A stretch of 64,000 bases of DNA, from IMG/VR virus record IMGVR_UViG_3300045973_000529, positions 126,500-190,499 of that record; one strand, 5' to 3'. Source of the DNA: a virus. Below, piece after piece: positions 1 to 64,000 of the stretch. Below the pieces are notes generated by a model, which was not told the origin of the DNA, did no database searches, and saw only the letters and a program-made list of their open reading frames with translations. Every line of letters begins with the position of its first letter. The stretch's first letter is position 1. Both the position numbers and the translations under genes were made by a program.

Positions 1-2
1 TC

Positions 3-1466
3 GACACCACGACGCTTGCTGAAGCTGGAATTAGCATTGGCGCATCGCACGGGTTCAGTAATACCAGCGATGCTAACGGGCAAATTCCAGACCCACTTTA
101 CACGGCAAACAGTGGTGTGGGTTGGCGTGCCTGGTCAGTTCCAACACAGGCGCAGTTGGATGCTGACTCGGTTGTTCCTAATAGCTCATGGTTGCCTTAT
201 GTTGGCATTCCTTATTCCTTCACACATGCAGCTGTCCCGATCGGTATCGTGCAAGACGCTGCAGCTGGAGCTTCGTACTCGTTGAACGACGGCACCACCA
301 TCGAACGGTACTCAACAACCTGGAGTGACTGGACCGAGCTGCAACAAGCCATGATTCGTCAGACCCAGACGGCATTGGGTGTTCCGTCAATGACCATCGC
401 AGTGCCAATTGTTTCAAGCGACCGTGTCTCCGTGTACGTGAACGGTGTTGCACAGCTCACTGGCACGTACACTCTGTCAGGTGGCACTCTCACTGTGCTT
501 AGTGTTCCATACGGACACAATGTCACGGTCATCATCCGTGCGTACTCACCGTCGATCAAGGAGCTCGCATTTGATCCAGCAGCGAAGGATGATCTGCTGG
601 TCCAGCGCCAGTACAAGACGGACTACCAGTACGTCGAGATCCCGGTGCGCGATAGTGCTGGTGCGTTGTCACTGACGAAGTACTACTTCTGGGTCAAGAA
701 CCGTGCCACTGCAGCGCCGAAGAACAATCTGTCCGTGAAGGCTGTGACACAGCTCCTGACGAGCGGTCCGTCGCAGTACCTGACGTTCCAAAGCATCAAC
801 AGCTCTGCTCCGTTCGCGTACTCAGGGGTCGCCATTGCTGGGTTGAACTACTTGGTGACGAAGGACAACACCTTCAAGCTTCGCTTCACACGGAACTTCA
901 CTCTGCGGGATGACCCAAATCAACTCGATCTGAAGGACACGCACGTTGAGTGGTCGCTGATCCGTCCAGGACAGCGCACCAAGATCCCTGAAGCCCTGTG
1001 GCTCAAGCTCACCAACACCGCTTGTGGTCAAGATCCAGCTGGAAACACGCTGCCATCGCCACGTCGAACAGCGTACGACGAGCGGAATGGAACCAAGACA
1101 CAGTTCGGGTTTGCTGATGACCAAGTGCTTGCTCCACCCGAGATGGTGCAAGTAACCTTGCTCTCCACGATCCTAAATACTCGGCTGGTGGATGATAGCG
1201 GCGTAGTGACTATTCCTGACTACATTGGGTTCCTGGACTTTGACCAGTACCTGACGTGGTTCGATACACCAGCACACACGCGAAACACCCTGACACGCAT
1301 TTGGAACGAGGCGAAAGTGAGCCAGATCAATGAACTGTTCTTCGCAGTCCTTGAGGACATTGTTGCGGCGAACTATGAGCTGTCAGACGTGTTCAAGACT
1401 TCTCGCTTGAGCGCATACTCGATCAAGATCGTGCGTCCTAGCACCAATGCAACGGTGTACGAATGA
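3..1466 (+). CDS. 5'-truncated large virion structural protein (baseplate wedge-like), C-terminal part
   Basis: The frame is open from position 3 (DTTTLAEAG...), so the track start at 117 is not the true start. It heads a structural operon and its stop overlaps the next ATG. Confidence 0.6.
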   Translation, partial: DTTTLAEAGISIGASHGFSNTSDANGQIPDPLYTANSGVGWRAWSVPTQAQLDADSVVPNSSWLPYVGIPYSFTHAAVPIGIVQDAAAGASYSLNDGTTIERYSTTWSDWTELQQAMIRQTQTALGVPSMTIAVPIVSSDRVSVYVNGVAQLTGTYTLSGGTLTVLSVPYGHNVTVIIRAYSPSIKELAFDPAAKDDLLVQRQYKTDYQYVEIPVRDSAGALSLTKYYFWVKNRATAAPKNNLSVKAVTQLLTSGPSQYLTFQSINSSAPFAYSGVAIAGLNYLVTKDNTFKLRFTRNFTLRDDPNQLDLKDTHVEWSLIRPGQRTKIPEALWLKLTNTACGQDPAGNTLPSPRRTAYDERNGTKTQFGFADDQVLAPPEMVQVTLLSTILNTRLVDDSGVVTIPDYIGFLDFDQYLTWFDTPAHTRNTLTRIWNEAKVSQINELFFAVLEDIVAANYELSDVFKTSRLSAYSIKIVRPSTNATVYE

Positions 1467-4400
1467 CCAACAAGAACTCGATCTATCTCGGAGCCCTGAC
1501 CTCCTTCATTCTCGACACGAAGCCATACCACAGCAAGTTGACAGAAGTCCAGGAGGTCTACCAGTTCGCCGACACGGTGTCTGTGAAGATCGAGGAGCGG
1601 TTCACCCCGAACGTGCTCACCAAGGCTGCTTGGATGTACTCGTACTTCTCTGGTGGCATCCCTCAGATCAGCGCAAACGTTGGTCAACCAATGTCACTGC
1701 ATCAACTCACCAACCCGCTGGTGCGTGGCTACTCGCGGAACAGCGATCCAACGAACTCCCGTGGCGCGTTCAAGGCCTTCCGAGATGAGAACCTCGATCT
1801 GCCAATGGTGCCCTTTGCGTTTGATCCTAAGTGCCTTGGGGATGTTGGACTGAGCGATGCGTTCGTTCAACGGAACGGTTTGATTGCTCGAGACGAGCCA
1901 ATCACTGAAGGGCTTGATGTGTTCCTGACACATGGCGCCTTCGTGTTCCAAGTCAAGCAGGCAACGAGCACTCAACCACTGGTTGTTGGGCGCTTCGAGG
2001 ACACGTATGAGCTGACTGATGCTCCGTTCCCAAAAACAGTGAACCTGCCGTTCACCAATGCTGACTCACTTGTGATCGTCGCTGGTGAAGGGAACGCCAC
2101 TCAACTGACCCTCAGCTCTATCCGAATCTCTGGTCCTGGTAAGGTCGTTGTCTTTGGATTGTCAGCTGCACCGAACTATGCGCCTCAGTACACTGAACGC
2201 AAGAACGAGAACCTGCTCGCAGTTGCAAGTGCCTCGTCGTTGGAGCTGGCTCTTGACACTGTGAATCCGCTCTCAGCGGTGAATCAGCTGATTGGCATCC
2301 TGAATGACATTACTTCGTGGTTGGTGATTCACCCGAACGCGAATGCGACCGCTGCCATCATTGCGCTGCAAGCAACGTTGGCTATTCCAGCAATGCCAAC
2401 CTCATACGAGGCCCTCTTCCAAGCGCTTGTTCTTGGTGGCACACCAGTGCTAACCGGGTATACTGGTTGGGTTGGTCAGGATGCGACAGCTCCTTACGAT
2501 GACCTGTACGTCGATCAAGCGATCGCCGCTCTGTCGCCAGGGCTGGCGATGGGAATGTACTCGGACTTGGCACAACGCGAAAGCGGCAAGCTGCAGTACA
2601 ATGATCTGACTCAAGGGATCCTCACAATCAGCAACGTCATCGCTGATCCGATCCGCGTTGACTACGAAGAGTTCACGCTCGAAGCGATCAATCCAGACGT
2701 GCTGGCGATTCGCGGCTCAAGCACCGGTACAATTGGTGCTGTGCTCGTTGGTGACACCTTCTCGAGCACAGCGCTTGGATTCAGCACCGCACTGATTTCA
2801 CCAGTCATCAGTGCAACAGCAGTCACCGTTGGTCAGAACTACAAGATCATCGCCGCTGGCACCACGAACTTTGAGCTGATGGGCGCTGAGTCGAGTGACC
2901 CAGACACCATGTTTGAAGCAACTACAGTTGGCACCGGCACCGGAACCGTGCAGCAGCTTCTGAATGTCGGTGACGAATTCGTGCTGACGCCACTTGCAAA
3001 GGTCACGGTGCACTATCAGGCGCCGCTCGAGGCATGGAGCGTCATCAGCATCAACCCCCGAGCATACAGCCGACCGTTCCTGACGTCAACCCGGTACGGG
3101 TACATCAGGAGCTTGTCGAACGTCAAGGGGTTCGTGACGATCCTCGACAACACGATTCCATCGACTACACTGGTGTTGACAGCGAACTCGGCGTCGTCGT
3201 TCACCATGACCTCGACCGCTGATCCAGCATACATTCGTGCTGTCACCGTGAACACCCTGTTCAATGACGGCAAGGTTGGCTTTACCGTGGTTGGCGGCAC
3301 TGCCTATTCCTTCGCTGCGGGCGACAAGTTCTACATTGAGATCCAGAATGATGCTCCAGTGGCGCTTGATCTTGATCTGTTCTACGGGTACGACACTGAG
3401 CCGTATGATGCTGACACGATGGTGTACAACAGCATCAGCAGTGCCCTGACGAATTACCTGCAGAAGATTGGCTTCGGTTATGACAGCCGGTTCGTCGGCT
3501 ACGACGTTGCTGGTCTTGGCATGGTGATGTCTGAAGCTGCCGTTGACGGTCGCACTTGGCGGCTTCGTGCGTTGCCGAACCTGTCGTCACCTCTCAATCT
3601 CCAGAATGCGCACTCTCCGAACCCTGTGAACCAGGTGTCGGTGATTGCAACGAACAGCCCAACCAATCCAGCGGCCGCTGTGTTGTATGACATGGCGAAC
3701 AACACGACCAGCGAAGGCGTGCAATCTGGCAATGACCCAGACACGATCGCTGATCTGTTGCTGTACTACGCGACTTCGTTTGCTCTTGAGTACTACGACA
3801 CTGGAACCGAGACGTGGGTGAACGTTGGCACGGTTCCAGTTGGCAGCACGTACACGAACGCCACGCATGGCTTCACCTTCAAGATCCAGCAGGGTTCCAA
3901 GCCATTCATCTCTGGAATCCTGAACACCAGCTGGTACCCAGCAACAACTGGTACCTTCAGCACTGAGGTCACCACCAGCGGCGACATCATCTCGTGGACG
4001 GTGCACAATAACCTGCCGTTCCAGACTGAAGGCAGTGGGCTTACCAGCCGTCGAGCACCTCGGTTGATCATGTACGGCGAAGACTTCTATGAGTCGCCAG
4101 CCGCAAAATGGACGTTGACCTGGATCAGCAGCACTACGTATCGCCTTCAAGGCACGTACACCTCTGGTTTGCAGAACGGTCAGGCAGTGTTCACTGCCCC
4201 TGGCATCACGATCAACACGTCGTCTGATGGCCGTTCGTACAAGAACAGCACCATGCACTTGCACTACACGGTGGTGACTGGCAGTTCAGGTATGACGGCT
4301 GGCGATTCGCTGTCCTTCGAGACGTACGTCAAAGAACCAACGTTCCTGATTCACGGCTCGGTGTCTGGATGGCAGCCAGACGCGATCATCGATCAGTGGT

Positions 4401-7400
4401 ACTGGAACGGCAAGATTGGTTTCAAGATTCCACGCGCCAAGATCTATCGGTTCGATCCGGTTGATGGCACTCCGTTCGGCGAAGGTCCGTGGGCAGTGTC
4501 GAACGGCACCATCACCTGTACTCGTCTCCGGCCAGACACCCCAACCTCCTCGTATACCGTGACTTGCAACACTGCAGGGCATTGGATGCTGTTCCGCGAC
4601 GGTGCATTGGTGAGCGATGGCACGACCTCTGTCAGTGATCTGTACCTCACTCTTGCGCTGCCCACTGCGGTTGTCGATGTGACTTATCGATTCGGTGTAC
4701 GTGGGCATGACTACGCGATGGCTGAAGGACATGACCTGGCTATCATCAAGACGAGTGCCGGTCGATCGCCAACAGCCAATGACTTCGTGTTGCTTGAGCG
4801 CACAACTGCTGATCACCTGCAGATCTCGATCCAACCAAAGGACACAGCGCACGGACAAGTGCTTGATGCGTTGGCACCAGTTGTAACGGACCTCCGGTTC
4901 GTGGACCACAACGCGAACTCGAACGTTCCGCTGTCGGCAACTTCTCCTGAAACAGCGGTGCTAACCGGGTGGTTCGGTATCACCGAAACGAAGCTTGATA
5001 GTACCACATCAACCGCTGAGTTCAGTGACCCTCTGAAGACCGTCGTGGTCCGAGCCACTGCTACGGGTGAAACTGTCGGTGTGGTGTCGTCACTGGGCAC
5101 CACGGCTGCTGAGCCGGTGATCTTCCGTTGGGATCCAGCCTTCCACGCCAAGTACCTGCCACTGAACGCTCAAGCTACTGTGGTGACCCTTGGCTCTGGT
5201 ATGAACGAGGCGGTGCACGTGAACATGCACGATGCCGCCATGTTCTTGCTCGGTGGCGGTGGTTTGTCAACTGAAGCGTTCTTCACGGACGTTGCACAGG
5301 TTGCCTTCGTTGAGAATGGGCATCAGTGGGCAATGAACTTCAGCTATGGCGATGATGTCGGTGCTGCAGTGGCTGATACCGGGTTCACTGGGTTCTTGCC
5401 TGGCTACGACAACGTGCCGATGGACTTTGAACTTGGGGTTGGTGATGTGAACTCCGAAGCCGCGGCTTCGGGGTACTACGATGCTGGTGTTCCACTGACT
5501 GAGTACTTCCTGCAAGCTCAGTCACTGGCGCTGCTGCCGTCAATGACACCACAACAACAGGCGCTGTTCAATGATCTGACCAATGTTCTGTTCCCGTACC
5601 TCGACGGTGGTGATGTCATCACAACCACGATGGTTGAGTTCCTTGCGAACGTTGGTGCCTCGACTACGGTTCCAGTGTTCAACAACATCGTGAACTGGAC
5701 TGGCACCACCAATGGTTTCGGCATTCCAGACGTCGGCATGGGCATGGACATTGGTGAGACCCCGGTCAATACTGTCGGCACTGCGTTCGACGAAAGTCTG
5801 GCGATTCTTGCCATTGATCAGGCGTACACCTTTAGCGTTGGAACCTATGGTCAGGGTGGGTACGACGCTGCGTTCTCTGACACCATCTTCGTGACGTCAC
5901 CAACGCTGCCGCCTTCACCTGTTTCAGGGCTCCCATCAGTCGGTACCACTTACGCGAACTACAACGCAGCAATGGAAATCGGTCTGCCTGGAGCGCACAA
6001 CATCGAAGTGTCGTTCCTATCCGCTCTGCTGAACACACCTAACTTCTACATCTGGCGCCCAACAGACGTCTCACCGATGGTGGTTTCGGTCGTTGAGCGA
6101 CTGACGGACCGTGCCTTCCGATTCTCTGTGCCTGTTGGTGGCGAGATGAAGCTCATTGCTATTCCGAATTTGTACTACAATCCAGCTGACGCGAACGTGA
6201 AGCTCTTGCTGCACGGTGAAGGCACTGTTGGAACTGGCACATACATCGATTCGTCATCGTACAACCGCACGATGGCTGCAACTAGCAGCGTCGTTGTTCT
6301 TTCAACAGCGCAGCACTATCGCGGTCTGAGCTCATTGAACGTCATCGGGAATGTGAACTTCTCGACCCCAGCGCTGACCACGAACGAGTGGCTGTCGATG
6401 GGCACCACTGCCAATCCGCTCACCATCGAAATGGCGGTACAAGTTGCCGCTGGCAATCCAGGCGGCGTTCTGGCTGGCAATCCAGCGTTGACTGGTGGTA
6501 ACTTCGGTTGGTGGAAGTTCACGTTGGCGACTGACGTCGGCGTCGGTACCCCAACTCCTCGCATCATTCTTGCGTACAACGGTGGAACAGCATTCGTGCC
6601 GCTCACTGGTTGGACACACGGCACCGGCACCTGGCACATGATTGCCATCGCAATGCGTGGCACAACGAACTACGAGTTTGGCGTCTGGATGGATGGTGTC
6701 TGGAAGGGGTCTGCTACGCTGGCCAATCCAATCGTGACGCCGTTTGGACCTATCGACAGCGAGCTGAACCTTACCCGCTCGCAGGGTAATGACCAGTTCC
6801 TCGGTTATCTGGATGAAGTTCGCATCAGCAATGAGCTCTTCCTCCCATGGGGCAGCAACTACACACTGTGGCCATCTGAGTTCCCGAATCCGCCAGTGCC
6901 AGTTCCGACTGCACTTGCCTTGTGGCATGCTGAAGACCTGCTCGATAGCACAGCGAACAACGTGGACATCACCTCGGGCAATGCCACGGTATCGGCCGTC
7001 GACAAGAAGTTCGGCACCAATTCGTTCTTCTTCAACAGCACGTACCTGCTGGCACCGTCAAATGCAGCACTCAATCTTGGCACTGGGGACTTCACTGTCG
7101 AAGCCTTCGTGAAGCATCAAACCGGTACCTCCGGTTTCGGCGGCATCATCAGCGCAAACAGCGGCTCATCGCGAGTGTACCTCTTCGTTCAAGGACCAAC
7201 ACAGGCTCTCGGCTTCGGTGGTGACACGATGCCTGACTTCTCGACAGCAGCAAACACGCTGACAGCAAATGTCTGGCATCACGTTGCTGTCACCCGTCAG
7301 GGCACGACCCTGCGCCTGTTCGTTGATGGAATTCTTGGCAATACGGCAACTTGCGGTGTCACGGCACTTGCAAACTTCAGTGCAGGTGGCACATTGATTG

Positions 7401-7546
7401 GCACTGCAAACGTTGGCTTCGGCACTGCACCGCCAGTGAACGCCAATCAAGCGTATGTGGGCTACATTGACGAAGTTCGTGTTGTTGGTTCCTGCTTGTA
7501 CGCTGCGAATTTCGTCCCGCCGACTATCCCATTCACGGCAGTCTGA
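1463..7546 (+). CDS. 2027-aa virion/tail protein with two C-terminal LamG/ConA-like domains
   Basis: Two repeats of the LamG-type pattern (LLLHGEG/ALWHAE ... WH.VA+.R.G ... +F+DG ... GY+DE+R+) in a beta-rich, Thr/Gly-rich body. Confidence 0.75.
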   Translation: MTNKNSIYLGALTSFILDTKPYHSKLTEVQEVYQFADTVSVKIEERFTPNVLTKAAWMYSYFSGGIPQISANVGQPMSLHQLTNPLVRGYSRNSDPTNSRGAFKAFRDENLDLPMVPFAFDPKCLGDVGLSDAFVQRNGLIARDEPITEGLDVFLTHGAFVFQVKQATSTQPLVVGRFEDTYELTDAPFPKTVNLPFTNADSLVIVAGEGNATQLTLSSIRISGPGKVVVFGLSAAPNYAPQYTERKNENLLAVASASSLELALDTVNPLSAVNQLIGILNDITSWLVIHPNANATAAIIALQATLAIPAMPTSYEALFQALVLGGTPVLTGYTGWVGQDATAPYDDLYVDQAIAALSPGLAMGMYSDLAQRESGKLQYNDLTQGILTISNVIADPIRVDYEEFTLEAINPDVLAIRGSSTGTIGAVLVGDTFSSTALGFSTALISPVISATAVTVGQNYKIIAAGTTNFELMGAESSDPDTMFEATTVGTGTGTVQQLLNVGDEFVLTPLAKVTVHYQAPLEAWSVISINPRAYSRPFLTSTRYGYIRSLSNVKGFVTILDNTIPSTTLVLTANSASSFTMTSTADPAYIRAVTVNTLFNDGKVGFTVVGGTAYSFAAGDKFYIEIQNDAPVALDLDLFYGYDTEPYDADTMVYNSISSALTNYLQKIGFGYDSRFVGYDVAGLGMVMSEAAVDGRTWRLRALPNLSSPLNLQNAHSPNPVNQVSVIATNSPTNPAAAVLYDMANNTTSEGVQSGNDPDTIADLLLYYATSFALEYYDTGTETWVNVGTVPVGSTYTNATHGFTFKIQQGSKPFISGILNTSWYPATTGTFSTEVTTSGDIISWTVHNNLPFQTEGSGLTSRRAPRLIMYGEDFYESPAAKWTLTWISSTTYRLQGTYTSGLQNGQAVFTAPGITINTSSDGRSYKNSTMHLHYTVVTGSSGMTAGDSLSFETYVKEPTFLIHGSVSGWQPDAIIDQWYWNGKIGFKIPRAKIYRFDPVDGTPFGEGPWAVSNGTITCTRLRPDTPTSSYTVTCNTAGHWMLFRDGALVSDGTTSVSDLYLTLALPTAVVDVTYRFGVRGHDYAMAEGHDLAIIKTSAGRSPTANDFVLLERTTADHLQISIQPKDTAHGQVLDALAPVVTDLRFVDHNANSNVPLSATSPETAVLTGWFGITETKLDSTTSTAEFSDPLKTVVVRATATGETVGVVSSLGTTAAEPVIFRWDPAFHAKYLPLNAQATVVTLGSGMNEAVHVNMHDAAMFLLGGGGLSTEAFFTDVAQVAFVENGHQWAMNFSYGDDVGAAVADTGFTGFLPGYDNVPMDFELGVGDVNSEAAASGYYDAGVPLTEYFLQAQSLALLPSMTPQQQALFNDLTNVLFPYLDGGDVITTTMVEFLANVGASTTVPVFNNIVNWTGTTNGFGIPDVGMGMDIGETPVNTVGTAFDESLAILAIDQAYTFSVGTYGQGGYDAAFSDTIFVTSPTLPPSPVSGLPSVGTTYANYNAAMEIGLPGAHNIEVSFLSALLNTPNFYIWRPTDVSPMVVSVVERLTDRAFRFSVPVGGEMKLIAIPNLYYNPADANVKLLLHGEGTVGTGTYIDSSSYNRTMAATSSVVVLSTAQHYRGLSSLNVIGNVNFSTPALTTNEWLSMGTTANPLTIEMAVQVAAGNPGGVLAGNPALTGGNFGWWKFTLATDVGVGTPTPRIILAYNGGTAFVPLTGWTHGTGTWHMIAIAMRGTTNYEFGVWMDGVWKGSATLANPIVTPFGPIDSELNLTRSQGNDQFLGYLDEVRISNELFLPWGSNYTLWPSEFPNPPVPVPTALALWHAEDLLDSTANNVDITSGNATVSAVDKKFGTNSFFFNSTYLLAPSNAALNLGTGDFTVEAFVKHQTGTSGFGGIISANSGSSRVYLFVQGPTQALGFGGDTMPDFSTAANTLTANVWHHVAVTRQGTTLRLFVDGILGNTATCGVTALANFSAGGTLIGTANVGFGTAPPVNANQAYVGYIDEVRVVGSCLYAANFVPPTIPFTAV

Positions 7547-7554
7547 CCCCGACG

Positions 7555-7560
7555 TAAATA
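7555..7560 (+). promoter_or_regulatory. late promoter core TAAATA (gp55-type)
   Basis: TAAATA 25 nt upstream of ATG 7586. Resembles the T4 late promoter TATAAATA, and gp55 is encoded in this window. Confidence 0.75.
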
Positions 7561-7585
7561 GGGAACTACTCAAGGGACTCGCTCC

Positions 7586-8224
7586 ATGCAAGAAACTCTC
7601 AACACTAAGGTCTCTGGTCACGTCCTCGTAAAGGACGACCAGGGGCAGGTTCTAGTGAACAAACTGAACGCGATTCACCCAGGAAACATGGCTACGGCGA
7701 TTGCCCGTGGGCTGTCGAATGCGGCGCACAGCCAGATCTGGAAGATGAAGCTCGGCAATCAGGGCACGTACGTTGACTCAAGTCAGCAGATCGTGTTCCG
7801 TCCGCCGAACACCACTGGTGTCACTGCCGATCTGTACAATCCGACGTACTACGAGATCGTTGACGACGCTGACTCTGGGGTTGGTGTTGGCAATAGCGTG
7901 ACGTTCACGAACATTCCACTCAGCACCAGCACTCGGGTGATCATCACTTGTGTGATCTCGGCAAACGAAGCCGTGAACCGCCCAACTGACCAATCGGACA
8001 CGATCACGACTTCATCAGGTGGTCTTGACGGCGTTGATGCAACACCGACCGAAGGCACGTACTTCTTCGATGAGCTTGGGCTCTTCACTGAAGGTATTGG
8101 TACACCTAGCATCTTGAATGAAACAGATGAACTGATGCTCTCTCACCTCGTGTTCTCACCAATCGAACACACGGGGAACAGAGAACTTACCATCGTCTAT
8201 ACCCTCACCATCACAGTGACCTGA
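7586..8224 (+). CDS. virion structural protein (baseplate/fibre-adaptor-like)
   Basis: 212 aa under a late promoter; contains FDELGLF ... +SH+VF.P+E, a pattern seen in phage tail/baseplate proteins. Confidence 0.55.
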   Translation: MQETLNTKVSGHVLVKDDQGQVLVNKLNAIHPGNMATAIARGLSNAAHSQIWKMKLGNQGTYVDSSQQIVFRPPNTTGVTADLYNPTYYEIVDDADSGVGVGNSVTFTNIPLSTSTRVIITCVISANEAVNRPTDQSDTITTSSGGLDGVDATPTEGTYFFDELGLFTEGIGTPSILNETDELMLSHLVFSPIEHTGNRELTIVYTLTITVT

Positions 8225-8247
8225 TACAGTGGTCTAACGCGTGGCCC

Positions 8248-8253
8248 TAAATA
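8248..8253 (+). promoter_or_regulatory. late promoter core TAAATA
   Basis: TAAATA upstream of GTG 8282. Confidence 0.75.
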
Positions 8254-8281
8254 GGCTCGCAACCTCACGTTCAGGATAACC

Positions 8282-9934
8282 GTGAAGCTCCAGTTTACCC
8301 AAGGGATCGTCAGGCATCAGACGGACACAAGCGGGAACCCAACGTTCTTGCAGCGTTCGTCCGGCGCGGGGCAGTTCGTCGATTTGGTGGTATCACCGAA
8401 TCCGACTGTGCTCGCCATTGCTCATCGCGATTCAACCTACATCGTCGAGGAAGTCAAGACGATCCCCAATGCATGGGGACCGATCAACACTTCAGCCACC
8501 CGGCACCTGTATTGGGATGTGAATCTTCTCACGGGTGTCATCACCCGTGGCATGACCCTGTTCCAGCCGATCTACTCAAGCTCGGAACCAACTTCACCTG
8601 CACTTGATCAGCATTGGTTTGACACTGACAAGAACACATTCTTCGTCTGGACAGCTGAAGCTGGCTGGGTCGAGCGTGTCAGAATCTTTGCTGGCTACGT
8701 TACCTCCGGCGCCATCATTCGTCCAGCTGCTATCGGCTCACAAGCTGGGCTGATTGGAAACTTCGAAGGCGGACACCTAATCCGTGACAGTTTCGGCATG
8801 CCGCTGCGGCAGGCAAATGGGTGCTTCGTCACCAGTGCCTCGCAGCTGAACGTCACGAATCTTGGCACCGTCACAACGCGCATCGAAGGCACTATCTCGT
8901 CCGTGTATGCGGCCGAAGAGATTCCGCGCTTTCACCTGATTTCACTCCAAGCCGGTGGTCGAGCAGTGCTTGCTCGTTCTACCGACTACAGAATGCGGAT
9001 TGGCGGCCTTGTTGCTGAAGATCTGTACGAGGGTGATGTTGCCAAGTTGTTCACGAGCGGCGTTGTTCGCTCACCATTCTTCTCCTGGCCAGCAGACAAG
9101 ATCAATCGTCCTCTGTTCTGTGGGCCGACTGGTCAGATCACCTTGACTCCTCCGAGTCAAGGGGTGCTTCAACAGGTCGGGTTCGTTTATGATGTGGATG
9201 CCGTTCTCATGGCGATCCATCAGGTCATCGTTCTCGATGACCCTGCTGACATCATCACCGTGCCACCACCTGCACCTTTTGAAGCCCCGATCGCCAACTT
9301 CTTCGCGACGCCAACATCAGGACTGGCACCGCTCGAGGTAGTGTTCACGAGCACCGCTTCAGGTGCCATCACGACCGAGTGGGACTTCTTGAACGATGGC
9401 TTCATCGATGCTACTGGCCCTGCGGCTGTGCACACCTTCCAGACGCCTGGTACCTTTACGGTTCGCCAACGCGTCATCAACGGCTTCGGTCAAGATGACG
9501 AAGTCAAGACAGGGTACATCACGGTCACCAGTCCAGCGACGCTGCCTACGAAGACCAATCTTGGTCTGTCATTCGGCGCTCCAGCACAGCTGACTGCAGG
9601 CCGCACCTTCACACTGCAGGTCATCACGTCGAACGATGGTCTCTTGAACGCTACCGACGTGCTGCGTCAGATCGTGTTGAAGGCGAACAACAGCACTCAG
9701 CTCACTATCACGGCTCCGCCAGTTGGTACTACGATCAGCTACACGAACGGTAAGACAGTGATCACACTGCCGCTGATTCCGTTGGCATCTGGTGCTTCTG
9801 CTACCGTGGCATTGCAGGTCGCAGTGCAGTCGAACGTGAACAAGGTCATGATCGATGGCAACGTCTCGTCGCCAGAAATTGATTCTGAAGGACGCGACAA
9901 CTCAGCATCTTTGACGATTGAGGCTCGCACATGA
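8282..9934 (+). CDS. virion protein with C-terminal PKD and DUF11-like Ig-fold domains
   Basis: APIANFFATPTSGLAPLEVVFTS...WDF (PKD), followed by TNLGLSFGAP...GRTFTLQV..SNDG (DUF11-like). Confidence 0.7.
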   Translation: MKLQFTQGIVRHQTDTSGNPTFLQRSSGAGQFVDLVVSPNPTVLAIAHRDSTYIVEEVKTIPNAWGPINTSATRHLYWDVNLLTGVITRGMTLFQPIYSSSEPTSPALDQHWFDTDKNTFFVWTAEAGWVERVRIFAGYVTSGAIIRPAAIGSQAGLIGNFEGGHLIRDSFGMPLRQANGCFVTSASQLNVTNLGTVTTRIEGTISSVYAAEEIPRFHLISLQAGGRAVLARSTDYRMRIGGLVAEDLYEGDVAKLFTSGVVRSPFFSWPADKINRPLFCGPTGQITLTPPSQGVLQQVGFVYDVDAVLMAIHQVIVLDDPADIITVPPPAPFEAPIANFFATPTSGLAPLEVVFTSTASGAITTEWDFLNDGFIDATGPAAVHTFQTPGTFTVRQRVINGFGQDDEVKTGYITVTSPATLPTKTNLGLSFGAPAQLTAGRTFTLQVITSNDGLLNATDVLRQIVLKANNSTQLTITAPPVGTTISYTNGKTVITLPLIPLASGASATVALQVAVQSNVNKVMIDGNVSSPEIDSEGRDNSASLTIEART

Positions 9935-10521
9935 CCACAGTCTTCAAACTTGTCTACCTGAATGAAGAGACCGGCGAGCTTGGTAAGCTGCCGGACTTTG
10001 GCATCACGACCATCGGTGGCTCAACGTCACCAACGTTCTTCATCAGTGGTAAGCCACTGCTGTTCGCTGACGGTTCATCGACTGACGGTACAAACAACCC
10101 GCCACCGATGTTCCAGAACTCGCTGCAAGCGAGCTACATCGCCAGCGGCATTCCAGCGAACATCAGTACCGTAACGACGAAGGACATCCAGTTCACCGCG
10201 CTGAACGGGAACAAGTTCATCTTCGACGCGGATACCGGTCAGGTCACTATCGAGGGTGATCTGGTCACCAACTCGGTGAGTGGTGGTGGCTCGGCAATCA
10301 GAACGCATGAGCACACCCAGAGCATCGCAGGAACGATCTGGACCATCAACCATGGCAAGAACTCCTGGTGCCCGACGCTGACGGTGTACGACAATCTACG
10401 CAACGTAGTACCACAACTAAAAATCATCCCAGATGAAATCGTGATCATCAATGCGAACTCGATTCAGGTACGGTTCAACACGCCGCAGATCGGACGTGCC
10501 GTCATCTTGTTCTTTGATTGA
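9931..10521 (+). CDS. structural protein with one copy of the HTQ...W.I.H repeat domain
   Basis: C-terminal HEHTQSIAGTIWTINHG...IIPDEI...VRFNTPQIGRAVIL. Confidence 0.65.
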   Translation: MTTVFKLVYLNEETGELGKLPDFGITTIGGSTSPTFFISGKPLLFADGSSTDGTNNPPPMFQNSLQASYIASGIPANISTVTTKDIQFTALNGNKFIFDADTGQVTIEGDLVTNSVSGGGSAIRTHEHTQSIAGTIWTINHGKNSWCPTLTVYDNLRNVVPQLKIIPDEIVIINANSIQVRFNTPQIGRAVILFFD

Positions 10522-10548
10522 TTTCCTACGCCCCGGTTACCCAGGGGC

Positions 10549-10554
10549 TAAATA
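10549..10554 (+). promoter_or_regulatory. late promoter core TAAATA
   Basis: TAAATA upstream of ATG 10585. Confidence 0.7.
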
Positions 10555-10584
10555 CCTACGAAGACAGAATGGTAACACATCACG

Positions 10585-10809
10585 ATGAAGCACGTCGAAA
10601 CTTCGGACATTGTCCTGGCCGCCACGCTGAAGGTGAAGGGGTACCGACTGGATCGCATTGAGAAGGACGGAAAACGTGGCATCTTCTGCTTTGCAGACGT
10701 CACTGAAGCCGAACTCACGCAGTTCAATTTGGGTCAGGCGCTGGTGGAGCCTGTAGCCCTCAACAATGCGGTCAAAGCCTTGACCACAGCCACTAAACGT
10801 ATCCTGTAA
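10585..10809 (+). CDS. small DUF5659-like protein
   Basis: ETSDIVLAATLKVKGY...IFCF...LVEP pattern, 74 aa. Confidence 0.55.
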   Translation: MKHVETSDIVLAATLKVKGYRLDRIEKDGKRGIFCFADVTEAELTQFNLGQALVEPVALNNAVKALTTATKRIL

Positions 10810-10825
10810 CCCTTAGGAGTTCCCA

Positions 10826-13582
10826 ATGAAGATCAATGGTAAGCTCTCGTTTGACGCATCGTCTGCGTCACTGATCGAGAATCTGCGCGTCGAGCGCTTT
10901 GCAACCCTCGGCGCCGTGCCGTCGTACACTTCAGCGGACTCCGGTCGCGTGGTGTATGTCATCGGTACTGGCACGATGTACTACGGTGACAGCTTCACCG
11001 GCGCATGGATGCCGTTTGCTACGGGCGGCAACGCTTTCTCGCAAACCGAAGGTGACGCAATCGAAACGTCCCTTGGCGTTGGCATCAACGCTGATGGCAC
11101 GTTCAATGCTGCTGGTTTCACCAACACCCTCGCGCTGACGAACCCAACGTCGTTCTCGAATGCTATCCAGCAAATCGCGAACTACGCTACGGCCAACGAC
11201 ACGCTGTATGAACTGAATGACGTTTCGCTCTCGAACGCTGTTCCGACTGGCGCCAAGTTCCTGTACACCCCAGGTGGCGCGAACTGGGTTGATCACACCC
11301 TCGTGCTCGCTGACGTTTCTGACGTCACTGCTACCGCTGCTGAAGTCAATGAACTCGCTGGCGGCACCGCTGTCCAGGCCGACTTCATCAAGCTGCACAA
11401 CATCACTGCTTCGGCTGCTGACGTCAATGTGCTGACTGGCGCTTTCGCTGCTGGCATCACCACGACCGAGATCAGCTACCTCGATGGCGTGACTTCGTCG
11501 ATCCAAGGTCAACTCGACGGCAAGCAAGCACTCGATGCGACGCTGACCGCTCTTGCAGGCCTCGACACCACTGCTGGCATCGTTGTCCAGACTGGTACTG
11601 ACACCTTCACCAAGCGTACGCTGACTGCTCCTGCAGAAGGCCTGACCATCAGCAATCCTGCTGGCACCGCTGGCAACCCAACGTTCGCTCTCGCGAATGA
11701 CCTGGCTGCTCTTGAAGGTCTGACGTCTTCTGGCTACATCGTTCGCACTGGCGACGGCACTGCTACGACTCGCACGATCAACGGCGTTGCTGGTCGCACT
11801 GTTGTCACCAATGGTGACGGCGTTGCTTCGAACACCGACGTGGATCTGGACACTGTCACCCAAGGCTCTGGTGGTGCTTTCCTCAAGGTAACCCTCGACG
11901 CCTACGGCCGCGTTTCGCAGAACACTGCAGTTGTTGCTGGTGACATCACCGGTCTCGTTGACACCATCTACGTGAACGTCGCTGGCGACACGATGACTGG
12001 CAACCTGAACATGGGCACGAACTACGTGACCATGAACAACGCCCCAACGCTCGACACGCAAGCTGCCAACAAGGCCTACGTTGACTCCGTCGCCGCTGGT
12101 CTGTCGTGGAAGAATGCAGTTCGCGCTGCTTCGACCGGCAACGTTGCTGACCTGGCTGCAGTGACCGTCATCGATGGCATCACTCTGGTTGATGGCGACC
12201 GCGTCCTCCTGAAGAACCAAACCACCCCGTCTGCAAACGGCATCTACACCTACACTCTCAGCACGACCACTCTTGCCCGCTCGTCGGACATGAATGCTGC
12301 TGGCGAGTTCATGAGCGCTACCGTGTTCGTGTCGGAAGGTTCTGCCAACGCTGATAGCGGCTGGACGCAAACCGCTGAAGTCACGACCGTTGGTTCTGAC
12401 GCTGTTGTGTGGTACCAGTTCTCTGGTGCAAGCACATACACATGGGGCACGGGTCTCGGCAATACCGGTAACACGGTGTTCGTCAATCTGGGTGCTGGTA
12501 TCGCTGAACTCCCATCGGACGAAGTTGGTCTGGATCTGGTCTCCAACAAGGCTATCCAACTGACAAGCGCCCTCACTGGCGGTCAACTGACGTTCGTTCT
12601 GGACGGTGGTGCAGCTTCTGGTCTCGAGCAGTCGTCTGCTGGTCTGAAGATCTCGGCAAATGGCGTCACGAATGCCATGATCCTGAACGAGTCGATGACC
12701 TTCAACTCTGACTCTGGCAACTCAGTCACGGCTCTTGGCGACACGCTCATCATCGCTGGCACCGCTGCTCAAGGTATCCACACCTCTGCAGTGACTGGCA
12801 CGCTGACGATCACTGCTGACGACGCTTCGGCTTCGCAGAAGGGTGTTGCAACGTTCAACACGGCTTCGTTCGCCGTCACCGCTGGTGATGTCACGATCAA
12901 GGCTGCTGGTGTTTCGAATGCTCAGTTGGCCAACAGCACGATCGGCTTCACGGGTTCGGACGCTTCGTCTGACACCGTTTCCCTCGGCGGTACCCTGACC
13001 TTCATCGACGGCGCTACCCACGCTGCTGGCGACCTGGTCAAGACCTCGGTTGCTACTGACGCTGTCACCATCTCGATGCGTGAAGCTACCACTGGCGCTC
13101 TTGGCGTTGCATCGTTCGACGGCGCGCACTTCAGCGTCACCGCTGGTGCTGTCAGCCTGGCTGCTACGCTCGATGACCTGACCAATGTGTCGAATGCTGA
13201 TGCTGCTGCAACTGGTGACCTGCTCACCAAGACTGCTGGCGATTGGCAGAATGTCACCCGTGTTGCTGTTGTTGGTTCGACCTCAGTCGCTGACCACAAT
13301 GACGTCTCGGTCACGACTCCTGCTGCTGGCCAGACTCTGGTCTACATCGCTGGTGAATGGGTCAACCGCAAGGTCTTCCACACGGAAACCGTCGCTTCGT
13401 CTTCGACCTGGAACATCAACCACGCTCTCGGCCAGAAGTTCTGCAATGTCACCATTGCTGACGACACCGACAACGTGGTGATCCCACAGTCGATCGTGTT
13501 CTCGGACGCGAACAACCTGGTTGTGACCTTCAACACCGCTATCGCTGGCCAAGTCATGGTCTCGGGTGTTGCTGCTGCCTAA
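10826..13582 (+). CDS. 918-aa fibre-like virion protein
   Basis: SD AGGAG; Ala/Gly/Thr-rich; AANKAYVD...WKNAVRAAS...[11 protein letters not shown]...NGIY block typical of phage fibres; C-terminal repeat domain. Confidence 0.75.
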
Positions 13583-13590
13583 GGCTGACT

Positions 13591-13610
13591 GAGTGGCTTC
13601 GGCCACTCTT
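13591..13610 (+). terminator. hairpin with UUCG tetraloop
   Basis: GAGTGGC-TTCG-GCCACTC-TT, 8 nt after the stop at 13582. Confidence 0.6.
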
Positions 13611-13623
13611 GATGACCTCTCGC

Positions 13624-13650
13624 AAGGGGCTGCCAATTGGCAGCCCTTTT
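13624..13650 (+). terminator. intrinsic terminator
   Basis: GGGCTGCC-AATT-GGCAGCCC-TTTT. Confidence 0.75.
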
Positions 13651-13664
13651 CGTTGCCCGGATCC

Positions 13665-13670
13665 TAAATA
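13665..13670 (+). promoter_or_regulatory. late promoter core TAAATA
   Basis: Directly after the terminator and upstream of ATG 13703. Confidence 0.75.
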
Positions 13671-13702
13671 GGCAGACAACCCTATACCCTCGAGGACACG
13701 AC

Positions 13703-14302
13703 ATGAAGTTCTACGGCCACGCCAATCTCCAACAGAACGAGCTGCAGAACGCAGCGCTCTCGTCTCTGACTTCTTTTCCGAATGCTCCAGTCATTGGACA
13801 ACTTGCGTTCGTGAACAGCATCGTCTTCATCTGCGTCGCAATCAACCCGCTTCCAGTATGGGTTCCATTGACACGTGAAATCACCGCGTACACGCACACC
13901 CAAGCCGTGGCGTCGAGCACGTGGAACATTGTTCACCCACTGAACACCACTTCCGTGAACATCCAGGTGTACAACAACAACAATCTGGCCATCATTCCAG
14001 ATGACATTGAGACCCTTGGTCCTACTACCGCGACCATCACTTTCGCTGGCGCTCAAGCTGGTCGTGCAGTGCTGGTGTCGGGCCACTTCGACGGCATGCC
14101 AAAGCCTGTGTACGCATACACTCACTACCAGTCGAATGCATCGACCTCGTGGGTGATTCCTCACTTCCTCGGCTACAATCCAGTCGTGCGAATCTTCATC
14201 GGGAACCAAGAAGTTCAACCACTTGCTGTCACCCACGATAGCACGAACCAAGTCACCATCACCTTCAGCACTGCCCAGGTCGGCTACGCTCGCTTGGTCT
14301 AA
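13703..14302 (+). CDS. structural protein with two copies of the HTQ...W.I.H repeat domain
   Basis: Start re-called at ATG 13703 (SD GAGGA); the track start at 13637 lies upstream of the promoter. Confidence 0.7.
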   Translation: MKFYGHANLQQNELQNAALSSLTSFPNAPVIGQLAFVNSIVFICVAINPLPVWVPLTREITAYTHTQAVASSTWNIVHPLNTTSVNIQVYNNNNLAIIPDDIETLGPTTATITFAGAQAGRAVLVSGHFDGMPKPVYAYTHYQSNASTSWVIPHFLGYNPVVRIFIGNQEVQPLAVTHDSTNQVTITFSTAQVGYARLV

Positions 14303-14311
14303 GGACGCACG

Positions 14312-14539
14312 ATGGCCCTCACCTATCAACCTGCTATCACGTACGAGCACACGCAAGACACTGCGTCTGACACGTGGGTGATCCAGCACAAGCTGAACTT
14401 GTACCCTGTGATCGACGTTCTTGTCGACTACGGCGGACAGCGACAGAAAATCATTCCATCTTCGGTGGAGTACACCAGCTCAATGATCTGTACTGTCACC
14501 TTCACTGAACCTTTCACTGGCGTTGCCACGGTGGCTTGA
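14312..14539 (+). CDS. single repeat-domain protein
   Basis: YEHTQDTASDTWVIQHKLN...TVTFTEPFTGVATV; SD AAGGA. Confidence 0.7.
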   Translation: MALTYQPAITYEHTQDTASDTWVIQHKLNLYPVIDVLVDYGGQRQKIIPSSVEYTSSMICTVTFTEPFTGVATVA

Positions 14540-14811
14540 TGTACTCATCCGCAAAAGTTCACATCCAATCGGCACCTTCAGCCACCTGGACGATCACGCA
14601 CACGTTCCTCGGCGCGCCGCTTTGCGACGTGCTGATTCCTGATGGCGATACGATGGTGAAGATTCTTCCGGCTGGGGTGACATACATCTCTGACACGCAG
14701 CTCACCATCACCTTCACAGTGCCACGCACAGGTACTGCACGACTCGTCGGCAGAACCCAATCACCGCTCATCTTCACCGCTGGATCGATTGATCCGGGTC
14801 AAGACGCATAA
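14539..14811 (+). CDS. single repeat-domain protein
   Basis: VHIQSAPSATWTITH...TITFTVPRTGTARLV; ATG overlaps the upstream TGA. Confidence 0.65.
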   Translation: MYSSAKVHIQSAPSATWTITHTFLGAPLCDVLIPDGDTMVKILPAGVTYISDTQLTITFTVPRTGTARLVGRTQSPLIFTAGSIDPGQDA

Positions 14812-14820
14812 GGACCCATC

Positions 14821-15219
14821 ATGTTCGCTGGAATGTATGCAAAGCTCATCGCCATTGCGCTGGTTGTAGCCATCGTTCTCGGCGGCATCTGGTATGTGAA
14901 GCACCTTCAGAATGAGGTGGCTGATCTGACCCAACAGGTCTCGACGCTGACAGCACAGAACGCGCAGTTGACAGCCTCAATCGAGCATCAGAATGAAGCA
15001 ATCAACACGCTCCAAAAAGAAGGGGCTGCGCGCCTTGCGGCTGCGGCGATTGAACTTGCTAAGTCGAAGGCGGCTACGAAAGCTGCGCAAGCACGGGCAG
15101 GTGTCATCTACAAACAGCCGCCCTCGACGCCGGGTAACGATTGCAAGTCGACGCTAGACTTGTTGAACAGCGCGGTAGCACCAGCTGCTCCCGCCTCAGA
15201 CTCAGAAGGAACGCAATGA
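14821..15219 (+). CDS. inner-membrane spanin (Rz-like)
   Basis: N-terminal transmembrane segment (LIAIALVVAIVLGGIWYV) then a coiled coil; immediately followed by a lipoprotein. Confidence 0.75.
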   Translation: MFAGMYAKLIAIALVVAIVLGGIWYVKHLQNEVADLTQQVSTLTAQNAQLTASIEHQNEAINTLQKEGAARLAAAAIELAKSKAATKAAQARAGVIYKQPPSTPGNDCKSTLDLLNSAVAPAAPASDSEGTQ

Positions 15220-15470
15220 ACAAGCTGCTCCTCACTCTCGTGTTGACTCTTGGTGGCTGTGCTGGTTGCGCGACTACTCAAGGGCCGCCGGTTGAAGTCA
15301 AGATTCCAGTTCCGGTGAAGTGCCAGACTGAAGATCCGACGATCCCAACCTATCGCTTCAGCCCGCCATACACAACCGCCTTTGAGGCAGCACGTGATTT
15401 GCTTGGTGACCGCGAAGTGGCGTTGGCGTATGAGAACGAGCTCCGTATTGCGTTGAAGTCCTGCAAGTAA
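15216..15470 (+). CDS. outer-membrane spanin lipoprotein (Rz1-like)
   Basis: MNKLLLTLVLTLGGCAGC lipobox and Pro-rich VEVKIPVPVKC; ATGA overlap with the i-spanin; start re-called at 15216. Confidence 0.75.
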   Translation: MNKLLLTLVLTLGGCAGCATTQGPPVEVKIPVPVKCQTEDPTIPTYRFSPPYTTAFEAARDLLGDREVALAYENELRIALKSCK

Positions 15471-15479
15471 GGAGACTCT

Positions 15480-17087
15480 ATGGCTGGCTGCTGCCCTCCG
15501 GCACCACCAAGCAACGCCATCAGTGGCGCGTTCGGCGACGCCAATGGACATGAGACGGACATCCGCCCGGGTGAATCAGTCGAATGCTACATGGCACGGG
15601 CTGGGAACACCACCGGGCTTCAAGATGATGCCACTGAAAACGTGCCTGACAAGATCGAGAACGCCTCGATTCCGCTCAAGGTGACGGCTACTGCGGTGAC
15701 TGTGAACGTGCAGTTCAAGCTCACCGCTGGTTCACCGAGAACTCCGACCTCTTGGACGTTGACCCCGCTTCCGGCTGGACTGGCGTTCACTACGGCTGGG
15801 CATCTCACTGGAGCGTTCACCGGAACTGGAACGTTCACAGTCACGGTGACTGCGCTTGACGGCGCCGGAACGATTGACTCACGCGTCTATACTCTCGGTG
15901 TCAAGCCTGGAGATGAGACGACGCAGATTCAACTCATCAGTCCTCTCCCAGGCTCCGTGGTGAACTCAAAGTTCGGACCGCGGATGCACCCAATTCAGAA
16001 GGTCATGAAGCCACACACTGGCATCGACATGAAATTTCAAGATCGCTCGGTTGGCCCTGTTCTTGCAGCGGCTGATGGTGAGATCGTTTTGGCAGGCGGC
16101 AATCCCTCAACAGGGTATGGAGTACGAGTATGGATCAAGCATTTGAGCGGCTCCGGGAATCACTTGTGTACGACGACCTACAATCACCTGAGCAGGACAC
16201 TGGTTTCTACTGGGCAGAAAGTTATGGCTGGACAGAAGATTGGTATCGAAGGGAGTACGGGAGCTTCAACTGGCAACCATCTTCATTTCGAGTGCCGGTT
16301 GCCGGATGGCAAATTCATTGACCCTCTGCCCCTGATTCGTGGGACGACACAGGTTGCCGCCAAGACGCTGAGCAATGGTGACCCTGATCCTGATCAGATG
16401 GCTAGTGAAACATCAGATGCATCGTTGTCTGAAGCCGAGTCAACTGCAAGGCAGGCGGGCTGTCAGGCCTTCGGTCCTGCCTATCCACCAAGCAATCCAG
16501 CAGAGACGGTAGACCCGTACTCACCGCCCGTGAGTCCATCAACCGATCCATTCGAGCAGGCCTGGTTCTTCACTATGACCGCGGAAACTGGTCAGTGGAC
16601 AGCCGCCTCAGAGTCAGACGCCGATGTAATTGCAGGTGCTATTGGAACATCAGCACAACGGAAGAAGTGCGGGTACGTATCGCTGCCGAACTTCCCAGGC
16701 GGTGAGACCAAGTTCGGCATCGCACAGAAGTACAACCCAAAGACGGTGGTGAAGACTGCGACGTACGCTGAGGCGAAGAAGACGGGATGGAACAATTATT
16801 GGCGCAGCGCAAAAATGCCGTGCGCAAATTATGCGGCGCTCGTTTCCGTCATTCTGCTCGACATGAACTTTCTGCACGGCGATGGGAACACGAAAACGAT
16901 CTTCACTCGTGCTGGCATCTCAGCACCGCCATCACTGACGTACGGGCAGCAGCTACTCGCCTGTGAAGCCCTGACAGCTGCTCGCATCGCGTTCATTCAA
17001 GGCATCAAGAACCAGACCTACTCCAAGGGTTGGTTGAAGCGCGCCAACGACAACCTGGCTTACGTCAAATCGCTGCCTCCGTTCTGA
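15480..17087 (+). CDS. multidomain muralytic virion protein: Ig-like + M23 peptidase + GH108 lysozyme
   Basis: M23 motifs HTGID...HL...STGNHLHFE; GH108 motifs GYV...PGGETKFGI...GWLKRAN. Confidence 0.8.
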   Translation: MAGCCPPAPPSNAISGAFGDANGHETDIRPGESVECYMARAGNTTGLQDDATENVPDKIENASIPLKVTATAVTVNVQFKLTAGSPRTPTSWTLTPLPAGLAFTTAGHLTGAFTGTGTFTVTVTALDGAGTIDSRVYTLGVKPGDETTQIQLISPLPGSVVNSKFGPRMHPIQKVMKPHTGIDMKFQDRSVGPVLAAADGEIVLAGGNPSTGYGVRVWIKHLSGSGNHLCTTTYNHLSRTLVSTGQKVMAGQKIGIEGSTGASTGNHLHFECRLPDGKFIDPLPLIRGTTQVAAKTLSNGDPDPDQMASETSDASLSEAESTARQAGCQAFGPAYPPSNPAETVDPYSPPVSPSTDPFEQAWFFTMTAETGQWTAASESDADVIAGAIGTSAQRKKCGYVSLPNFPGGETKFGIAQKYNPKTVVKTATYAEAKKTGWNNYWRSAKMPCANYAALVSVILLDMNFLHGDGNTKTIFTRAGISAPPSLTYGQQLLACEALTAARIAFIQGIKNQTYSKGWLKRANDNLAYVKSLPPF

Positions 17088-17090
17088 CGG

Positions 17091-17096
17091 TAAATA
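17091..17096 (+). promoter_or_regulatory. late promoter core TAAATA
   Basis: 4 nt upstream of the PAAR ATG. Confidence 0.6.
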
Positions 17097-17100
17097 GTCC

Positions 17101-17394
17101 ATGGGAAACGTTGTACGCATTGGCGATTCGGTCTCTTGTGGAGACCACTCCGCCGCCGGATCAAGTAACGTGTTCGTGAACGGGCTACCAGTGACACACG
17201 CTGGGGCGAAGTCTACGACAGGGCACGGGTGTTTCCCAGGAACTGTGTTCACCTCGAACTGGTCAACGACTGTGTTCGTGAACAATCAGCTTGCTGCGCT
17301 ACTTGGCACCCAAATTGCGCCACACCGCTGCGGGAACTCCGTACACGGTGGAGCAGCAGTATCATCATCACCAGACGTCTCTTTCGACGCATAA
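17101..17394 (+). CDS. PAAR-repeat spike-tip protein (gp5.4-like)
   Basis: VRIGDSVSCGDHSAAGSSNVFVNGLPV ... TGHGC ... VFVNNQLAA ... PHRCG ... SSPDV. Confidence 0.9.
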   Translation: MGNVVRIGDSVSCGDHSAAGSSNVFVNGLPVTHAGAKSTTGHGCFPGTVFTSNWSTTVFVNNQLAALLGTQIAPHRCGNSVHGGAAVSSSPDVSFDA

Positions 17395-17403
17395 GGAACG
17401 CAC

Positions 17404-18063
17404 ATGAAGTCACTCGGTACCTACGCTCCGCCTGAAGCTATCGGCATCAATTTTGTTCGGTTGGCAACGCCTCATGGTCGCACTCTGCCTCGGGCGCCTG
17501 TTCCAGGCGAGCTCTTCACGTTGGAAGCAGACATGGCTGAGCCTGACGGGCGGACCCCTTGGATGCCTCGTGGCACGTACTCGTACGATGAGGCAAGCAT
17601 GAAGTGGACGCGACTGAACGACAGCTCGCGTAAGCGCAAGGCCGAGTGCATTGGCGCACAGAAGATCGAGTTCGAAACAGAGGATGTCTGCTCAGTCGAC
17701 GTCATGCCGACGATCACCAAGGGTGCGTGGCTGGCGGCTGTCGGCATTCCACCATCGAGCCGCAAGGCCGCCTTTTCTGGGATCGGGTCAGTGTGGGTCG
17801 ACGTATTGAACGAGTGCTTCGTGTGGGTCGTTGCTTTCAACGGCGAGAAGATGGTCGGGGTTGTGGCTGCGCGCCTCGTCCCAGGTCACCCACAGACACT
17901 GTCGTTGACGTTCACCGACAACCCAGGCTCCTCGGAAGAACAGGGCTACCAACTGCGGTTGTACACCGACAACGCAGGAGTTGTGTTCGTGAACCAATGT
18001 GACCGCTTCAACTTCGAAGCGAAGAGCTCGACGGCGTTCATCGTCGAAGAGAACCTGAACTAA
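17404..18063 (+). CDS. hypothetical late protein
   Basis: 219 aa, SD AAGGA, in the late operon. Confidence 0.65.
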   Translation: MKSLGTYAPPEAIGINFVRLATPHGRTLPRAPVPGELFTLEADMAEPDGRTPWMPRGTYSYDEASMKWTRLNDSSRKRKAECIGAQKIEFETEDVCSVDVMPTITKGAWLAAVGIPPSSRKAAFSGIGSVWVDVLNECFVWVVAFNGEKMVGVVAARLVPGHPQTLSLTFTDNPGSSEEQGYQLRLYTDNAGVVFVNQCDRFNFEAKSSTAFIVEENLN

Positions 18064-18995
18064 TGCCGCTGAACCAACCCAATCTCAGCAAGTACCGTCC
18101 TAATCCAGTTGGGCCAGTCAAGCTGCAGACTCGGTCTTCAACTCGAGCACGACTGTACGGAGGCGGAACGTACTTCCGCTCGAACGAGCGTGGGGAGGTT
18201 CAGAACCTGATCCAGATCGGCATCCTCGAAGACGGGGTGATCCCAAACCTCGAGGGTGTCTGCATCGTTCAAAACACGGTGCTCAAGCCCGACGAGCAAG
18301 TGACCGGAACAGGAGTCACGCCGGTGCTCGAGCTGTACAAGCTTGAACTTACAGCCCTGGAAGAAATCACAATCGCGTGGAACGGCACACAGTGGCGCGC
18401 AACGAAGACAGGCATTAGGTGGCAGATAGCACCGGGACCTGTTCCAGCTCCAGTCGATCTGGGGGCAGTTCAGGAGGGATTGTTCGTATCGAGCGTCGCC
18501 GTCTTCAAGATCACCGGGCTGGGGGCTTGGCCGCATGGAGCAGTCGTGGTACTGAGACCGCGCACTCGTCGGTACACCCTGGTGGTGCACGGTGTCACCG
18601 ATCCGAATTCGCCATCTGGTACTACACAGTTGACCGGCTGGGACCCTAACGCCCTCCGGCAAGCGGTCAATGCTGACACGACAGTCTGGATTCGAATGCC
18701 GGTTCGAAACACCGTTACAACTCCGGACACGGGTCCTGCTCTGCCACCGTCCGGTGGCGAGGACAAACAGGACTCTGGAGTAGATGCCGACTTCCTGACA
18801 GCGTTCGCGATGGCGAATCTGTCAGGTGGCAATGGCTTGCCCATGGCGCCGGTAGGATTGAACACCGGACCCGATCGGGTCATGGTGCATCTGAACTACT
18901 CGGAGAAAGACGACGGCTCGATGGGCGAGCTCAATCAGGTCTTTGAGTGGGTCGGAGACTCTGCCACGATTGGTTCATGGCAGAGGTACTCCTGA
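18063..18995 (+). CDS. hypothetical late protein
   Basis: 310 aa, TAATG overlap with the upstream gene. Confidence 0.65.
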   Translation: MPLNQPNLSKYRPNPVGPVKLQTRSSTRARLYGGGTYFRSNERGEVQNLIQIGILEDGVIPNLEGVCIVQNTVLKPDEQVTGTGVTPVLELYKLELTALEEITIAWNGTQWRATKTGIRWQIAPGPVPAPVDLGAVQEGLFVSSVAVFKITGLGAWPHGAVVVLRPRTRRYTLVVHGVTDPNSPSGTTQLTGWDPNALRQAVNADTTVWIRMPVRNTVTTPDTGPALPPSGGEDKQDSGVDADFLTAFAMANLSGGNGLPMAPVGLNTGPDRVMVHLNYSEKDDGSMGELNQVFEWVGDSATIGSWQRYS

Positions 18996-19223
18996 TCAGA
19001 ACATCCCCGAGCTCAGGCGATTGTAGTGCTCCTCGCGTGCCTGATTCTCACGCTCGATTCGAGCGTTGTACTCCGCGTTGCTCTCGTACACCGCGTCCGA
19101 GTAGAACCGCGGACGCGGTCCAGCTGCCGTGCACGTGTTGCAACGGGGCCACGATTGGCTTGGGGTGGAGCGGTCAGCGAGGTAGGTGCCAGAGCACTGC
19201 GAGCAGGTAGCGACGTTATACAT
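18996..19223 (-). CDS. small Cys-rich (CxxC...CxxC) protein
   Basis: CSQC...CNTC; SD GAAGGA. Confidence 0.6.
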   Translation of the reverse strand: MYNVATCSQCSGTYLADRSTPSQSWPRCNTCTAAGPRPRFYSDAVYESNAEYNARIERENQAREEHYNRLSSGMF

Positions 19224-19263
19224 GGAGAAGATCCTTCACAGGATTGGGTTGAGAAAACGAGAA

Positions 19264-19641
19264 TCAGTCCGGCATCGGGACCTTGAGGAAACCTTCGAGC
19301 AGCGCGGTGTGGTGCTCGACATCTTCGCGATGGCTGCGAATCAGGGCCGTCAGGTACGACTTGGTCGGGTAATCCGCATAGGACACGAACCCGCCAGAGT
19401 GACTGAAGCCGATGGCCATGCGACCATCGATGAAGTTGAGGTGCTTGATGTTGTACTTCTGGCCGTCAGCCAATGACTTGACCACCAACCCGGCAGAACG
19501 GATCATGGGCGCCGTGCGGCCACCAGCGACTTCTTCGAAGAGCACTTGCACCGGATGCATGCGCGACTTCTCGAGCGTCACGGACGCAATGAGGATGGTG
19601 TCGGGAGTGAGGTCGTCGAGGAAAACAGGCGAGCTGCGCAT
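19264..19641 (-). CDS. hypothetical early protein
   Basis: 125 aa with phage-like codon usage. Confidence 0.6.
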   Translation of the reverse strand: MRSSPVFLDDLTPDTILIASVTLEKSRMHPVQVLFEEVAGGRTAPMIRSAGLVVKSLADGQKYNIKHLNFIDGRMAIGFSHSGGFVSYADYPTKSYLTALIRSHREDVEHHTALLEGFLKVPMPD

Positions 19642-19686
19642 GATGTGCTTTCGTTCAGGGTTGGTCTGGCGGCGGATTGTGCGAGA

Positions 19687-19914
19687 TCAGTCTCGCTGAC
19701 AGGTGCGGTCGTCGAACTGCGATGCCGACACGGACGGGCGGCGGGTAGGTTCAGGGTACACAGTGACGTTCATTGTCTTGACGGCACCGCGGTGGTCCGT
19801 GATGAAGCTCACGGAGACGCTGGCCAGCGAAACGCCGAGGTCCTTGGCGACGAGTTCTGTGATGCCATCGACGGACAGCGAGATGACGCGAGGTTGTTTG
19901 TCGAGCAGGCTCAT
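19687..19914 (-). CDS. hypothetical early protein
   Basis: Start re-called at ATG 19914 (MSLLDKQP). Confidence 0.55.
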   Translation of the reverse strand: MSLLDKQPRVISLSVDGITELVAKDLGVSLASVSVSFITDHRGAVKTMNVTVYPEPTRRPSVSASQFDDRTCQRD

Positions 19915-19916
19915 GA

Positions 19917-20234
19917 TCAGTACCAGGTGATGCCGCCATCGTGGGCGATGTTGGCCTTGGGGTTGGCGGGGTTGTAGACACACGCGGCTTCCCACAGCTC
20001 GGACATTCTCGTCGCCAAAGCCGTGCGCTCGGGGGTGATCAGGGATGGGTCCAGCATGCCCACCATCTGGAAGGCCGCATCGAAGCGACCCATCGCGAAG
20101 CCGAGGTTCCGGATGCTCGCGGCATCGTGATGCTGTTCGTACGCCGCGATCCAGATCTCGGCGCTGCGAGCGTACGAGTCCAGGTACTTGGCAGCGCGCT
20201 CGATGTGCTCGACACGTTCGGTGGGGGTGATCAT
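19917..20234 (-). CDS. hypothetical early protein
   Basis: Start re-called at ATG 20234 (MITPTERVEH), ATGA-coupled to the upstream ORF. Confidence 0.6.
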   Translation of the reverse strand: MITPTERVEHIERAAKYLDSYARSAEIWIAAYEQHHDAASIRNLGFAMGRFDAAFQMVGMLDPSLITPERTALATRMSELWEAACVYNPANPKANIAHDGGITWY

Positions 20235-20362
20235 GATGATGGCAGCTTCACCAGCAGGAGGAAGATGATGGTCCCGAGGAAGGCGATGACGTTCACCAGG
20301 ATCGCCAGACCGATCCAATCGGAGCGACCGTAGTCCTTGAAGTTCCAGGGGTTGAAGTTCAT
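20231..20362 (-). CDS. 43-aa single-pass membrane protein (not in track)
   Basis: MNFNPWNFKDYGRSDWIGLAILVNVIAFLGTIIFLLLVKLPSS; ATGA overlaps at both ends. Confidence 0.65.
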   Translation of the reverse strand: MNFNPWNFKDYGRSDWIGLAILVNVIAFLGTIIFLLLVKLPSS

Positions 20363-20727
20363 GAGACGTCTGCCTTGCGCACAACCCAGGCGCCGAAGCC
20401 GTGATCACCGATGCTGAAGCAGTCGTAGCCGTACAGCTTGCCCATGGTCAGCTGGCAGTACCCGAGCATGTCCTCGTCGATCCGCTCTTCGTGCAGCATG
20501 CCATTTCGCAGCAGCTGCTCGACTTCGCGGAAGACCTCATCTTCGGTCTGGAGGATCGCCAGCTCGGTCACGTCCTTGACGCCAAGCATTAGCGCAGCGG
20601 CGTGGACCCAGGGTAGGTTCCCATCGTCTTCGCCGACCTCGCACAGCTGGTCGTCGGACATCTTGAAGACGTTCAGCGGCGCGCAGGGTTCATCGGTGTA
20701 GACGAAGGCTTCGAAGAGCTTGGACAT
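20359..20727 (-). CDS. hypothetical acidic early protein
   Basis: Start re-called at ATG 20727 (MSKLFEAF). Confidence 0.6.
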   Translation of the reverse strand: MSKLFEAFVYTDEPCAPLNVFKMSDDQLCEVGEDDGNLPWVHAAALMLGVKDVTELAILQTEDEVFREVEQLLRNGMLHEERIDEDMLGYCQLTMGKLYGYDCFSIGDHGFGAWVVRKADVS

Positions 20728-20753
20728 GACGGGCTTCCGGAGTTGCGGGTGGA

Positions 20754-20870
20754 TCAGCGAGCGCGACGATAGGGGCGCGGGGTGTGCTTGCCGTCCGAGA
20801 CTTCGGCCATGCAGTAGTTCACGCCGACTGCCAGAGTCGACAGCAGAATCCAGGTCATTGCGAGGGCCAT
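20754..20870 (-). CDS. 38-aa hydrophobic microprotein (not in track)
   Basis: MALAMTWILLSTLAVGVNYC...; fills the gap in the operon. Confidence 0.45.
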   Translation of the reverse strand: MALAMTWILLSTLAVGVNYCMAEVSDGKHTPRPYRRAR

Positions 20871-20879
20871 GATGCTCTT

Positions 20880-21176
20880 TCAGAGTTGGATGGATTGAAC
20901 AGCCAGCGCGCCACCGTCGGCGAACTGCTTGCGGAAGGCCTTGGTGACGAGCGGAGCGCAGAGCCGGCCGGCGTCGTTGCCAGCGGTCACGGTGCACTTC
21001 AGGGTGGGAAAGCCGACGCAGTAGAAGCTAAGCGCCGCGCCAGTTTCGGCGCAGAGGAATTCGTAGCAGTCAGCGTACTGCGCCGAACGGAGATGCGTGC
21101 CGGGCTTGACTTGGCGTTGACCGTAGCTCACGAGGGCGAAGGTCACGTCGGTCACAAGGTCTTTCATGCGGCTCAT
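20880..21176 (-). CDS. hypothetical early protein
   Basis: First gene under early promoter 21210-21238. Confidence 0.6.
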   Translation of the reverse strand: MSRMKDLVTDVTFALVSYGQRQVKPGTHLRSAQYADCYEFLCAETGAALSFYCVGFPTLKCTVTAGNDAGRLCAPLVTKAFRKQFADGGALAVQSIQL

Positions 21177-21209
21177 GGATTTTGCACCAGTTGGTTTGTC
21201 GATAGAGGT

Positions 21210-21238
21210 ATCTTAACTCGATCCCGAGGAAAGTACAC
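21210..21238 (-). promoter_or_regulatory. early sigma70-type promoter GTGTAC-N17-TAAGAT
   Basis: Exact 17-nt spacer; near-identical copy at 21527-21555. Confidence 0.75.
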
Positions 21239-21257
21239 CAGAGAAGTGTAACAGTTC

Positions 21258-21509
21258 TCAGTACGTGGCAGAGCCCGTGTGGGCGTTCCAGAAGGTCATG
21301 AACTGGATGGCGAACTCTTCACCGCTGCCATTCACGAGGAGACCGAAGCGCTTGGCGTACTCGTACGGACCTTCACGATCGAAGACTTCCTTGATGTCCT
21401 TCAGCGCGCGATCGGTCGTGGTGATCTGATCGGAGCGGAGGTCCATGACCAGGGCTTCAACCATCGGGAACTTTGCGAGATCAGTGGAGGTGGTCATGAT
21501 GTTGCACAT
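21258..21509 (-). CDS. hypothetical early protein
   Basis: Start at ATG 21509 or 21497; lies between the duplicated promoters. Confidence 0.6.
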   Translation of the reverse strand: MCNIMTTSTDLAKFPMVEALVMDLRSDQITTTDRALKDIKEVFDREGPYEYAKRFGLLVNGSGEEFAIQFMTFWNAHTGSATY

Positions 21510-21526
21510 GGTTTGTTGATAGAGGC

Positions 21527-21555
21527 ATCTTATCCCGAACCCGAGAAAAGTACAC
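21527..21555 (-). promoter_or_regulatory. early sigma70-type promoter GTGTAC-N17-TAAGAT
   Basis: Exact 17-nt spacer. Confidence 0.75.
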
Positions 21556-21557
21556 CA

Positions 21558-21800
21558 CTATTCTGTAACGAGGTAGATTTCTTCCGTGAATCGGAAGCCC
21601 GGCATCTCTGGGAAGCACTCGTCTTCTTCGGTGAAGTACACGAGTCCCTTCTTCTCGAGCTTCTTGAAGACCCTCATGCCAGGTACGATCGTGCCGAAAA
21701 CATCGCGGCTATTCCGATCCTCAACGTCGGTCACGAGGCAGGCCCCGCCCTTGTACTTCAAGAAGTCCAAGGCGTTTTGTTCAGCTTCGGAGAGACTCAT
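21558..21800 (-). CDS. hypothetical protein, probably leaderless
   Basis: TGGTACAAT-N6-ATG at 21800. Confidence 0.6.
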   Translation of the reverse strand: MSLSEAEQNALDFLKYKGGACLVTDVEDRNSRDVFGTIVPGMRVFKKLEKKGLVYFTEEDECFPEMPGFRFTEEIYLVTE

Positions 21801-21823
21801 GGTGGAATTGTACCACCAGAGGT

Positions 21824-22456
21824 TCAATCAGGGACGAACCATTCCTGGTAGGTGCCGGGGAACTGCGATGGGTTGTACACCCACGGCATGTCGTTCACTC
21901 GCAGTTTCACGTGCACTTTGAGTTGCTCGAGCGAGCCAAGCATCACGTGACTCACAGCGTGCACAAAGTGCGGTGTCGCTGGGAACAGCACAAGAGTGCC
22001 GCGAACCGGAGTCAGGCTGAAGTTGTACGCGGGGAACTCGAGCTTACCGCCATAGACCTCGAACCGAGGATCCAGCGGTACCGATGCATGAAAGGACTTC
22101 AACCAGATGAAGCCCACCAGATCGATGTCCTTGAACTTCGTCCACTTCTTGCGAAGGAACCTCCAGCCCTCGGCCATGTGGGTTTCGGCTGGGATCTTTG
22201 GATTCTCTTGGTACTGTTGGAACAGCACCAATGGTTCACCGACGATCTGAGCTGCATACCGGCGCTCGATTAGTGGAGCGATAGCGCTCAACTCCGAGAG
22301 CACGTCACCACAGAGCTCCGACACGATACGCTCATGCTTGAGAGGATCACCATTCTCATCTCGATCCGGAACCTTCAGTGCCAGCTGCTTGATGAGCTGC
22401 TCGCACCGAAGCGGCGAAATGAAATCCTCGACGACGTGGAAAGGGGAATGAATCAT
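21824..22456 (-). CDS. 2OG-Fe(II) oxygenase-fold protein (atypical)
   Basis: EDFISPLRCEQLI...YGGKLEFP...GTLVLFP...HFVHAV. Confidence 0.65.
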   Translation of the reverse strand: MIHSPFHVVEDFISPLRCEQLIKQLALKVPDRDENGDPLKHERIVSELCGDVLSELSAIAPLIERRYAAQIVGEPLVLFQQYQENPKIPAETHMAEGWRFLRKKWTKFKDIDLVGFIWLKSFHASVPLDPRFEVYGGKLEFPAYNFSLTPVRGTLVLFPATPHFVHAVSHVMLGSLEQLKVHVKLRVNDMPWVYNPSQFPGTYQEWFVPD

Positions 22457-22656
22457 CCGAGCAGCGTCTGACGCCCAGTGACGGGAGTAGCGCTCTCCCA
22501 GGTCCGCTTCAGCGCCAGCAGTTCGTTCACTGCCAGGTACTTGCCGAAGAAGTCGATGTACGCGCGGCCTTCAAGGACCATGCGCCCCATCATGATGCGG
22601 AGTTGAAGCTTCTCAGCTTCCGTGAGTGATGAGACTGGTGTGTATTGGACGAGCAT
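22453..22656 (-). CDS. hypothetical protein
   Basis: Start re-called at ATG 22656. Confidence 0.5.
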   Translation of the reverse strand: MLVQYTPVSSLTEAEKLQLRIMMGRMVLEGRAYIDFFGKYLAVNELLALKRTWESATPVTGRQTLLG

Positions 22657-22678
22657 CTCTGCCTCTGCTTCTGTTGAG

Positions 22679-23572
22679 TTACTTGAACACGTAGCCTGTT
22701 GCCTTGGTGGCGTACAGGTCCTTGCCCTTCGGATTCTTGCCCGTGAGCTTGTCGCCATCCTTCTTATCGGCGATGTTCACGATGGCAACAACTGTCACCA
22801 TGCCCATGTCACGGCCAGTTTGATCAGCGTGAATGGCGTGCGATGAGCCAACCTTGACACCTGACATTTCACCACTGCTCATGAGCCACATCAGCGAGCC
22901 AGCTTCATCCTTAGCACACAGGAGCGCAGTGCATGCGCCATGATCACGGCGAATGTCTTCGATCGTAGGTGATGAAGGTTCGATGTGCATTGACTTCATG
23001 ATCGCCCATGAACCGCGCCGTTCACGCGCTTCCTTGAGCCACGCACGACCAATCTTCAAGACCGGCGGATTGGCCGTCGTTTCGGAGAGCTGAGCTTGCA
23101 CCCAGTACGTCGCACCTTCGAGCTCCAGATCGACACCAGTGAAGATTGGGTCGTTGCCAGTCGCAGCTGGCCAGAAGGCATACTGCGACTCGTTCAGGGT
23201 GTACACAGTGCGAGCTGCAACAGTGACCGAGCTCGGGTGCAGCGTCAGACCAGCGCCATCGACAATCTCAACGATGACGCGTTCATTGGAGACGAGGGCT
23301 TCCATCTTGGTGGGATCGAGCGGATCCTCGTCGTCAGCTGGTGCATCGTCCTTCGGCTCCTTGTCAGCCTTTTCCGAGGGCTGCTCGTCTTCAGGAGCCT
23401 TTGGCTCTGCTTCTTCCTCGTCATCGGCACCCGCAAGGGCACCAAGAAAATCAACGAGCTTCGCAGTGGCTGAGTTCAGCACACGAACCTCGAAACCAGC
23501 GTCTTGCAGCAAGTCAACTGCCTTGCCGATTGCTGGATCCTTGTCGGATGAAATGAGTACGATTGGGTGCAT
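22679..23572 (-). CDS. hypothetical late protein with acidic linker
   Basis: 297 aa, in the operon under TAAATA 24210-24215. Confidence 0.6.
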   Translation of the reverse strand: MHPIVLISSDKDPAIGKAVDLLQDAGFEVRVLNSATAKLVDFLGALAGADDEEEAEPKAPEDEQPSEKADKEPKDDAPADDEDPLDPTKMEALVSNERVIVEIVDGAGLTLHPSSVTVAARTVYTLNESQYAFWPAATGNDPIFTGVDLELEGATYWVQAQLSETTANPPVLKIGRAWLKEARERRGSWAIMKSMHIEPSSPTIEDIRRDHGACTALLCAKDEAGSLMWLMSSGEMSGVKVGSSHAIHADQTGRDMGMVTVVAIVNIADKKDGDKLTGKNPKGKDLYATKATGYVFK

Positions 23573-23574
23573 GA

Positions 23575-24183
23575 TCAGTCCTTCATGGTGATGCGAGTGA
23601 TCTTCGCATTCTTGTACTTGGCCTTGAACGGACCGGTTTGTGAGGTGTTCACGTCAAACACATGCTTGGCATGTGCCTTGTCCTTGACAGCATTGACGTT
23701 GATAGTAGTGGAGGCACGACCTGAACCTGACGGATCGTCGTACGAAATCAAGACTGCGGCAGTCTTCTTGCCAGCCGACTCAGTGATGCCAGCCATCTCG
23801 CGAGCACGCTTGCCGGCGTAGAAAGCTTCCATGATCTCGGTGTAGTCTTCTGGCTTGTCGAGTTCCTCAACCACGTGCGGCGTCAGACCTTCAGCTTCGC
23901 AAGCGAGCTTGCACTTGTCGAGGGACAGACGCTTGATGAGTTTGTAGCTCTTGCAGACGCCAGCACCATGGTCATTCACGTTGACGTTCAGCACCAGATC
24001 GATGAGTACCTGCGGATCAGTTGGCGAGTAGTTCACGATGCTCGCTGAATCAGCGTACACATTGATGTGATCACACTGTGCGGTGTCGACATCTGCCGGC
24101 ACGACAGCAGCTGCAGTCATGTCGACGACTGGACCGACTGAACTGATTGGAAGATTGATGGCGAATTCATTGACGGTTGACAT
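23575..24183 (-). CDS. hypothetical late protein
   Basis: Start re-called at ATG 24183 (SD GGAG), downstream of TAAATA. Confidence 0.6.
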   Translation of the reverse strand: MSTVNEFAINLPISSVGPVVDMTAAAVVPADVDTAQCDHINVYADSASIVNYSPTDPQVLIDLVLNVNVNDHGAGVCKSYKLIKRLSLDKCKLACEAEGLTPHVVEELDKPEDYTEIMEAFYAGKRAREMAGITESAGKKTAAVLISYDDPSGSGRASTTINVNAVKDKAHAKHVFDVNTSQTGPFKAKYKNAKITRITMKD

Positions 24184-24209
24184 TGGGGCTCCGTGTGGAC
24201 GCTGTTGCC

Positions 24210-24215
24210 TATTTA
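24210..24215 (-). promoter_or_regulatory. late promoter core TAAATA overlapping the exonuclease stop codon
   Basis: TATTTA on the + strand. Confidence 0.7.
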
Positions 24216-24902
24216 CGCCACCTTGCCAAGGATCTTGTCCCAACAGATCTTGATGCGTCGTTCTAGCTCAGGATACTCTGGTTCCAAGTCAATGATGAAC
24301 TCGAGTGGAAAGCCGGTCTGAGCCACCATCAGAATCACACCTTGCTTGACGCTCGTACCGAAGAGCTCATTATGTGCTCGAGCGTAGAATGCGAGCTGAA
24401 GCTGGTAGTCAGCGATGTCTGCTTTGCCCTTGAGCTTGTTCATCGCCGTCTTGAAGTCGATGATGGAAGGAACTCCCTTGTATTCGCCCATGCAGTCGAA
24501 GCGACCGGCCACCTCAAGGGTCGGTGAGTACACTGACTGCTCCTGACCCCAGACCTCGGTGATGTTCCTGAGCTTGAGCTTCAGCGCATTGAACGCGGAT
24601 TTGTCAACATCAGGAACCGGCTTACCGTCGACTAGCGCAAAGACTTCTTCCTTCTTCAGGAAGCGTTCAACAAGCAAGTGCACCATCGTGCCGTGATCAG
24701 CACTCGCCTTCGTAACCGCCGCGGCTTTTTCCCGCCCCAAAGAATTGCGCCAGTTTTCTAGCGATGCGGTTTTCTCCGGTGGTTCTGACTGCCCAAGCAC
24801 CGTGGTGATGGATGGGAAGGCACCATGTGGAGTGTGATAGAACCGAAGTCCCATCGACATTTCAGCGGGGTAGTCGACATACGGGAACTTGTTCATCACC
24901 AT
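24213..24902 (-). CDS. PD-(D/E)XK exonuclease
   Basis: PSITTVLG...GTMVH...AGRFDC...IIDFKT...QLAFY. Confidence 0.85.
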   Translation of the reverse strand: MVMNKFPYVDYPAEMSMGLRFYHTPHGAFPSITTVLGQSEPPEKTASLENWRNSLGREKAAAVTKASADHGTMVHLLVERFLKKEEVFALVDGKPVPDVDKSAFNALKLKLRNITEVWGQEQSVYSPTLEVAGRFDCMGEYKGVPSIIDFKTAMNKLKGKADIADYQLQLAFYARAHNELFGTSVKQGVILMVAQTGFPLEFIIDLEPEYPELERRIKICWDKILGKVA

Positions 24903-25054
24903 CCGAGCTTCTCAGCCCGCTCCAAGACGCGTTTCAGAATGTCAGCCTCTTCCTGGGTCTTAGCCCCAGCAGGCCAATCAGGATTGCGAGAAACCGGCTG
25001 AGGCTCTTTTGGAGCCTCAGGATTGCGCACAGGGAACGGAATGACGTTTGACAT
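24896..25054 (-). CDS. 52-aa protein, probably leaderless
   Basis: TGTTACAAT-N6-ATG 25054 (MSNVIPFP...); stop overlaps the exonuclease start. Confidence 0.6.
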   Translation of the reverse strand: MSNVIPFPVRNPEAPKEPQPVSRNPDWPAGAKTQEEADILKRVLERAEKLGW

Positions 25055-25180
25055 GTGCAAATTGTAACAAGTCACTGAAGGCCTGCTACTGAGCTTAGGG
25101 TCATCGAAGTCCGATGCGCTTACCGAGTTGTGACCAGATGAGGCGCAGCAGCGCATCATCCAGCCAAGCTTGTAGCTTCC

Positions 25181-27712
25181 TCATTCGCGCCAGCCCTTAG
25201 GACGACCGCCCTGCTTGAGGTTCACAGTGCGCAACATGTTCGCGTACTTCAGCGCGTCCTTGTAGCCGGCTTCGTCATCAGTGAAGTACTTCGTGTGCAG
25301 CTCGCCATCGAACGGACCGTCGATGCCGACTCGCAGAGTCTTCATGCCTTCCTTCTGAATGTCGATACCGACTGTCAGCACCGTCTCTTCATGATTGCCA
25401 CCTGGGTAGGTGGCCATGTGAGCAGGACCTGCAGCTGGTTCGTCAAGCTTGAAGTAGTGCGCATCAGCACGGGTCATCGCTTCGAGCTCATTGAATGCTT
25501 CATTCAGAGTCGATTCACCGAGACCGCCAGTGCCGCCATCAGGGAAGCCAGTGACGTACACGGTGGTGCCACGCACGGTGCAAGTGACATCATGCTTGTC
25601 GAGCTCGCGAGCAATCATCTCGGCAACTTCTGTTCGCGCAGTACGCAGATAGTTGTCAACGCATCCGAACTTGACGTTCATGTTCTTGCGCAACCAGCTA
25701 TTCACAGCGGTCATCGACATCATTGGGTGCATACGCTCTTCAACGACTGGCTCTTGCTGTGCTTGTGCAACAGGCTTCTTCACACCCAGTAGTCCAATCA
25801 ACGCTTCAATCTTCTGGTCCACCATTGAGCGCTGCTTCAGGCTGTTGCCAACATCTTCCAGCCCCTTCTTCAGCTGGGGCGCGCGATAGCTCAGATGCTC
25901 TTCAGGAACACCAAGAGCTCGAAGGAGCTCGATGGCTGCCTTGGCGTATGGGTTCGTCGACTTCACAGGGTTCAACTCGTCGATGCGCGACAGGAACCGG
26001 CTTCCAACCGTGTTCTCAACAACGTCCTTGCCAGGCTTCTTCTTTGGGTGCAGATCGGCTTCAGTATCGGCCAGATCTTCAGGAGCTTCAGAGCCATGCA
26101 CACCGAGTCGATTGGCAAGCATCACAAGCTTCGCCTTCAGTTCACCATGTTGGTCAACAGCCAGCGCTGCCTTTGCGATGAACGGTGCCAGAACGCCGGG
26201 ACCCTTCACAGTGATGAGACCCTCTGGAAGACCAAGAGCAACCAGAACCGCTTCAAGCTTCTTCTGGGTCGCTGCACCGCGCTTTGGGTCATGCTTCTCT
26301 GCAAGCTCCGCCTTCGTGACCTTTGGCACCGTGAGCGTGTAGCCCAGCGCAGTACCGAAGGCGTTGTAGAAGTCGTTGAAGGCGTTCTTCGCGGATGCAT
26401 TCTTGCGCAGCATGTCGCCAGCAGCACGAACGCGGTCAATCGCGTCAGGCTCATTCTTCAACAGTCGTCCAACGATACCAGACATCGCGAACAGAGCAAT
26501 GATCTTCTTCTCGATTGGGCGCTTCAGCTGCATGATCAGCTGCTTGTGTCCAGTTTCGAGAGGAATGTTCATCCCATCCTTCACCGAGTCGGTTTCGGTT
26601 GCCTTGGCTTCGTTCATTCGAGCCAAGAAGTTTGATCCAATGGTCATGTCAAAATCCTCAACGAGTTTCGGAGTGTACTTGTAGCTGGCAGTAGCACCAG
26701 CACGGTTCTTTTCCCTTGTGAGCCGTGCTGCTTCGAGCTCTGCCGCTTCGGCACTCTCAAAGTACGCAACTTCACCTGCACGCTTCAGCGGTGCAGACCG
26801 CAAGCCATTCGTGTCGCCAGAGATGGTCGACATGATCACGTACTTGCCCTTGTTTCCTTGTGCTTGGGCCGCATCCAGGTGCGCTTGAACTTCTTCACGA
26901 GCACCTTCAGCGAGTTTTCCCAGCAACGTGAATCCTTCTTCGGTGACGCCAGAGCCAAGCGAATCAAGATCGTCAAGTGACGGTTCCTTGTCCTCTTTCT
27001 TCTTCTTGCGCATCACTGGGTTGCCGTCCTTGTCGAGCTTCTGGGTGCCATCATCGTTCAGCACTGGCTCAAGTTCATCTTCCTCATCAGTGTCTTCGTC
27101 GGTCGATGCTTCAAGCTCACCCTTGCGAGGCACGTCAATGATCTCCTCTTCACCATCAGCAACTGGTTCATCAGCAACCGCTTCGGTCTCATCAGCTGGC
27201 GGAACATCAATGATCTCTTCATCGCCCGCTGCTTCCTCTTCCGGAGGCAGCTCATCGGTGATCTCAGCATCGATCGACAGATCAGCGTCCGGATCCTCTT
27301 CACCGGCGGTCGGGTCAGTTGGCCACACGACGTCGACGATGTCGAACTTCTGAGCCAGCTGGTTGATGGCTTCTTCCGTGTCGCCTTCAAGACCGAGGAG
27401 CTTCGACAGTTCTTGCTCGAACTGATCGGCGTCCTGCTGGTTCACGTACACCTTGATGATGTCGCCATCGTCCGTTTCAATCGCGAAGCCGACAGACTCG
27501 ACTTCGTCGTTCAGGTCCTGGGCACGCTCGAGGTAGTCGTTCACGTCAGAGCCAGTTACCTGACCGTCGGCGTTGATGGTGTTCCGCATCAGCGAGAAGC
27601 CGACATTCACCGGCTTGGAGGACATGTCCTGCGCACCAGCCGTTGAACCGTCGCTGGTCTTCAGATCGGCTTGGATGCTGCCCTTGGAGAGTTCTTTGAG
27701 GAGAGTGGTCAC
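25181..27712 (-). CDS. 843-aa multidomain acidic protein, putative head-internal protein
   Basis: Long Asp/Glu-rich tract; many internal [LV]xE sites; GTGA-coupled to the upstream late gene. Confidence 0.6.
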   Translation of the reverse strand: MTTLLKELSKGSIQADLKTSDGSTAGAQDMSSKPVNVGFSLMRNTINADGQVTGSDVNDYLERAQDLNDEVESVGFAIETDDGDIIKVYVNQQDADQFEQELSKLLGLEGDTEEAINQLAQKFDIVDVVWPTDPTAGEEDPDADLSIDAEITDELPPEEEAAGDEEIIDVPPADETEAVADEPVADGEEEIIDVPRKGELEASTDEDTDEEDELEPVLNDDGTQKLDKDGNPVMRKKKKEDKEPSLDDLDSLGSGVTEEGFTLLGKLAEGAREEVQAHLDAAQAQGNKGKYVIMSTISGDTNGLRSAPLKRAGEVAYFESAEAAELEAARLTREKNRAGATASYKYTPKLVEDFDMTIGSNFLARMNEAKATETDSVKDGMNIPLETGHKQLIMQLKRPIEKKIIALFAMSGIVGRLLKNEPDAIDRVRAAGDMLRKNASAKNAFNDFYNAFGTALGYTLTVPKVTKAELAEKHDPKRGAATQKKLEAVLVALGLPEGLITVKGPGVLAPFIAKAALAVDQHGELKAKLVMLANRLGVHGSEAPEDLADTEADLHPKKKPGKDVVENTVGSRFLSRIDELNPVKSTNPYAKAAIELLRALGVPEEHLSYRAPQLKKGLEDVGNSLKQRSMVDQKIEALIGLLGVKKPVAQAQQEPVVEERMHPMMSMTAVNSWLRKNMNVKFGCVDNYLRTARTEVAEMIARELDKHDVTCTVRGTTVYVTGFPDGGTGGLGESTLNEAFNELEAMTRADAHYFKLDEPAAGPAHMATYPGGNHEETVLTVGIDIQKEGMKTLRVGIDGPFDGELHTKYFTDDEAGYKDALKYANMLRTVNLKQGGRPKGWRE

Positions 27713-30054
27713 TTGACGTCCTTGTAGTTCCGTGGATCCTTGTGCTTGCGAGTCAAGGCAAGGAACTCCTTCGATTGATTTCGCCGACGCATCTCGGTCT
27801 TGCGGTTGTTGCCGAGTCCAGTCGGAACGGCTGAGATTGCACCGGCGTTTGTTGCTCCATTGGCTGGAACGCTGACTGGAACACCAGCTCCGGAATCAGC
27901 ACCTGCATCTCCGCCTTCACCCTCTTCGGTGAGGGCTGCGATGCGCTTCAACAGGCCTTCAGTTACCACGTCTTCATCCTTCAAGTCATGCGCAATCGGC
28001 TTCAGCCGAGGGTAGAGGCGCGAGTTCGGTACAAACTGCCGCACAAATGCAGACAGCTTCTTGATGAAGCTCTTCTGCTCAGCCACATCGAGTTCTGGAA
28101 ACCGGATCGACAGATCAAGCAGGCTATTTACACGCTCAGTCCGAACACCGGACAGATCGATGAGTCGCTGCAGCATTCGACGGTGATCAGACCACTGAAT
28201 CTTGCGTTCGCCGTTCGCGCTGAAGTCCAGGTGAAAGTACTTCCACCACGGGGCTGGGATCTTCTTCGTGATGGCCAGCACTTCAAGACGTGTCTTTGGT
28301 GTCAGGTGATCTTCGAGCTCTGGCTTGGCAGCGCGCCACACGGCGTACCCCCAGTGATTCAGCGGGCTCATCTCATCGTCATGCTTCAAGAGCCGCCAGT
28401 TCTTCCGGTCACGAAGGAAGCGCAGGCCAATCATGTCCTGTGAGTGCACGACCAACATGCTCATGAACACGGTACCGAGGAACGCATTCACGAGGTGCCA
28501 GGTGTCTCGACGATTGAAGTCAGCGAGGCTGATCTCGGTGGCCGGAGCATGCTTCTTCTTTGGCTTGCCCTTCTCGAGCAACAGTCCTTCACCAAGCTTC
28601 TCAGCATGAACTGCTCGAGCTGCTGAACCGTACAGCACAGCCAGCAGACCAGCCAGTGACTTCGTGCCCTTGAGCTTGTCGAACAGCTCCTTCAGGTTCC
28701 GATGCGCTTCAGCAAAGGTCAACAGCGTCTTCTTCACGGTCTCGTCTGACAGACCGATCTCCTTGCCGTTCTTCAGCTGGAGCTTGTAGTTCCCGTGATC
28801 GGTCTTGAAGGCCTCAAGCTTGTCGCCGAGCTCCTTGTACGTCTCGGAGGCGATGGCGAGGATCTTCTTCTTCACCGCTTCGTGATCCGTGAGCGATGAC
28901 ATTGACTTCGCGAGGTTCTTGATTGTCTCTTCAGCGCTATCGCCCTTCACCGGCTCCATGGCCTTGCGGACATTGGATGCCTTGGCGAGCTCACGGTTTC
29001 CCAGAGCCTCAGCGAAGCGGATTCGCATCTGACCTAGCAGACCACCGCGGGCTTCCAACGGAGCGTCAGGATCAGTGGTGTTCAGGGCCGACTGGACCTC
29101 ACCACGTGGCGTCTGGTTGAACTTGTTGATGGCAGTGAAGACGTCACGATCGACGATCTTGACTTGATTGCCACTGGCATCGCGGAGCACGATGCCCTCG
29201 ATGCCAACATCCTCGTCCGGCTTGATGTCATCGGCAGCGAGTCCCGACTTGCGGTGCAGCTTCGACAGCAGCGCCGCCTTGATTGGGAGCTGGTAGTCGT
29301 TCAGGAGCGTCGTGAGCAGCGCTTCCTTGGCTGGCTTGAACCCGCTCTTCAGCTCCTTCGGGACTGAGCTGACCATCGTGGTCGCAAGCTTCAGGTTCGA
29401 GAAGTTGCTGAAGCCTGACGGCTTCTTGAGGAAGGCATCGAGCTTGTCGAGCATCGGCTCGATGCCTGCATCAGCCTTGAGCTTCTTGGTGTCGAGCTTA
29501 TGGGGTGACACGAACTGGAACGTCACCGAGATGTTCGTGGTCGACAGCTCCTTGCCATCAGCCGTGTCGACGACGTCGACCTTGGCTTCAGCCTGCTGGT
29601 TCACAAGGCTCGAGGCGAGGTGATCGGCAATCTCGTTTGGCGTGTCATTCACACCGCGTAGGAACGCGACGAAGGACATTCCGTGTGCACCATACGTGAC
29701 ACTATTAGGTTGGCGACCGAACAACACCTCGGCCTCAACCGTGTCGCCAGGGCGCAGTACGCGTTGAATCTCCTGGCTCTTAGCTGCAATGGCAGCGTGC
29801 GCAGCACGGAACTGGTTGAACGCTGAGATGAGCGGCCAGTCCTCCGGAGTGTACCGTCGTTCAGCACCGTTCCGCTTCCCTTCGCGGGATGTGAACAGCT
29901 TTCCCTCTTCATCTGACCCGACCCAGAGCTGAGCACCGTCAAGCTTCTCCTGAGCAGCCATCGTGGCCATATTCCGGAGCGTGTCGACGAACTCGTCGAT
30001 TGGAAGGTCCTCGATGTGAGTGATGCCTTCGGTGAGGATTCGTTGGATGTGCAT
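27709..30054 (-). CDS. covalent nucleotidyltransferase (RNA/DNA ligase-fold) with long C-terminal extension
   Basis: Motif I EKLDG, III EAEVLF, IIIa AFLR, IV EGIVLR, V VKIVD. Confidence 0.7.
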   Translation of the reverse strand: MHIQRILTEGITHIEDLPIDEFVDTLRNMATMAAQEKLDGAQLWVGSDEEGKLFTSREGKRNGAERRYTPEDWPLISAFNQFRAAHAAIAAKSQEIQRVLRPGDTVEAEVLFGRQPNSVTYGAHGMSFVAFLRGVNDTPNEIADHLASSLVNQQAEAKVDVVDTADGKELSTTNISVTFQFVSPHKLDTKKLKADAGIEPMLDKLDAFLKKPSGFSNFSNLKLATTMVSSVPKELKSGFKPAKEALLTTLLNDYQLPIKAALLSKLHRKSGLAADDIKPDEDVGIEGIVLRDASGNQVKIVDRDVFTAINKFNQTPRGEVQSALNTTDPDAPLEARGGLLGQMRIRFAEALGNRELAKASNVRKAMEPVKGDSAEETIKNLAKSMSSLTDHEAVKKKILAIASETYKELGDKLEAFKTDHGNYKLQLKNGKEIGLSDETVKKTLLTFAEAHRNLKELFDKLKGTKSLAGLLAVLYGSAARAVHAEKLGEGLLLEKGKPKKKHAPATEISLADFNRRDTWHLVNAFLGTVFMSMLVVHSQDMIGLRFLRDRKNWRLLKHDDEMSPLNHWGYAVWRAAKPELEDHLTPKTRLEVLAITKKIPAPWWKYFHLDFSANGERKIQWSDHRRMLQRLIDLSGVRTERVNSLLDLSIRFPELDVAEQKSFIKKLSAFVRQFVPNSRLYPRLKPIAHDLKDEDVVTEGLLKRIAALTEEGEGGDAGADSGAGVPVSVPANGATNAGAISAVPTGLGNNRKTEMRRRNQSKEFLALTRKHKDPRNYKDVK

Positions 30055-30058
30055 CGAC

Positions 30059-30064
30059 TATTTA
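30059..30064 (-). promoter_or_regulatory. late promoter core TAAATA
   Basis: 4 nt upstream of ATG 30054. Confidence 0.7.
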
Positions 30065-30078
30065 GGTCCGGATGCACA

Positions 30079-30100
30079 CAAGGGACCCGAAGGTCCCTTG
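30079..30100 (-). terminator. hairpin with UUCG loop (probable terminator)
   Basis: CAAGGGACC-TTCG-GGTCCCTTG on the - strand after the lipoprotein gene; U-tract is weak. Confidence 0.6.
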
Positions 30101-30128
30101 CTATTCGTCGGCTAATGCCGACAGGGCG

Positions 30129-30923
30129 TCAGGCGCCGGTGCCGAAGAGGATGCGGTGCGGTGCCGGATCCATACGCAGGATGAACACGATGACTTGCTG
30201 GGCTGGGTTGTAGCTGATGATGCCGCGAGCAAGCTGCGTGGGGTACAGACACAGCGAAGAATCACTGAACTGGATCGTGATGCGTGCGAACCCACGACCA
30301 GAATCCGTACTCGAACCAGCGAATGAGCATCCGTTGATGTTGCCTGTCCAGCTCTTTGGCGCAGCCTGGGCACTCGCGCTCAGCGCGGTCGTGCGGGACG
30401 TCGACAGCGTGATGGACGGTGCGCTCAGCGTGGTGGTTCTCGCCAGCGGGTAGACCAAATTCCAGCTGAGCGACCATTGGCCGCTGGGGATATTGCCAGT
30501 GGTAGCGAGCCCTGCTCGCGATGCTGAACCGCTCGTCGTAGCACCGAAGGCTTGCGTCGTGAACTGCAAGCGGTCATCCACAATGTTGCCCGCAACATCG
30601 ATGCCGCTGTAAAACAGGCCGCGGTAATCGTTGCGATACGTGGTGCCAGAAACACCGAAGGCGCCGCTGTTTGCCACGGTCACATCGCCAACGCTAACAC
30701 CCGCAACAGTCGGGTTGATCGGGCGATCGACGGCGATCGAGTAGAACCTGCCGTCGGTGTCGATGATCAGCCGGCTATTGGGGTTGACGTCATTGACGTA
30801 GGCACCCGCCATCGTCTCGATTGAGTGGCTCGACGGGGCCGGTGCCGGCGAATCACCACCGCCACCGCCACCACAAGCGGCGAGGCTGAGAACGAGCGAT
30901 ACGATTGCGAGAGAGCACTTCAT
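30129..30923 (-). CDS. secreted lipoprotein
   Basis: MKCSLAIVSLVLSLAAC lipobox, then GGGGGGDSPAP linker and a beta-rich body; TGATATGAT extended -10 upstream. Confidence 0.8.
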   Translation of the reverse strand: MKCSLAIVSLVLSLAACGGGGGGDSPAPAPSSHSIETMAGAYVNDVNPNSRLIIDTDGRFYSIAVDRPINPTVAGVSVGDVTVANSGAFGVSGTTYRNDYRGLFYSGIDVAGNIVDDRLQFTTQAFGATTSGSASRAGLATTGNIPSGQWSLSWNLVYPLARTTTLSAPSITLSTSRTTALSASAQAAPKSWTGNINGCSFAGSSTDSGRGFARITIQFSDSSLCLYPTQLARGIISYNPAQQVIVFILRMDPAPHRILFGTGA

Positions 30924-30985
30924 GATGTTTTCCAGTGGTTGACGAGGAAGACATCATATCACCGTGCTCGACTACGCGCCAACTG

Positions 30986-31654
30986 TTACATTCGTTTTGC
31001 CTTGAAGATCAGGGCTCCAAGACCCGCCAAGAACAGCAGGTAGACAGAAGGTTCAGGCACTGCCGGGAGAGGCACTGCCGGGAGAGGCGGCACAGGAGTT
31101 GCCGTCGCATTGCTGAATGCGACGTTGTCGAACAGGAATTGGTTCGAGTCGCTACCGTCACCGAAGCCGCCGCCCGGCGTTTTGAACGCGAAGGCAAAGG
31201 CAGTGATCTGTCCAGTGTATCCAGTGCTCGAAGCCACGTTGAGTGTCGCGCCGCCAGGCACGTCAATCGGTGATCGGAACTGGAGCTTTCCAGCATTGTT
31301 CGTCGTGCCGCTGAACACTGTGTTCGCGCCGTTGTACATCACAAGGTATGCGACACCACCATTCGATCGACCGCCGTACGTGAAGCTGTCGAGCGTAAAT
31401 GCCGAGTGATCAGCTCGCTGGATCAGGTTGCTTCGAGCACCGCCATTTGTTGACAGGGCCAGGTACGGATCACGTAGCTCTGTCTTGGGGTTGTCGAACC
31501 AGGCCGGGCCGAAGGTGAAGCCACCGTAGTCGGTGCTGAAGTTCGGATCGGCGTTGTGCGAGAAGGACGTGAAGTCGAGAACGCCAGACACTGCGAAGGC
31601 CGAGCTGGCGACAAGCAGCAGTACGCCGGTGATGAAGGATCGAAGAGAAGCCAT
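30986..31654 (-). CDS. PEP-CTERM sorting-domain surface protein
   Basis: Start re-called at ATG 31654; signal peptide ...VASSAFA; C-terminus AVPEPSVYLLFLAGLGALIFKAKRM. Confidence 0.85.
   Translation of the reverse strand: MASLRSFITGVLLLVASSAFAVSGVLDFTSFSHNADPNFSTDYGGFTFGPAWFDNPKTELRDPYLALSTNGGARSNLIQRADHSAFTLDSFTYGGRSNGGVAYLVMYNGANTVFSGTTNNAGKLQFRSPIDVPGGATLNVASSTGYTGQITAFAFAFKTPGGGFGDGSDSNQFLFDNVAFSNATATPVPPLPAVPLPAVPEPSVYLLFLAGLGALIFKAKRM
31055..31084. repeat. 15-bp tandem duplication encoding (PLPAV)x2
   Basis: AGGCACTGCCGGGAG twice, just before the PEP motif. Confidence 0.85.
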
Positions 31655-31697
31655 GTGGTTTCCGAGTTGTTGAAGGGCTATTATACACCGGAAACGA

Positions 31698-31722
31698 GAA
31701 GAGCCGCACAAGGCGGCTCTTC
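31698..31722 (-). terminator. intrinsic terminator
   Basis: GAAGAGCCGC-CTTGT-GCGGCTCTTC followed by TCGTTT on the - strand. Confidence 0.7.
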
Positions 31723-31738
31723 AAGAAGCAGAAGCTGC

Positions 31739-32005
31739 TTACTCGGCCGGGACGGCCTCGACTGGTGCAGCGTCGTTCGCAGCGGTTGCGGCAGCCTTGG
31801 CTTCCAGTTCCTTCTTGACGGCTTCAGTGATCTGAGCGCCGAGGTGCTGGATGGCGGACTGGGTCTTCAGGACCGCGAGCTGTTCCTTCTGCAGTTCAGC
31901 AGCGAAGCCGTTGTAGATCGCCACAGCCTGAACGACTTGAGCGCTGAAATCGCTCAGTGGGTATTGGACGCCGTCGAGGGTGATGGTCTGGACTTGTTCG
32001 GTCAT
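31739..32005 (-). CDS. small coiled-coil late protein (DUF6447-like)
   Basis: TITLDGVQYPLSDFS...; SD AGGAG; TAAATA at 32044-32049 and 32069-32074. Confidence 0.6.
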   Translation of the reverse strand: MTEQVQTITLDGVQYPLSDFSAQVVQAVAIYNGFAAELQKEQLAVLKTQSAIQHLGAQITEAVKKELEAKAAATAANDAAPVEAVPAE

Positions 32006-32043
32006 GGGTGGAACTCCTATAGGATGGTTGATGTCGACACCGG

Positions 32044-32074
32044 TATTTATCGTGCACCGGCAGGCACGTATTTA
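32044..32074 (-). promoter_or_regulatory. two tandem TAAATA late promoter cores
   Basis: TATTTA at 32044-32049 and 32069-32074. Confidence 0.6.
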
Positions 32075-32075
32075 C

Positions 32076-33422
32076 TCATCGTCCCAAAAGCGCCTGGAGG
32101 CCATCTCCAGCCTGCCCTGGCTTAGTGTCGCCCAATGCCAGTACCTTGCCCTTCGGCCGGAGATTCGGCTTCAGCGCCTTCTTGGACATGTCGCTGATGC
32201 GGAGACTATCAGAGTCCCACGCCATCTCGATCTTCTTGTTCACGGCGTTCGAGTTCCGTGCCTTGAGGAATTCAAAGCGGTACATGCCAGCGATGTCCAT
32301 CGCCTCGTCCTTCACCAGTGCAATCACCAGATCGGATGTGTTGATCTTTGAGATGCCGCCCTGGATGTGGTCTTGTCCAATCGCCTTCTCTTCACGGGTC
32401 GCGACGATGGCACCACGCCCGAGCTGGCTGGCGCTGATCATCAGGCAGTCGAAGTCGAACCCGATTGCACGAACTTCTTCGGTGACGAACTTGTCCTTCG
32501 TGAACATGTTGCTGCCATCGTGCTTCTGTACCGAAGCCATCAGATCGATGTAGTCAACAACGACGAAGTCAGGCTTGAAGCCATGCACGGCCTCAAGCTC
32601 ACGCAGGTACGACGCGATGTGATCAGCTGTCGTTGAACCTTCGCGCATGCGCTTGATGAAGAATCGACCCTTCGAGGACTCCTTGAAGAGCTCGACCTCT
32701 TGGCCGACCTTGAGTTTGTTCGCGAAGATGTTCTTGCCTGAGATTCGACTGATCATCGAGTCGAGCCGCTTGGCCACAACACGGTCACGCATCTCCAACG
32801 AGATGTACACACCATGCATACCGCGGCTCAGCAGGTTGTACGCCAAGTTCAGCATCGCGACGGACTTACCACCGCCCGAGTTCGCTGTGAACAGACATAG
32901 CTCTTGCCGACCGAGACCGCCAATGAGCTCATCAACATCGTCCCAGCCCGTCGAGATCAGCACTTCGAGAACTTCAGACTCTTCGAGCCGCCCAGTCGGA
33001 TCAGCGAAGTAATCGATGCCAAGATCGCTGTGCAACTGCACCTGAGTGGCAAGCTTGATCTGCTCGACCATCTTGCCGAAGTCGCCCTTCTCGATTAGGG
33101 CTGGCGCTTTCAGCACCGCTTCAGTCACGGCACGGATCTGACAGAACCCAGCGATCTGCTCAGCGACGTACTTCACATCCTGCTGTGGCAGCTGAACCGC
33201 TTCGATCGTGGTGAGCTTTGTGTTCACCTGGAACACTGGCATTGAAGGCACACCACGGTACTTGCCGTAGAACTCCTTCAGGAACGAGACACCGTCCTGC
33301 AGCGACGAGTCAAAGAAGCTCGGCTTCAAGAGGTGCTGGACACGGGCAAACAGCGCCGGGTTCCCAAGCATCGTGCTCAGGTACAGGCGCTGTGCCCCGT
33401 CGTCGATCATGACATCACTCAT
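32076..33422 (-). CDS. gp41: replicative DnaB-like helicase (T4 gp41-like)
   Basis: Walker A ANSGGGKS, Walker B VVDYIDL, ISASQLGR, KARNS. Confidence 0.9.
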   Translation of the reverse strand: MSDVMIDDGAQRLYLSTMLGNPALFARVQHLLKPSFFDSSLQDGVSFLKEFYGKYRGVPSMPVFQVNTKLTTIEAVQLPQQDVKYVAEQIAGFCQIRAVTEAVLKAPALIEKGDFGKMVEQIKLATQVQLHSDLGIDYFADPTGRLEESEVLEVLISTGWDDVDELIGGLGRQELCLFTANSGGGKSVAMLNLAYNLLSRGMHGVYISLEMRDRVVAKRLDSMISRISGKNIFANKLKVGQEVELFKESSKGRFFIKRMREGSTTADHIASYLRELEAVHGFKPDFVVVDYIDLMASVQKHDGSNMFTKDKFVTEEVRAIGFDFDCLMISASQLGRGAIVATREEKAIGQDHIQGGISKINTSDLVIALVKDEAMDIAGMYRFEFLKARNSNAVNKKIEMAWDSDSLRISDMSKKALKPNLRPKGKVLALGDTKPGQAGDGLQALLGR

Positions 33423-34444
33423 TTTCTTCCCATCTTCGCAAGCGACAGCTGCATCTGCAGCTCAAGTTGAGATTGTAACGCGACGCCACTAGCCGTCTTA
33501 AGGGTACGTGGTTGGGTTGCATTCTTCATCAGGGTCCAGAGTGTGAACAGCTTCCCGTGCTTCTGGATCGACTTGTTCGCGTCGCAGCCGTCAGGAGGAA
33601 AGGTGACCTCCCAACCATTTTCGAGCGCAACCTGACCGAGGTGTCCACCGTTATCGTCACGATCAATCACAGCCACCTTGCGTCGACGCGACTTGTTCAG
33701 CACCTCAAGCTTCGAGGCATTGAGCTGTGAACCGAGCAGCGCAATGCCGTCGATGGAAGCGGCATCGAAGATCCCTTCAACGATGAACAGTGGCAGATCG
33801 AAGTCACCTCTGAGCTTGTCGTATCCCCACATCACCGCATCCTTGTTCGTCCCTGGCGACAAGTACCGTGGCTTGGCTTCACCAACTGCACGTGCCTGCC
33901 AGTAGATGACCTTGCCATCGCGCATGCACGGGAGGATGACGCGGTTCAGGAACTTGGGATCAAGGCTGAAGTGTGCGTTCAGCACCACTGGATCGAGGCC
34001 ACGCTGCACGATGTACTCGGCCAGCGGGAGCTGAAGCTCAGGCTTGACGTCAGACCCGATTGGATACGACTTCGGTGGCAGCGGAATCTCAGGCGTGAAG
34101 AGATTCACCACTGGTTTCATTGCCTCGAGCGTGATGACCTTCGGCTCGGTCGACTTCACGAAGAAGGCTGATCCCACCAACTCGCTGATCTCGGTGCCAG
34201 AGATACCGAACGCCTCAAGGGTCTTCCGGACCCAAGGTGGCATCGAGGTCGAGCACTCTTCGTAGTCCCAGTTCTGGTGACAGTTGAAGCAGTGGTATGA
34301 GACCTTGTCGCTCTGGATCTTGAACCCAGCGCGTTCCACGTGATCGTTGCAGACAAGGCACCGACAGCCGCGGAAGCCGTTGCTGGCTTCGCGACCGAGC
34401 GGCACGTGCTGCTCGATCAGGTCTCGAAGGAATTTCTGTTTCAT
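33419..34444 (-). CDS. gp61: DNA primase (T4 gp61-like)
   Basis: N-terminal Zn finger (CLVC...CFNC), TOPRIM IVEGIFDA and DRDDNG. Confidence 0.9.
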   Translation of the reverse strand: MKQKFLRDLIEQHVPLGREASNGFRGCRCLVCNDHVERAGFKIQSDKVSYHCFNCHQNWDYEECSTSMPPWVRKTLEAFGISGTEISELVGSAFFVKSTEPKVITLEAMKPVVNLFTPEIPLPPKSYPIGSDVKPELQLPLAEYIVQRGLDPVVLNAHFSLDPKFLNRVILPCMRDGKVIYWQARAVGEAKPRYLSPGTNKDAVMWGYDKLRGDFDLPLFIVEGIFDAASIDGIALLGSQLNASKLEVLNKSRRRKVAVIDRDDNGGHLGQVALENGWEVTFPPDGCDANKSIQKHGKLFTLWTLMKNATQPRTLKTASGVALQSQLELQMQLSLAKMGRK

Positions 34445-34587
34445 GGCTCGAGCTCGAGCCGGACATACGCATTAAACGTATCGTCCTTCGGAATGTAATC
34501 TGCGATGACATCATGGTTAGCACGGCGCCAATGGCCGATGGCCCGGTAAGATGATGTGATCCAGATGAAGTGAGCGTAGCGTACCAT
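34441..34587 (-). CDS. 48-aa protein, probably leaderless, ATGA-coupled to primase
   Basis: TGTTACAAT-N6-ATG 34587. Confidence 0.55.
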   Translation of the reverse strand: MVRYAHFIWITSSYRAIGHWRRANHDVIADYIPKDDTFNAYVRLELEP

Positions 34588-34642
34588 GTTGTAATTGTAA
34601 CAATGGCGACACGACGTGCTCACGGGAGAAGGGTCCGGGACG

Positions 34643-34696
34643 CGGTGTATGTCTCCTCAAACGAAAAAGGCCGGATGAACCGGCCTTTGTCTGGTG
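34643..34696 (-). repeat. 54-bp direct repeat copy A (terminator hairpin + conserved tail)
   Basis: 51/54 identical to 38160-38213. Confidence 0.9.
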
Positions 34697-34710
34697 CACC
34701 GAGGTGGTGC

Positions 34711-34878
34711 TCAGCGATCCAACGGATAGAGTCGCTGGTGGATCGCTGCCTTGGCTTCACGAATCGCGGCCAGCTCTTGCTCGAGCTCGGCCTGGCGAGC
34801 GTTCAGCAGAATCAGATTGGCGCGCATACCTGCGGCCGCAAGTGATTCGTCATGGGTGGCTTCGTATGTCTTCTTCAT
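34711..34878 (-). CDS. 55-aa coiled-coil protein (not in track)
   Basis: MKKTYEATHDESLAAAGMRANLILLNARQAELEQELAAIREAKAAIHQRLYPLDR; ATGA overlap with the methyltransferase. Confidence 0.6.
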   Translation of the reverse strand: MKKTYEATHDESLAAAGMRANLILLNARQAELEQELAAIREAKAAIHQRLYPLDR

Positions 34879-35732
34879 GCTGCTTCCTTGCGTTTCCAGA
34901 TCTTCGGCATGCGGTTGAAGCCGTCATAGACCTTGATGAAATGCGCCTGAATGGCGCGGGTCGTGATGCGTCGTGCTTCACGATACGGGACCTTACCATG
35001 TCCTTCGATAGTGTAGTCATCGAAGTGGCCAATGTTGTCGGCCGAACCATTGAAGCCGGAGCTCTCGACGAGGTAGCCACCGGGGCCGACCAATCGAAGA
35101 ATGTCGGCGACATGCACCAATGGATCGGTGTAGTGCTCGAGCACCTCGAGTGACACAACCACATCGAACTGGCGGTCAGGCAGCTTCGTGTAGTTCACGA
35201 GCGGCAAGAGCCCGAAGTGCTCGGCCGCGACCTGCATGTACCGGACCTGGTCAGGGTTGTCGTTGAACGACGTGACGTTGAAGTCATTCAGCGCCAGATG
35301 TACGGTCGTCAGTCCGTTGCCGTTGTAGATGTCAAGCACTGACATGTCACAGGGTTCTGCGTCACGGTATGGATAGCCACCGATGACATGAGCAATCACG
35401 TCAGGCGAATTCTTCATGACCCGTGTGTCAACCATGCGACCATCAGCGTCCACGTTCCCAGGCTTCAGACCATGGAAGTATTGGACCATGCCGGCAGTGC
35501 AGCACTTTGACTTCTCGAAGCAGTGGATCGCTTCGTAGTTGTACGCTGGGTGTTGGTACACACTGAAGTCGGGCTCACCACCGAGACTGGCTTGCCACTG
35601 AGCGAGCATCTCGGCTCGACCAGGCGTCATCTCAGCCGCGACCATGTCGGAGTACTTGCGATAGTTCGTGCCAGCGTACTTGTTCGTGATGTCAGTGACG
35701 GCACGGGTTGAGATTGAAATTGGTTTGTGCAT
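34875..35732 (-). CDS. class I SAM-dependent methyltransferase
   Basis: VLDIYNGNG...FDVVVSLEVLEH...LVGPGGYLV. Confidence 0.8.
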   Translation of the reverse strand: MHKPISISTRAVTDITNKYAGTNYRKYSDMVAAEMTPGRAEMLAQWQASLGGEPDFSVYQHPAYNYEAIHCFEKSKCCTAGMVQYFHGLKPGNVDADGRMVDTRVMKNSPDVIAHVIGGYPYRDAEPCDMSVLDIYNGNGLTTVHLALNDFNVTSFNDNPDQVRYMQVAAEHFGLLPLVNYTKLPDRQFDVVVSLEVLEHYTDPLVHVADILRLVGPGGYLVESSGFNGSADNIGHFDDYTIEGHGKVPYREARRITTRAIQAHFIKVYDGFNRMPKIWKRKEAA

Positions 35733-35747
35733 GCACCAATTATAGCA

Positions 35748-36998
35748 TCACGCAGTCAATCTCAACCCCAGTTTCTGACTGATCTCGGGTAGCTTGTCGA
35801 GGTACTCTTGCGGAACACCATCGATGCCGTCGTGAACCATGATGCCGTGCTGACCAATCTCTTTCCAGATCGCGTACCTCGCTTCGCGCTCCCAGGCGAA
35901 GTACTCAGCAAAGACCTTCTTCAGGTTCTTGCGAGTTGGGTTCATGTTCAGCTTCGAGTTGCAAAGCCGCTTCCGAGCGCTATCGAACTGACGGGCAATG
36001 TACTGCAGCCGATCGCCAATGTTCATCAGCTCCGTGATGGTCGCCTCTGGAGCCGCCTCCTGAATGATCTTCGCAGTCTGCGAGAACTCAGTACCGTTCG
36101 TCAGCAAGCTGCCCGAGACCCTTGAACCATTTGCGATGCTCATGAGCACGGACTTGATCACGCCTCGCCAAACCGTGGTGTACGGTCGCTGAAGCACCTG
36201 CTCACAGAGCTCTTTGCGGAATGCTTCCTTGTCATGCAGCAGGCGAATCAGATCGGGGAAGAGGAGCTGCATCTGCTGTTCTTTGCCCTTGAACTCCTCA
36301 CTAAGGTATTCCAAGAGGAACGACACGTACGCCGAGTCGATGTCGATTCCAGGGCCGAACAGCTCCTTGCGAAGCCATGACGGCCAGGTCTCGATGCCAC
36401 TGATGGGCCAGACACTCGTGTCACGCTTCTGGAGCTTGCCACTGGGGGCGAAGTGGAAGTTCAGCTCTGGGTGCTGCTTCAACAACCACGTCAGCTGTGG
36501 CACCAGCTCTGGTCGGCCTGCCTGAAGGGTCCGCTCAATGAGGCTCTGACGATCGAGCCCGGGCTGGAGGTACACCTTACTGATCACCGAATCCTTCGGC
36601 AGTGCTGGCACCTCGTACCGCAGCTCTTCTTGCGTCTGATCAACGACCTTCAGGTCTGACGGCGCCAGTCGTCGCGGCACGAGCGTGCTGAGCTCACGGT
36701 TGTCTTCATCGAGCCGGTACCCGAGCTGCTTGACCTCGAAGAAGTAGTCCAGTGCAGGGCGGTAGTCACGCACCCATTCACTGAGCTTCGTGAGCTGGAC
36801 TTGCACTGTGCAGAATCCAACTGGCTTGCCGCAGCGAATGGTGCCGTGATAGAGATTGGCCAGCCACAGCACCAGATCCTGGCGTGCTTCGGCCTTACCT
36901 CGATGAACCCGCTGTAGGTCAGGCCAGAACCGCTGCCAGTGCAGCGGGTGGCTCGGAGCGATGGGGTTTCGAGTCGAGAGGCGGTACGGACGTGTCAT
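35748..36998 (-). CDS. minimal family-A polymerase-like protein
   Basis: SGKLQ...LRKELF..GIDIDSAY (motif A), RGVIKSVLMSIANG (motif B-like), MVHDG (motif C); no exonuclease domain seen. Confidence 0.6.
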   Translation of the reverse strand: MTRPYRLSTRNPIAPSHPLHWQRFWPDLQRVHRGKAEARQDLVLWLANLYHGTIRCGKPVGFCTVQVQLTKLSEWVRDYRPALDYFFEVKQLGYRLDEDNRELSTLVPRRLAPSDLKVVDQTQEELRYEVPALPKDSVISKVYLQPGLDRQSLIERTLQAGRPELVPQLTWLLKQHPELNFHFAPSGKLQKRDTSVWPISGIETWPSWLRKELFGPGIDIDSAYVSFLLEYLSEEFKGKEQQMQLLFPDLIRLLHDKEAFRKELCEQVLQRPYTTVWRGVIKSVLMSIANGSRVSGSLLTNGTEFSQTAKIIQEAAPEATITELMNIGDRLQYIARQFDSARKRLCNSKLNMNPTRKNLKKVFAEYFAWEREARYAIWKEIGQHGIMVHDGIDGVPQEYLDKLPEISQKLGLRLTA

Positions 36999-37001
36999 AC
37001 G

Positions 37002-37496
37002 TCATTGTACAACGTAGCTCTCGCCCCACAGTTCTGAATCGAGAACGACGGTCTCTCGCTTCAGGAGCTTGACCCCGAGGATTTTCACCGGCTCGCAGTG
37101 CGAAGCGGCGCGCCAGTACTCGGGGAAGAGGTTCACACGATGCACGATGAAGTTCAGGTCCTTGTCGCTCGGGGCGCGGAACATGAACATCTCGACGTTC
37201 AGGTATTCGCCGTTCGCGTTCTTCGACATGGTGCAAGGCCGCATGCACGACACGTCGTCACCTTCATCGATGATGAGCTCCATGAGCTCGTTGAACGGGG
37301 AGACATCGGCGCCGAGGTCTTCATCGCGTGTCTCGTAGCCCATTGCATCGGCGGCTTCGATGAACTCGACCGCTTCTGCGTCGCCAACGCCGCATTCACC
37401 GACGACACCCGTTGCCCAGGCGGTCAGCTCACGCTCGAAGTTCCCCGCATAGGCGTTCGTCTCGACGACAAGCACGTACGAAACTTCAGTGCTCAC
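37002..37496 (-). CDS. hypothetical protein
   Basis: Start re-called at GTG 37496 (GTGA overlap). Confidence 0.6.
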   Translation of the reverse strand: MSTEVSYVLVVETNAYAGNFERELTAWATGVVGECGVGDAEAVEFIEAADAMGYETRDEDLGADVSPFNELMELIIDEGDDVSCMRPCTMSKNANGEYLNVEMFMFRAPSDKDLNFIVHRVNLFPEYWRAASHCEPVKILGVKLLKRETVVLDSELWGESYVVQ

Positions 37497-37696
37497 GGCG
37501 TCACCTTGCCGGTCTTGAGGGCCTTCTTCAAGCCCTTGTACGCGCCTTTCCACGTGTTCTTGGCGACGCTGATCGTGCCCTTCTTCGTGATCTGATACGC
37601 TTCGCGCTTGAGCTGGAGACCGGGTTGGGATTGCTCAGCGGCAACGACCATCCCGACAGCGATCTTGCGGAGGCGCTTGGCGGCTTTCTGACTCAT
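37493..37696 (-). CDS. small basic protein
   Basis: MSQKAAKRLRK...; SD AAAGGA. Confidence 0.6.
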   Translation of the reverse strand: MSQKAAKRLRKIAVGMVVAAEQSQPGLQLKREAYQITKKGTISVAKNTWKGAYKGLKKALKTGKVTP

Positions 37697-37728
37697 GGCA
37701 TGTCCTTTGTAGTGGCATACCCATTCTA

Positions 37729-38124
37729 TTACACCTTCGCCTTCGCCGCCTTCGCCCTCGCCCGGGTTCGCTGAACCTTGGCCTTGACCCGTTCGATCTT
37801 CTCTTCGGTGGTGAAGTGACTTGGGTGCAGAAACCCGGTCTGATTTTCGGCATGGGTCTGGTGATACTTCACCATCCCTTCGAGGTACGCCTTGGGGTCC
37901 TTGATCCCGTACCGCTTGAGCGACTTCAGGATCTTGCCTTCAGCGGCATTGCAACCACGGTGCAGCACGCCACGGATATGGCCATGCGTGTGATCGTGGT
38001 CGAGAACTGCTTGTTCCACAGAGCAATCAAGGCCACAAATGGCGCACTTGTAGCCTTGAGATTCGAGCAGTGACTGGCGAAGCGGTGCAACGCCAGTGGT
38101 CTTGAGCTTAGGAGATGTGGTCAT
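37729..38124 (-). CDS. gp49: endonuclease VII-like Holliday junction resolvase (gp49-like)
   Basis: CAIC...VLDHDHTHGHIRGVLHRGCNAAEGK. Confidence 0.85.
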   Translation of the reverse strand: MTTSPKLKTTGVAPLRQSLLESQGYKCAICGLDCSVEQAVLDHDHTHGHIRGVLHRGCNAAEGKILKSLKRYGIKDPKAYLEGMVKYHQTHAENQTGFLHPSHFTTEEKIERVKAKVQRTRARAKAAKAKV

Positions 38125-38159
38125 CTCCTATGTATGTCGGCCGGTTAGGTACAGGGCCT

Positions 38160-38213
38160 CGGTGTATGTCTCCTCAAACGAAAAAGGCCGGTTGATCCGG
38201 CCTTCGTCTGGTG
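38160..38213 (-). repeat. 54-bp direct repeat copy B
   Basis: - strand: CACCAGACGAAGGCCGG-ATCAA-CCGGCCTTTTTCGTTTGAGGAGACATACACCG. Confidence 0.9.
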
Positions 38214-38221
38214 TCGCCGGG

Positions 38222-38443
38222 CTATACCAGAGACTCGATGTACGCTTGTATTTGATCAAGCATCTCCTGTTTGAGAACCGCTGAGCATTTGAACGCGCCA
38301 TCGCTCGATGTGAACTCCCAAAACCTTCGCGGGGTAGAGTAATCCCAAGTGCAGTTGACACAGGTCCCAACGGCTTTACCGTTCACGTGCACTAAACGGC
38401 TGATCCAGGGAGCGCCAAAGACAGGGGCTTGCACCGTCATCAT
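38222..38443 (-). CDS. hypothetical protein
   Basis: 73 aa, ATGA-coupled to the upstream methyltransferase-like gene. Confidence 0.5.
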   Translation of the reverse strand: MMTVQAPVFGAPWISRLVHVNGKAVGTCVNCTWDYSTPRRFWEFTSSDGAFKCSAVLKQEMLDQIQAYIESLV

Positions 38444-39396
38444 ACACGACGCCAGAGGTTCGGTTCTCGCAGTCCGTGACCAGAGCCGTACTGCTTCAGC
38501 GAAGGGCCAGGCTCTCCGAGAATCGTCTTGCCCTTTGCCTTCAGCGAAGCGTTCACGACATCTGCGAGCGCATCGTGGTCACATTCCCAGAATGAACCAT
38601 CGAGCGGATCCTTGCAGCGGATCGTCATGCCCTTGCCGTACCATTCGGCCTTGATCTGCCAGCCGCCGCCCGGGCCAGTCGGTTCGCTTTCAGGCTTGGG
38701 CTCCTTAGCAGCCTTCACCGGCTTGGCGGGTTTCGGCTGCTTGAAGAGCTTTGAGGTGTCGATTTCGGGTTGCACTGGGGGCACTGGAATCTCCTGTTGA
38801 GCGAGTTGTGGTTGACGGCCAAGCATCTTCTCGACCATGTACTTCTCGCCGATATCTGGTGTGTCAGTTTCCGGCCAGGCGCCAAGATCCCGCTCGTCCA
38901 GAACTTCGAGCACTTCGATGAATTCATCATCCGTTCGGCCGAAACTCATGTCGTACTCGAGCGCGGTCGTGCAAACGTGGTTCCGGTGAAAGAGCACCTG
39001 GTCTTGGTCGAGCCCAAGCTGCTCGTGGTACGGGTTGTGGTCGTTCAGATCCTGCGCGATTTGATGAATCTGCCCGATGTCGAAGTGCTCGCCATTCGGC
39101 CAGAATTTCGGATTCGGTTGACCATCAATGAGATAGCCGAGTCGATGTTGCAGCACCCAGTGGTTGTCATCAATCAGCTCAACGCTGAAGAGCATGTTCT
39201 CGAGAATGTGCTTCTCATCGTGTCCGGCCTGAAGGAGGCGCACCTTGATCTCGACCAGAAAGTTTCCATCGCCCGCGGAGGGTTCCAGCCAGCGCTTATT
39301 CGGGTCAAACCAGACGGAATTCGGGAGAGCATCAAGCATCTCCCGAATCAGCGAGCGAGGAGTGAAGACCTCGCCAGTTTGTTTAACTCTTTTCAC
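38440..39396 (-). CDS. N6-adenine methyltransferase-like protein with SAM motif I but no NPPY
   Basis: TGEVFTP...WLEPSAGDGNFLV...FSVELIDDN; no NPPY/NPPF/DPPY in the translation. Confidence 0.75.
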   Translation of the reverse strand: MKRVKQTGEVFTPRSLIREMLDALPNSVWFDPNKRWLEPSAGDGNFLVEIKVRLLQAGHDEKHILENMLFSVELIDDNHWVLQHRLGYLIDGQPNPKFWPNGEHFDIGQIHQIAQDLNDHNPYHEQLGLDQDQVLFHRNHVCTTALEYDMSFGRTDDEFIEVLEVLDERDLGAWPETDTPDIGEKYMVEKMLGRQPQLAQQEIPVPPVQPEIDTSKLFKQPKPAKPVKAAKEPKPESEPTGPGGGWQIKAEWYGKGMTIRCKDPLDGSFWECDHDALADVVNASLKAKGKTILGEPGPSLKQYGSGHGLREPNLWRRV

Positions 39397-40426
39397 GGAA
39401 GATTTTCTGAATTTGTTCGCGAATCAACCACCCAGATTCCAAGCAAGCGTCAATGTATTTTCGGCCTTCTTCACCGTTGATCCAACCTTCAGCAAGTTTT
39501 GCTTCGCTCAGCGTGCTGAACACGAAGCTGTCGATCCCTTGTCTGAACCAAGGATTCGCACCGGACTCATCCAGCCATGCAACTTTCATATAGGAAATCA
39601 TGTTGCCATGCAGATTGACGTGAAGTACAGGCTTACCACTGTATTTTGCTAGTTTATCACGGGCGGCGCTGTGTGTGAATCGATGAAATTTCGGCTGGCC
39701 GTCAGCGCCCAAACAGCTGTAGACCGGAATGGAGTACTTTTCATCTCTCACCTTGCTCGTCTGGCCAAAATCGATACCAACAACTCGCAAAGCAGGAAAT
39801 GATACATTGCACTCTACATCCCGGCGCAAAAACGTCCCCTGAACTCCGCGATCAATCACAAACGCGGTGATTTTTTCAGCCACCAAGAAGTCCTTGCTTG
39901 CATCACGCTCCCACAGCATGGTGGTTGCGTCCATCCAAGCGGTGTATTTGATAGCGCGGTCTGCATCCCTTGCAAAGATATTTACTGGGACCACATACGC
40001 GTGAACAGAGGCATCCGTAGAGTGAATTCCCGTGAGATGCAGGAACTTGTAGTGAATATCGGTCTTGCCGCTGTACGGTGGGTTGCCAACCACCACGTCG
40101 AACTTGAGGCCCATGAGTTGTTGTTCCAATTCTTTGATTGGCTCATTGTAACCAACTTGTAAAACCCTACCCACTCGCATTTGGTTCGCGAGTAGTTCTT
40201 GCTCAGGTGTGTGAGCCACAAAAGTGATGCGATCAAAACTTGCGCCTCGGCTCTTCAGCACTGGCAGGAACCCCAGATCAGAAAGTACAAGGATTGAGCC
40301 ATCGAGTTTGATTCTTGAGAGCATCTGCTCGGCGAGCTCGAACGGGGTCCAAGCGGGTTTCACCGTGTCAGCTGCATAGGCAACATTGATACGTTCAGCC
40401 AGGATCTGGAGGATTGCGGTGTTCAT
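39383..40426 (-). CDS. Eco57I-like adenine methyltransferase with NPPY and degenerate motif I
   Basis: WTPFELAEQML...LSDLGFL...FDVVVGNPPY; start re-called at ATG 40426 (TAGAAT-N7-ATG). Confidence 0.75.
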   Translation of the reverse strand: MNTAILQILAERINVAYAADTVKPAWTPFELAEQMLSRIKLDGSILVLSDLGFLPVLKSRGASFDRITFVAHTPEQELLANQMRVGRVLQVGYNEPIKELEQQLMGLKFDVVVGNPPYSGKTDIHYKFLHLTGIHSTDASVHAYVVPVNIFARDADRAIKYTAWMDATTMLWERDASKDFLVAEKITAFVIDRGVQGTFLRRDVECNVSFPALRVVGIDFGQTSKVRDEKYSIPVYSCLGADGQPKFHRFTHSAARDKLAKYSGKPVLHVNLHGNMISYMKVAWLDESGANPWFRQGIDSFVFSTLSEAKLAEGWINGEEGRKYIDACLESGWLIREQIQKIFREKS

Positions 40427-40467
40427 GCTCGGCATTCTATCCTGAACTGTGAGAGATGAGTAAACCG

Positions 40468-40929
40468 TTACAACGTCAGTGCAGGCAGAATCGGATGAGC
40501 CTTACGATAGCGCATGAGCAGCAGCATCTCGTCGGTATCGTGAATGCCGACCGCATGAGTCTTGAGCAGATCCGAGATTTTGGCTGAATCAAAACCATTT
40601 CGCGTCAGCACTTCGAGCACCTGCGAGATTGACATGTATCCCGCCCGCAATGCTGCGAGCTTGTTACGCAGCGTCAGCTCGACTTGGCCCAGGTCCTTCA
40701 GATCCTGGCCCGTCACACACCAGCGAAACTGCATCCCGATTGAATACACGAGCGAGCGCGGCGGCAGCACGCAGGTTTCTCGCATGATTCGCTCGACCTT
40801 CTCAGCGTCTGACACTGGGAGCTGTGCTTCTGGCATGGTTTGGCCGAGCGGACCAAGTACCATTTTCACAGCCTGGTACATGATCTCGCGATTGCGAGTG
40901 CCTTTCCACTTGATGCGCTCTTTGCTCAC
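40468..40929 (-). CDS. hypothetical protein in the helicase-methyltransferase locus
   Basis: GTGA-coupled to the helicase. Confidence 0.6.
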   Translation of the reverse strand: MSKERIKWKGTRNREIMYQAVKMVLGPLGQTMPEAQLPVSDAEKVERIMRETCVLPPRSLVYSIGMQFRWCVTGQDLKDLGQVELTLRNKLAALRAGYMSISQVLEVLTRNGFDSAKISDLLKTHAVGIHDTDEMLLLMRYRKAHPILPALTL

Positions 40930-43016
40930 AGCAGCTCCAGAAGGTCAGCGGTATCTTGCTTGCGGTACTTGGCGAGCAGCTCTTCTTCGAGCTCTGTTCT
41001 AACCAGCTCGACTTGCACGTTCTTCACAGCGCTCTGGATAGAGTCGGCGCCGATCACGTTCTTCAGTGCGTTCAGCGGAACCACCCAGCCGTCGTCATCA
41101 CCATCGACGCCGTGTAGACCTTCATCCACGTCAGCGAAGGCGTAGTCGTTCTCGGTCAGGCCAGCGTATTGCAGCTTCAGCACGAGATCGACCAGGAAGT
41201 CCTTGAAGGTCTCGAGCGTTTCATCATGCACGATCACATACACGGTGGCCGAGTACTTCTTCCAGCCTTCGGGGCTGTCGATCGAGATCAGCCCGGCCTT
41301 CAGGTTCTTAGTGTCTTCGGGATTGGCACGAACGGCGCGGCCGATCGCTTGCTGGGTGCCGATAACATCGGTGTTGCGCGAGAAGATCACGCAGTTGAAG
41401 GGGTTGATGTCAATGCCTTCCTTCACAACGCTGAACTGGCAGAGCACCGAGTCAGAAGAGAGCTTCACTTGCTCGTAGATCTTCTTGCGATCGCGTGAAG
41501 GCACACCAGCGTGAACAGTTTCCAGCAGTCCGCTGAACTCCGCACGAACGGCCGGGTTGGTGGTGATTTCCTTGCAGATCGGCACGGCCTTGCTAAAGGT
41601 GACCGCGTTGCAGAAGCCGGTCTTCATCATGTCGGTGTGCGCTGCGATGGTACCAGCCGCTTCCACGACGGCTGTGCGCAGGTCAAAGTTTTCACGCTTT
41701 GCGGCCTTCTTCATTGCCGTGTCAAGCCCCTTGAGCTTTGCACCGTCGTGAAGGACCAGGGTCTTGATAATGATCTTCGGGACCAAGATGCCGGTCTTGC
41801 GCAGATCGGAGTACTTGATCTCGCAAAGGAGCGGGCCGTACAGCGTCTCGTCAGTGCCAGACACCAGGCGACCGCGCTTGATGCTGGCCGAAAAGAAGAG
41901 ATTGCGAGCGCTCGGAATCGAGAGCATGTGATCGCGCCGATCGGTCGTCTGCTGCACAGTGTGGTGGAACTCGTCCCAGCAGACCAAATCAGCCTCGATG
42001 TCCTTGGTATCCAGCCCGTCGAAGAGCTTGCCTTCAGATGCGTACGTCACAAACACGAGAGTCTTCTGGGTCATCCACGACACCAGATCGTTCGGCGATG
42101 TGGTCTGCCGGATGTCGGCCCAGTTGTCAGCACTTTCGTCGCCAGTCCTGAAGTGCACGACTGACACGCCATGCACGTGGAACGCGCCGTATTTCTGGAA
42201 GTACTCATGATGTTGACGCAGCAGATCGATGGTGGGAGCGACCACGACTTGCAGCGTGAAGCCGCTTGCGAACCCGTCCATCACGTTCTGATAGATCACA
42301 CGGGTCTTGCCGCCACCAGTGGCGCAGATCACGCGACCGTTGCCACCGTTCTCCATGATGGGTTGGGTTGCAGCGCGCATCACTTGCTGATGTTCCCACA
42401 TTTCAGGAGGATCGACGAAATCGGTGGGTGCCACAGTCGAGAGGTTCACCGTGAGGTTCAGCTCGCGCCAGAAACTCGGGTCGCGATCAATGAAGCTCTC
42501 TTGTTCTTCCTTGCCGATGACTCGCATCCGAGCTGCCAGTGAAGCTGCCATCGGCGCGAAGATGCCATGTTCACCAGTGTTCGAGAGATTCGTGAACCAG
42601 ATGCGACGATTCTTCGAGATATCGAGCTCGTCGCATTGGTCAATGAAGGTGTAAAACGAATCGCGCTTGAATTTGTCGGTCGGGTTCGAGCGATACTTCA
42701 CCTGCAGCAGACATGGTTCGCCGTTGAAGTTTTCATGGGCAAAGTCGTAGCCGGCCTGATACTTGTTCCGGCTCGTGTCGCTGATGTGCTTGACACCAAG
42801 ATGAGGATTCGCGTCGGTGCCGTACCGCGCGAAGAAGAATTCGGTGAACACTTCGTAGGCAGCTCCCACGAAGTCGTTGTACTCCTCGGATCCGGGCTTG
42901 CCGAGCTTCTTGCCGAATTCAGCGATCCGCTTGATCATCATGTCGAAAGACGTGATGTCGGAGAAGACGCCAGACTCGCCGATCGTCTTCGTTTGGAGGT
43001 GGTTTAGCTTGTTCAT
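40926..43016 (-). CDS. Mrr-like nuclease + SF2 helicase fusion (restriction-subunit-like)
   Basis: N-terminal YE...GYD...LLQVKY; ATGGGKT, DEFHH, EGID, QAIGRAVR; start re-called at ATG 43016. Confidence 0.8.
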   Translation of the reverse strand: MNKLNHLQTKTIGESGVFSDITSFDMMIKRIAEFGKKLGKPGSEEYNDFVGAAYEVFTEFFFARYGTDANPHLGVKHISDTSRNKYQAGYDFAHENFNGEPCLLQVKYRSNPTDKFKRDSFYTFIDQCDELDISKNRRIWFTNLSNTGEHGIFAPMAASLAARMRVIGKEEQESFIDRDPSFWRELNLTVNLSTVAPTDFVDPPEMWEHQQVMRAATQPIMENGGNGRVICATGGGKTRVIYQNVMDGFASGFTLQVVVAPTIDLLRQHHEYFQKYGAFHVHGVSVVHFRTGDESADNWADIRQTTSPNDLVSWMTQKTLVFVTYASEGKLFDGLDTKDIEADLVCWDEFHHTVQQTTDRRDHMLSIPSARNLFFSASIKRGRLVSGTDETLYGPLLCEIKYSDLRKTGILVPKIIIKTLVLHDGAKLKGLDTAMKKAAKRENFDLRTAVVEAAGTIAAHTDMMKTGFCNAVTFSKAVPICKEITTNPAVRAEFSGLLETVHAGVPSRDRKKIYEQVKLSSDSVLCQFSVVKEGIDINPFNCVIFSRNTDVIGTQQAIGRAVRANPEDTKNLKAGLISIDSPEGWKKYSATVYVIVHDETLETFKDFLVDLVLKLQYAGLTENDYAFADVDEGLHGVDGDDDGWVVPLNALKNVIGADSIQSAVKNVQVELVRTELEEELLAKYRKQDTADLLELL

Positions 43017-43023
43017 GGATGGC

Positions 43024-43052
43024 ATTATACTGCCATCCCGGAAGAAGTACAC
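43024..43052 (-). promoter_or_regulatory. early promoter GTGTAC-N17-TATAAT, leaderless
   Basis: -10 box 7 nt upstream of ATG 43016. Confidence 0.8.
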
Positions 43053-43060
43053 CACTAAAT

Positions 43061-43083
43061 TGTAACGGTCAGTGACCGTTACA
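43061..43083. promoter_or_regulatory. perfect 11-bp inverted repeat (terminator and/or operator)
   Basis: TGTAACGGTCA-G-TGACCGTTACA. Confidence 0.65.
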
Positions 43084-43085
43084 CA

Positions 43086-43466
43086 TCACTCGTAGTCAGG
43101 TGCAAAGCCTTCGATCGTGGCAACGCCGTCCTTGAAGTCGCCGGTCCATTCGAACGAACCCTTCTCGTTCTGTGGGCAGAACATGTCGAACTTCATCAGG
43201 AGCTTCGCGAGACCCTTGTCGTACTCGGCCTGCGTCATCGGCAGCATGATCTTGTTGGCCTTGAACGTCGCCTTTGGATTGACGTCCTTCAGGACCCAAG
43301 CCTTGGTGTCCTTGCTCAGCGCTTCGGCCAGAGTTTCCTCTTGAACCTGACCAAGGCCAGCAACCTCTTGGGTCTTGGCGACGATGTAGTCGTGGATGGA
43401 GACCTGAGCTTGCTCAGTGCGGTCATTGATGAGGTCTTGAATGACCTGCTTGAGAAGATCTGACAT
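43086..43466 (-). CDS. hypothetical late protein
   Basis: MSDLLKQVIQDLIND...; SD GGAG; under TAAATA 43494-43499. Confidence 0.65.
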   Translation of the reverse strand: MSDLLKQVIQDLINDRTEQAQVSIHDYIVAKTQEVAGLGQVQEETLAEALSKDTKAWVLKDVNPKATFKANKIMLPMTQAEYDKGLAKLLMKFDMFCPQNEKGSFEWTGDFKDGVATIEGFAPDYE

Positions 43467-43493
43467 GGGAACTCCGTTGTAGAGATGGTAGCG

Positions 43494-43499
43494 TATTTA
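43494..43499 (-). promoter_or_regulatory. late promoter core TAAATA overlapping the upstream stop codon
   Basis: The TAA of the ART gene is the first half of the motif. Confidence 0.7.
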
Positions 43500-44423
43500 C
43501 GCCTTCTTGGTGGCGAACAGTTTGATATGCTTGGGCAGGATCGTGCCGCGATATGCAACGGATCCGAGCTCCTTGACACCCAGCTTCACTTGATTGTGCA
43601 TGCGCTTCGGATCAACTTCACGGCGTGGATGGAACGCATCGTCTGGCGAGTACTTGCCAGGATCCGGCACCGTGATCTCGAGTACCACATACTTGTCGTC
43701 GCCGTCCTTCACCGCTTGGCGCTTGCCGTAGAACTCAGCCGTCTTCGGGTTCATACCGAGGTAGACGTTGTGTTCCGAGTATCCTTTGATCAGGTCATTG
43801 TAGACTTCGCCAGTGTGACCTGGCTGCAGCCCCTTCTTCTGGATGCTCTCCCAACGCGACCATGACGTGCCGTGGTACAGGACCTGTGGCTTGTTCTTCA
43901 TGATCTTCGTGACGTTGTCCTCCATTGCGAGGACCTCGCCAACCGTCTTGCCGTTCATGCCTGGTTGGATACCCTTGATCACGAAGTCGTCAGTGACTTT
44001 GTACCGCTTGAGGTTCTTCAACGCGTCCTTGAAGGTCTTGATGTCGTTGATGGTCCGCATCCGCGACTTACCGCCAGCATCTTCTTTGGCGATCGTGATC
44101 GTCTTGTCAGCGAACACGATCTTGCCACCAAGATGGTTCCAAAGATCAGTCTCGCCAGGTCTTTCGAGCTTCACGTCTTGGACCTTCTTCTTGCGAGCGA
44201 CCACCGCCTTCCATTCGCCAGAAGCAACGATGCCAGAGTAGACCTCGTTCACGGTGCTTGCAAGGATCAACTGTCCACCGTGGTACAGGAAGTACATGCC
44301 TTCAGCTGGATCGATCCAGCCCGACAACTTCACAGCACCCCAGTACGGGAACTCCTTTTCGACGTTCTCGTGTCGCCAGTCGCGAACTGACTTGGCTTCC
44401 AGCAGAAGTTCAGCTACTTTCAT
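43497..44423 (-). CDS. ADP-ribosyltransferase-fold protein (Tpt1/PARP-like)
   Basis: LYHGTS...SIQKKGL...VYL...AEFYG...VVLEI. Confidence 0.7.
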   Translation of the reverse strand: MKVAELLLEAKSVRDWRHENVEKEFPYWGAVKLSGWIDPAEGMYFLYHGGQLILASTVNEVYSGIVASGEWKAVVARKKKVQDVKLERPGETDLWNHLGGKIVFADKTITIAKEDAGGKSRMRTINDIKTFKDALKNLKRYKVTDDFVIKGIQPGMNGKTVGEVLAMEDNVTKIMKNKPQVLYHGTSWSRWESIQKKGLQPGHTGEVYNDLIKGYSEHNVYLGMNPKTAEFYGKRQAVKDGDDKYVVLEITVPDPGKYSPDDAFHPRREVDPKRMHNQVKLGVKELGSVAYRGTILPKHIKLFATKKA

Positions 44424-44887
44424 ACGGCCTCAATCTTGGATACGCTATCAGGGTCATTGAGAATGCCCTGCATACCGAAGTGCAATGGAGATGGTAGCTC
44501 ATCAAACGAGCACCAGCGATAAGTGGATGTTTCCCAGTTCAGGGTTGGGTTGAACTCGGTGTCCACTACTGCTAGGAAGTTGTGGTACTTGAAGCTGCCT
44601 TTCTTGAAGACGAAGAGCGGTACAAGCTCAAGCTGTCCGTCATAGCCCGCCTCTTCGCGAACCTCGCGTTCAGCTGCCGCCTTCGGTGCTTCTCGACCGT
44701 CAATCGCACCACCCCAAGTCCCCCAAGTCCCTGGTTCTTCCACGTCCTTGGATCGCTTTGGCATGCAGATACGCTTGGTGTCCCTAGCAATGATGACACA
44801 TCCAGCCCCGGCTTTACCCCAAAACCCAGTGCGTTCTAGGGTTTTCGCGTGTTGTTCATTGCTCTCAAAGAGCTCTGCCACCAGCAT
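44420..44887 (-). CDS. NUDIX hydrolase
   Basis: Complete NUDIX box GGAIDGREAPKAAAEREVREEAGY. Confidence 0.9.
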   Translation of the reverse strand: MLVAELFESNEQHAKTLERTGFWGKAGAGCVIIARDTKRICMPKRSKDVEEPGTWGTWGGAIDGREAPKAAAEREVREEAGYDGQLELVPLFVFKKGSFKYHNFLAVVDTEFNPTLNWETSTYRWCSFDELPSPLHFGMQGILNDPDSVSKIEAV

Positions 44888-45384
44888 TACTTCACCTTCG
44901 TGAGAGTGGCCTCGAACTGGCTGGCCTTCTCGACCGCGTACATGAAGTTGTTCCCGTCATTGGACCGCACCAGATAGTCACCGTCCTCCAGCCGTGCACC
45001 ACCCTGCTTCGCGTCGAAGAGCACCTTCACCGGATCACCCGTGTATTGGAACGCCTCAACCCGTGCTGGATCGATGTAGGTCGTGAAGCCTTCAGCGTCT
45101 GGCGACTGACCAGCACGTACCGGCTCCAGCGTCTGCTTGAGATCATCGGCGGTGAACTTGCCGAACGGCACACGCTTGGCACCCTCGATCGAGAAGGCTT
45201 CGTATTGCGTCGGTGACGTGTTCTTGACCGGACGCACAAGGTACTTCACAGATGAGATGTACTTGGCAGCGGTGTCAGAGTTCTCCGACCACAGGTCCTC
45301 AGCCTTCTTGGTTTCGAGCGCGTCCTCAACAAGGGCGTTCAGTCGGTGTTGGCCGTCGATGAACTTCAGTTCGTGCAGTTTCAT
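44887..45384 (-). CDS. hypothetical late protein
   Basis: MKLHEL N-terminus; first gene under TAAATA 45408-45413. Confidence 0.65.
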   Translation of the reverse strand: MKLHELKFIDGQHRLNALVEDALETKKAEDLWSENSDTAAKYISSVKYLVRPVKNTSPTQYEAFSIEGAKRVPFGKFTADDLKQTLEPVRAGQSPDAEGFTTYIDPARVEAFQYTGDPVKVLFDAKQGGARLEDGDYLVRSNDGNNFMYAVEKASQFEATLTKVK

Positions 45385-45407
45385 AGTAGTCCGGGGTTGT
45401 TCACCCC

Positions 45408-45413
45408 TATTTA
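45408..45413 (-). promoter_or_regulatory. late promoter core TAAATA overlapping the gp46 stop codon
   Basis: TATTTA on the + strand. Confidence 0.7.
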
Positions 45414-47150
45414 GAACTCTACAATCGTGCTGAAGCCGTGCGCCTTCTGAATGATCATCGTTCGATCCAGCCGGCCCTGGACGTTCGGATGGTGACTGAT
45501 CACGTAGATGCCAAGCCCCTCGTCGCGCGCCTTCTCCTTCAGGATCCGAATGATGCTGTCGATACCAGAGCCGTCGAGCTGACCATCGAGCTCGTCGATC
45601 AGGAGCAGGTTCGACTTTGCGTGCAAGTGGTGCAGCACGTCCCGGAACGCCAGGGCCAGGGCCGTGTTCACTCGCTTCTTTTCACCTGCCGACAAGTTCC
45701 CGAAGTCCAACTCTCGACCAAACTCAGACACCGTGCAGCTCATGTCGGCGTCGAACCGGACGATGTGCGGCAGTCCGAGGTGTTGAGTGTAGTCGTTGAT
45801 CCGTTCGTTCAGGAACGGAATCGTTCGGTTGATGATGCGACGACGGAGGAACGAGTCCTTGTTTACGAGCAGCTTCAGCAAGAATGCTTGGTGCTCTTGA
45901 CGGCGGCGAAGTTCATCCACCTTGTCGGTCTCGACTTCAGGGGCAGGATCGGTGTACAGGCGCTCCAAGGCTTCGACGTGCGGATTCACCGCATGCTGCA
46001 GCTCATTGATCTTGGACCGCAGCACTGTGGCGTTCTCACGGGCCGAGAGCAGCTCGTTCAGATTGGTGTGCTGAATCTGGCTGATCACTTCCTTAAGGCG
46101 AGTGCTCTGAGCCTTCGACTTCTCAGCCAACTCTGCCACGGTGCCTTCAACCTCGATGAGCTTGGTGCCCTTGTCCTCGAGCTTGGCTTCAATCTCAGCC
46201 AGCTTGGCTGGTGCATCAGCGAACGCTTGAGTGCAGTACGGGCACTTGGCATCAGCCAGATGGGTCTGTTCAGCGAGCAGCTTCTCCACGTCACGTGCAA
46301 GGATCTGATGGTCCTTGCGTGCTGGTGCCAGCTTAGCCGCTAGGTACGCGCCCTCTTGAGTCAACTCCGCCTTCTCAGCGTGCAGTGCCTGCTCGAGCTC
46401 GAAGTCCACTGAGCCGATGACGGACAGGGTTCCTTCGATGTCAGCGATTTCACGCTCACGATCCGCCTCCCACCGCTGACAACGCTTTTCAGCATCGACC
46501 ACGTGCTTTTCGTACAGATCCTTCGCAACTTCTTGCTGCTTCACCACAGCTTCTTGGACCTTCAAGTCCGACTCAGTCTGCTTGATCAGCTCGCGGAGCT
46601 TCGCCGCCTTCTCAGAGAGGAGCGTGATGTTGAACAGCTCCTCAATCTGGGCACGTTGCTGAGCAATGGGCAGCTGCAAGAACGCAGTCGCATTGCCCGA
46701 GAAGATGATGGTCTTGGTGAACAGCTCGTAGCTCACGCCGATGATGTCCTCGATCATCGCATCGCACTCAGTCACACCCTTACCAGGGGTGATGTCATCG
46801 CCGTTCTTGGTGATGCTGATCGTGTATTGCTCGCCACGAGTCCGCCAGATCACGTACTCGTCGCCACCACGCTCGAACGAGAGGCGAACCTCCATGAGGG
46901 TGTTCTTCGTAGCGTTCGTGCTGTTGATGAGACGCTGCAGACTGATGTTGTCGAACGGCTTGTTGTACAGCGCATAGCACAATGCATTGATGATGGTCGT
47001 CTTCCCTGAACCATTCGAGCCGCCCTGATCGAGGTTCTGCCCCTCAATCGAGACGGTGCCCGGCTCCGACAGATCCACGATCGTCTCGACATTTCCGAAC
47101 GACAGGAAGTTCCGGAGCATCAGCTCCCGAAAGTACAGGGTTGAGCTCAT
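45411..47150 (-). CDS. gp46: recombination ATPase, SbcC/Rad50-like (T4 gp46)
   Basis: NGSGKTT, central CPYC hook, LSAGEKKR, LLIDE. Confidence 0.92.
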   Translation of the reverse strand: MSSTLYFRELMLRNFLSFGNVETIVDLSEPGTVSIEGQNLDQGGSNGSGKTTIINALCYALYNKPFDNISLQRLINSTNATKNTLMEVRLSFERGGDEYVIWRTRGEQYTISITKNGDDITPGKGVTECDAMIEDIIGVSYELFTKTIIFSGNATAFLQLPIAQQRAQIEELFNITLLSEKAAKLRELIKQTESDLKVQEAVVKQQEVAKDLYEKHVVDAEKRCQRWEADREREIADIEGTLSVIGSVDFELEQALHAEKAELTQEGAYLAAKLAPARKDHQILARDVEKLLAEQTHLADAKCPYCTQAFADAPAKLAEIEAKLEDKGTKLIEVEGTVAELAEKSKAQSTRLKEVISQIQHTNLNELLSARENATVLRSKINELQHAVNPHVEALERLYTDPAPEVETDKVDELRRRQEHQAFLLKLLVNKDSFLRRRIINRTIPFLNERINDYTQHLGLPHIVRFDADMSCTVSEFGRELDFGNLSAGEKKRVNTALALAFRDVLHHLHAKSNLLLIDELDGQLDGSGIDSIIRILKEKARDEGLGIYVISHHPNVQGRLDRTMIIQKAHGFSTIVEF

Positions 47151-47377
47151 GGTGTGATCGTCGCGATGGTGATGGCAATGTCCTTGTTCAGGACCATGAC
47201 CTTGTTAGTGGGGAAAGTGTCACCGATGACTTTGGCAACGGCTTCAGCGTACTGTACGCGTTGCGCGCCGTTCATGCTCGACACATCAATGCGAGCGATG
47301 ATCACGTCATCAGGGCCGATGGTGACCTTCTTCAGGTCTTCAATGTCGTAGGTGACGTCGCGAGAAACGAGCTTCAT
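47147..47377 (-). CDS. hypothetical protein
   Basis: Coupled between gp47 and gp46. Confidence 0.6.
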   Translation of the reverse strand: MKLVSRDVTYDIEDLKKVTIGPDDVIIARIDVSSMNGAQRVQYAEAVAKVIGDTFPTNKVMVLNKDIAITIATITP

Positions 47378-47727
47378 GCTGCACCTTCGAAGAACTTCAC
47401 CGCTTCGTCAAGCTCAACCATCTCGAGTGTGATGCCAGAGTCAGGAGCCTTCGCGATGTCCTCTTGGAACGAAGCGTAGACGCAGTGCATCATCGAACTG
47501 ATGTGTTCGTTGTTCTTGTGTAGCACGTACACCGAGCCGCTGCTCTGCGGCAGCGTGATGAGGTCACCTTCGATCGAGACGCTTTCAACGCCCGATGAGA
47601 GCTTCCACGAGTTGCCTTGCGTGAAGCCGCCATACCAGCTAGCGAGGACCTTGTAGATTGTGCCGTGCTTTGGTGAGACGAGCTTCACCAGCTTCCAGGA
47701 GTCAGGGGTGTATTCACTCATGTTCAT
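47374..47727 (-). CDS. conserved phage hypothetical protein
   Basis: YTPDSW...YKVLASWYGG...WKLSSG. Confidence 0.65.
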   Translation of the reverse strand: MNMSEYTPDSWKLVKLVSPKHGTIYKVLASWYGGFTQGNSWKLSSGVESVSIEGDLITLPQSSGSVYVLHKNNEHISSMMHCVYASFQEDIAKAPDSGITLEMVELDEAVKFFEGAA

Positions 47728-48800
47728 TCCTTCAGTTCTTCGTAGAGTTCAACCAGCACGTTCGGATCGATCGTGGCTGTGGGGGTAACACCTTCATGGA
47801 TCAGCTTCCGAACCGTGTTGTCAAGTGACGACAGGTCCAGCTCAAGCTCATCGTCCATACCAGCCGCGATAGCATCCTTCTTCGACTGAGCGTCCTCTTC
47901 GACCGAGAACTCACGCAGGTTGTAGGCAGCCATCATCTCTTCGCGTAGTGCCTGAACCTCTGAGTACCCCACATCGACATCAAGCACGCAGCGAACTCGG
48001 CCACGATCAACGAAGGTCGCTTCACCAGCGAGGACTCGTGACAGTCGTGTCTTGTAGAACAGTGGCGCGTTCTCGTAGTCGTAGAACTCCAGCTCCTCAG
48101 TGTCAGCCTGTAGGATTGCACAGCCACGCTGGGTGTCATCAGCATCGCCGTACGATGTCGGAAACGTGTTCCCGATGTACACCACGTTCTTGTTCGTCTG
48201 ACGCTTGTGGAAGTGCCCAGACAGCAGGTACTTCGGACCAGAGAAGGCGCTGGCATCTGGGCCATGCTCAAGCATTCGGTCAGCGCCAGTGACGACGAAG
48301 TCACGGAACTCGAAGTGACCAAGCACGTACTTGTGCTTGTTGATGTCAGCCACGAGAGTCGGGTACTCGTCCTTGAACAGGAATGGCGTAGCAAACAGCT
48401 CAGGTGTCAGCTGCATTGGTTCACTGATGACCACGAAGTTCTCCAGATCGGTGAACTGGTTCGTGGAGTACACAGCCCGATTCGATCGGTGGTACAGATC
48501 GTGATTGCCAACGAGGAAGTAGATTGGCAGTCCGAGAGCGTTCAAACGGCGAGCACCCTCTTGTGAGTACTGCAACGTGCGTACGTTGATCGCATTCCTG
48601 TTCTCGAACCAGTCGCCGAGGAACGCGATGTGCGTCGCCTTCTCTTCCTTCACCACGGCGCAGAACCAGTCGATGTAATCAAGGCAGTCCTGGAGATGCT
48701 GATCTGAATTTGAGCGTGCACCCCAGTGAATGTCCGTGAACATCGCGAGCCGCATGGGGTCTTTGCGAGACGATAGGGTCATTGGTTTCCTTTGCAGCAT
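47724..48800 (-). CDS. gp47: recombination nuclease, SbcD/Mre11-like (T4 gp47)
   Basis: DIHWG, LGDWF, GNHD, SGHFH. The start may be ATG 48783, which has SD AAAGGA. Confidence 0.92.
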   Translation of the reverse strand: MLQRKPMTLSSRKDPMRLAMFTDIHWGARSNSDQHLQDCLDYIDWFCAVVKEEKATHIAFLGDWFENRNAINVRTLQYSQEGARRLNALGLPIYFLVGNHDLYHRSNRAVYSTNQFTDLENFVVISEPMQLTPELFATPFLFKDEYPTLVADINKHKYVLGHFEFRDFVVTGADRMLEHGPDASAFSGPKYLLSGHFHKRQTNKNVVYIGNTFPTSYGDADDTQRGCAILQADTEELEFYDYENAPLFYKTRLSRVLAGEATFVDRGRVRCVLDVDVGYSEVQALREEMMAAYNLREFSVEEDAQSKKDAIAAGMDDELELDLSSLDNTVRKLIHEGVTPTATIDPNVLVELYEELKE

Positions 48801-48934
48801 ACCGTAGACTGTAACATTTGGCTGTTACAATTTACACGAGCATGGTGATCGGGATATCGTCAACCCCGGCTATGTAGCCTAGGTAACATAGAGGATGGGT
48901 GCGGTTTATGTACAGCACTGTACTGACGGACACC

Positions 48935-48940
48935 TAAATA
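48935..48940 (+). promoter_or_regulatory. late promoter core TAAATA
   Basis: Upstream of the 50-aa ORF at 49066. Confidence 0.6.
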
Positions 48941-49065
48941 TCCTGAGTGGAGAAAGCAGAAAGCTTGATCTGCGTCAAAAACCGCCACAGTTTTTTGGCA
49001 CTCAACTGGTCTGATTACCATTCCTGGCCAGCTCATTAGGTTGAATCGCACCCTGGGAAAACACT

Positions 49066-49218
49066 ATGCAGTACTCCACTCCGACCGCCGCGAACATTTT
49101 AGCATTAGCCGATGCCATGGCGGCCGCGGCCGCCATGTTCGCAACAGGCAGCTATGATCAGTTCATCAATGCAAGAGCAGAGCTCCTAAAGCTCCTCGAG
49201 GCGTTGACAGCACATTGA
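49066..49218 (+). CDS. 50-aa helical protein (not in track)
   Basis: MQYSTPTAANILALADAMAAAAAMFATGSYDQFINARAELLKLLEALTAH. Confidence 0.55.
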   Translation: MQYSTPTAANILALADAMAAAAAMFATGSYDQFINARAELLKLLEALTAH

Positions 49219-49229
49219 GAAGCCATTCA

Positions 49230-49235
49230 TAAATA
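49230..49235 (+). promoter_or_regulatory. late promoter core TAAATA
   Basis: Upstream of the coiled-coil/collagen operon. Confidence 0.65.
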
Positions 49236-49343
49236 GCTCATGACGGTTCCAAAGAGAACCGCACAAGGATTGTGGGAACCCACCCGCAACGGTAACGGCG
49301 ACGTATCACCGCTAGTCACGCGAGTGCACACAGGTCGACCGGT

Positions 49344-50381
49344 ATGATGATCCCAGGAAACCCCAATGAACAGCCAGATGTGCCTGACCCGTTTCAGGCT
49401 CCTGTGGTTGTGCCACCTGTACAGCCGCCAGTGCCACAAGCACCAGTGGCTGTAACGCCGGTGCCTTTGGCGCCTGAGGTGGTTATGGTATCCCCGATGA
49501 TTGTTCCAGTCGAAATCGAAACAACAAGCAATAAGGTCGCAACTTTGGCCGAAATTGCGGATTCTCTTAAGGAAACAATCATGGCAGACATCGTCACCGG
49601 CACCGTTACGGGCCAACTCGACACCACCGGTCTCACCCAAGACCACGCAGACATCCGTCGCGAGAACGCTCAATCTGAAGCGAACACGCGCCGCGACGTC
49701 GCCTTCGAAGGCGGTCAGAACCGCGCAACTACGCTCTCCGCAAGCGGTGACGCTCGTCGTGAGCAAGCAGAGATCGGCGCCGCAGGTGCCTATCAAAACG
49801 CTACGCAGCACGGCGGCATCGTCGACGCTGTGAAGACGTCCGGTTGGGCAAACTCGGACCGCACTGGCACCGAAGCTGACCGCGTCGTCGGTCAAAGCAC
49901 CGCCTACTTCATCGCTCAACAGCAGAACGACTTCAGCAACGCTACAGCCGTAGCTGCGCTGAAGGCCGGTGCTGACATGCAGTTCGCGAACACCATGGCA
50001 GCTATTGCCGCTGCCGCCCAAAGCGGTCAGGCAGCGACGGCTCTCGAAGGTGCGAAGACCGCTGCAGCTGCAGCTCTCGGCCAAGCCATGATCGGCCAGC
50101 AGATCGTTGCTGACGGCATGTCCACGCGTGCCCTCATCAACGAGCTCAAGATGGACACACTCAACCGTGAACTCATCGAGCGTAATGCTGCTCTCGTCGA
50201 ATGCCGCAGCAACGGCAGCTACTGGCAACAGGCTCATGGCCAGTCGCAGTTCGCTCAGCTGAACTCGCAACTGCAAGCCTTCCAGAGCCAGCTTCAAGAG
50301 ACCCGCCAAGGTCTGGTGAACTTCGGCACAATGTCTGGTGGTGCAGGTCAACAGACCTCGACCAGCAACAACGTCCGCTAA
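49344..50381 (+). CDS. Ala/Gln-rich coiled-coil protein; strong internal start at 49581
   Basis: SD AAGGA before ATG 49581 (MADIVTG); Pro/Val-rich in-frame extension from 49344. Confidence 0.7.
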   Translation: MMIPGNPNEQPDVPDPFQAPVVVPPVQPPVPQAPVAVTPVPLAPEVVMVSPMIVPVEIETTSNKVATLAEIADSLKETIMADIVTGTVTGQLDTTGLTQDHADIRRENAQSEANTRRDVAFEGGQNRATTLSASGDARREQAEIGAAGAYQNATQHGGIVDAVKTSGWANSDRTGTEADRVVGQSTAYFIAQQQNDFSNATAVAALKAGADMQFANTMAAIAAAAQSGQAATALEGAKTAAAAALGQAMIGQQIVADGMSTRALINELKMDTLNRELIERNAALVECRSNGSYWQQAHGQSQFAQLNSQLQAFQSQLQETRQGLVNFGTMSGGAGQQTSTSNNVR

Positions 50382-50431
50382 GTGAGTAGTGGGTGGGCAG
50401 CAATGCTCACCCACCTTCGAAAGGACAGATC

Positions 50432-51307
50432 ATGGCGCTGAATTCAACTGAACGCGAGTTGATTGAACTCAACACGCAACTGCAGCAACTTAAGCTGACG
50501 ACTGGTCCGCTCTTTCCAGTGGAAGCTGCAGCGATTCAAGCGGCGCAGGCAGCTCAGGCGCAAGTTACAAGTGTAGGTGTGAGCGGTGGCGCTGGTGATG
50601 ACATCATCAATGTCGAGGTGAACACCACCAGTTGTGATTGCCCTCCAGGGCCACCTGGCCCTGTGGGACCGCCAGGTCCCATTGGTCCACAAGGTGAACC
50701 AGGTCCACAGGGGTCTTTCGGGCCGCAAGGTCCTATTGGCCCGCAGGGAGTACCAGGCCTAGTTGGCCCACAGGGCGAACCAGGTCCGATTGGACCTGCA
50801 GGTCCAATCGGACCTGCAGGTCCGCAGGGTGAACAAGGCATTGCCGGACCGGCGGGTCTTACTGGTCCGCAAGGTGTGCCAGGGCCAACCGGCCTGGCAG
50901 GTCCAACAGGTCCAACTGGACCTGCGGGTCCGCAAGGTGTACCAGGTCCAGTAGGTCCGACAGGACCCACAGGTCCACAAGGGCCTCCTGGTGAATGTGA
51001 TTGCGACGACCACAGCGATGACCGCATTGCGCGTCATGCAATCGTGGTTACAGCTGACTATGTGGTCACTGAAGGTGACTACTACGTCGGAGTATCATCA
51101 AAGGGGCCGGTGACCGTCAAACTACCAGCACCCACACACGGCCGGCAGATTGTGGTGAAGCTCGAGATGCCAGCACCTATCGGTACACGGAAGGTCACTG
51201 TTGACGGAGATGGCGCGCTGATTGACGACAGCGCAACAGTCGTGCTAAAGAATCCGTATGATTCACTTTGGGTGATTGCACGCGACGACAACTGGCACAT
51301 TCTTTGA
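50432..51307 (+). CDS. collagen-like fibre protein
   Basis: Long uninterrupted Gly-X-Y run flanked by CDC motifs, C-terminal beta domain; start re-called at 50432 (SD AAAGGA). Confidence 0.85.
50640..50993 (+). repeat. 9-bp-period Gly-X-Y coding repeats
   Basis: GPxGPx pattern. Confidence 0.85.
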
Positions 51308-51412
51308 CAGCCGTAACCTGAGGGGTTACCATGGTAGAGCGATCAGAGTTGAAGCTACCCAAGAAGGCTCGAAACACACCTCGTAAAATTCGTGTTGTTT
51401 TAGTCTCACAGA

Positions 51413-51437
51413 AGAGTCTGCAGTTGCTGCAGACTCT
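51413..51437. terminator. hairpin between convergent genes
   Basis: AGAGTCTGCAG-TTG-CTGCAGACTCT. Confidence 0.65.
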
Positions 51438-51464
51438 CATCAAGCGCGTTCTTTCGCGCTGACT

Positions 51465-51959
51465 TTAGTCCTCGGACCCACCACCTGTGAAGGCCGTGTC
51501 GTCCGAGGTCTTTCCGCTTGTGCCATGCTTTGCTTGGTAGTTGAACGACGGTGATGCACCCGCCTCAATCAAGAGCTCATCGCGAATGTCGCGTTCCTTG
51601 CGCTCCGCATCCAGGTACGACAGGAACGACCGATAGCAGGCCGTGGTGTAGTAGCTGAATGGGTTCGGATTCTCCTGCTTCTCAGGATTGAACTTGTGCC
51701 AGTTCGCGCAGAGATTCACAACAGCAGTGCAGACCATGTCTTCACGGAACGAATACCCAGCAAACCAAGGGTGGTAGCTGTACTTCTCGGCGACCATCAT
51801 GAGATACTTTGCCATACGATCAGTGAGCTTGCCTGCCGCCTTCGCTTCGTGGAAGGCCTCGAGTAGCTGAGCATTCGTGACATAGTGCCCCTTGGTGGAG
51901 GTTGCACGCTCCTTCTTGATGGGCTTGAGCTTTGTTGGGGTAGGAGTTGTTGCCGTCAT
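51465..51959 (-). CDS. gp55: late-transcription sigma factor (T4 gp55-like)
   Basis: HYVTNAQL...YSFREDM...FNPEK...NPFSYYT; start re-called at ATG 51959 (SD GAGG). Confidence 0.9.
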   Translation of the reverse strand: MTATTPTPTKLKPIKKERATSTKGHYVTNAQLLEAFHEAKAAGKLTDRMAKYLMMVAEKYSYHPWFAGYSFREDMVCTAVVNLCANWHKFNPEKQENPNPFSYYTTACYRSFLSYLDAERKERDIRDELLIEAGASPSFNYQAKHGTSGKTSDDTAFTGGGSED

Positions 51960-51997
51960 GGGGACCTCGTGGAGGTGTGGTTGAACGGCATGAATGC

Positions 51998-52026
51998 ATT
52001 CTATCAATCTCGACACCTGGGTACAG
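51998..52026 (-). promoter_or_regulatory. promoter CTGTAC-N17-TAGAAT (extended TG) for gp55
   Basis: Same class as the GTGTAC promoters; a second TGGTAGAAT lies at 52062-52070. Confidence 0.7.
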
Positions 52027-52116
52027 CGACGCCCGGGTTGAACGACCACGGTCTCGCAGCTATTCTACCATGTTCCCGGGACGTGGGTTGGTATTTCCGG
52101 CGTTGTAGTACAGTTC

Positions 52117-52122
52117 TAAATA
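52117..52122 (+). promoter_or_regulatory. late promoter core TAAATA
   Basis: Heads the baseplate operon. Confidence 0.75.
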
Positions 52123-52147
52123 CGACCTACAAGGGATCCAGGGCACC

Positions 52148-52834
52148 ATGAGCGAAGAAACACGCACCGTCGGACAGCAATCAAAGCGCGCGGCTGTCAT
52201 CGTCGGCCGGTTCAATCCACCCACGATCGGACACTACGCAGTGATGGCCGCTGTGAAGAAGTTCATCAAGAGTCATCCAGATCTGAAGTTGGAAGCCGTA
52301 CCTATCGTGGTTGTTGTTGAGGGTGAAAAGACCAGCAAGGACAAGAACCGGAATCCACTGACGGGAGATGATCGCATTGCCTTCATGTCGGCTTCAGGCA
52401 AAGCCGATGGCATCAAGTTCCTGAAGGCTGGTTCAGCCATGGACGCGTTCCATGCCGTGCGTCGTGCAGGCTTTGAACCGATCGCCGTGGCTGGAGGTTC
52501 TGATCGTGCAGAGAACTATTTGAGCATGCTCGACAAGTACTTCAAGACGGACGGCGGCAAGGACATCAAGCACTTCAAGATCTCGTTGGCACGTGAAGGC
52601 AGTGGTGAACCAACGAACGAAGGACTCGACAAGGATGCTGCGTTGGGTGACATTCTGAAGTACACTGACGCGGACCTGCCAATCTCGATGGTGTCAGCCT
52701 CGCTGGCTCGACTTGCCGTGAAGAAGGGTGAACGACAGAAGTTCGCCATCATCGTTGGATTGACAGACAAGCCGGATCTGGCGAACAAGATGTTCGACAA
52801 GATCAAGGCCGCAATGGAGACGCAGGATGCCTGA
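52148..52834 (+). CDS. HxGH-type nucleotidyltransferase (cytidylyltransferase-like)
   Basis: GRFNPPTIGH, GGSDR, VSAS.AR. Confidence 0.85.
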   Translation: MSEETRTVGQQSKRAAVIVGRFNPPTIGHYAVMAAVKKFIKSHPDLKLEAVPIVVVVEGEKTSKDKNRNPLTGDDRIAFMSASGKADGIKFLKAGSAMDAFHAVRRAGFEPIAVAGGSDRAENYLSMLDKYFKTDGGKDIKHFKISLAREGSGEPTNEGLDKDAALGDILKYTDADLPISMVSASLARLAVKKGERQKFAIIVGLTDKPDLANKMFDKIKAAMETQDA

Positions 52835-54530
52835 TCTTGGAAGTACATTCGGCGAGTCGTTGCCGTCGACCACTGGCTCGGGGAGCGTTGAGACACCGGA
52901 GCAAAAGGCAAGGAACGACCAGGCCTACATCGATGGAGTCAAGGCGGGTTACCAGATGCCGATCCCATCGGTCGGTGAGTTCGTCACCGGTTTTTCGGAT
53001 CTTGGCAAAGACGCGATGAACTATGGCATGGCCAGCGGCGGTAAGTTGCTGCAAGAAGGCTGGACCAAAGTCACTGACACGCTGGGTTCGCTGAATCCGT
53101 TCAAGAAGGCGGCTGTTGCGGTGCCGCTTGCGCCGAGCACACTCCCAAAGGAAGCGCTTGGCACTGCTGGCGCCATCAAAACTAGCACCCAATCAGTCGA
53201 TGCTACTGATGACAGCACCACTCACAAGGTCAAACTTGTTGCCTCGGAGCAGGACAGTCTTGGTGACACCTTCGTGAACACGGTGAACTATGTCACTGAT
53301 CCACTTGCATACAAGCAGATCGAGTTCGACATCATGCCTGACGTGCAAGAGCAACGCACCGTTGAGTACGAGCCAATCTCCACGCCACAGATGCCGACTG
53401 AGTTCCAGAAGTACAAGGGCACGAAGGCGGTCACGTGGCAGATCACCGGAGTCTTTGCTTGCCGGACACGCGATGAAGCGCGTCGGAACTTGATGTACAT
53501 CAACAACCTCCGGTCCTGGTCAATGCCGTACTTTGGCAAAGAGCAGCGTGGCGACAAGCTTGGTGCTCCACCGCCGGTGCTCAAGTTCTCCGGTTGGCGC
53601 GGGTTGGTTGGTGAAGTTCCAGTTGTGATGACGACTGCGAACTGGCAGTGGCCGAAGGACTGCGACTGGATTCCAACTGGAGTCTTCGATGAAGATGGCA
53701 AGGAGATCCCATTCCCGACTGTCTTGAACGTGAACATCAGCGTGACTGAGTCGTTTTCCCCTGAGCAAGTGAATGACTTCGATTTGGATGCGTTCCGCCG
53801 CGGTCGTATGGTGAATGCCTGGCTGGCTGCTGATGAGCAGCCGCACACGTACTTCGCATCTCACCCAATGCGCGACAATGGTGGTAATCAAGCAGTTGCA
53901 AACGGCACGGCGATGCCACAGGCAGATGGTTCAGCTGTCGCTAAGAAGCCATCATCCGCTGGGCTGTTGGACAAGGCGAAGGGCGCAGTTGCAGCTGGAC
54001 TGGGTGCACTCACAAGCGGCAAGGGACTGGCTGCAGCTGGTACTGCGGCTTTGGGGGCAGTGGCCGGCTCAGTTAGCAGTGGCTTGAGCAGCGCGATCGC
54101 TGGCGCAGCTGATCAAGTGAAAGCGTACCTTCCCAGCGCCTCGCCGGCAGTTCAAGCAGCCAACGTCAACGCATCTGGCAATGCACCGAGTGAAGCCGCT
54201 AGCACTGAGGCTGTGATTGCTCAAACAGCTCCTGCGCCAGCCGCCGCGGTACCAAATACGGCAGCCATCAGCGCAGCGCTCGTTGCAGCTGAAGCTAAGC
54301 GAACTGAGTACTTCAATGCAGCCGCAGCCGCGACGCAAACCATGAACGACCAGAAGCTCGCCGTATTCTCGGCGCGGCAGGCTGGCGATACGAAGGCGCA
54401 GTTGACAGCACAGAAGGCAGTGAACAATGCACGAGCTGAAGCTGAGAAGAACACTGGTCTGTACGAAGGAGTGGATGATGAGATCACCAAGCTCCAGGCA
54501 CAGCTCGTAGCCGCTCAAGGAGCCGCATAA
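52827..54530 (+). CDS. baseplate/tail-tube initiator-like protein (gp48/54-like) with Ala-rich extension
   Basis: F...P.V.E.R.V.Y ... LGAPPPVLKFSG ... FPTVLNVNISVTE; position in the baseplate operon. Confidence 0.6.
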   Translation: MPDLGSTFGESLPSTTGSGSVETPEQKARNDQAYIDGVKAGYQMPIPSVGEFVTGFSDLGKDAMNYGMASGGKLLQEGWTKVTDTLGSLNPFKKAAVAVPLAPSTLPKEALGTAGAIKTSTQSVDATDDSTTHKVKLVASEQDSLGDTFVNTVNYVTDPLAYKQIEFDIMPDVQEQRTVEYEPISTPQMPTEFQKYKGTKAVTWQITGVFACRTRDEARRNLMYINNLRSWSMPYFGKEQRGDKLGAPPPVLKFSGWRGLVGEVPVVMTTANWQWPKDCDWIPTGVFDEDGKEIPFPTVLNVNISVTESFSPEQVNDFDLDAFRRGRMVNAWLAADEQPHTYFASHPMRDNGGNQAVANGTAMPQADGSAVAKKPSSAGLLDKAKGAVAAGLGALTSGKGLAAAGTAALGAVAGSVSSGLSSAIAGAADQVKAYLPSASPAVQAANVNASGNAPSEAASTEAVIAQTAPAPAAAVPNTAAISAALVAAEAKRTEYFNAAAAATQTMNDQKLAVFSARQAGDTKAQLTAQKAVNNARAEAEKNTGLYEGVDDEITKLQAQLVAAQGAA

Positions 54531-54901
54531 TGGAAACGAACTCGACTCTCGTTCAGCGTTCGCGCTATGTCGCTGGTGGCGTTACCGAGGTGAATCGCTC
54601 AGCACTAGAGTGGTGGGAGCGCTCAAACTTCCAGGCTGACGATACCGATCGATTCTACGCAGTCGAGGACAAGTTCGCTGGTCGACTTGATCTGATTGCG
54701 CAGCTGTTCCTTGAGGACACTCGGTTGTGGTGGTTCATTGCCCAGTTCAACGCGATCCTTGACCCGTTCACGGAGATCTTTGGCGGTCGGATCCTGCGGA
54801 TTCCAACCAAAGAGCGCGTTCAAGCAATGCTGACTGGCAAGCTTGGTGGCATTCCGAGTGCCCGTGAAGTTCCACTTGACAAGATCACCCCCATCGTATG
54901 A
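54530..54901 (+). CDS. baseplate wedge protein (gp53-like, LysM-like)
   Basis: GRLDLIAQLF...LWWFIAQFNAILDPF...G.ILRIP. Confidence 0.75.
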   Translation: METNSTLVQRSRYVAGGVTEVNRSALEWWERSNFQADDTDRFYAVEDKFAGRLDLIAQLFLEDTRLWWFIAQFNAILDPFTEIFGGRILRIPTKERVQAMLTGKLGGIPSAREVPLDKITPIV

Positions 54902-57054
54902 AGAACCCACTGGACAAGTTCCAATCGCATAGCGTGCACTACGTGATGCTCGCTGCACGGTCAACTGAAGACGTGCGTCGCTTCACCGTTGACAGCCCAC
55001 AAGCACAGAGCGAAACGCTGTCAGCCATCGACGGTGCTCGACAGCTGGGTGATGTGGTGCGAGTCGGTGCTGGCACTGAAGCATTCCTGATGATGGACAC
55101 CCGTCGCTTTGCGCAGTTCGGCATCTCTGACTTTGAGCTCGATACGATGCTGGCCGGCTTCGCGGTTCCAGGGTCAAAGAGTCCCAGCTCCGTCGCTGTC
55201 GGTATGAAGTTCACCGTTGTGGATAGCATGGGCATCTCATTCGCGAACTTCCTGCAGTACCTGATGGACCAAAAGCTGCAGGTGTCATTCGACGGCATGA
55301 CAGTGTTGGTGCGAGTGCTCTTCATCGGGCATAAGTCTGATGGCAGCACTGAGGTCGTGCAGTCACTCACAATTCCAGCGAACTTCAACCAGATCCAGAT
55401 GGACCTGAACGAGGTCAAGGGGCTGTATCACTGCACACTGTTCCCGCTGATTGGTATGGCCTCGAACTCCGCGATGAACCACAAGTGGACGACCATTGGC
55501 ACTGCATCAAGTTACTTCACTGGGGTATCAGCAAACACCCTTGGTGCGGTGGTGAATTCCTTCGAGCGGCGTCTGAATGAGGAGTCGCTGAAGCGGTACA
55601 CGCAACTGAACGCGCAGACACAGAAGGAAGGGGTCAAGACGACGGTTGGCCGGTATGGTCGCCCAGTGCAGTTCATGATTACTCTTCCAAAGGGCTGGGA
55701 CGACTTCCCATTCTCTGGACCGACCCAAGGAAACGTTGTCGAGACCGTCTTCACCGAGCTGGTCAAGAAGGAGAAGGACACGTCGCAATCAGCCGCAAAT
55801 GCGCAGAAGAAGACACAGCAAAATGCAAACGCACCGGCCAAGGACAGCTACGTTTCAGTGGATCCGTCGCTGTCGATCACTGAAGTGCTCGACGTGATCT
55901 TTGGGCAGTGTCTTGATGTTGCCAAGCTTGGGAACTTCACGCACAAGCAAGACACCGACGGCTCGTTGAAGTTCTACAAACACCTCATCACGGTGACCTC
56001 TGACAACGAGAGCTTCACAGTGCACGTTGACGTCGTTGAGTTCATCGTGCCAAACGTCGATCTTGCTACTGGCTCTGGTGCCTCGAGCGTTTCACCGAAC
56101 GATCAGGACCTGTACACCAGCACTCCTATGCCAGATGGCTCGATGAAACGGACGCCAAAGCAGTACATCGAGTACGACTACATCTTCAGCGGCAAGAACC
56201 TTGACGTGCTCAATCTCGACATCAAGATTGAGAACTTGAATGTGCTCCTGATGCAGGGGTCAAAGCTTGGTCAGGGGCAACTGTTCAAGAACGTTGCTGA
56301 AGGTCAGAATCAAGGTGACGGTGAAAGCGTTGCGAAGGACGAGCACCCAATCTACGGGCGTCGTGCAAAGGACCCGGCGCTGATGCCAGCACGATCAGGT
56401 GGCGACAAGACGAACTACTCGAACTTGGCAGCGAACGCGAAGACCGATGGCGATGCAACACCACAAGCAGTGAACCAGCAGTACATCCAGAACCTACAGG
56501 CGTTCTACGCCGCTGGACCAGTTGATGCCAAGATGGTGCTCCGCGGCAATCCAGATCTGATGGTGATGGTGGCGCTGCAGTCGATTCCGCAGCATGTGTC
56601 GGCGATTACCATCACCTCTGATGGTGGTGCCGTCTCGAAGACGAACCAATCAGTGAAGACAGCCTACCGCACCGCCTTCGAGAAGGACTTGCTGCGGTTG
56701 AATGGAATTTCAGACGGTCAGTCGGGTGGAGTGAACTACTCGAACGAAGGGCGGCGTGCAGTTGGATCGCCCATCAACACGCAGATGCTGACTGGTCGGA
56801 ATTTCGTGTCAAGCCCAGTGTTCGCGAAGGTCAATGTCTTTGGTCCAAACGTCGACTTCCTGACGGGTACTGCAAACGTTGGCGACTACGCTCAGCAGTT
56901 GTTCTACGACAACTACTACTTTGTGCATCAACTGGTGTCGAAGATCGACGGGGCAAGGTTCACCCAAGAAGTGTCGTTGCGGTCGTTCAGTTTGTACAGC
57001 TTCCCTAACACCTCAGCCGCTGGTGCTGGTACCAACACCGTGAAGGACAAGTGA
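54898..57054 (+). CDS. baseplate hub protein (gp27-like)
   Basis: Lies between gp53-like and gp5-like genes; YIEYDYIFSGKN, +.GNPDL, FTQEV. Confidence 0.6.
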   Translation: MKNPLDKFQSHSVHYVMLAARSTEDVRRFTVDSPQAQSETLSAIDGARQLGDVVRVGAGTEAFLMMDTRRFAQFGISDFELDTMLAGFAVPGSKSPSSVAVGMKFTVVDSMGISFANFLQYLMDQKLQVSFDGMTVLVRVLFIGHKSDGSTEVVQSLTIPANFNQIQMDLNEVKGLYHCTLFPLIGMASNSAMNHKWTTIGTASSYFTGVSANTLGAVVNSFERRLNEESLKRYTQLNAQTQKEGVKTTVGRYGRPVQFMITLPKGWDDFPFSGPTQGNVVETVFTELVKKEKDTSQSAANAQKKTQQNANAPAKDSYVSVDPSLSITEVLDVIFGQCLDVAKLGNFTHKQDTDGSLKFYKHLITVTSDNESFTVHVDVVEFIVPNVDLATGSGASSVSPNDQDLYTSTPMPDGSMKRTPKQYIEYDYIFSGKNLDVLNLDIKIENLNVLLMQGSKLGQGQLFKNVAEGQNQGDGESVAKDEHPIYGRRAKDPALMPARSGGDKTNYSNLAANAKTDGDATPQAVNQQYIQNLQAFYAAGPVDAKMVLRGNPDLMVMVALQSIPQHVSAITITSDGGAVSKTNQSVKTAYRTAFEKDLLRLNGISDGQSGGVNYSNEGRRAVGSPINTQMLTGRNFVSSPVFAKVNVFGPNVDFLTGTANVGDYAQQLFYDNYYFVHQLVSKIDGARFTQEVSLRSFSLYSFPNTSAAGAGTNTVKDK

Positions 57055-58172
57055 TGCTAATGTCACAGATGATGGAAGGTGTTGTGGTCGACACGAGTGA
57101 TCCAGCACAGATGGGGCGGGTCAAGATTTGGGTGCCCGCGATTGATGGTGATCTGTACAACATTGAGGATCTGCCATGGGCGACGTACGTTTCGCCTGTT
57201 GCAGGTCAGACCCTTGACTATCCGGCTGGACCTGATGGTGCCACAACACCAGGCTTCATGTCGTATGGTTGGTGGTCGGTGCCAAAGAGCGGGTCACTGG
57301 TCGTGGTTGGCTTCCTGTATGGTGACGTGAACCGTCGCATTTACATGGGCTCATACTTCCGTGATCACGGCAATCGCTCTATGCCAGTTGGTCGCAATCG
57401 ATCGGATCTCGGGACAACTCCGTTGTCTGATACCTTTGACCCAGTTGAACCGCAGACGACGAATTTTGGAACTCAGTTCCGCAATCAGCTCGATGCCAGC
57501 GAAGCCAAGACTCGCGGTGCTTATGAGCGTGCCGTTGCTCAAGACAAGACGGACAAGGATGGCACTGAAGGGTACCAAGCTGATCTTATGCAGCCAAAGG
57601 ACAAGGTTGGAAGCCCACAGTACGAGTCACAGACTCACGTGCTCTCAACCCCAGGTCGTCATGCACTGATCTTCCAGGACAACCCAGCCAATGGGCGTGT
57701 CAGAATCAAGACAGCGGCTGGGCATCAGGTGATTCTCGATGATGCCAATGAACGGGTGTACATCAGCACCGCAAAGGGGCAGTCGTGGATCGAGTTGGAT
57801 CAGGACGGGCGGGTGCACATCTATGCAGGCGACAGCATTTCTGTCAGCACTGGTGGGAACTTCAACGTCACTGCGGTTGGGAATCTGAATCTCAATGCGG
57901 GTGGTGACGTGAACATTCAAGCGGGTGGAGCATTGAAGCTCGCTGGCTGTGGCACCGCAAATCTCTCGGGGGCTGGTGTCAATTTGGAATCATCAGCATC
58001 GTTCAATGTTCTCGCTGCTGGAACGCTCCTTCAGACTGGATCGGCAATTCATCTGAATGGACCAAGCGCTTCAGCCGCTGAGTGCCCAACAGCGCCTGAT
58101 ACTGTCCCAACACACGAACCGTGGACACGTGCTGCTACCAAGCAGGCACGTGGCACGAACTGGAAAGCATAA
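57051..58172 (+). CDS. baseplate spike (gp5/VgrG-like, no lysozyme domain)
   Basis: GVVVDTSDPAQMGRVKIWVP OB fold, WW.VPK.G, C-terminal beta-helix repeats. Confidence 0.85.
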   Translation: MMLMSQMMEGVVVDTSDPAQMGRVKIWVPAIDGDLYNIEDLPWATYVSPVAGQTLDYPAGPDGATTPGFMSYGWWSVPKSGSLVVVGFLYGDVNRRIYMGSYFRDHGNRSMPVGRNRSDLGTTPLSDTFDPVEPQTTNFGTQFRNQLDASEAKTRGAYERAVAQDKTDKDGTEGYQADLMQPKDKVGSPQYESQTHVLSTPGRHALIFQDNPANGRVRIKTAAGHQVILDDANERVYISTAKGQSWIELDQDGRVHIYAGDSISVSTGGNFNVTAVGNLNLNAGGDVNIQAGGALKLAGCGTANLSGAGVNLESSASFNVLAAGTLLQTGSAIHLNGPSASAAECPTAPDTVPTHEPWTRAATKQARGTNWKA

Positions 58173-58174
58173 GT

Positions 58175-58549
58175 ATGGCCCTCCCTACCTACCGTGGCTT
58201 CAGTACCCAGAACTATCTGGACTCGAAGACCTTCCTGGTCACGAATCAGGAGCTGGTGAAGCGTGACTTGCTGAATCACATCTATACGATCCCTGGAGAG
58301 CGTGTCCATCTGCCGAACTTCGGCACTCGCATTCCACTACTCGCCTTTGAGCCACTCGATCAGAAGACCCTTGCGATCATCAAGGAGGACCTGACCAAGG
58401 TCTTCGAGTACGATCCACGAGTTCGACTAATCGACATGGCAATCAACGCGATGCCCGACAATAATGCCATTGCGGTGTTCGTGGATTTGATGTACGTCGA
58501 GTTGAATGTCTCTGAGACGCTTCATCTTGAGTTCCCAACTGGAGGCTAA
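58175..58549 (+). CDS. gp25: baseplate wedge protein gp25
   Basis: LVKRDLLNH...GER...PNFGT...YDPRV; start re-called at 58175. Confidence 0.9.
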   Translation: MALPTYRGFSTQNYLDSKTFLVTNQELVKRDLLNHIYTIPGERVHLPNFGTRIPLLAFEPLDQKTLAIIKEDLTKVFEYDPRVRLIDMAINAMPDNNAIAVFVDLMYVELNVSETLHLEFPTGG

Positions 58550-58550
58550 C

Positions 58551-59246
58551 ATGAAGATCAATGAGCTATTTGACAAGACTGAGGATCTGGGCCGGGTCGT
58601 TGCGTTGAGCGAAGAGTTCCACGCCTTCAAGACCATTGGTGGTCGTGAAATCCGGTTCAGCGCCAGCGTGATCAGCGAAGGATGCTGGGAGGTTGAATTC
58701 GCGGAACAGGGTGAGGAAGATCCATACGGTGCCACTATGACCAGCCACAGTATGACGGGTAAGGGACATGAATTCGAAGTTATGTCATTCGTGATGGGGT
58801 GCGTGAAGCGCGTCATCGAGAAGTACTCTCCTCCGCAGATTGAGTTCATGGCCAAGAGCAATGACGAATCACGAGTTTCGCTGTACCGGAAACTGCTGAA
58901 GCGTTTTGCCAGGGACTACAATGTACGTGAGTCTGAGATGGGCATGGACGCTGATGACAAGTTCAAGCACTTCAAGCTGACCAAGAAGACGAACGAAGGC
59001 ATGATGAAGCGCTCAGATCCGTGGATCAGCGGCGAGCGGTCCGACGAGCGCCCGAAGCCAGCTGCCCCAAAGAAGCCATCAGCGCACGACACCAAGATCA
59101 AGAACCTGGCAGCCAAGGCAAACGTGTCCCCTGAAAAGGTTGAGCGGATCTGGAGCGATGTGAAGCGTGAGCTCGACATGAACCACCCGAACTCGTACGC
59201 GATCCTGATGGCTCGGGTGAAACGGGTGCTTGGCATCACGTCCTAA
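58551..59246 (+). CDS. hypothetical protein, paralogue of 63127-63612
   Basis: MKINELF; shared MTG.G...SRV..Y domain; start re-called at 58551 (SD GGAGG). Confidence 0.65.
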   Translation: MKINELFDKTEDLGRVVALSEEFHAFKTIGGREIRFSASVISEGCWEVEFAEQGEEDPYGATMTSHSMTGKGHEFEVMSFVMGCVKRVIEKYSPPQIEFMAKSNDESRVSLYRKLLKRFARDYNVRESEMGMDADDKFKHFKLTKKTNEGMMKRSDPWISGERSDERPKPAAPKKPSAHDTKIKNLAAKANVSPEKVERIWSDVKRELDMNHPNSYAILMARVKRVLGITS

Positions 59247-59249
59247 ATA
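59244..59249 (+). promoter_or_regulatory. late promoter core TAAATA overlapping the upstream stop codon
   Basis: TAA 59244-59246. Confidence 0.75.
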
Positions 59250-59270
59250 GCCCACGACTTCAGGAACACC

Positions 59271-62200
59271 ATGGCCTTCCGAAACACAAACTCTGCCGAG
59301 AGCTGGGACAAGATCTACGAAGCTTTCGATCAGGTGAACTTCACCTCATTCGACTTCGACACGATCAAGCAGTCCCTGATCGACTACCTTCGGATCTACT
59401 ACTCCGAGACCTTCAACGACATGATCCAGTCGTCGGAGCTGATTGCGCTCCTGGAGCTGTTCGCGTATGTCGCTGAACAACTTGCATACCGAGTGGACAT
59501 GGTGTCGCATGAGAACTTCATCACCACCGCGCAGCGCAAGCAGTCGATCCTGCGGATGGCGAAGCTCATCAGCTACAAGGCAACTCGAAACATCCCAGTT
59601 CGCGGTCTTGTGAAGTTCACCAGCGTCTCGACGACTGAGCGGGTCTTTGACTCCCGCAGCGTCGATCTGTCCGGGAACGTCGTGACTTGGAACGACCCGA
59701 ACAACAGCAACTGGAAGGAGCAGTTCATGTTGATCATGAACCGAGTGCTCACCAGCCGGTTCGGTCAACCACAGAAGAGCTTTGCGGTTGGTGACGTAGT
59801 CATGGACCTGTACTCGCTGAACGCCAGCACGAATTCCTTCACGAACGGGGTGTACCCGTTCACTGCTTCGACTGGCCTTGACAACTTCCCAATGGAGCTG
59901 GTTCCAGCTGACATTGACACGGACGGCCCATTTGAACGCGAACCAGATCTCGACTCTTCGATGTCGATCGTGTACGCCAATGACGGCGTTGGCGACGGCT
60001 CAGACTACACGGGCTTCCTTGCATATGTGAAGCAAGGTTCGATGGTTCGCATCGACTACAACATCGTTGAGCAGCTCCCGAACCGTCGTGTTGAGTTCCT
60101 CCCGAACAACGTGAACCACAGTGACGTCTGGGTACAGAAGATCAGCGGCGCTGGTTCCATTCTCGAGCGTTGGACTGAGGTGGAAACCGTCGCTGAACAG
60201 AACCTGATCTTCAACAACAACCGCGACACCCGCAAGAAGTTCGAGGTTGACACACTTGAGAACGACCAGATCGCCATTGTGTTTGGTGATGGCGACTTCT
60301 CTGAAGCACCAGTTGGATTGTACCGCTTTTGGATGCGTCAATCGGCAAACCGTGCGATCGTGATTCCGAAGAACAAGGTCGTGAATCAGACCATGACATT
60401 CACGTACACCTCAGTGGCTGGGAACACGGAGACTTGCACCGTCACTTTCAGTCTCACCACAACGCTACAGAACGGCACCGGCTCCGAGACCATTGAGCAC
60501 GTGCGCTCAGCGGCTCCAGCCACGTACTATGCACAGAACCGCATGGTGAATGGGCAGGACTACAACACGTACCTGCTCAAGGATCCAACCATCCTGCGTC
60601 TGAAGACCATCAACCGCACCTTCGCAGGTCAACCAAAGTTCATCGACTGGAACGACGCCTCGGGGTCGTACGAGAACGTGAAGTTGTTCGGTGATGATCT
60701 GACGATGCGGTACGAGCTTGGTCTCGACACACAGACAACATCACTGTCTGGTCAAGCGCTGATCGACAGCGTGATTGAACCACTGCTGAACACCTCGGGC
60801 ATCATCACTGCGATGCTGCACATCAGCGCAACGGATCCGTCAACCGTTGGTGTTGTGTCGTCTCCACGGCGCTCGTTCATCGAAGACAACCGCGTTGGGC
60901 TGTTCAAGGACGGCACTGGTACCTCGGTGACTCTGATTGATGGGACGATTCCAGACGGTTCTCTGAAGGAGAAGACCGCGATGCAGGGCTTGATTGACCG
61001 TCACTGGTACGGTGAACCAATCGAGTTCGTTGAGAGCCCTGGTGGACAGATTTGGGCGAAGATCCTGGATCCAAATTCAAACCCGAAGGACGACTCACGC
61101 ATCTACTCGGCTTCGGTTCCACGCACCATCGACGGAGTGAACAAGTACCCACCTGGCGACGTTGGTTCAGGGTTGCAACCGATTGCGGAGCAGGACTACT
61201 TTGCGCTGCGCTACAACCGATACATGACTGGCGTCGGCGATGGCACCATTGTCACTAATGAACACAATGCAACGTACTTGATTCCAGCCGGCAGTCCAAC
61301 TACTAATGGTGTAAAGGAGACGTGGACAATTGAGGTTGCGGCTGACGGCAACAGCTTGTACGTTCGCTCTAGTCTGCGTGGCACCTTCCCAACCGGAACC
61401 ATCGGTTCCGACTACAACATCACCCCAGTCGGTGAGACCCAATCAACGAAGTTCTTCAATGTCACGGCTGGAACGAATAGCCCATTCGAGCCGGGTGATG
61501 CCTTCGTGATTGACGTTGTTGGCACGACGGGTGGTTCATCGCAAATGATGGTGCGCACTGGCACTGGGTACAAAGCACTTGGCCTCGGCCCTGACCACCC
61601 AGGCTGCATCAACTTGAATGGTTGGTGGGAGATTCTGTCGTACTCGCAGCTCCAAGACTATCCAGGTGGTCAGATCTCCGATGGTGACGAGTTGTTGTAC
61701 ACCACTGACAATGCACTTCCTGAACTCAAGCAACACAGCTGGCTGATCTTCGTTCGCAAGGTGCGTCAGCAACCAACGAATAACGTCATCGGATACGAGA
61801 TCCACAACCGAAATCTGCGGTTGTCGGTGCAATCCCCAACCACGAAGTTCTGGTACAACGATGCCGATCAGCTCCTTGACAGCGACACCAAGAAGCGTGT
61901 GTACGACAACATCAAGATCCTGCGGTCGAACATGACTTCGGTAGGGCTGGTGCTAGGTGCAAGTCAGCAGTACGACGTCGTTGGCGCTGTGAAGGACAGC
62001 GGAGGCATCGTTGACTTCCATAAGCTCGAGATTGTGCCAACCGATCTGCTGCAAGAGGACAGCTCAGGTGACTTGGTCCCTGATCGTCTGCTGCAGTTCG
62101 AAACGTTCAGCGGTGATTCGTACGAATACTTCACCTTGGCGAACCCAACAGTGACGCTTGACCCCGTGACGAGCCCAACCACCTGGAGCGCGGCATTCAA

Positions 62201-62909
62201 TGCATTCATGACGGCGCCAGCTGGCGCCTTCGTCGACTCGGAGCTTGTTTATGGTCGCCGTCCTCGAATGCCTCGGCTTGGAACTGGTGACACTGGACTG
62301 GACTTTATGTGGCAGCACTTTGCACCGTTCACGAACATCATCGATCCGTCAGTGACGAACATCCATGACGCATTCGTGTTGACCCAAGGGTACTACGACT
62401 CCGTCATCAACTACCTGCGTGGTTTGAGCACATCAGCGCCAACGGCGCCAACTCCACTAGAACTGCGGAACTCGTACAGCTACCTGCTCCAGAACAAGAT
62501 GCTTAGCGACACGGTGGTGCTGCACCCAGGTAAGCTGCGGTTGTTGTTCGGTTCACTTGCAGAGCCGCAGTTCCGTGCCAAGTTCAAGGTCGTTCGGTCT
62601 CCATCTGCATCGCTCACAAATGAGCGTGTCAAGGAGGAGCTCCTCACTGTCATCAACACATACTTCGACATCGGGAACTGGGACTTTGGTGAGACGTTCT
62701 ACGCCACTGAGTTGATCGCGCTGATGCATCAACGACTGCCTACTGAAATCAGCTCAGTTGTGTTGGTGCCGATCTACAGCACGAACTCGTTCGGCGACTT
62801 GTTCACCGTGACCTGTGGCTTTGACGAAATCCTGCAATCGGCAGCCCAGCTGACTGACATCGAGGTTGTCGATGCTCTGACCCCAACAGTCATTCGACAG
62901 GTGCGTTGA
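59271..62909 (+). CDS. gp6: baseplate wedge protein (gp6-like, extended)
   Basis: DFDTIKQSL...LELFAY...ENFITTA; FGDG; E.IEHVR..AP..Y..QNRMV...DY. Confidence 0.88.
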   Translation: MAFRNTNSAESWDKIYEAFDQVNFTSFDFDTIKQSLIDYLRIYYSETFNDMIQSSELIALLELFAYVAEQLAYRVDMVSHENFITTAQRKQSILRMAKLISYKATRNIPVRGLVKFTSVSTTERVFDSRSVDLSGNVVTWNDPNNSNWKEQFMLIMNRVLTSRFGQPQKSFAVGDVVMDLYSLNASTNSFTNGVYPFTASTGLDNFPMELVPADIDTDGPFEREPDLDSSMSIVYANDGVGDGSDYTGFLAYVKQGSMVRIDYNIVEQLPNRRVEFLPNNVNHSDVWVQKISGAGSILERWTEVETVAEQNLIFNNNRDTRKKFEVDTLENDQIAIVFGDGDFSEAPVGLYRFWMRQSANRAIVIPKNKVVNQTMTFTYTSVAGNTETCTVTFSLTTTLQNGTGSETIEHVRSAAPATYYAQNRMVNGQDYNTYLLKDPTILRLKTINRTFAGQPKFIDWNDASGSYENVKLFGDDLTMRYELGLDTQTTSLSGQALIDSVIEPLLNTSGIITAMLHISATDPSTVGVVSSPRRSFIEDNRVGLFKDGTGTSVTLIDGTIPDGSLKEKTAMQGLIDRHWYGEPIEFVESPGGQIWAKILDPNSNPKDDSRIYSASVPRTIDGVNKYPPGDVGSGLQPIAEQDYFALRYNRYMTGVGDGTIVTNEHNATYLIPAGSPTTNGVKETWTIEVAADGNSLYVRSSLRGTFPTGTIGSDYNITPVGETQSTKFFNVTAGTNSPFEPGDAFVIDVVGTTGGSSQMMVRTGTGYKALGLGPDHPGCINLNGWWEILSYSQLQDYPGGQISDGDELLYTTDNALPELKQHSWLIFVRKVRQQPTNNVIGYEIHNRNLRLSVQSPTTKFWYNDADQLLDSDTKKRVYDNIKILRSNMTSVGLVLGASQQYDVVGAVKDSGGIVDFHKLEIVPTDLLQEDSSGDLVPDRLLQFETFSGDSYEYFTLANPTVTLDPVTSPTTWSAAFNAFMTAPAGAFVDSELVYGRRPRMPRLGTGDTGLDFMWQHFAPFTNIIDPSVTNIHDAFVLTQGYYDSVINYLRGLSTSAPTAPTPLELRNSYSYLLQNKMLSDTVVLHPGKLRLLFGSLAEPQFRAKFKVVRSPSASLTNERVKEELLTVINTYFDIGNWDFGETFYATELIALMHQRLPTEISSVVLVPIYSTNSFGDLFTVTCGFDEILQSAAQLTDIEVVDALTPTVIRQVR

Positions 62910-63130
62910 TGCTTATCAAGGAGCTCATGGAGATGAAGGACTACGATCCAGACCACAAGTGCCTGACCCCTGGTGCAATGTTCACAACGCACCAGGACGG
63001 GCACATGCTGACCTTGAAGGTCAAGCTGCCAAAGCACATCTCGCTGCCTGACTCCGAAGAGGATGCGCAGGAGCTTGAGGTGGATTTGCACTACGCCATC
63101 GAGGGCGTTCTGAAGAGGCTCTGGAAATGA
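62909..63130 (+). CDS. small hypothetical protein
   Basis: MLIKELME N-terminus; ATG overlaps the gp6 stop. Confidence 0.6.
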   Translation: MLIKELMEMKDYDPDHKCLTPGAMFTTHQDGHMLTLKVKLPKHISLPDSEEDAQELEVDLHYAIEGVLKRLWK

Positions 63131-63612
63131 AGCTCGAAGAAGTCCTCTCGAGCACGTACAAGTTCGCGCTTACTGATGGTGACGAACCGAAGGAGTACGA
63201 AGCCACGTTCAAATGCGACGACGGCAGCTTCGTCGTCGTGAAGTTCGAGTGGTGGTCAGGTCCTGAGCTGTATGAAGTGCACTTTGCTCGTGACGGTGAT
63301 TGGGACATGACGGGTGGCGGTGATGCCCTGAAGATCTTCGGCACCGTGATCAAGATCATCAAGACGTTCCTGGCTGAAACGAAGCCAAAGTTCCTCGGCT
63401 TCTCAGCCAACAAGGAAGAGCAAAGTCGTGTTGCGTTCTACGGACGCCTCGTGAAGAAGGTTCTGCCTGGCATGAACTACGAAGATGTAACGAACAGCCT
63501 TGATCGTGTCGATCACGAGGTAGCACCGGGCTGGTTCAAGAACAAGATCCGTGCCATCAAAATGTCAGAGCAGTTCCTGCTCGCTCGCAAGGACATGTTG
63601 ACGTTCACCTGA
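63127..63612 (+). CDS. hypothetical protein, paralogue of 58551-59246
   Basis: MKLEEVL; MTGGGDALKIFGTV...SRVAFY. Confidence 0.65.
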   Translation: MKLEEVLSSTYKFALTDGDEPKEYEATFKCDDGSFVVVKFEWWSGPELYEVHFARDGDWDMTGGGDALKIFGTVIKIIKTFLAETKPKFLGFSANKEEQSRVAFYGRLVKKVLPGMNYEDVTNSLDRVDHEVAPGWFKNKIRAIKMSEQFLLARKDMLTFT

Positions 63613-63639
63613 GGCTATCCTCGGCGACACCAGATGCAC

Positions 63640-63663
63640 CTCAGGGACCTTCCGGTCCCTGAG
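63640..63663. terminator. hairpin between convergent operons
   Basis: CTCAGGGACC-TTCC-GGTCCCTGAG. Confidence 0.7.
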
Positions 63664-63698
63664 TCATATGGTTCTATTGGTTCAGCGCTCGAGGTGCC

Positions 63699-63923
63699 TC
63701 AGAACACCGGGAATGGCATCTTTGCCGCTGCCTCTAGCCGCTTGTTGATGAATGACACAGCCATGTCGCGTTCCACTGCCGACATCCTCAGCACCGTCTC
63801 ATACGACCAAGCACCACGGCTGAAGTACGAAATCTCCTGGGCCGATGAGATCAGGCTCTTCGCTTCAGCATGAAGCCGATCGATCATTCCTACGATTCTG
63901 GTGTGATCGCCAGTCAGAATCAT
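63699..63923 (-). CDS. baseplate hub assembly protein (gp51-like)
   Basis: Start re-called at 63923; YF.RGAWSYE.VL.MS..ER. Confidence 0.65.
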   Translation of the reverse strand: MILTGDHTRIVGMIDRLHAEAKSLISSAQEISYFSRGAWSYETVLRMSAVERDMAVSFINKRLEAAAKMPFPVF

Positions 63924-64000
63924 TCGGTGAAAAAACTGACGGGATTCATCGGCAGCTCGACCTTCATGTCGCCACCGCAGTCCTTGCACTTGATCGTCAC
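63920..64000 (-). CDS. C-terminal fragment of a gp26-like baseplate hub protein
   Basis: VTIKCKDCGGDMKVELPMNPVSFFTE*; ATGA overlap with the gp51-like gene; truncated by the window end. Confidence 0.6.
   Translation of the reverse strand: MTIKCKDCGGDMKVELPMNPVSFFTE

Follow-up and report, generated by a model that had tools for sequence, protein, structure and literature searches.

Why would a phage encode a protein that ends in a complete PEP-CTERM sorting tail, and which enzyme could act on that tail? PEP-CTERM/exosortase sorting is common in bacteria of soil, sediment, and sludge, where it is tied to exopolysaccharide (EPS) and floc formation. In outer-membrane bacteria, the PEP-CTERM proteins co-occur with EpsH/exosortase and EPS genes (Haft 2006, PMC1569441), and one example of an exosortase substrate, as given in the account of Gao et al. 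(2018) in PMC12642866, is the floc protein PepA of Zoogloea resiniphila. The question is raised here by two neighbouring genes on a 64-kb stretch of DNA (64,000 nucleotides; hereafter the window), which constitutes the terminal part of a 190,499-bp record of an uncultured T4-like jumbo phage. The record covers ~52% of the phage genome, and the label 'lytic' for this phage is based only on its T4-like gene content and on the fact that a search of this available half of the genome found no tyrosine integrase. An initial annotation, made from the sequence of the window, described the pair as a phage moron and proposed that it exploits the exosortase of the host. Our literature search found no paper with phage-borne PEP-CTERM genes as its subject.

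The first of the two genes (P0001, 222 aa; 30986..31654, minus strand) was characterized through its translation, HMM matches, an AF2 model, and homologues, which together yield a layout of signal peptide (residues 1–21), beta jelly roll (~22–184), Pro-rich linker (185–198), and PEP-CTERM tail (199–222). The signal peptide, read from the sequence, has R5, a hydrophobic core at 8–17, and AFA at 19–21 before VS, a layout common to the homologues. The tail, encoded at 30989..31060 (minus strand) and matched by HMMs at residues 198/199–221, consists of VPEP (199–202), a hydrophobic stretch of about 15 residues (203–217), and KAKR (218–221) followed by M, and the AF2 model places a helix at 204–221. 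Both PEP-CTERM models that the initial annotation had put forward as a check exceed their curated cut-offs: PF07589 reaches 24.2 bits, with 20.7 required, over residues 198–221 of 222, and TIGR02595 reaches 21.7 bits, with 16 required. Scanning the whole record in all six frames returned the P0001 tail as the sole PEP-CTERM match (27.6 bits, E 9e-7), so that the record holds one such gene. Directly before VPEP, the linker contains a repeated LPAVP encoded by a perfect 15-bp tandem duplication (2.3 copies; 31055..31088, minus strand), which is present in a single copy in the homologues. On these sequence features, P0001 is a genuine PEP-CTERM protein, and the earlier description of a 222-aa product with a Sec signal and a complete tail holds in its coordinates as well as in both sorting elements.

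The relatives of P0001 display the same architecture. Its closest homologues, at 57–61% identity by BLASTP, retain the signal peptide and the tail; V199, P200, E201, P202, L209, A210, G211, F217, K218, and R221 are invariant in the four closest, and across 36 aligned family members V199 and P200 never vary and E201 hardly does. Similarity also extends into the body of the protein, where NF038120, the model of the QFxxD family, matches residues 78–220 with 32.7 bits (E 6.7e-8). The two are homologous over this region and similar in length, and P0001 has the QFxxD motif as QFLFD at 172–176, near the end of the body domain, with D176 invariant in all 36 aligned relatives. NF038120 was also matched by 15 of 16 relatives of P0001. 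Because the P0001 score lies well below the model's 80-bit cut-off, the protein is best placed in a sister group of NF038120 and not within the family itself. This clade is small, comprising eight clusters at E < 1e-10 among 1.8 billion representatives. P0001 matched no PHROG or PADLOC family and has no sequence relatives in the PDB.

A fold for the exported domain was obtained by modelling. The AF2 model of P0001 (pLDDT 79.8) folds residues 19–184 as a beta jelly roll, and VIA-align comparisons of this region with CBM29 structures (1gwk, 1wcu) and DUF4465/BtuJ structures (4jqr, 9i2l, 9hmu) gave Z-scores of 9.0–9.8, with an rmsd of 3.4–3.7 Å over 125–148 residues at 9–15% identity. Foldseek searches with the model reached a best E of 2.8e-3, structural matches in the Atlas had TM values of 0.51–0.59, and comparison with viral predicted structures gave no meaningful match. 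The resemblance to CBM29 and DUF4465/BtuJ is one of predicted fold without a sequence-family match, as the Pfam search returned neither PF14717 nor any CBM family for P0001. The mature domain models as a carbohydrate-binding-type beta jelly roll, and the model would be compatible with glycan binding; since the jelly roll is a very common fold, the ligands and functions of CBM29 and DUF4465/BtuJ are not transferable to P0001. DUF4465 proteins in the Atlas frequently have sorting tags at their C-termini as well.

The second gene (P0002, 264 aa; 30129..30923, minus strand) lies 3′ of the first. Its product begins with MK and a hydrophobic stretch, followed by an LAAC lipobox with Cys17, six Gly residues, a Pro/Ala-rich tether, and an all-beta body. 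The lipobox and the Gly run, both singled out in the initial annotation, are conserved in the relatives of P0002; among weak relatives with a like N-terminus is a hypothetical lipoprotein of Cupriavidus sp. a3 (E 1e-4), and look-alikes in the Atlas are ~260-aa proteins from Pseudomonadota. P0002 has no Pfam, PHROG, or PADLOC family match and no sequence relatives in the PDB, a search of other viral contigs did not detect its family, and its AF2 model (pLDDT 43.6) is too poor for use. The conserved N-terminal signals identify P0002 as a genuine lipoprotein, and by analogy with the E. coli sorting rule the Gly at position +2 would direct it to the outer membrane.

How these genes came to reside in the phage genome is revealed by comparison with related phages, in which the conserved gene order is primase, helicase, an 88-aa gene, and a 781-aa gene. 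In the window, the 88-aa gene (31739..32005, minus strand) forms the upstream border of the pair and the 781-aa late gene (27709..30054, minus strand) the downstream border. All 13 related loci keep the helicase gene, the 88-aa gene directly after it, and the 781-aa gene, and none carries P0001 or P0002 at the junction. At least eight related phages have a short spacer without an ORF between the 88-aa and 781-aa genes, and two loci (L008 and L009) hold unrelated small ORFs there. Because at least eight relatives preserve the flanking order with neither gene in it, the pair is, by comparative sequence evidence, a true 1.6-kb insertion of the moron type, lodged within the replication/late-gene region at a junction that varies between phages, as the designation 'phage moron' had anticipated. 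Both genes are likewise missing from near-complete relatives (94% and 98% complete). Codon use and GC3 of the cassette are within 1 sd of the phage mean.

Beyond these loci, relatives of the cassette are scarce. No DNA or protein match was found among INPHARED phages or PLSDB plasmids, two scans of genome contigs gave no confirmed relative, and a profile search matched metagenomic proteins only. Two scans of metagenomes returned two short contigs of distant relatives, one of which looks cellular. Within viral collections the P0001 family is confined to two records. Another phage fragment has a 61%-identical PEP-CTERM gene behind a canonical GTAAATAG, with the lipoprotein gene absent. As this related phage has the PEP-CTERM gene alone, the PEP-CTERM protein and the lipoprotein need not act together.

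The edges of the insertion are marked by a hairpin-plus-promoter unit, present in two copies flanking the cassette and in one copy in the relatives. Copy 1 (31678..31722, minus strand) lies 31 nt 5′ of the P0001 start codon and is composed of a hairpin with a 10-bp stem (31698–31722), CGTTTCCGG (31688–31696), and TATAATAG (31685–31678), the last including a TATAAT at 31685–31680 (minus strand). By alignment, its counterpart in the relatives is the single unit that separates the 88-aa gene from the 781-aa gene, where TAAATAG forms the last element. Copy 2 (30058..30123, minus strand), 3′ of the lipoprotein gene, has two hairpins (30106–30123 and 30079–30100, the latter with a UUCG loop) and a late-promoter motif TAAATAG (30064–30058) 10 nt before the 781-aa gene. 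The earlier view that hairpins bracket the pair was borne out, since both flanks are far more stable than shuffled sequence (z –5.0 for 31698–31722; z –3.7 for 30079–30100/30106–30123); the hairpins lack a clear U-run. The genome contains 28 copies of TAAATAG, most of them 27–34 nt 5′ of the starts of large structural genes, and the combination TTTCCGG-TAAATAG was seen at one other site.

These arrangements bear on the proposal that each gene has its own sigma70-type –10. Elements resembling a –10 do exist before both genes, but the TATAAT upstream of P0001 sits inside the hairpin and CGTTTCCGG unit and is not a free-standing promoter of the host type. Upstream of the lipoprotein gene, a promoter-like region (30953..30990, minus strand) consists of TGTAAC (30990–30985), TTGGCG (30982–30977), and a TG-extended TATGAT (30961–30953), with 9 of 12 consensus matches plus the TG and with TTGGCG 18 nt upstream of the –10. 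The TGTAAC box shares bases with the P0001 stop codon and lies 32 nt before the –10; genome-wide, 20 box sites have a spacing of 31–33 nt, as opposed to 0–6 (mostly 1–3) in each other tested bin. This upstream box sets the lipoprotein –10 apart from the sigma70 type assigned to it originally, and by its motif statistics the –10 is a member of a phage-specific promoter class. A generic sigma-70 scan found one site against 0.9 expected by chance, and because that is chance level the promoter assignments gain weight solely from the phage-wide motif statistics. With the GTAAATAG preceding the homologue in the other phage being canonical, late expression of the PEP-CTERM gene appears at least as likely as early expression.

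If the tail is authentic and the cassette belongs to the phage, the enzyme that would act on it becomes the central issue. The initial annotation had reported no exosortase in the window; a search with PF09721 over the window and the rest of the 190,499-bp record, ~52% of the genome, also gave no match. Nor did the fragment carrying the 61%-identical homologue yield an exosortase, and five relatives, of which two are 94% and 98% complete, had neither an exosortase nor a PEP-CTERM gene. As these sequences of the phage lineage contain no exosortase, any processing of the tail would probably have to come from an enzyme of the host.

Comparison with established systems helps to frame what such an arrangement may represent. 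P0001 resembles the substrates of the bacterial PEP-CTERM/exosortase systems (EpsH, XrtA) in its signal peptide, variable secreted domain, VPEP, helix, and basic cluster. The phage differs in having a single copy, whereas bacteria with the system typically encode several such proteins per genome, with a median of eight (Haft 2006, PMC1569441), in its lack of an exosortase in the record, and in placing the gene under phage-type signals instead of the sigma-54 site reported from the PEP-CTERM genes of proteobacteria (Haft 2006, PMC1569441). The insertion itself resembles the stem-loop and promoter cassettes (PeSLs) through which T4-type phages shuffle genes (Arbiol et al. 2010, PMC2839356), being an accessory block between two hairpin-promoter copies at a junction where relatives hold other cargo; it differs from PeSLs in that the promoter half is of the late type (TAAATAG) and not a strong sigma-70 early promoter, and in that the junction unit is not spread through the genome. 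As for the lipoprotein, P0002 is, like other accessory phage lipoproteins, equipped with a lipobox, no Asp at +2, and its own putative promoter, features shared with Llp of T5 and Cor of phi80/N15. These are outer-membrane lipoproteins with which phages block receptors; P0002 is much larger and has no sequence or family similarity to them.

The reading we favour, to which we give about even chances, is that the two genes form a moron whose PEP-CTERM tail is cut by a host exosortase and whose products both alter the envelope of the infected cell. P0001 would be exported via Sec and held in the inner membrane by its C-terminal helix, the host exosortase would cut at VPEP, and the released domain would be passed to the cell surface or the exopolysaccharide layer. 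P0002 would most likely be delivered to the outer membrane by the Lgt/Lsp/Lol pathway of the host, and together the two proteins could modify the infected cell's envelope or slime layer. We infer the exosortase processing, the final location, the glycan binding, and the biological role of the pair. The phage probably uses the pair to remodel the infected cell's surface, and in the role we prefer, infected cells or their debris would adsorb fewer further phages. Superinfection exclusion, receptor masking, and floc effects, which the initial annotation had put forward, would be candidate roles. Weighing against the favoured reading are the presence of just one PEP-CTERM gene in the phage and the existence of near-complete relatives that have neither gene.

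Could the cassette instead be of no consequence to the phage, or not belong to it at all? An assembly artefact in which a bacterial fragment was joined to a phage contig might be suspected from the resemblance of both genes to bacterial protein families and from a cassette GC slightly above that of the neighbours. Both junctions, however, fall inside the duplicated, phage-specific hairpin-promoter unit that aligns with relatives, the cassette genes are co-oriented with their flanks, their composition is within 1 to 1.7 sd of phage genes, and a homologue exists in an independent phage record. The initial annotation had named a chimeric bacterial insert as the finding that would overturn its proposal; phage-typical codon use, a phage-specific promoter, and the 61%-identical gene in another phage dismiss it, and we hold such a chimera to be very improbable. 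That the pair is bacterial DNA carried without benefit and heading for loss deserves more weight, as the cassette is absent at the junction in all relatives examined as well as from the two near-complete genomes, and its families are so sparsely represented among viruses (P0001 in only two viral records, P0002 in no other viral contig). A passenger of this kind would not be expected to have both reading frames intact with complete export signals, codon use at the phage norm, and promoter and leader elements of the phage type, or to be accompanied by a second phage that keeps the homologue with intact signal and tail, and we therefore judge neutral carriage to be improbable.

Two further alternatives accept the genes as functional and assign them another task. 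A signal peptide and C-terminal helix alone would give a bitopic inner-membrane protein, and no exosortase was present in any phage record examined; the helix might thus tether the jelly roll at the periplasmic face of the inner membrane, where the protein would act unprocessed on DNA injection or on envelope polymers. Some phage exclusion proteins indeed act unprocessed at the inner membrane. Such an anchor has no need of VPEP, yet the first two residues of this motif are invariant, and the third nearly so, in a family that includes phage-borne members, and the tail exceeds the curated PEP-CTERM cut-offs, leaving exosortase-independent anchoring in our estimation rather unlikely, though worth keeping in view. 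The adjacency of a membrane-anchored periplasmic protein and a lipoprotein gene also calls to mind a two-component spanin, with an inner-membrane and an outer-membrane partner acting in lysis. P0001 has its anchor at the C-terminus and a body modelled as a beta jelly roll, where an i-spanin has an N-terminal anchor and a coiled coil, P0002 at 264 aa far exceeds the length of the o-spanins, which are short Pro-rich lipoproteins, no PHROG lysis match was obtained, and the near-complete relatives that do without the pair must still lyse their hosts. A lysis function is hence the least credible of the readings considered.

Under the favoured reading, in which the host exosortase processes a phage-encoded substrate, retention of a complete tag by a phage without the enzyme implies reliance on the host exosortase pathway. 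A broader and decidedly tentative extension is that phage-borne exosortase substrates make up an unrecognized class of viral cargo, in which a virulent jumbo phage sends a glycan-binding protein through a host route, aided by a lipoprotein helper, and so re-dresses the EPS layer, thereby governing superinfection, the number of progeny lost on debris, or the cohesion of flocs. If this were true, the type of tail would report the usable hosts by exosortase class, and the gene would be a marker of host range, because only an exosortase-bearing diderm could serve as host. Down to the base pair, the case illustrates the entry of such a cassette into a T4-like genome, flanked by duplicated hairpin-promoter units. 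The biochemistry of exosortases is still poorly understood, and the phage protein, if indeed a substrate, would offer a compact, naturally portable one for the study of exosortase processing, and the pair would point to a route by which phages alter the surfaces of biofilms or flocs.

The 222-aa protein encoded on the minus strand at 30986–31654 (P0001) comprises a signal peptide, a body and a proline-rich linker that leads into a tail; as read from the sequence, the signal peptide ends in AFA followed by VS, and the tail runs from VPEP through about 15 hydrophobic residues to KAKR-M. The initial annotation noted a complete PEP-CTERM tail here, and profile searches bear this out, with scores of 24.2 bits against Pfam PF07589 (cut-off 20.7) and 21.7 against TIGR02595 (cut-off 16). 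When the entire record was scanned in six frames for PEP-CTERM, no second site turned up (27.6 bits, E 9e-7 for this one). P0001 belongs to a small clade: of 1.8 billion representatives searched with its profile, 103 proteins matched at E ≤ 0.001 and 8 clusters fell below 1e-10, all metagenomic and without names. P0001 carries the QFLFD motif of the NCBIfam QFxxD PEP-CTERM family (NF038120), to which it is related at a score of 32.7 bits, under the family cut-off of 80; this model is matched by 15 of 16 P0001 relatives. One distant relative shares its contig with ordinary cellular genes. Immediately ahead of VPEP, the linker has its LPAVP doubled by a perfect 15-bp tandem duplication (2.3 copies, 31055–31088), which is probably recent, since the homologues carry one copy only. 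Within the family, the tails of P0004, P0005, P0011 and P0022 show PEPxxY(L/A) versus PEPxxWA-type forms, and the PEPxxWA-CTERM model NF035944 is matched by 7 of the 16 relatives; this variation may go with hosts that differ in exosortase class.

An AF2 model of P0001 built from 36 sequences (pLDDT 79.8) places a beta jelly roll at residues 19–184, with a flexible linker and then a C-terminal helix after it. When known structures were searched with the model, CBM29, DUF4465/BtuJ ligand-binding proteins and the receptor-binding domains of binary toxins matched at Z values of 9–10, and the best Foldseek E-value was 2.8e-3. The Atlas agrees with these matches, and the DUF4465 domains found there are also joined to other C-terminal sorting tags. 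Given the jelly-roll matches and the Atlas agreement, it is reasonable, if unproven, to view the modeled body as a ligand-binding surface module, probably one that binds glycans.

The claim that a LAAC lipoprotein lies beside this gene also stands: translation of 30129–30923 (minus strand) yields a 264-aa protein (P0002) that begins with the lipobox LAAC, a six-glycine run and a Pro/Ala tether. P0002 has no family match in Pfam, PHROGs, NCBIfam or PADLOC, and its only sequence relatives are bacterial lipoproteins sharing the same N-terminus (e.g. Cupriavidus sp. a3, E about 1e-4). Its look-alikes in the Atlas form large clusters of Pseudomonadota proteins without names.

The window covers bases 126,500–190,499 of an IMG/VR virus record. 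This source record (190,499 bp, 56.7% G+C, CheckV completeness ~52%) encodes baseplate wedge proteins, a DnaB-type helicase, a primase, SbcCD-like nuclease subunits, an exonuclease and virion structural proteins, and relatives retrieved via the helicase reach 332–336 kb at 94–98% completeness. This gene content and the size of these relatives identify the record as a fragment of a T4-like jumbo myovirus. No tyrosine integrase was found in the available part of the genome. Among 16 loci of related phages fetched by the helicase (42–88% identity), 13 keep the gene order primase, helicase, 88-aa, 781-aa and 843-aa genes, most with the exonuclease as well, and in most of these the gap between the 88-aa and 781-aa genes is about 110–190 bp. 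In the window, the 1.6-kb P0001/P0002 pair occupies this gap, and comparison of gene order shows it to be an insertion. Neither a PEP-CTERM domain, a lipoprotein relative nor an exosortase was found in the five relatives searched, two of them near-complete; as a positive control, the lipoprotein profile recovered P0002's own gene in this record. The junction is an insertion hot spot, and other relatives hold other cargo there. In one (L008:9043–9834), a 43-aa ORF and a ~200-aa ORF, the latter with a GIY-YIG-like N-terminus in appearance, lie behind L008's own TAAATA motif; in another (L009:3740–3980), the DNA of the longer spacer appears to hold a small ORF similar to the L008 cargo.

TAAATAG stands at 28 places in the 190 kb, as a rule with C or G in front of it, and most of these lie 27–34 nt ahead of the start of a large structural gene; examples in the window are at 7555, 8248 and 59244 on the plus strand and at 30064 and 45413 on the minus strand. 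The T4 late promoter is TATAAATA, and from its position and this resemblance TAAATAG is read as a clear late-promoter motif of this phage. In the closest relatives, the junction spacer consists of a hairpin, CGTTTCCGG, (G)CC-TAAATAG and a few bases before the ATG of the 781-aa gene. The window carries this unit twice, once on each side of the cassette and both on the minus strand. The copy upstream of the PEP-CTERM gene (hairpin 31698–31722, then CGTTTCCGG, last element TATAATAG) most closely matches the one found in the nearest relatives, L012 and L004. The copy downstream of the lipoprotein gene (UUCG-loop hairpin 30079–30100, TAAATAG 30064–30058, 10 nt before the 781-aa gene) looks more like that of the more distant L013, L009 and L008. 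Bracketing hairpins had been claimed, and stable ones lie at both ends (z of −5.0 upstream and −3.7 for the downstream pair against shuffles), the interval 30079–31722 spanning exactly from the downstream to the upstream hairpin. That two copies bracket the cassette, each nearest to different relatives, suggests arrival by recombination between junction units. Stem-loop/promoter cassettes are known to shuffle genes in T4-type phages (PMC2839356), and the arrangement in the window, with such units around a gene block, is formally alike, although its unit has a late-type promoter. Ahead of the 781-aa gene (30052–30064, minus strand), the late motif ends just 3–5 nt from the ATG, in the same place as in L012, L004, L010 and L013; either the transcript would have no leader or translation really begins further in.

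In the second phage, which encodes a 61%-identical homolog of P0001 (P0003), GTAAATAG stands 36 nt ahead of the ATG of the PEP-CTERM gene. The homologous position in the window is TATAATAG, in which the late consensus is broken at two or three positions and a perfect TATAAT is created; the leader that follows, with GGAAAC 6 nt before the P0001 ATG, resembles late-gene leaders. This −10 hexamer is strongly depleted genome-wide, occurring only 6 times on both strands against ~39 expected by hand calculation from base composition, and with a hexamer so rare the site probably has some meaning; it may now serve host sigma-70, the late machinery or both. The signal of the lipoprotein gene is different: a TGTAAC box overlaps the PEP-CTERM stop codon and lies 32 nt upstream of a TG-extended TATGAT. 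Genome-wide, 20 sites combine a TGTAAC/GTTACA box with TAnnnT 31–33 nt downstream, against 0–6 (mostly 1–3) in each of the other three-base spacing bins from 10 to 69 nt. A box in either orientation at this distance before a TAnnnT −10 thus has the marks of a phage-wide promoter class, with members in the window at 21247, 21564, 30990, 40472 and 43061 (minus) and 25063, 40472 and 49451 (plus). Many sites of the class also have GTGTAC ~17 nt upstream of the −10, with an ATG just 5–9 nt past it. The proposal that each gene has its own sigma70-type −10 therefore holds in part: TATAAT and TATGAT are present, but TATAATAG sits at a late-promoter position and TATGAT belongs to the box class. Folding revealed no hairpin between the two genes, so read-through from the first into the second could occur.

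That the segment might be a chimeric bacterial insert is contradicted by composition, junctions, promoter class and a phage homolog alike. In GC, GC3 and codon use, both genes score within the range covered by the other genes of the phage (z −0.1 to 1.7), and an assembly chimera was rejected as both junctions lie inside phage-specific units, the lipoprotein gene's promoter belongs to the phage-wide class and an independent IMG/VR record encodes P0003. That record shares a UvrD helicase with the window phage (66–70% identity); the neighborhood of its PEP-CTERM gene differs, and the lipoprotein gene is absent. Positions 1462–1553, 4938–5723, 10891–11736 and 12190–12264 of this fragment (L002) hold two tRNAs, tRNA-Ser (GGA), about 250 nt upstream of the PEP-CTERM gene, and tRNA-Arg (CCT), together with a non-specific endonuclease (PF01223) and a D-Ala-D-Ala carboxypeptidase (PF00768).

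PEP-CTERM tails are found in diderm bacteria having EpsH/exosortase and EPS genes, and are thought to be cut and handed on by exosortase (PMC1569441). The favored route is that P0001 would be exported by Sec, tethered by its PEP-CTERM tail and processed by a host exosortase, with the jelly-roll domain released to the surface or EPS layer, while the outer membrane would be the destination of the lipoprotein. The main rival holds that the tail is merely an inner-membrane anchor. The phage-borne homologs share only 57–61% overall identity by BLASTP, yet VPEP, the helix and the basic end are unaltered, a constancy unneeded in a plain anchor and the reason for preferring exosortase processing. Likewise, across an alignment of 36 family members V199 and P200 are invariant and E201 nearly so, conservation that a plain membrane anchor would not require. 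As to function, one can only guess at surface masking, through less adsorption to infected cells and debris or altered floc cohesion.

No paper on phage-encoded PEP-CTERM proteins as a subject was found in the searchable literature, and a mention of a PEP-CTERM domain protein, carried by a mobile element or virus of Dehalococcoides, occurs in one preprint. The present case contributes a jumbo T4-like carrier of a PEP-CTERM gene, an insertion whose position was mapped by comparison with this junction in 13 related loci, a duplicated junction unit around it, and promoter-class assignments, a jelly-roll model and a companion lipoprotein.

What the first reader, a model, noticed from the sequence alone, without database searches (positions are those of the whole stretch)
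38440..43083. Phage-borne restriction-like system: nuclease-helicase plus two complementary half-degenerate adenine methyltransferases
Seen: an Mrr-like (QxK) nuclease fused to an SF2 helicase, a coupled 153-aa ORF, an Eco57I-like protein with GNPPY but a decayed SAM motif (LSDLGF), and a second protein with an intact SAM motif (EPSAGDGNF) but no NPPY. Known: a functional N6-MTase needs both motif I and motif IV. Inference: the two proteins may assemble into one methyltransferase in trans and partner the helicase-nuclease, like a split Type ISP/IIG/III enzyme. The early promoter suggests a role against host DNA or co-infecting phages, or in self-marking.
Basis: partly seen in the sequence, partly recalled or inferred. 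Interest (0 to 1): 0.8.

Follow-up and report, generated by a model that had tools for sequence, protein, structure and literature searches.

The report
Phage restriction motor with three-piece methylase
A large phage carries, as separate genes, the parts of a "Type ISP" restriction enzyme (a DNA-cutting motor, a DNA-reading methylase body and a stand-alone cofactor-binding half-methylase), a widespread but unstudied way of building such enzymes.

Summary

- **P0001 (40926-43055):** the closest solved relatives of its family are the Type ISP enzymes LlaBIII and LlaGI (E 2.5e-30 and 1.7e-24). Its D104/Q118/K120 align with the LlaBIII nuclease triad. Single-chain relatives fuse this motor to an Eco57I-type methylase.
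- **P0003 (39383-40435):** it folds as a complete M.TaqI-like two-domain methylase (Z 18.5). It has NPPY, but its cofactor loop (LSDLGF) is non-canonical. That loop is conserved across the family, so it is not decay.
- **P0004 (38440-39396):** this is only the AdoMet-binding half (motifs X, I, II, III) and stops where motif IV would begin. It also carries a C-terminal module shared with DNA glycosyltransferases and GIY-YIG proteins.
- **Gene order:** motor, then NPPY protein, then half-methylase recurs in more than 15 divergent phage contigs. Other phages have true half-plus-half gene pairs.
- **Against simple complementation:** stand-alone halves also sit beside methylases with canonical motifs.
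- **P0002:** specific to this phage lineage.

Verdict: a phage-borne, multi-subunit variant of Type ISP restriction-modification. Assembly of the methylase in trans is plausible but unproven. The scan has already noted this kind of system in at least 26 other genomes. I found no experimental paper on it.

The parts
43059..43083 (-). Upstream element: inverted repeat GTAACGGTC-ACT-GACCGTTAC running into GTTACAAT (43059-43066). A candidate phage promoter or operator, or the terminator of the gene before.
   Evidence: Sequence read. GTTACAAT occurs 6 times in the window against 0.53 expected, 5 of them on the minus strand. Function is inferred.
42426..43016 (-). P0001 residues 14-210: Mrr-type PD-(D/E)xK nuclease domain (E68, D104, Q118-x-K120). 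The probable true start codon is at 43016.
   Evidence: phrog_7683. E68, D104, Q118 and K120 are invariant in 31 relatives. D104/Q118/K120 align with LlaBIII D78/Q92/K94. The domain is a separate ORF in some relatives.
41196..42413 (-). P0001 residues 215-620: SF2 helicase-like ATPase (motifs GGGKT, DEFH, SAS, QAIGRAVR).
   Evidence: Pfam DEAD, ResIII and Helicase_C. phrog_16. The family profile finds LlaBIII at E 2.5e-30 and LlaGI at 1.7e-24. ATPase motif residues are invariant.
40929..41195 (-). P0001 residues 621-709: conserved C-terminal tail of the motor. It is the candidate contact (coupler-like) with the methylase subunit.
   Evidence: It is conserved in relatives and lies directly before the methylase part in the fused forms P0140 and P0156 (HelC model). 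The role is inferred.
40468..40929 (-). P0002, 153 aa, translationally coupled to P0001. Lineage-specific, function unknown, not part of the conserved unit.
   Evidence: No Pfam, PHROG, PADLOC or NCBIfam hit. Only two close homologues, at 91% and 85% identity. Unrelated ORFs of 79, 183 or 274 aa, or none, occupy this place in other modules.
40112..40435 (-). P0003 residues 1-108: the methylase's own N-half, with motif X (TPFE) and non-canonical, conserved motif I (ILVLSDLGFL), II (TFVAHT) and III (VGYN).
   Evidence: Alignment A1. AF2 strands b1-b3 at pLDDT above 95. Aligned with M.TaqI from residue 28.
39836..40111 (-). P0003 residues 109-200: catalytic half. Motif IV KFDVVVGNPPY has NPPY at 40073-40084. 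Strands b4-b7 follow.
   Evidence: N118, P119 and P120 are invariant. Pfam Eco57I hit at 108-129. The family profile matches CamA, M.TaqI and BseCI from motif IV onward.
39386..39835 (-). P0003 residues 201-350: target-recognition domain, exchanged between close relatives.
   Evidence: The model aligns with M.TaqI through its C-terminal DNA-binding domain (Z 18.5, 301 residues, rmsd 3.9). Relatives that are 54-82% identical over the first third have unrelated C-terminal parts.
38941..39396 (-). P0004 residues 1-152: stand-alone AdoMet-binding half. It holds motifs X (EVFTP), I (EPSAGDGNF), II (VELID) and III (NHVCTTAL) and ends where motif IV would begin.
   Evidence: A3 invariants. AF2 pLDDT above 90. 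Aligned with M.EcoKI 150-260, CamA 26-158 and LlaBIII 868-1009 (Z 4.7-6.0). A viral Atlas cluster of 157-aa proteins matches it.
38827..38940 (-). P0004 residues 153-190: conserved tail (RDLGxWPETDTPDIGE) found only in this subfamily. Possibly a docking segment.
   Evidence: Conserved in A2 and A3. The role is inferred.
38443..38667 (-). P0004 residues 244-318: C-terminal module after a Lys/Pro-rich linker, probably for DNA binding or targeting.
   Evidence: The same module ends TAGT (PF20691) DNA glycosyltransferase-like proteins (P0123, P0126) and follows a GIY-YIG(-like) segment in other proteins (P0129; Pfam GIY-YIG hit in P0058). AF2 gives pLDDT of about 85-95.

Best explanation
P0001, P0003 and P0004 are the separately encoded subunits of a phage-specific relative of the single-chain Type ISP restriction-modification enzymes.

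P0003 is an M.TaqI-like body made of a catalytic domain plus a target-recognition domain. It reads a short DNA site and flips the target adenine into its NPPY pocket (inferred).

P0004 is a stand-alone AdoMet-binding half with a DNA-targeting tail. It is the cofactor-handling partner of P0003, either supplying or gating the methyl donor that P0003's own altered loop no longer binds in the canonical way (inferred).

P0001 is an Mrr-type nuclease joined to an SF2 translocase. It docks on the site-bound methylase, pulls DNA with ATP and cuts unmodified DNA. Methylated phage DNA is spared (inferred by homology with LlaGI and LlaBIII).

In a lytic jumbo phage the likely targets are host DNA or co-infecting phages. 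P0002 is a local passenger.

Shown: homology, domain content, conservation of catalytic residues, gene linkage and gene fusions. Inferred: every activity, the physical complex and the biological target.
For: 1. The P0001 family profile hits LlaBIII (E 2.5e-30, covering nuclease core plus both RecA domains) and LlaGI (1.7e-24) ahead of all other solved helicases. D104/Q118/K120 align with LlaBIII D78/Q92/K94.
2. E68, D104, Q118, K120 and the ATPase motifs are invariant in 31 relatives.
3. Fusion evidence: P0140, P0208 and P0274 join this motor to a canonical Eco57I/N6_Mtase domain. P0156 joins it to a P0003-type domain (ILVISDVGIL ... GNPPY), and an N-half ORF follows it.
4. Linkage: the order motor, NPPY protein, N-half ORF is seen in the window and in L001, L002, L006, L022, L028-30, L043, L101-104, L106, L111, L114, L119, L122 and L124, in differing surroundings.
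5. Among loci fetched with the NPPY protein as bait, nearly all NPPY proteins with a degenerate motif I have an N-half ORF within 3 kb. L112 has none, and in L101 two such proteins share one.
6. P0003 folds as a whole M.TaqI-like enzyme (pLDDT 88.7; Z 18.5 over residues 28-350). NPPY is invariant and the C-terminal domain is swapped between close relatives.
7. P0004 keeps every AdoMet-contacting motif under strong conservation, with 60-87% identity across metagenomes.
8. True split pairs exist, with a C-half ORF starting at motif IV beside an N-half ORF: P-SSM2, S-CAM7, L010, L027, L031, L034, L044 and L046. Two loci have one N-half and two C-halves. These show that the stand-alone half is used with catalytic halves that have no cofactor site of their own.
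9. In two other lineages the enzyme's own N-half is also degenerate while the extra half is canonical: L047 (FADLFSTAGLF) and L008.
Against: - P0003 is predicted to be a complete seven-stranded fold, so there is no vacant place for P0004's strands in the usual geometry.
- Its altered pocket residues (D53, H75, Y96) are conserved, so it may bind AdoMet or another ligand by itself.
- Stand-alone N-halves also occur next to methylases with canonical motif I (L018, L019, L039, L108). The half therefore has some role beyond replacing a lost site.
- Most loci were fetched with the N-half as bait, which inflates adjacency counts.
- No activity, methylation motif or physical interaction has been measured for any member, and no paper on the family was found.
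- Self-protection and the restriction target are unknown.
Confidence: 0.5

Rival explanations
1. P0003 is a self-sufficient adenine methylase with an unusual AdoMet pocket that works with the P0001 motor-nuclease. P0004 is not a catalytic partner. It is a regulator, for example an AdoMet sensor or a timer of methylation against restriction, or a competitor that modulates the methylase.
For: P0003 has a complete, confident TaqI-like fold. Its pocket positions are conserved rather than drifting. N-half ORFs also accompany methylases with canonical motif I (L018, L019, L039, L108).
Against: P0003 lacks the Gly-rich loop and the motif II acid that bind AdoMet in solved gamma-class enzymes (sequence). 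C-half-only genes paired with N-half genes cannot be explained this way. A degenerate own motif I goes strongly with presence of the extra half.
Confidence: 0.25
2. P0003 is a catalytically dead site reader that only aims the P0001 nuclease-motor, so the system is restriction-only against host or rival DNA. The phage protects itself in another way. P0004 acts independently on DNA through its C-terminal module.
For: P0003's motifs I and II are non-canonical. The nuclease and ATPase residues are invariant. P0004's C-terminal module is shared with other DNA-acting enzymes and is modular.
Against: NPPY and the residues around it are invariant in P0003 relatives, which is not needed for binding alone. 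P0004 is tightly and translationally coupled to P0003 across distant lineages. A half Rossmann fold is unlikely to be an enzyme on its own.
Confidence: 0.15
3. The genes are unrelated neighbours. P0001 is the phage's UvsW-like recombination or replication helicase, and P0003 and P0004 are orphan or decaying methylase genes kept only by synteny.
For: The locus sits among replication and recombination genes: SbcCD-like, primase, DnaB-like helicase and endonuclease VII. T4 UvsW is also hit by the family profile, at E 9.7e-19. Cyanophage helicases resemble the motor part.
Against: LlaBIII and LlaGI score far better and include the nuclease domain. The motor is covalently fused to the methylase in four relatives. 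The trio recurs in different genomic surroundings. Both methylase-like proteins are strongly conserved.
Confidence: 0.05

Closest known systems
Type ISP restriction-modification enzymes LlaGI and LlaBIII (PDB 5ffj, 4xqk; PMC4666363, PMC3553950)
   Same: N-terminal Mrr-type nuclease with the same D...QxK triad, followed by an SF2 helicase-like ATPase, then a gamma-class adenine methylase and a target-recognition domain in the same order along the DNA. They are the best solved-structure match of the motor family. Single-chain relatives of the window's motor have exactly this layout.
   Different: Here the parts are three proteins, not one chain. The methylase body has a non-canonical cofactor loop, and there is an extra stand-alone AdoMet-binding half with no counterpart in LlaGI or LlaBIII. 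The recognition domain is TaqI-like. The system is encoded by a lytic phage, not by a bacterial plasmid. Identity to LlaBIII is low and detectable only with a profile (one search found nothing with the single sequence).
M.TaqI, CamA and M.BseCI (gamma-class N6-adenine DNA methyltransferases, Pfam Eco57I/N6_Mtase)
   Same: The P0003 model superposes on M.TaqI over both domains (Z 18.5, 301 residues, rmsd 3.9). NPPY motif IV is identical. P0004 superposes on the N-terminal half, CamA 26-158.
   Different: The solved enzymes carry motifs I to IV in one chain with a canonical AdoMet loop. In the window the canonical loop (P0004) and NPPY (P0003) are on different proteins.
Naturally split DNA methyltransferases (M.AquI and M.EcoHK31I alpha/beta subunits; recalled from memory, not checked here)
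   Same: One methylase fold delivered by two polypeptides from adjacent genes.
   Different: Those are C5-cytosine enzymes split at a different point. Here the split lies between motifs III and IV of an N6-adenine enzyme, both gene orders occur, and in the window one partner still holds a full fold.
MANTIS (Gao_RL) defence system (bioRxiv 10.64898/2026.09.23.753747)
   Same: A methylase that needs accessory proteins, together with a separate helicase-nuclease effector, acting on short asymmetric sites. This is a precedent for multi-subunit, helper-dependent methylation.
   Different: Different protein families: a AAA+ loader MtsA and MtsB in place of a half-methylase. The PADLOC scan of the window's proteins listed only weak PbeA and DinG hits for P0001. 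MANTIS is bacterial, not phage-borne.

Membership tests
Type ISP restriction-modification enzymes | N-terminal Mrr-family PD-(D/E)xK nuclease with D...QxK | tested here: met
   P0001 D104/Q118/K120 align with LlaBIII D78/Q92/K94 and are invariant in 31 relatives.
Type ISP restriction-modification enzymes | SF2 helicase-like ATPase directly after the nuclease | tested here: met
   Pfam DEAD, ResIII and Helicase_C. Profile match to LlaBIII residues 75-600 at E 2.5e-30.
Type ISP restriction-modification enzymes | Coupler domain between ATPase and methylase | tested here: inconclusive
   P0001 residues 621-709 are conserved and precede the methylase in fused relatives, but they lie outside the LlaBIII match. 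P0002 has no detectable relation.
Type ISP restriction-modification enzymes | Gamma-class N6-adenine methylase with AdoMet motif I and NPPY in the enzyme | tested here: inconclusive
   NPPY is present in P0003 and canonical motif I only in P0004. Whether they form one active site is untested.
Type ISP restriction-modification enzymes | All domains in a single polypeptide | tested here: not met
   Three or four separate ORFs. Single-chain forms exist only in relatives.
Type ISP restriction-modification enzymes | ATP-driven translocation, cleavage on collision and hemimethylation of an asymmetric site | not testable with these tools
   Needs biochemistry and methylome sequencing.
Gamma-class N6-adenine DNA methyltransferase (Eco57I/TaqI type): P0003 | Motif IV (D/N)PP(Y/F) after strand b4 | tested here: met
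   KFDVVVGNPPY, with N118, P119 and P120 invariant.
Gamma-class N6-adenine DNA methyltransferase (Eco57I/TaqI type): P0003 | Canonical AdoMet motifs I ((D/E)PxxGxG) and II (acidic residue at the end of b2) | tested here: not met
   LSDLGF and FVAHT stand in their place, conserved family-wide. The Pfam Eco57I score of 22.9 is below the cut-off of 25.3.
Gamma-class N6-adenine DNA methyltransferase (Eco57I/TaqI type): P0003 | Seven-stranded class I fold followed by a target-recognition domain | tested here: met
   AF2 pLDDT 88.7. M.TaqI Z 18.5 over residues 28-350.
Gamma-class N6-adenine DNA methyltransferase (Eco57I/TaqI type): P0004 | Motifs X, I, II and III | tested here: met
   EVFTP, EPSAGDGNF and VELID are conserved. 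The structure matches the N-half of M.EcoKI, CamA and LlaBIII.
Gamma-class N6-adenine DNA methyltransferase (Eco57I/TaqI type): P0004 | Motif IV and strands b4-b7 | tested here: not met
   No (D/N/S)PP(Y/F/W/H) anywhere. The methylase similarity ends near residue 152-160.
Type III restriction-modification (Mod/Res) | Res with a C-terminal nuclease, and a beta-class Mod (motif IV before motif I in one chain) | tested here: not met
   The nuclease is N-terminal. P0003 has the gamma order X-I-IV-TRD. The ResIII Pfam hit only reflects the shared helicase fold.

The most novel reading that the evidence does not exclude
The stand-alone AdoMet-binding half is a diffusible cofactor subunit that must engage the methylase body for methyl transfer, whether that body is full-length, split or present in several versions with different recognition domains. 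Phages would then build adenine methylases combinatorially from one cofactor half plus exchangeable catalytic and recognition halves. They could use presence of the half, or AdoMet supply, to switch a Type ISP-like machine between marking its own DNA and cutting foreign DNA.
Probability: 0.3. Interest if true: 0.8.

Novelty: new variant of a known kind. Interest (0 to 1): 0.6.

Why it matters
Type ISP enzymes are known as single chains from a few bacterial plasmids. This locus and its many relatives suggest a large family of the same machine, seen here mainly on phage-like contigs, taken apart into subunits.

The methylase arrangement is unusual: a full fold with an altered cofactor site plus a separate canonical cofactor half. 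The literature I could search does not describe it.

If the pieces work together, three things would follow:
- A natural example of an enzyme split between motifs III and IV.
- A modular route to new methylation specificities.
- A new class of phage weapons against host DNA or rival phages, with possible use as programmable methylases or nucleases.

It also means that standard annotation is likely to miss half-methylase ORFs or label them hypothetical or truncated, as most relatives seen here were.

Tried and rejected
- **Complex prediction:** P0003 (alignment A1) with P0004 residues 1-195 (A3) and SAM scored 0.00. The tool's verdict was 'no answer', so this counts neither for nor against binding.
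- **Megablast** of the locus against phage records found nothing.
- **tblastn of P0003** against phage records found nothing.
- **phmmer of P0001 alone** against PDB found nothing. Only the family profile reached LlaBIII.
- **PADLOC and NCBIfam** gave no meaningful family for any of the four proteins.
- **hhalign** of the P0003 family against P-SSM2 gene 038 showed no relation.
- **P0002** had no hit in Pfam, PHROGs, PADLOC or NCBIfam, in the fetched loci, or in the ESM Atlas features and structure searches. It has only two near-identical homologues.
- **Cyanophage helicase:** I considered using the helicase two genes from the P-SSM2 half-pair as linkage evidence and rejected it. That helicase occurs in 362 cyanophage records against 47 with an N-half, lacks the nuclease domain, and may be UvsW-like.
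- **Genome scan:** the first try failed for lack of a conserved stretch. The second found one weak Streptomyces hit. The scan relies on patterns, so it only suggests, and does not prove, that the close family is viral.
- **Literature searches** for split or heterodimeric adenine methylases in phages found no description of this arrangement.
- **Sigma-70 scan** found no promoter upstream of P0001.
Full report
**Setting.** The window is the last 64 kb of a 190,499-bp IMG/VR virus record that CheckV rates 52% complete. PHROG hits to baseplate, SbcCD-like, primase, DnaB-like helicase and endonuclease VII genes show a large myovirus. Its DnaB-like helicase is nearest, at 37-39% identity, to jumbo phages of Xanthomonas, Ralstonia and Escherichia. 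No close relative is in the phage collection.

**Observation.** Four minus-strand ORFs fill 38440-43055:

| Protein | Coordinates | Length |
|---|---|---|
| P0001 | 40926-43055 | 709 aa |
| P0002 | 40468-40929 | 153 aa |
| P0003 | 39383-40435 | 350 aa |
| P0004 | 38440-39396 | 318 aa |

P0001 and P0002 overlap by 4 nt, and P0003 and P0004 by 14 nt. Pfam finds DEAD/ResIII/Helicase_C in P0001. It finds only sub-threshold Eco57I and N6_Mtase hits in P0003 and P0004.

**The motor-nuclease.**
- An exhaustive search gave 544 relatives of P0001, 60 of them at E<=1e-30.
- A profile of 31 of them finds LlaBIII (4xqk, E 2.5e-30, profile 86-575 on chain 75-600) and LlaGI (5ffj, 1.7e-24) as the best of all solved structures. 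These rank ahead of XPB-like helicases and T4 UvsW.
- The alignment places P0001 D104, Q118 and K120 on LlaBIII D78, Q92 and K94.
- E68, D104, Q118, K120 and the ATPase motifs are invariant in the family. The 'Mrr-like QxK nuclease plus SF2 helicase' is therefore confirmed, and it is specifically of the Type ISP kind.
- In some relatives the nuclease domain is a separate ORF before or after the helicase.
- Four relatives are long single chains. In P0140, P0208 and P0274 the motor is followed by a canonical gamma-class methylase with motif I of the DPxxGxG type and NPPY. In P0156 it is followed by a P0003-type domain.
- A pattern-based scan of one genome for each of 185,579 prokaryote species found only one weak hit. 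The contigs with close relatives look phage-like.

**P0003.**
- AlphaFold2 with 19 relatives gives a confident model (pLDDT 88.7) with all seven strands of a class I methylase and a second domain.
- It superposes on M.TaqI over residues 28-350 (Z 18.5, 301 residues, rmsd 3.9 A) and on CamA and M.BseCI. It is a whole enzyme body, not a half.
- NPPY is invariant. The cofactor motifs differ from the canon: ILVLSDLGFL for motif I, TFVAHT for II and VGYN for III. These variants are nearly invariant in the family, so they are a conserved state.
- The first third of the protein is 54-82% identical in relatives whose C-terminal parts are unrelated. This is the signature of exchanged recognition domains.

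**P0004.**
- Its first ~150 residues carry motifs X, I, II and III with strong conservation, at 60-87% identity over many metagenomes.
- The model (pLDDT above 90 for residues 10-180) aligns with the part of M.EcoKI, DrdV, CamA and LlaBIII that runs from motif X to just before motif IV (Z 4.7-6.0, about 100 residues).
- A 157-aa, all-viral Atlas cluster has the same shape.
- The methylase similarity stops exactly where fused relatives continue with KFDVVVGNPPY.
- After a subfamily-specific conserved tail and a Lys/Pro linker comes a 75-aa module. That module also ends TAGT DNA glycosyltransferase-like proteins and GIY-YIG(-like) proteins. This suggests a DNA-binding or targeting role.

**Linkage.** I built HMMs of each part and scanned 119 fetched loci.
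- The order motor, NPPY protein, N-half ORF is found in the window and in at least 17 distinct contigs with different flanks.
- Contexts fetched from the motor side agree (L122, L124, L125).
- In loci fetched with the NPPY protein as bait, nearly all proteins with a degenerate motif I have an N-half ORF within 3 kb. L112 is the only locus without one.
- The ORF between motor and methylase is variable. P0002 has only two close homologues.

**Half-genes elsewhere.**
- In Prochlorococcus phage P-SSM2 a 193-aa ORF begins MKFTLAIGNPPY. The next ORF, of 132 aa, holds motifs X to III and ends where motif IV would start. S-CAM7 has the same pair.
- Metagenomic contigs show both gene orders. Some have one N-half followed by two C-half genes (L031, L044), and some have three tandem C-halves (L116-118). 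Such catalytic halves have no cofactor site of their own, so the stand-alone half must serve them if they are active.
- In a further common layout, a ResIII helicase protein ends in a degenerate N-half (FADLFSTAGLF) and the next ORF starts at NPPY. A canonical N-half ORF precedes both (L047 and more than 20 others).
- Counter-examples exist. N-half ORFs also flank methylases with canonical motif I (L018, L019, L039, L108).

**Reading.** Homology, fusions and linkage make a Type ISP-like machine split into subunits the best-supported account.
The canonical cofactor motifs and NPPY are on different proteins, and real half-pairs exist.
- It is partly wrong. P0003 is a full fold with a conserved, altered pocket, and the extra half is not restricted to deficient partners.
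- Three readings of P0004 remain open: cofactor subunit, regulator or independent factor. All activities are inferred.

**Prior knowledge.**
- I found no paper that describes the arrangement.
- The MANTIS preprint is a functional analogue, with helper-dependent methylase plus helicase-nuclease, but it uses other families.
- Notes of this scan already record the same kind of system in at least 26 other genomes, with the same closest family. Those are AI notes. I reached the reading independently before seeing them.

Noticed in passing
window 43014-43029 and 40424-40440 (minus strand): P0001 and P0003 both begin MPSMN. The DNA before them is alike: TATAAT or TAGAAT, then GCC, then about 4 nt, then ATGAAC, with TGTAACGGT further upstream of each. 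This suggests a repeated promoter or start element and very short leaders.
   Followed up: partly
window 25061, 33472, 34594, 40145, 43059 (minus strand), 48824 (plus strand): GTTACAAT occurs 6 times against 0.53 expected. Several copies lie just upstream of gene starts, so it is a candidate phage promoter -10 element.
   Followed up: partly
L047:4617-9680 and more than 20 similar metagenome loci (L050, L053, L055, L059, L060, L062-L066 and others): A three-gene unit: a canonical N-half ORF (~220-250 aa), then a ~1100-aa ResIII helicase protein ending in a degenerate N-half, then a ~345-aa ORF starting at NPPY. The methylase is split between motifs III and IV in the normal gene order.
   Followed up: partly
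L031:2189-4011, L044:66-2213, L116:1176-3252: One N-half gene is followed by two C-half genes, or three tandem C-half genes sit with no N-half in view. This hints at one cofactor subunit serving several catalytic and recognition subunits.
   Followed up: no
window 38443-38667; proteins P0123, P0126, P0129, P0058: The 75-aa C-terminal module of P0004 is a mobile module. It is also attached to TET-associated glycosyltransferase (PF20691) proteins and to GIY-YIG(-like) proteins.
   Followed up: partly
window 43497-44887: A Tpt1/KptA-like (PF01885) 308-aa ORF is followed by a NUDIX hydrolase, directly upstream of the module. A Tpt1-like ORF also precedes the module in L001.
   Followed up: no
window 34875-35732: A 285-aa class I SAM methyltransferase (Methyltransf_11/23) lies downstream. 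A similar gene lies downstream of the module in L001 (11393-12271), so part of the wider synteny is shared.
   Followed up: no
L002:1927-4240: The terminase large subunit of a related phage is split into two ORFs (261 and 508 aa, both Terminase_6N). This is another split gene in this phage group.
   Followed up: no
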